The notes below the pieces were generated by a model, which searched no databases, was not told where the DNA came from, and was given only the letters and a program-made list of their open reading frames with translations. Shown one piece after another: positions 1-5,625 of a DNA stretch of 5,625 nucleotides (positions within the stretch are counted from its first letter, which is position 1; each line of letters begins with the position of its first letter). The translations under genes were made by a program, and so were the position numbers. Origin of the DNA: Candidatus Nanopusillus sp. (GTDB lineage: Archaea; Nanobdellota; Nanobdellia; Nanobdellales; Nanobdellaceae); NCBI GenBank assembly GCA_028276785.1, contig JAPYVP010000027.1:1-5625 (forward strand), read 5' to 3'.

Positions 1-2
1 AT

Positions 3-128
3 GGAGGAGGATTTACAGAACAAATAAAAACATATGTTGAGGAATATTTACCAGTATTTGAATCTCCAGAAGAGGCTGCTAAAGCATTATCATTTTTATT
101 AAGATTAAAGAGAAATAATTGGATATAG
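3..128 (+). CDS. 3' end of an upstream gene, truncated by the window edge. The C-terminal tail is reminiscent of ADP-forming acyl/acetyl-CoA synthetase (succinyl-CoA-synthetase-like) proteins; this call is tentative.
   Basis: Frame 3 is open from the window edge: GGGFTEQIKTYVEEYLPVFESPEEAAKALSFLLRLKRNNWI, with stop TAG at 126-128. The LPVFESPEEAAKAL segment resembles the 'IPVY-x-PE-x-A-x-kAL' tail I recall from that family. Only 41 aa are visible, so the functional call is weak. Confidence 0.45.
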   Translation, partial: GGGFTEQIKTYVEEYLPVFESPEEAAKALSFLLRLKRNNWI

Positions 129-132
129 AATT

Positions 133-140
133 TTTATAAA
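133..140 (+). promoter_or_regulatory. Archaeal-type TATA box (TTTATAAA) for the 162..1370 gene, preceded by a purine-rich BRE-like ATAGAA
   Basis: TTTATAAA is centred about 25 nt upstream of the ATG at 162. There is no GGAGG/GGTG-like ribosome-binding site in between. The geometry fits a leaderless mRNA. Confidence 0.5.
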
Positions 141-161
141 TATTTTCTTTAACGATAATAT

Positions 162-1370
162 ATGAACAAGAAGATATTATTAATTTTATTATCTTTTCTT
201 ATATTTCTATTAAGCAGAAATATTTTCTCTTATCAAATTTATTATTATAATCAAAGTTATATTCCAAATATATCAATTACTCCATATTTATATAATGGAG
301 AATTTTTAGCTGGACAGAATATTACAGGATATGTTTTGGTGCAAAATAATGACCCATATTATTATCCACAAATATTTTTGGGAATAATGTTAGTTAATGA
401 AAATTCATCATTTGGTACTCAAGTATTATTTGCTGAATTAAATATGATATCAAATTTATTTCCATATGAAAATTATACAGTAAATTTTTCATACCAAATT
501 CCAGAAAACATATCTTCAGGAAATTATGAATTATTATTTTATTTATATACTGCTACAAAACATATAATAGGTAATCCGAACAACTTTTCTACACCAATAT
601 ATGAAAATATTTACATAAGTAATCCAAATATTGGTAATTATCCATGGATTGCTATTGTGAGAAATCAGACAGAATTAACAAATAATAATGGAATATTAAA
701 TTTAAACTTGAGTTTATATTCATTATATAATACAAATGCAACAATAAATATTAAACTTGCCGAGTGGGATGCTCTATTATATGGAGCAATATATAATAAT
801 TCTTTTAATGTAGAAGTAAATGATGGGTATAATTATATTTACATAGAAAATATTAATGTATCAAATCTATATCCTGGAATATATTATATTTTAATTGAAT
901 TATATTCTGATAATTTATTACAAGATCTATATATTATACCTTATTATGTTTACGGAAAATCATTATCTTTTAATGGAATATACTTAAATAATAATGGAAC
1001 TTTATTGGTAATTTTATCTACATATCCAAATGATAACAATAATCATAATTTATATAATATTGGACTGACAATATATTCTGATAATCAAAATTTTCAAGAT
1101 TCAATTAATATAGGTAATTTATCATATAATTCCACCGAATATATTTATATTTATGATGATGTTCCAATGATAAATGGAGAAGATTTATGTTTTAACTTAA
1201 CATATCAAAAAGAAATAAATGGACTAACTTATCTTTCAAATATATGTTATACATATTATTTAACAAATCAAACAACAAGTACCTCTTCCAATTATAATAC
1301 AGAAATAAAAGTTTTGATAGTTTTAGTAATAGTTGCTGGTTTAGTTATTTATTTTCTTATCAAAAAATAA
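162..1370 (+). CDS. Secreted, C-terminally membrane-anchored, putatively heavily N-glycosylated surface protein of unknown family. It probably has 2-3 Ig-like/CARDB-like beta-sandwich modules.
   Basis: 402-aa ORF. It has an N-terminal signal peptide (MNKKILLILLSFLIFLLSRNIFS). The C-terminus has a Ser/Thr linker (NQTTSTSS), a TM helix (IKVLIVLVIVAGLVIYFLI) and a KK tail. I hand-counted 18 N-X-S/T sequons. A 'G-x-Y-x-L-x-x-x-LY' strand motif recurs (GNYELLFYLY, PGIYYILIELYSDN, LYNIGLTIYSDN), suggesting repeated beta-sandwich modules. Confidence 0.85.
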   Translation: MNKKILLILLSFLIFLLSRNIFSYQIYYYNQSYIPNISITPYLYNGEFLAGQNITGYVLVQNNDPYYYPQIFLGIMLVNENSSFGTQVLFAELNMISNLFPYENYTVNFSYQIPENISSGNYELLFYLYTATKHIIGNPNNFSTPIYENIYISNPNIGNYPWIAIVRNQTELTNNNGILNLNLSLYSLYNTNATINIKLAEWDALLYGAIYNNSFNVEVNDGYNYIYIENINVSNLYPGIYYILIELYSDNLLQDLYIIPYYVYGKSLSFNGIYLNNNGTLLVILSTYPNDNNNHNLYNIGLTIYSDNQNFQDSINIGNLSYNSTEYIYIYDDVPMINGEDLCFNLTYQKEINGLTYLSNICYTYYLTNQTTSTSSNYNTEIKVLIVLVIVAGLVIYFLIKK

Positions 1371-1378
1371 TAAAAAAT

Positions 1379-1386
1379 TTTATAAA
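1379..1386 (+). promoter_or_regulatory. Archaeal-type TATA box (TTTATAAA) for the 1412..3131 bicistron, preceded by an A-rich BRE-like tract
   Basis: This is the same octamer found upstream of the first gene. It is centred about 29 nt upstream of the ATG at 1412, with no SD-like sequence. Confidence 0.5.
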
Positions 1387-1411
1387 TTATTTTAGATATA
1401 AATATCTTATA

Positions 1412-2041
1412 ATGTTTGATAGGAACAAAAATAAAAGAATTATACTAAGCAAACTATATAGATTTTTAATTATATTTATAATTGCTTTTGCTTATTTATC
1501 TTCTATATATTCTTTATATTCTTTTAGTCCTTCTACTGTACTATGTTCTACAGTTAATAGAGTCTCTACTACTGTCACAAAAACCGTTACATCTAAAGTT
1601 ACTGCTACATATACATCTACAGTTACTAATACAGTTTATACAACAGTTACTAATACAGTATATAATACAGTAACTAGGACAGCAACAGTAACTAATACAG
1701 TATATAATACAGCAACAAACACAGTATATATAATAAATACTATAACGCAAACTGCATATGGTATATCGACTACAACTAGTACATTAACTACTACCTTAAC
1801 TTCAACTGTTTTGGTAACAGCTACAATCACAATAACTACTACATCAGTCGTTTCTACTACAGTTACTACGACAACAACTTCTACAAGTACTGTGTGGAGT
1901 ACGGTATATACAACAACTACTAATACTGTAACAACTACTAGTACAGTTACGACCACATCAACTGTCTATACGACTACAACATCTACTTTAACTTCAACTG
2001 TTACGGCCAAGCAGACTTATTATACTTTAATACAATCATAA
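1412..2041 (+). CDS. Threonine-array protein A. It has an N-terminal signal/anchor helix followed by about 170 aa of Thr/Val/Ser/Tyr/Asn low-complexity T-x-T repeats, and no C-terminal anchor.
   Basis: 209-aa ORF. A basic N-terminus (MFDRNKNKR) precedes a 21-aa hydrophobic segment (RFLIIFIIAFAYLSSIYSLYS). Residues 41-209 contain 77 Thr of 169 (hand count), no Pro, no Asp/Glu and a single Cys (C45). The gene is paralogous at both DNA and protein level to the next gene, which supports it being real rather than a low-complexity artefact. Confidence 0.75.
   Translation: MFDRNKNKRIILSKLYRFLIIFIIAFAYLSSIYSLYSFSPSTVLCSTVNRVSTTVTKTVTSKVTATYTSTVTNTVYTTVTNTVYNTVTRTATVTNTVYNTATNTVYIINTITQTAYGISTTTSTLTTTLTSTVLVTATITITTTSVVSTTVTTTTTSTSTVWSTVYTTTTNTVTTTSTVTTTSTVYTTTTSTLTSTVTAKQTYYTLIQS
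1571..1706 (+). repeat. Copy 1 of a near-identical DNA block shared with 2244..2355
   Basis: Manual alignment: 1571-1635 vs 2244-2308 is 63/65 identical, and 1660-1706 vs 2309-2355 is 44/47 identical. Copy 1 carries an extra 24 nt (1636-1659), which is exactly one 8-codon repeat unit. Confidence 0.9.
1622..1729 (+). repeat. In-frame degenerate 24-bp (8-codon) tandem repeat encoding (V/A)TNTVYxx units
   Basis: Units read ACAGTTACTAATACAGTTTATACA / ACAGTTACTAATACAGTATATAAT / ... and encode VTNTVYTT-VTNTVYNT-VTRTAT-VTNTVYNT-ATNTVYII. That is four full units and one 6-codon variant. Confidence 0.8.
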
Positions 2042-2042
2042 G

Positions 2043-3131
2043 ATGAATATTAATACTAAGATAAAAAAGATTTTAAAATATATGTTAATTTTATTATTAT
2101 TTATAAAAATATTTAATGTTGCTTATAGCAACACTTGTATTACTTATAGTGGTTTAGTCGCTATATGCGTATTTTGTAATTTGGGAGGTGAATGTAGAGG
2201 CTATTGTACATATACAGTAATTGATACAGTCTATAATACTGTTACTGTCACAAAAACCGTTACATCTACAGTTACTGCTACATATACATCTGCAGTTACT
2301 AATACAGTATATAATACAGTAACTAGGACAGCAACAGTCACTAACACAGTCTATACTACAGTTACATCAACAGTAACAAGTACAACTACATCTACTATTT
2401 ATACATCAACATCAACAGTATATACAACGGCAACTACTATCCAAACAGTTACTTCAACAGTTTCTACATCAACAGTTACTTCAACAGTGACTTCTACATC
2501 AACGTTAACTAGCACTCAAACATATACTACAACAGTTACAGGTACAACTACATCAACAATTACTAGTACAGTAACAAATACTCAATATACAACATCAACA
2601 GCTACAACTACTTCCACTATTACAAATTATGTAACTACTACGACAACTACTACTCTTATATATAATTCTATCTTATATTTAAATGGCATTTTAAGTATCA
2701 ATTCTATTAATCAAACTTTCTATAGATCAATTAGCTTTCCTGTGCAGTCTGGAAATACAATATTTTATTTAAATATAACAAATTCTGGTAATGCAACAAT
2801 TAACAATATAACCTTATCTTTTTCAGTTATTGGAAATAGTGTAATTTTATCATATAATAACTTACCTATAACAACTTTAAATAATATTACTATATCTTCT
2901 CCTTTACAACCAAATAACTCATTAATAATACCATTTAATATGCTTGTAATATCTCCAGGTTTAACAAATGTAGATATAAAGGTTTATGTAAATGGACAAT
3001 ATATAGGATATGGAAATTATCAATTTAATGTTGTACTGGGATCTTCTTCACCATCTTTGGTAGTTTCTGAAAATATAAATTATATGTTGGTATCTTTAGC
3101 GGGAATTTTAGGTCTGTTACTATTAATATAA
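2043..3131 (+). CDS. Threonine-array protein B. Domain order: signal peptide, 5-Cys cluster, about 150-aa T-x-T array, sequon-rich CARDB/Ig-like beta-sandwich domain, C-terminal TM anchor.
   Basis: 362-aa ORF whose ATG lies 1 nt after the stop of the previous gene (TAA-G-ATG). The signal peptide is MLILLLFIKIFNVAYS. Cys residues are at 32/42/45/51/55. Residues 56-205 contain 76 Thr of 150 (hand count). Residues ~224-333 (FPVQSGNTIFYLNITNSGNATINNITLSF...DIKVYVNGQYIGYGNYQFNV) resemble the CARDB/NEW3-type 'v-x-v-x-N-x-G-n-a-x-x-x-n-v-x-l' signature. The C-terminal hydrophobic segment is YMLVSLAGILGLLLLI. Confidence 0.85.
   Translation: MNINTKIKKILKYMLILLLFIKIFNVAYSNTCITYSGLVAICVFCNLGGECRGYCTYTVIDTVYNTVTVTKTVTSTVTATYTSAVTNTVYNTVTRTATVTNTVYTTVTSTVTSTTTSTIYTSTSTVYTTATTIQTVTSTVSTSTVTSTVTSTSTLTSTQTYTTTVTGTTTSTITSTVTNTQYTTSTATTTSTITNYVTTTTTTTLIYNSILYLNGILSINSINQTFYRSISFPVQSGNTIFYLNITNSGNATINNITLSFSVIGNSVILSYNNLPITTLNNITISSPLQPNNSLIIPFNMLVISPGLTNVDIKVYVNGQYIGYGNYQFNVVLGSSSPSLVVSENINYMLVSLAGILGLLLLI
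2244..2355 (+). repeat. Copy 2 of the near-identical DNA block shared with 1571..1706
   Basis: See copy 1. There are five substitutions in total. Three are synonymous third-position changes (GTA/GTC, AAT/AAC, GTA/GTC). Two are nonsynonymous (AAA Lys vs ACA Thr; ACA Thr vs GCA Ala). Confidence 0.9.
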
Positions 3132-3143
3132 AATAACAAATTG

Positions 3144-3151
3144 TTTAAAAA
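3144..3151 (+). promoter_or_regulatory. TATA-like box (TTTAAAAA) for the 3173..4366 gene
   Basis: Centred about 25 nt upstream of the ATG at 3173 within a 41-nt spacer. No SD-like sequence is present. Confidence 0.4.
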
Positions 3152-3172
3152 AATTATTATAATTATTATTTT

Positions 3173-4366
3173 ATGAATATGAGAAATATATTTGTATTAT
3201 TAATAATTATTGTAATAATTTTTGGAATAATACATTATTTGGGTTATCAAAATAGAACATATGGTAATGGAAATATATTAAAATTAGTAATATATAATCC
3301 AACAAACTGTACAGTTTTTTCACCATTTCAACAAGAAATATATATAAATAGTTCTATAATGAATGAATATAGAATAAATGAAAATGGATCAAATGTTTTC
3401 TTCTTTACAAATTTAGGTAATATTACAGGATCAATTTTATATTCTTGGTTTGCAGGATACTATAATAATTATTCTGTTTGGTGGGTAAGGTTACCAACTC
3501 CAATCTCTCCATATTCAAATATTACAATATACATGTATATAGGATCTGAAGGGGAAAATTATTACGAAGAATATTCTCCTTATGTTGGTATTTCATCTTA
3601 TGTATATAATAATTATAGTTGGGGACCTTTAAGTATTTATGATAATGGACAATTTGTATTTGATTTCTATGGTTGGTTCTATGATACAAAAGATAATTGG
3701 ATCTTAAATGTCGAAAATGGAAATTATTTCCCAACTCCAACTATTAATGGAATTGAAATGATAAATTATTCATTATCTCAAGGATCTTACATAGAACCTC
3801 CAAATGATGGAAATATTCCAAATATACCAATAATTATAGAGGAAGGATGGTATTATAATGGAGAAGCTGACGCAAATGTAATTTCAATGTATGGTGGAAA
3901 ATCGGTTACATATGCAGCAGGAGTAAATATGTTTGGAGGATATACACCAACATTATTAGATTCTATATTTGTACAATATGAATATTATAATTTACAACCC
4001 TCAATATATATTTCTTATGCTAACGAAGAAGCTCCCATACAATTATATGAAGGACCATTTATAAATAAAAATCAGTCATATGTTTTTTCATACTTTTTAG
4101 TTGACTTTTGCAATAATACATATATACAGGCCGGATATCTTGCGTTGAATAATACTCCGCCAATTTCTCTATTAGGAACCTTAGAAAATACCAACCAAAC
4201 TATAAAAATAGGAATTGATAGAAACATTTTATCAGGAGATTACTTTTCCATTAATTCTGGAAGTGGTTCCCAATCAACATCTTCACAATCTATATATTGG
4301 GTTGTTGGAAGAACATATCCACCAGATGGGATTATGCCAGAAGTTTATATAGAAAGTTTATCATAA
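3173..4366 (+). CDS. N-terminally anchored extracellular protein with a DUF2341-like segment, probably followed by a concanavalin/LamG-like beta-sandwich. Putative glycan-binding or surface-assembly protein.
   Basis: 397-aa ORF with a single N-terminal TM helix (NIFVLLIIIVIIFGIIHYLG). The segment NENGSNVFFFTNLGNITGSILYSWFAGYYNNYSVWWVRLPTPISPYSNITIYMYIGSEG matches my recollection of the DUF2341 pattern (dGsDirF...Lpyeie...a-vWVkvP-l-a-s-ttIymYyGn). I hand-counted 13 N-X-S/T sequons. The domain call rests on memory of the family, not a search. Confidence 0.8.
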   Translation: MNMRNIFVLLIIIVIIFGIIHYLGYQNRTYGNGNILKLVIYNPTNCTVFSPFQQEIYINSSIMNEYRINENGSNVFFFTNLGNITGSILYSWFAGYYNNYSVWWVRLPTPISPYSNITIYMYIGSEGENYYEEYSPYVGISSYVYNNYSWGPLSIYDNGQFVFDFYGWFYDTKDNWILNVENGNYFPTPTINGIEMINYSLSQGSYIEPPNDGNIPNIPIIIEEGWYYNGEADANVISMYGGKSVTYAAGVNMFGGYTPTLLDSIFVQYEYYNLQPSIYISYANEEAPIQLYEGPFINKNQSYVFSYFLVDFCNNTYIQAGYLALNNTPPISLLGTLENTNQTIKIGIDRNILSGDYFSINSGSGSQSTSSQSIYWVVGRTYPPDGIMPEVYIESLS

Positions 4367-4375
4367 ATAATCTAA

Positions 4376-4391
4376 CTTTTTAAATCTTTTT
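4376..4391 (+). terminator. Two oligo-T tracts (CTTTTTAA x2, 10-nt period) downstream of the 3173..4366 gene. Candidate archaeal intrinsic terminator.
   Basis: CTTTTTAA occurs at 4376-4383 and again at 4386-4393, starting 10 nt after the stop at 4364-4366. Archaeal RNA polymerase terminates at T-runs. The AT-rich background makes this weak evidence. Confidence 0.3.
4377..4385 (+). promoter_or_regulatory. TATA-like box (TTTTTAAAT) for the glycosyltransferase gene
   Basis: Centred about 25 nt upstream of the ATG at 4406 with no SD-like sequence. It overlaps the T-tract terminator candidate. Confidence 0.4.
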
Positions 4392-4405
4392 AAGATAGAT
4401 CAATA

Positions 4406-5602
4406 ATGAAAAATTTATTTAAGATTATTGATATTTTAAAGAAAAACAAAATAATAAATAAATTATATGGGTTCATAAAAAAATATCCTTTTTATATAAT
4501 TTTGAGTATTTTATTATTAATTTATACTTATCAGACAGTTTCTGTATTTTATCCTATAAATTCATATATTTCAGATGAAGTATGGTATGCTCCATCTTCA
4601 TATAATATTATGACAAAAATATTTCATTTAAATATAAATCAAACTGTTCCATTCCCCTCTGGAAAAGATTTGACCAATTATTTTAATCTTGAACAACCAC
4701 CTTTAGCAAAATATATAATTGGTATTTTTATATATTTTTTAGGATATAATTATTGGGTTTGGAGAATTCCTAGCTGGATATTGGGAGATCTAATAATAAT
4801 TTTATCATTTTTAATAACTAGAAAAATTGTTAGTAATAATATATTTGGAAATATTGCAGGAATAATTACTTCAGTTTTGATTATTTCTGATCCAAATATA
4901 TGGGTAATGCATGGTATAGCTATGTTAGATATATATGTATCATTCTTTTCTTTATTATCATTGTATTATTTAATAAAAGATGATATAATAAAATCATCTA
5001 TATCTTTTGGATTAGCATTTTCTTCAAAATTTCCTGGAGCATTTTTAATATTTCCTCTTTTATATTATGTTAAAGGAATTAATATAAGTAGAATAAAAAG
5101 ATTTCTTTATGTAGTTATATTACCATTATTAATATATTTATCCTTAAACCTTCCATTAATTATATATTTTGGATTTTTTAGTTGGTTTAATCAAAGTTTT
5201 TTAGGTGCATTAGAATGGGATATTACATCTGGTCATATTGTAAATGCTCCAAATCAAATTTCTTCACCATGGCAATGGTTATTAAATATTCATCCATTTG
5301 ATTTAGGAACCTATTCTGGAAATAATCTTTATTTAAATAGTTTTCATGCATTAGCAAATAATTATATTATGATACTATGGCTAATTTTAACACCTTTAAT
5401 ATTTATATTAAAAGATAAAAAAGTTACAGTTTCCTATTTATATCCACTATCAATTTATTTAGGATTTTTCTTAATATATTTCTTAGGTAATACAACAATA
5501 TTTACATATTATGTTACAGATTTTATGCCAATGGTTTATATATATGTAGTTTCTTCTCTATTTTTATTGGGATTAAGATATTATAAAAATTTAGATCATT
5601 AA
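4406..5602 (+). CDS. Polytopic GT-C superfamily glycosyltransferase. It most resembles the protein O-mannosyltransferase family (GT39 / PMT, PMT_2-like) and presumably uses a polyprenyl(dolichyl)-phosphate-sugar donor.
   Basis: 398-aa ORF with about 10-12 hydrophobic segments by eye. A DE dyad (D57-E58, nt 4574-4579) sits in the first extracytoplasmic loop right after TM1 (SDEVWY vs PMT 'DEVHF'). EQPPLAKYIIG (nt 4691-4720 region) matches the PMT 'HPPLAK/HPPLGK' motif. WRIPSWILG matches 'Rl-sal-G'. SSPWQWLL (nt 5261-5284) in a late loop matches the PMT 's-pw-W' motif. There is no WWDYG motif, so it is not an AglB/STT3 oligosaccharyltransferase. Confidence 0.85.
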   Translation: MKNLFKIIDILKKNKIINKLYGFIKKYPFYIILSILLLIYTYQTVSVFYPINSYISDEVWYAPSSYNIMTKIFHLNINQTVPFPSGKDLTNYFNLEQPPLAKYIIGIFIYFLGYNYWVWRIPSWILGDLIIILSFLITRKIVSNNIFGNIAGIITSVLIISDPNIWVMHGIAMLDIYVSFFSLLSLYYLIKDDIIKSSISFGLAFSSKFPGAFLIFPLLYYVKGINISRIKRFLYVVILPLLIYLSLNLPLIIYFGFFSWFNQSFLGALEWDITSGHIVNAPNQISSPWQWLLNIHPFDLGTYSGNNLYLNSFHALANNYIMILWLILTPLIFILKDKKVTVSYLYPLSIYLGFFLIYFLGNTTIFTYYVTDFMPMVYIYVVSSLFLLGLRYYKNLDH

Positions 5603-5607
5603 TTAAG

Positions 5608-5625
5608 CGGACCCGGGGGGATTCG
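5608..5625 (-). tRNA. 3' end of a tRNA gene running off the window: part of the T-loop, the T-stem 3' strand, the acceptor 3' strand and the discriminator. Identity is undeterminable.
   Basis: The minus strand reads 5'-CGAAT CCCCC CGGGTCC G-3'. This fits (TT)CGAAT T-loop, a 5-nt T-stem, a 7-nt acceptor strand and discriminator G. Local G+C is far above the surrounding sequence. The plus-strand reading lacks U8/A14-type landmarks. Only 18 nt are visible. Confidence 0.55.

Follow-up and report, generated by a model that had tools for sequence, protein, structure and literature searches.

In Candidatus Nanopusillus, a hot-spring nanoarchaeon, two adjacent genes encode threonine-rich arrays whose lengths vary among strains and yet are equal between the two genes, which suggests that their products, ORF2 and ORF3, form a previously undescribed two-chain surface stalk. 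From sequence comparison and structure prediction we propose, with appreciable though less than even credence, that the two chains run in parallel and are length-matched and disulfide-stapled, that the stalk carries a Cys-knot tip on an Ig-like membrane-anchored base, and that the GT39 glycosyltransferase of the same operon may O-glycosylate it. Nanoarchaeota live attached to other archaea, and such a stalk may help the tiny cell to reach its host.

The stretch of DNA analysed here (the window, 5,625 nt) carries a conserved five-gene surface operon that ends with a PMT-type GT39 gene (Table 1). Synteny of the cluster was seen in L006, L010, L011, L014 and L019, the five-gene order is kept at GT39 identities as low as 64%, and at every syntenic locus ORF4 separates ORF3 from the GT39 gene. 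No match to a known family was obtained for ORF1 or for the ectodomain of ORF4. ORF2 and ORF3 are paralogues with paralogous N-termini, the signal/anchor segment of ORF2, which terminates in a motif resembling (A/I)-Y-(S/A/G), corresponding to the signal peptide of ORF3, and they are present only in Nanopusillus/Nanobsidianus. Just 1 nt separates the two reading frames in the window, and 1-5 nt separate them in relatives; they are probably translationally coupled. Expression of the cluster is putative, as tryptic proteomics revealed none of the five orthologous proteins of N. acidilobi; for ORF2 and ORF3 this is expected because the arrays are free of K and R.

Table 1. Genes of the operon and parts of ORF2 and ORF3, in window positions
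Feature	Position (nt)	Strand	Description or basis
ORF1, 402 aa	162..1370	+	Cluster gene 1; N-terminal signal, N-x-S/T-rich ectodomain, C-terminal TM helix
ORF2	1412-2041	+	Signal/anchor segment, Thr array, conserved tail
ORF2 signal/anchor, basic and hydrophobic, residues 1-40	1412..1531	+	Predicted helix 5-36; 30 loci compared
ORF2 Thr array, residues 41-193	1532..1990	+	Single alternation phase throughout
ORF2 Cys45, sole Cys of ORF2	1544..1546	+	Cys-parity covariation
ORF2 block, DNA 78% identical to ORF3 2243-2375	1570..1726	+	Trace of gene conversion or common descent
ORF2 24-nt (8-aa, VTNTVYxx) tandem repeat, ~5 copies	1588..1730	+	TRF
ORF2 conserved C-terminal tail TSTVTAKQTYYTLIQS, 16 residues, and stop codon	1991..2041	+	79% mean identity
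ORF3	2043-3131	+	Signal peptide, Cys-rich stub, Thr array, Ig-like sandwich, TM helix
ORF3 signal peptide (predicted), residues 1-29, ending ...FNVAYS	2043..2129	+	
ORF3 Cys-rich stub NTCITYSGLVAICVFCNLGGECRGYC, residues 30-55	2130..2207	+	Cys 32, 42, 45, 51, 55
ORF3 Thr array, residues 56-205	2208..2657	+	Three phase blocks (64, 21, 65)
ORF3 24-nt tandem repeat, 2.7 copies	2261..2325	+	TRF
ORF3 Ig-like/CARDB-like beta-sandwich, residues 206-330	2658..3032	+	AlphaFold2, Foldseek
ORF3 short Ser-rich spacer and C-terminal TM helix, residues 331-362, and stop codon	3033..3131	+	Predicted helix 343-361
ORF4, 397 aa	3173..4366	+	N-terminal TM helix and conserved ectodomain
ORF5, GT39/PMT-type polytopic (GT-C) glycosyltransferase	4406..5602	+	Profile matches, DE motif

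The arrays range from ~90-100 to ~360-380 aa among strains (~3.4- to almost 4-fold), and the length of the shaft differs two-fold even between near relatives. Across 24 pairs the length of the ORF2 array follows that of the ORF3 array with r = 0.977 (independent contrasts, r = 0.98; Spearman 0.84, p = 1e-6), these lengths coming mostly from short-read assemblies that often break within the repeats. When the distance from the last Cys of ORF2 to its C-terminus is compared with that from the last Cys of ORF3 to its sandwich, 21 of 23 pairs show an offset (the former minus the latter) of 11-19 aa, over lengths of 106-360 aa; the two outliers are L028 at -32 aa and L029 at -28 aa. For two chains made of a Pro-free, charge-free T-x repeat 100-360 residues long, agreement in length to a few residues is unusual. 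The matching could in part be a product of gene conversion, which does occur between these adjacent paralogues: array DNA blocks are collinear between ORF2 and ORF3 at 78-97% identity, with conversion tracts of up to 97%. Conversion was not detectable in L006, in which lengths of 179 and 179 are matched with just 70% identity over 81 nt, nor in L034, in which lengths of 360 and 346 are matched at a background-level identity of 72.6%.

The cysteines point in the same direction. They are found only ahead of the array, one to three in ORF2 and three to seven in ORF3, and their counts shift by two (5 to 3, 5 to 7, 1 to 3) or switch jointly in both genes, as in Nst1 (2/6) and in the L014/L038 clade (2/4). 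Of 30 sequence pairs, 28 agree in the parity of the two counts (Fisher p = 0.0012 after deduplication of lineages), both mismatches belonging to one lineage, L006/L007. The case for parity draws on only two joint switches that arose independently, and L006 (2/3), the lineage that has diverged furthest, is an exception to it. ORF2 Cys45 is a candidate inter-chain disulfide partner of the odd fifth Cys of ORF3. The Cys-rich stub is the most variable part of ORF3, with a mean pairwise identity of 30%, whereas the sandwich has 82% and the ORF2 tail 79%, and we count a variable tip over a conserved base in favor of the stalk.

The base is also the part with a confident fold. AlphaFold2 models the N-x-S/T-rich domain that follows the ORF3 array as a seven- to nine-stranded sandwich at pLDDT 74-88, and although a Pfam search of this domain gave no match, Foldseek returned 84 PDB matches at E < 1e-3, among them the CARDB domain 3idu (TM 0.62-0.65) and complement MG domains. 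The ORF2 tail ends its chain exactly where ORF3 goes on into the sandwich and the C-terminal membrane helix, and the 'TLIQS' of the tail can be aligned with the 'TLIYNS' that opens the sandwich.

The composition of the arrays given by the first-pass annotation (46% and 51% Thr, no Pro, one Gly each and a single Asp in ORF3) agrees with our recount, and the T-x-T run that it quoted is found in the sequence. ORF2 residues 41-209 (nt 1532-2038) hold 45.6% T, 14.8% V and 10.7% S, with no Pro, one Gly and no Asp or Glu, and ORF3 residues 56-205 (nt 2208-2657) hold 50.7% T, with no Pro, one Gly, one Asp and no Glu. The pooled arrays of the family are similar (48.6% T, 0.3% P, 0.6% G, 1.0% D+E, 0.9% K+R), and Ser makes up ~12%. 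T-x-T, where x is not T, occurs 38 times in ORF2 and 46 times in ORF3 as against 19 +/- 3.7 in shuffled sequences (z = 5.1 and 7.3; none of 5000 shuffles as high), and Thr autocorrelation is ~0.30-0.37 at every even lag versus ~0.14 at odd lags. The alternation, which had been called strict, comes near to being so: a single phase runs through all 169 residues of ORF2, and in ORF3 the phase slips twice. Thr fills 73-88% of the on-phase positions, Tyr being the chief substitute, and ~20% of the off-phase positions are Thr too. Among family arrays the phase is unbroken for up to 362 residues. An 8-residue period had also been claimed, and locally there are 24-nt repeats (TRF, 72-81% matches at 1588-1730), but Thr at lag 8 is no higher than at other even lags. 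As the Thr signal at lag 8 is not special and Val autocorrelation peaks at lags 4, 8 and 12, the basic unit is T-V-T-x and the dominant periods are 2 and 4; a comparison of 23 homologous gene pairs revealed no repeat length above 4 that they have in common.

Over the last 80 codons of ORF2, Thr is kept at 35 of 41 positions between the window and N. acidilobi, 13 of the 35 using a different codon. Since Thr is retained despite synonymous codon change, the pattern is selected at the protein level, and Thr in the arrays is, by this comparison, under purifying selection. Throughout the family the identity and phase of Thr are conserved and the x positions drift, in the N-terminal array halves down to shuffle background. 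Conservation is concentrated in the C-terminal half of the ORF2 array, its N-terminal half being variable, and in the last ~70-residue block of the ORF3 array. Codons for K, F, L, E and D, AT-rich and common in neighboring genes, are shut out of the arrays, and Asn stands in an N-glycosylation sequon less often than expected (17% observed versus 42%). Judged by sequence measures the composition, rich in V, I and Y, Pro-free and uncharged, is order-promoting: hydropathy is 0.50-0.52, on the ordered side of the Uversky boundary at 0.42, and the mean Chou-Fasman beta propensity is 1.2. The arrays themselves have low AlphaFold2 confidence (pLDDT 22-33, ~25), with no confident fold, though the shallow alignment limits the weight of this result. 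The best reading takes them for something other than a floppy mucin linker or a known fold. The first-pass annotation had set them apart from classical Pro/Ser/Thr mucin linkers, and with Pro at 0% in the window and 0.3% family-wide this stands, as does its view that they are more than a floppy spacer, given the phase, the purifying selection on Thr and the matched lengths. Its premise that glycosylated stalks are Pro-rich was too strong, because the bacterial SRRPs and Sdr proteins have Pro-free repeats with alternating hydroxy residues.

We propose that the chains would lie parallel, with an inter-chain disulfide in the hypervariable Cys knot stapling their N-terminal ends at the distal tip, and that the ORF2 tail would dock at the ORF3 sandwich to form a base anchored by the ORF3 membrane helix. 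The beta-branched, uncharged period-2 pattern would keep each chain extended and strand-like, with a Thr/Tyr face opposite a Val/Ser/Asn face and with probable in-register pairing of the two arrays; on leaving the membrane, the chains may be O-glycosylated on the Thr face by the PMT-type GT39. Such a stalk, ~50 nm long in the window at full extension, would hold the variable tip tens of nanometers off the cell, where it could plausibly make contact with a host, and joint gain or loss of repeats in both genes would tune its length. Signal-peptide cleavage of either protein is putative, and were the ORF2 N-terminus an uncleaved anchor the parallel model would need another topology. Counted against the stalk are the low pLDDT of the arrays, possible gene conversion, the L028 and L029 outliers, the reliance on short-read assemblies, the parity break in L006, the non-detection by proteomics and, for the glycosyltransferase, the lectin labelling, Gln97 and the Sulfolobales homologues considered below. 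A long two-stranded parallel beta ribbon has, to our knowledge, no precedent.

The strongest alternative, which we regard as possible and on balance unlikely, is that the arrays are two independent, unpaired, heavily O-glycosylated extended spacers, mucin- or SRRP/Sdr-like, whose equal length is a by-product of recurrent conversion and of both spanning a similar surface layer. The GT39/PMT gene within the operon, the array pLDDT of ~25, the conversion tracts, the frequent indels and the drift of N-terminal x positions all fit it, as does an array identity of ~72% where the flanks are 97% identical; SRR2 stalks are likewise length-variable and lie in glycosylation islands (PMC7661464), and Ser-Asp repeats form extended disordered stalks (PMC10367597). 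However, arrays of 106-360 aa that agree in length to a few residues are matched much more closely than flexible spacers would need to be, L006 and L034 are matched with no recent conversion seen, the composition is order-promoting, and the Cys-parity covariation and conserved ORF2 tail are unaccounted for; in addition ORF2, if cleaved, would have neither its own anchor nor a functional domain.

A more specific and rather unlikely form of pairing is a hetero-oligomeric, parallel, in-register Thr/Tyr-ladder beta fibre, with a disulfide-closed end and an Ig-like docked end, that serves as a host tether or probe. Its length would be set by repeat number, at ~0.33 nm per residue giving 30-120 nm, and if this is true it would be a length-tunable tether or probe for host cells with a previously undescribed fibrous architecture.

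It is quite unlikely that the arrays are instead mostly unglycosylated and that many chains stack parallel and in register as a cross-beta structure or sheet, be it a functional amyloid or a Thr-ladder fibre, which is the fibre or sheet suggested by the first-pass annotation. The nearly uncharged, beta-branched period-2 pattern with its lack of Pro and Gly, its beta propensity and the depletion of sequons would suit such stacking, which favors equal-length, similar chains and fits the length and identity data; (Val-Thr)n peptides, described by Janek et al. in 1999, are reportedly classic self-assembling beta-sheet models. Yet a single strand as long as the chain, with no turns and no conserved repeat length, is unlike known amyloids, AlphaFold2 shows no beta assembly, the x positions drift fast, the PMT-type enzyme in the operon suggests modified Thr, and every complex would still need a tether by the ORF3 membrane helix.

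The first-pass annotation had also named a Thr-faced beta-solenoid like those of insect antifreeze proteins as a possible form of the arrays, and recommended structure prediction, which gave a confident fold for the adjacent ORF3 domain and no solenoid for the arrays. That each array alone folds into such a solenoid, of the insect antifreeze or bacterial ice-nucleation kind, we consider very improbable. In its favor are plentiful T-x-T, a beta-prone composition and the local 8-aa repeat, in which Asn and Tyr recur periodically, but an antifreeze-like solenoid is unsupported because no coil-length period is conserved: TRF gives only local 12- and 24-nt periods rather than a fixed coil of ~12-16 aa or more, and no lag above 4 aa is common to the 23 lineages. 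An 8-residue coil is too short, turn or staple residues for each coil are missing (no Pro, one Gly per array, Cys only before the array), Thr is not confined to one face of each coil but makes up about half of the residues, array length changes freely, the phase continues uninterrupted for up to 362 aa and the pLDDT is 22-33; the organism, moreover, is a thermoacidophile. Barely credible is a neutral low-complexity (ACN GTN)n expansion in an AT-rich genome with no specific structural role, a reading that the 12- and 24-nt tandem repeats, the hypervariable length and the assembly breaks within arrays would fit, and that is contradicted by Thr codon turnover, the exclusion of AT-rich K, F, L, E and D codons, the covariation of length and of Cys parity between the genes, and the conserved C-terminal array blocks and ORF2 tail.

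Among known systems, the SRRPs (Fap1, GspB, PsrP, Srr1/2) and Sdr proteins of Gram-positive bacteria are extended stalks whose glycosyltransferase gene adjoins that of the substrate (PMC7661464, PMC3794999, PMC10367597). The likeness, long Pro-poor arrays of strain-variable length with a hydroxy residue at every second position, is analogous and not homologous, as the arrays here are of Thr rather than Ser, uncharged, with V/S/T/N/I/Y as partners, and neither an LPxTG anchor nor SecA2/Y2 or GtfA/B is present in the window or at the syntenic loci. An SRRP or Sdr stalk keeps a binding region away from the cell, as we propose for the ORF2/ORF3 stalk, but the ORF3 array is distal to the folded domain and does not lie between wall and binding region, glycosylation would fall to a membrane GT-C/PMT that acts outside the membrane, and two length-matched chains with covarying Cys are not known for SRRPs. 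Archaeal S-layer glycoproteins and the Ser/Thr linker of SlaB in Sulfolobales have extracellular Thr-rich stretches with a membrane anchor that are presumed or shown to be O-glycosylated (PMC6098224, PMC6911244). Those are short clusters directly beside the anchor, with no strict alternation, whereas the arrays are long, phased and a matched pair, and in ORF3 a folded domain separates array and anchor. The fungal adhesins Als and Flo have beta-branched, Thr-rich, heavily O-mannosylated surface stalks with amyloid-prone segments; these are single-chain, contain Pro and charged residues, and have no sequence or domain kinship to the arrays.

In Nanoarchaeota the molecules that reach and recognize the host are not known, as cryo-ET studies of related symbionts expressly state (PMC11420986), and population genomics singled out 'hypothetical external' proteins as fast-evolving candidates (PMC6142677). 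ORF2 and ORF3, lineage-specific, with a predicted surface location and a hypervariable tip, are a testable candidate for host contact, and the matched arrays would amount to a novel structure, be it a paired-beta fibre or a glycan-bearing rod.

No enzyme of archaeal protein O-glycosylation has been identified (PMC6098224), and a PMT-type GT39 encoded in one operon with proteins made up half of Thr offers a candidate enzyme-substrate pair; if it is true that the GT39 decorates the fibre, this would be the first archaeal protein O-glycosyltransferase identified together with its substrate. ORF5 scores above the cut-offs of Pfam PMT_2 (31.6 bits; cut-off 26.1) and PMT (24.5 bits; cut-off 22.7), reaches just 44.8 of 800 bits for the NCBIfam Pmt equivalog, and gave no detectable sequence match to solved PMTs. 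The loop-1 DE motif, a hallmark of the PMT family (PMC8698208), is at residues 57-58 (nt 4574-4579), with D57 and E58 invariant in 14 homologues and present in 25 of 25. In the 'EQPPLAKY' of ORF5, Gln97 (nt 4694-4696) takes the His position of HPPLxK, a His that is essential in Streptomyces Pmt (PMC8698208); Gln is found in the window and in cluster P0001, and His in all other homologues. ORF5 shares PMT profiles and the DE motif with the eukaryotic and actinobacterial enzymes that modify S/T-rich secreted segments, but it is short (398 aa) and has no MIR domain, and its activity, the transfer of mannose from a polyprenol-phosphate donor to Ser/Thr of secreted proteins in a PMT, is putative, as are its donor sugar and substrate. 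Yeast Pmt4 reads S/T-X-S/T (PMC12586580), a motif repeated throughout the ORF2 and ORF3 arrays. Surface glycosylation is prominent in N. acidilobi, to which WGA bound; labelling by concanavalin A was confined to the host (PMC4935971), arguing against exposed alpha-mannose. With a GT39 in the operon, dense O-glycosylation of the arrays stays in play. Thr arrays are absent from the neighborhoods of the Sulfolobales GT39 homologues, and one distant GT39 homologue adjoins a secreted protein with S/T-rich tracts.

The ORF2 and ORF3 genes of the window each encode a Pro-free (T-x)n array, and these arrays are real and unusual. Their composition is exactly as the first-pass annotation had it: Thr makes up 45.6% of ORF2 residues 41-209 and 50.7% of ORF3 residues 56-205, both arrays lack Pro and contain one Gly apiece, and a lone Asp in ORF3 is the sole acidic residue. 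The alternation that it called strict is far above chance when compared to shuffles (z = 5.1 for ORF2 and 7.3 for ORF3), yet a two-state phase model assigns a single phase to all 169 residues of ORF2 and breaks ORF3 into blocks of 64, 21 and 65. Family-wide, the on-phase, alternate positions hold Thr (78%) and Tyr (10%), and the intervening off-phase x positions hold Val (22%), Ser (22%), Thr (20%), Asn (7%), Ile (7%) and Ala (5%). The VTNTVYxx octad is real, with a 24-nt period at 1588-1730 and 2261-2325, but it is local and not conserved among lineages. Thr does not favor lag 8 over other even lags, Val has maxima at lags 4, 8 and 12, and no period longer than T-V-T-x that is common to the lineages was found. 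As the octad is local and no longer period is shared, the pattern is (T-x)n with a T-V-T-x tendency rather than a conserved 8-residue repeat. By simple scales the arrays count as "ordered" in a charge-hydropathy plot and have a high beta propensity. Family-wide, 17% of array Asn lie in N-x-S/T sequons compared to 42% expected from the off-phase composition, a depletion that would fit a sterically constrained shaft; in the beta-sandwich domain of ORF3 the value is 33%, and sequons are also frequent in ORF1 and ORF4.

The window (5625 nt, 22% G+C) carries five co-directional genes spaced by 1-41 nt. The same order is found in N. acidilobi 7A (CP010514), Nanobsidianus stetteri Nst1 and many hot-spring metagenome contigs, and in the most distant lineage that retains it the GT39 glycosyltransferase is 64% identical. 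In N. acidilobi, Nps_02605 is annotated as a mannosyltransferase (arCOG00561) and Nps_02610-02625 as "uncharacterized", and tryptic proteomics detected none of these five orthologues (PMC4935971 Supplementary Data 1). Sequence searches of Pfam, NCBIfam and PDB returned no match for ORF1-4, a RIFIN match (E = 0.43) being dismissed as noise, and PDB sequence searches with ORF1, ORF4, ORF5 and a GT39 profile produced no informative match. An exact-sequence look-up of ORF2 and ORF3 in the protein collection found neither on record; likewise, a word-indexed search and a full phmmer scan of 1.84 billion representatives gave no ORF2 matches, under a composition-bias correction that masks the array signal. 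Across 370 kb of related loci Thr arrays are confined to the ORF2 and ORF3 genes. The minus-strand ORFs at 1541-1750 and 1636-1956 and the plus-strand ORF at 1482-1673 were rejected as genes, being shadow ORFs of the (ACN GTN)n coding repeat; over the arrays, shadow ORFs in other frames are Val/Cys/Leu-rich. ORF1 and ORF4 are well conserved, sequon-rich surface proteins that constantly flank the ORF2/ORF3 pair, and they may be part of the same surface complex. In all related loci the GT39 gene is followed, just past the 3' end of the window, by a protein of 155-160 aa whose N-terminus MKGISPIIATILLIVMTVAIAG resembles that of archaeal type IV pilins (Pfam Pilin_N E = 2e-4, below cut-off).

Coordinates of the window genes, of the ORF3 segments and of the pilin-like protein in related loci
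Feature	Position	Strand	Description
ORF1	162-1370	+	signal, N-x-S/T-rich ectodomain, C-terminal TM helix
ORF2	1412-2041	+	
ORF3	2043-3131	+	
ORF4	3173-4366	+	N-terminal TM helix and ectodomain
ORF5	4406-5602	+	GT39
ORF3 signal peptide	residues 1-29		
ORF3 Cys-rich stub	residues 30-55		five Cys
ORF3 array	residues 56-205		
ORF3 beta-sandwich	residues 206-330		AlphaFold2 pLDDT 74-88
ORF3 short spacer, then C-terminal TM helix	after residue 330		
Pilin-like protein, L019	9163-9645		
Pilin-like protein, L001	1573-2055		
Pilin-like protein, L002	3508-3975		
Pilin-like protein, L010	13746-14213		

The ORF3 sandwich resembles generic Ig-like domains, among them the Pyrococcus CARDB domain 3idu and complement MG domains (Foldseek). 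The N-terminus of ORF2 is basic/hydrophobic, similar to that of ORF3, and is followed by a single Cys, the array and a conserved tail of 16 residues, TSTVTAKQTYYTLIQS. Within the tail, "TLIQS" aligns with the "TLIYNS" from the beginning of the ORF3 sandwich; this layout and the alignment of the tail indicate that ORF2 is a paralogue of ORF3 ending where the sandwich begins. Covariation of the tail with the first ORF3 strand follows clades and was dropped as independent evidence. A single fused ORF2-ORF3 gene was rejected in view of the separate signal segment in each ORF. Two ORF3 alleles (L022 684-1610 and L029 2485-3687) end in "...PESSSPSLVILVEG" and are devoid of the C-terminal TM helix, being either secreted variants or frameshift/assembly artefacts.

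Based on our data we tentatively propose that ORF2 and ORF3 form a parallel two-chain stalk. We compared 24 ORF2/ORF3 sequence pairs (23 after removal of one near-duplicate); the sources were an isolate genome, a single-cell/metagenome genome and numerous metagenome contigs. The arrays measure 99-379 aa, with nearly equal values for the two proteins (r = 0.977), the difference averaging 1 aa with an sd of 12, compared to an sd of 55 for array length itself. Independent contrasts, calculated on an Ig-like domain tree, yield r = 0.98 (Spearman 0.84, p = 1e-6). When the distance from the last Cys of ORF3 to its sandwich is subtracted from that between the last Cys of ORF2 and its C-terminus, the offset is 11-19 aa (median 14) in 21 of the 23 pairs, at lengths of 106-360 aa. 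Of the outliers, L028, with its odd VVVRTVVVVRTV segment, may be misassembled; L029 has an extra Cys within a Pro-rich insert. Among related strains two-fold changes are made jointly, as in N. acidilobi (200/185 for ORF2/ORF3) versus L034 (360/346) and in L035 (106/91) versus L042 (221/205).

The main rival to the two-chain stalk holds that the arrays are unpaired glycosylated spacers whose lengths are equalised by gene conversion. Conversion does occur: arrays of one genome have collinear blocks of 120-240 nt with 78-97% identity, such as 134 nt at 97% in L042 and 179 nt at 94% in L056, and these blocks are usually closer within one genome than across genomes. However, the L006 arrays are matched (179/179 aa) with no detectable conversion tract, exhibiting 70% identity over just 81 nt, the L034 arrays are matched (360/346 aa) at 72.6% identity, which is about background for any two arrays, and in the window the block common to ORF2 and ORF3 differs by one octad and yet the total lengths match. 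As matching is seen where no conversion tract is detectable, equal array length is, on indirect evidence, probably under selection, with the caveat that many of the lengths come from short-read assemblies of repeats, and we regard equalisation of unpaired spacers as rather unlikely. Many metagenome contigs (L002, L003, L024, L033, L039 and others) begin or end inside arrays, indicating that the repeats break short-read assemblies and that lengths from such data are provisional.

The cysteines point in the same direction as the two-chain stalk. All extracellular Cys of ORF2 and ORF3 lie directly ahead of the arrays, and their parity is equal in 28 of 30 sequence pairs (Fisher p = 0.0012, deduplicated lineages). 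A single Cys in ORF2 accompanies five (16 pairs), three (6 pairs) or seven (1 pair) in ORF3, three accompany five (1 pair), and two accompany four (3 pairs) or six (1 pair); two with three is found in 2 pairs, of the L006/L007 lineage only. The counts change in steps of two within one protein, or parity switches jointly in both, as expected from paired gain or loss of intrachain disulfides together with one ORF2-ORF3 disulfide. As just two independent coordinated switches are seen (Nst1 and the L014/L038 clade), this pattern is suggestive rather than proof. Such an inter-chain disulfide, if right, would place the N-terminal ends of the arrays next to each other and the chains in parallel, consistent with the collinear arrangement of the paralogues and with an ORF2 tail that stops at the sandwich of ORF3. 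An antiparallel model, our first idea from the opposite-end anchors, was discarded as the Cys are N-terminal in both proteins and the paralogues are collinear.

The alternating pattern is, judging by sequence comparison, selected and not an accident of DNA repetition. Across the last 80 ORF2 codons of the window and N. acidilobi, Thr is kept at 35 of 41 positions, 13 of them via a different codon, and non-Thr positions are identical at 25 of 39. K, F, L, E and D, which have AT-rich codons and are common in the neighboring genes, are nearly absent from the arrays. In distant lineages the x positions of the N-terminal halves are near the level of a phase-preserving shuffle, and those of the C-terminal blocks, at 0.28-0.78, are above the shuffle level of about 0.2. 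Identity of the Ig-like domain is 78-91% within the Nanopusillus/Nanobsidianus lineages and drops to 50% in L006, a divergent lineage. Of the composition-only conservation with no retained periodicity that had been set against an ordered array, one half is observed, as the sequence drifts, but periodicity and phase are kept. In L019 and L034 the flanking genes are 97% identical at the DNA level and the arrays only about 72%, with a two-fold difference in length, indicating that arrays evolve much faster than their surroundings.

An antifreeze-type solenoid, as first suggested, is not borne out: AlphaFold2, run on single chains (ORF3 with a shallow 12-sequence alignment, ORF2 alone), gave pLDDT of 22-33 across both arrays, which argues against a self-contained fold. 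The broader suggestion that the arrays are ordered rather than mucin-like gains indirect support from the covariation of length and Cys. In the proposed stalk, the sandwich and the TM helix would form the base and the Cys knot a host-facing tip. No part of ORF3 varies more than the knot (30% mean identity versus 82% for the sandwich), as expected of such a tip. The 1-nt gene spacing would suggest coupled, equimolar synthesis of ORF2 and ORF3, and at ~0.33 nm per residue a fully extended stalk would measure ~50 nm in the window and 30-120 nm in the family. That it represents a new fibrous architecture we consider doubtful.

The nearest analogues of the arrays are the SRRP and Sdr stalks of bacteria, the analogy being functional only. 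Common to both are alternating dipeptide repeats of a hydroxy residue, variable length and an adjacent glycosyltransferase, and the SRRP/Sdr repeats form extended stalks (PMC3794999, PMC7661464, PMC10367597). In contrast, the ORF2/ORF3 system has a different residue, anchor, export route and enzyme class, and a two-chain, length-matched form is not described for SRRP/Sdr. The arrays also lack at least one tested defining feature of each of three further classes, namely mucin PTS domains of the classical kind, solenoids of the antifreeze type and the short Thr clusters found in S-layer glycoproteins of archaea. Our literature search found no paper linking Nanopusillus with Thr-rich proteins, and according to recent cryo-ET studies of related symbionts the proteins responsible for attachment are unknown (PMC11420986). 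We file the ORF2/ORF3 finding as a variant of the repeat-based surface stalk.

ORF5 scores above the curated cut-offs of two Pfam profiles, PMT_2 and PMT, which represent the dolichyl-phosphate-mannose protein mannosyltransferases (family GT39), and the loop-1 DE motif, a PMT marker, is invariant in ORF5 and its homologues. The targets of PMTs are S/T-rich secreted segments. Yeast Pmt4 recognises S/T-X-S/T (PMC12586580), and for archaeal O-glycosylation no enzymes have been identified (PMC6098224). A second case of a GT39 adjoining an S/T-rich protein is found on an unrelated archaeal contig (45% G+C; L060 2949-5150; L061 2615-4324). The gene after its 37%-identical GT39 encodes a secreted protein that has a pilin-like signal, Ig-like repeats and long poly-Ser or S/T-rich tracts; the gene upstream of this neighbor shows no homology to ORF4. 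No Thr arrays were found beside Sulfolobales or Pyrobaculum GT39 homologues in the neighborhoods examined. N. acidilobi bound WGA, and ConA labelled the host only (PMC4935971). Codon 97 of the window ORF5 (4694-4696, CAA) encodes Gln in "EQPPLAKY", where all other homologues examined, from Nanopusillus to Pyrobaculum, have His; as Gln97 is common to the 80-member protein cluster P0001, sequencing error is not the cause. In Streptomyces coelicolor Pmt the corresponding residue, His159, is essential (PMC8698208). Weighing the DE motif, S/T-X-S/T recognition, the 37%-identical homologue against the neighborhoods, the lectins and Gln97, we consider O-glycosylation of the arrays plausible, with about an even chance of being right, and compatible with a paired or an unpaired shaft. 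The nearest ORF5 homologues (85-92% identity) are labelled Candidatus Nanopusillus, and the next group (47-51%; loci L017 and L018) is of Sulfolobales, the clade that supplies the hosts of hot-spring nanoarchaea. The Saccharolobus copy of GT39 has unrelated neighbors. Transfer of the GT39 gene between symbiont and host is possible.
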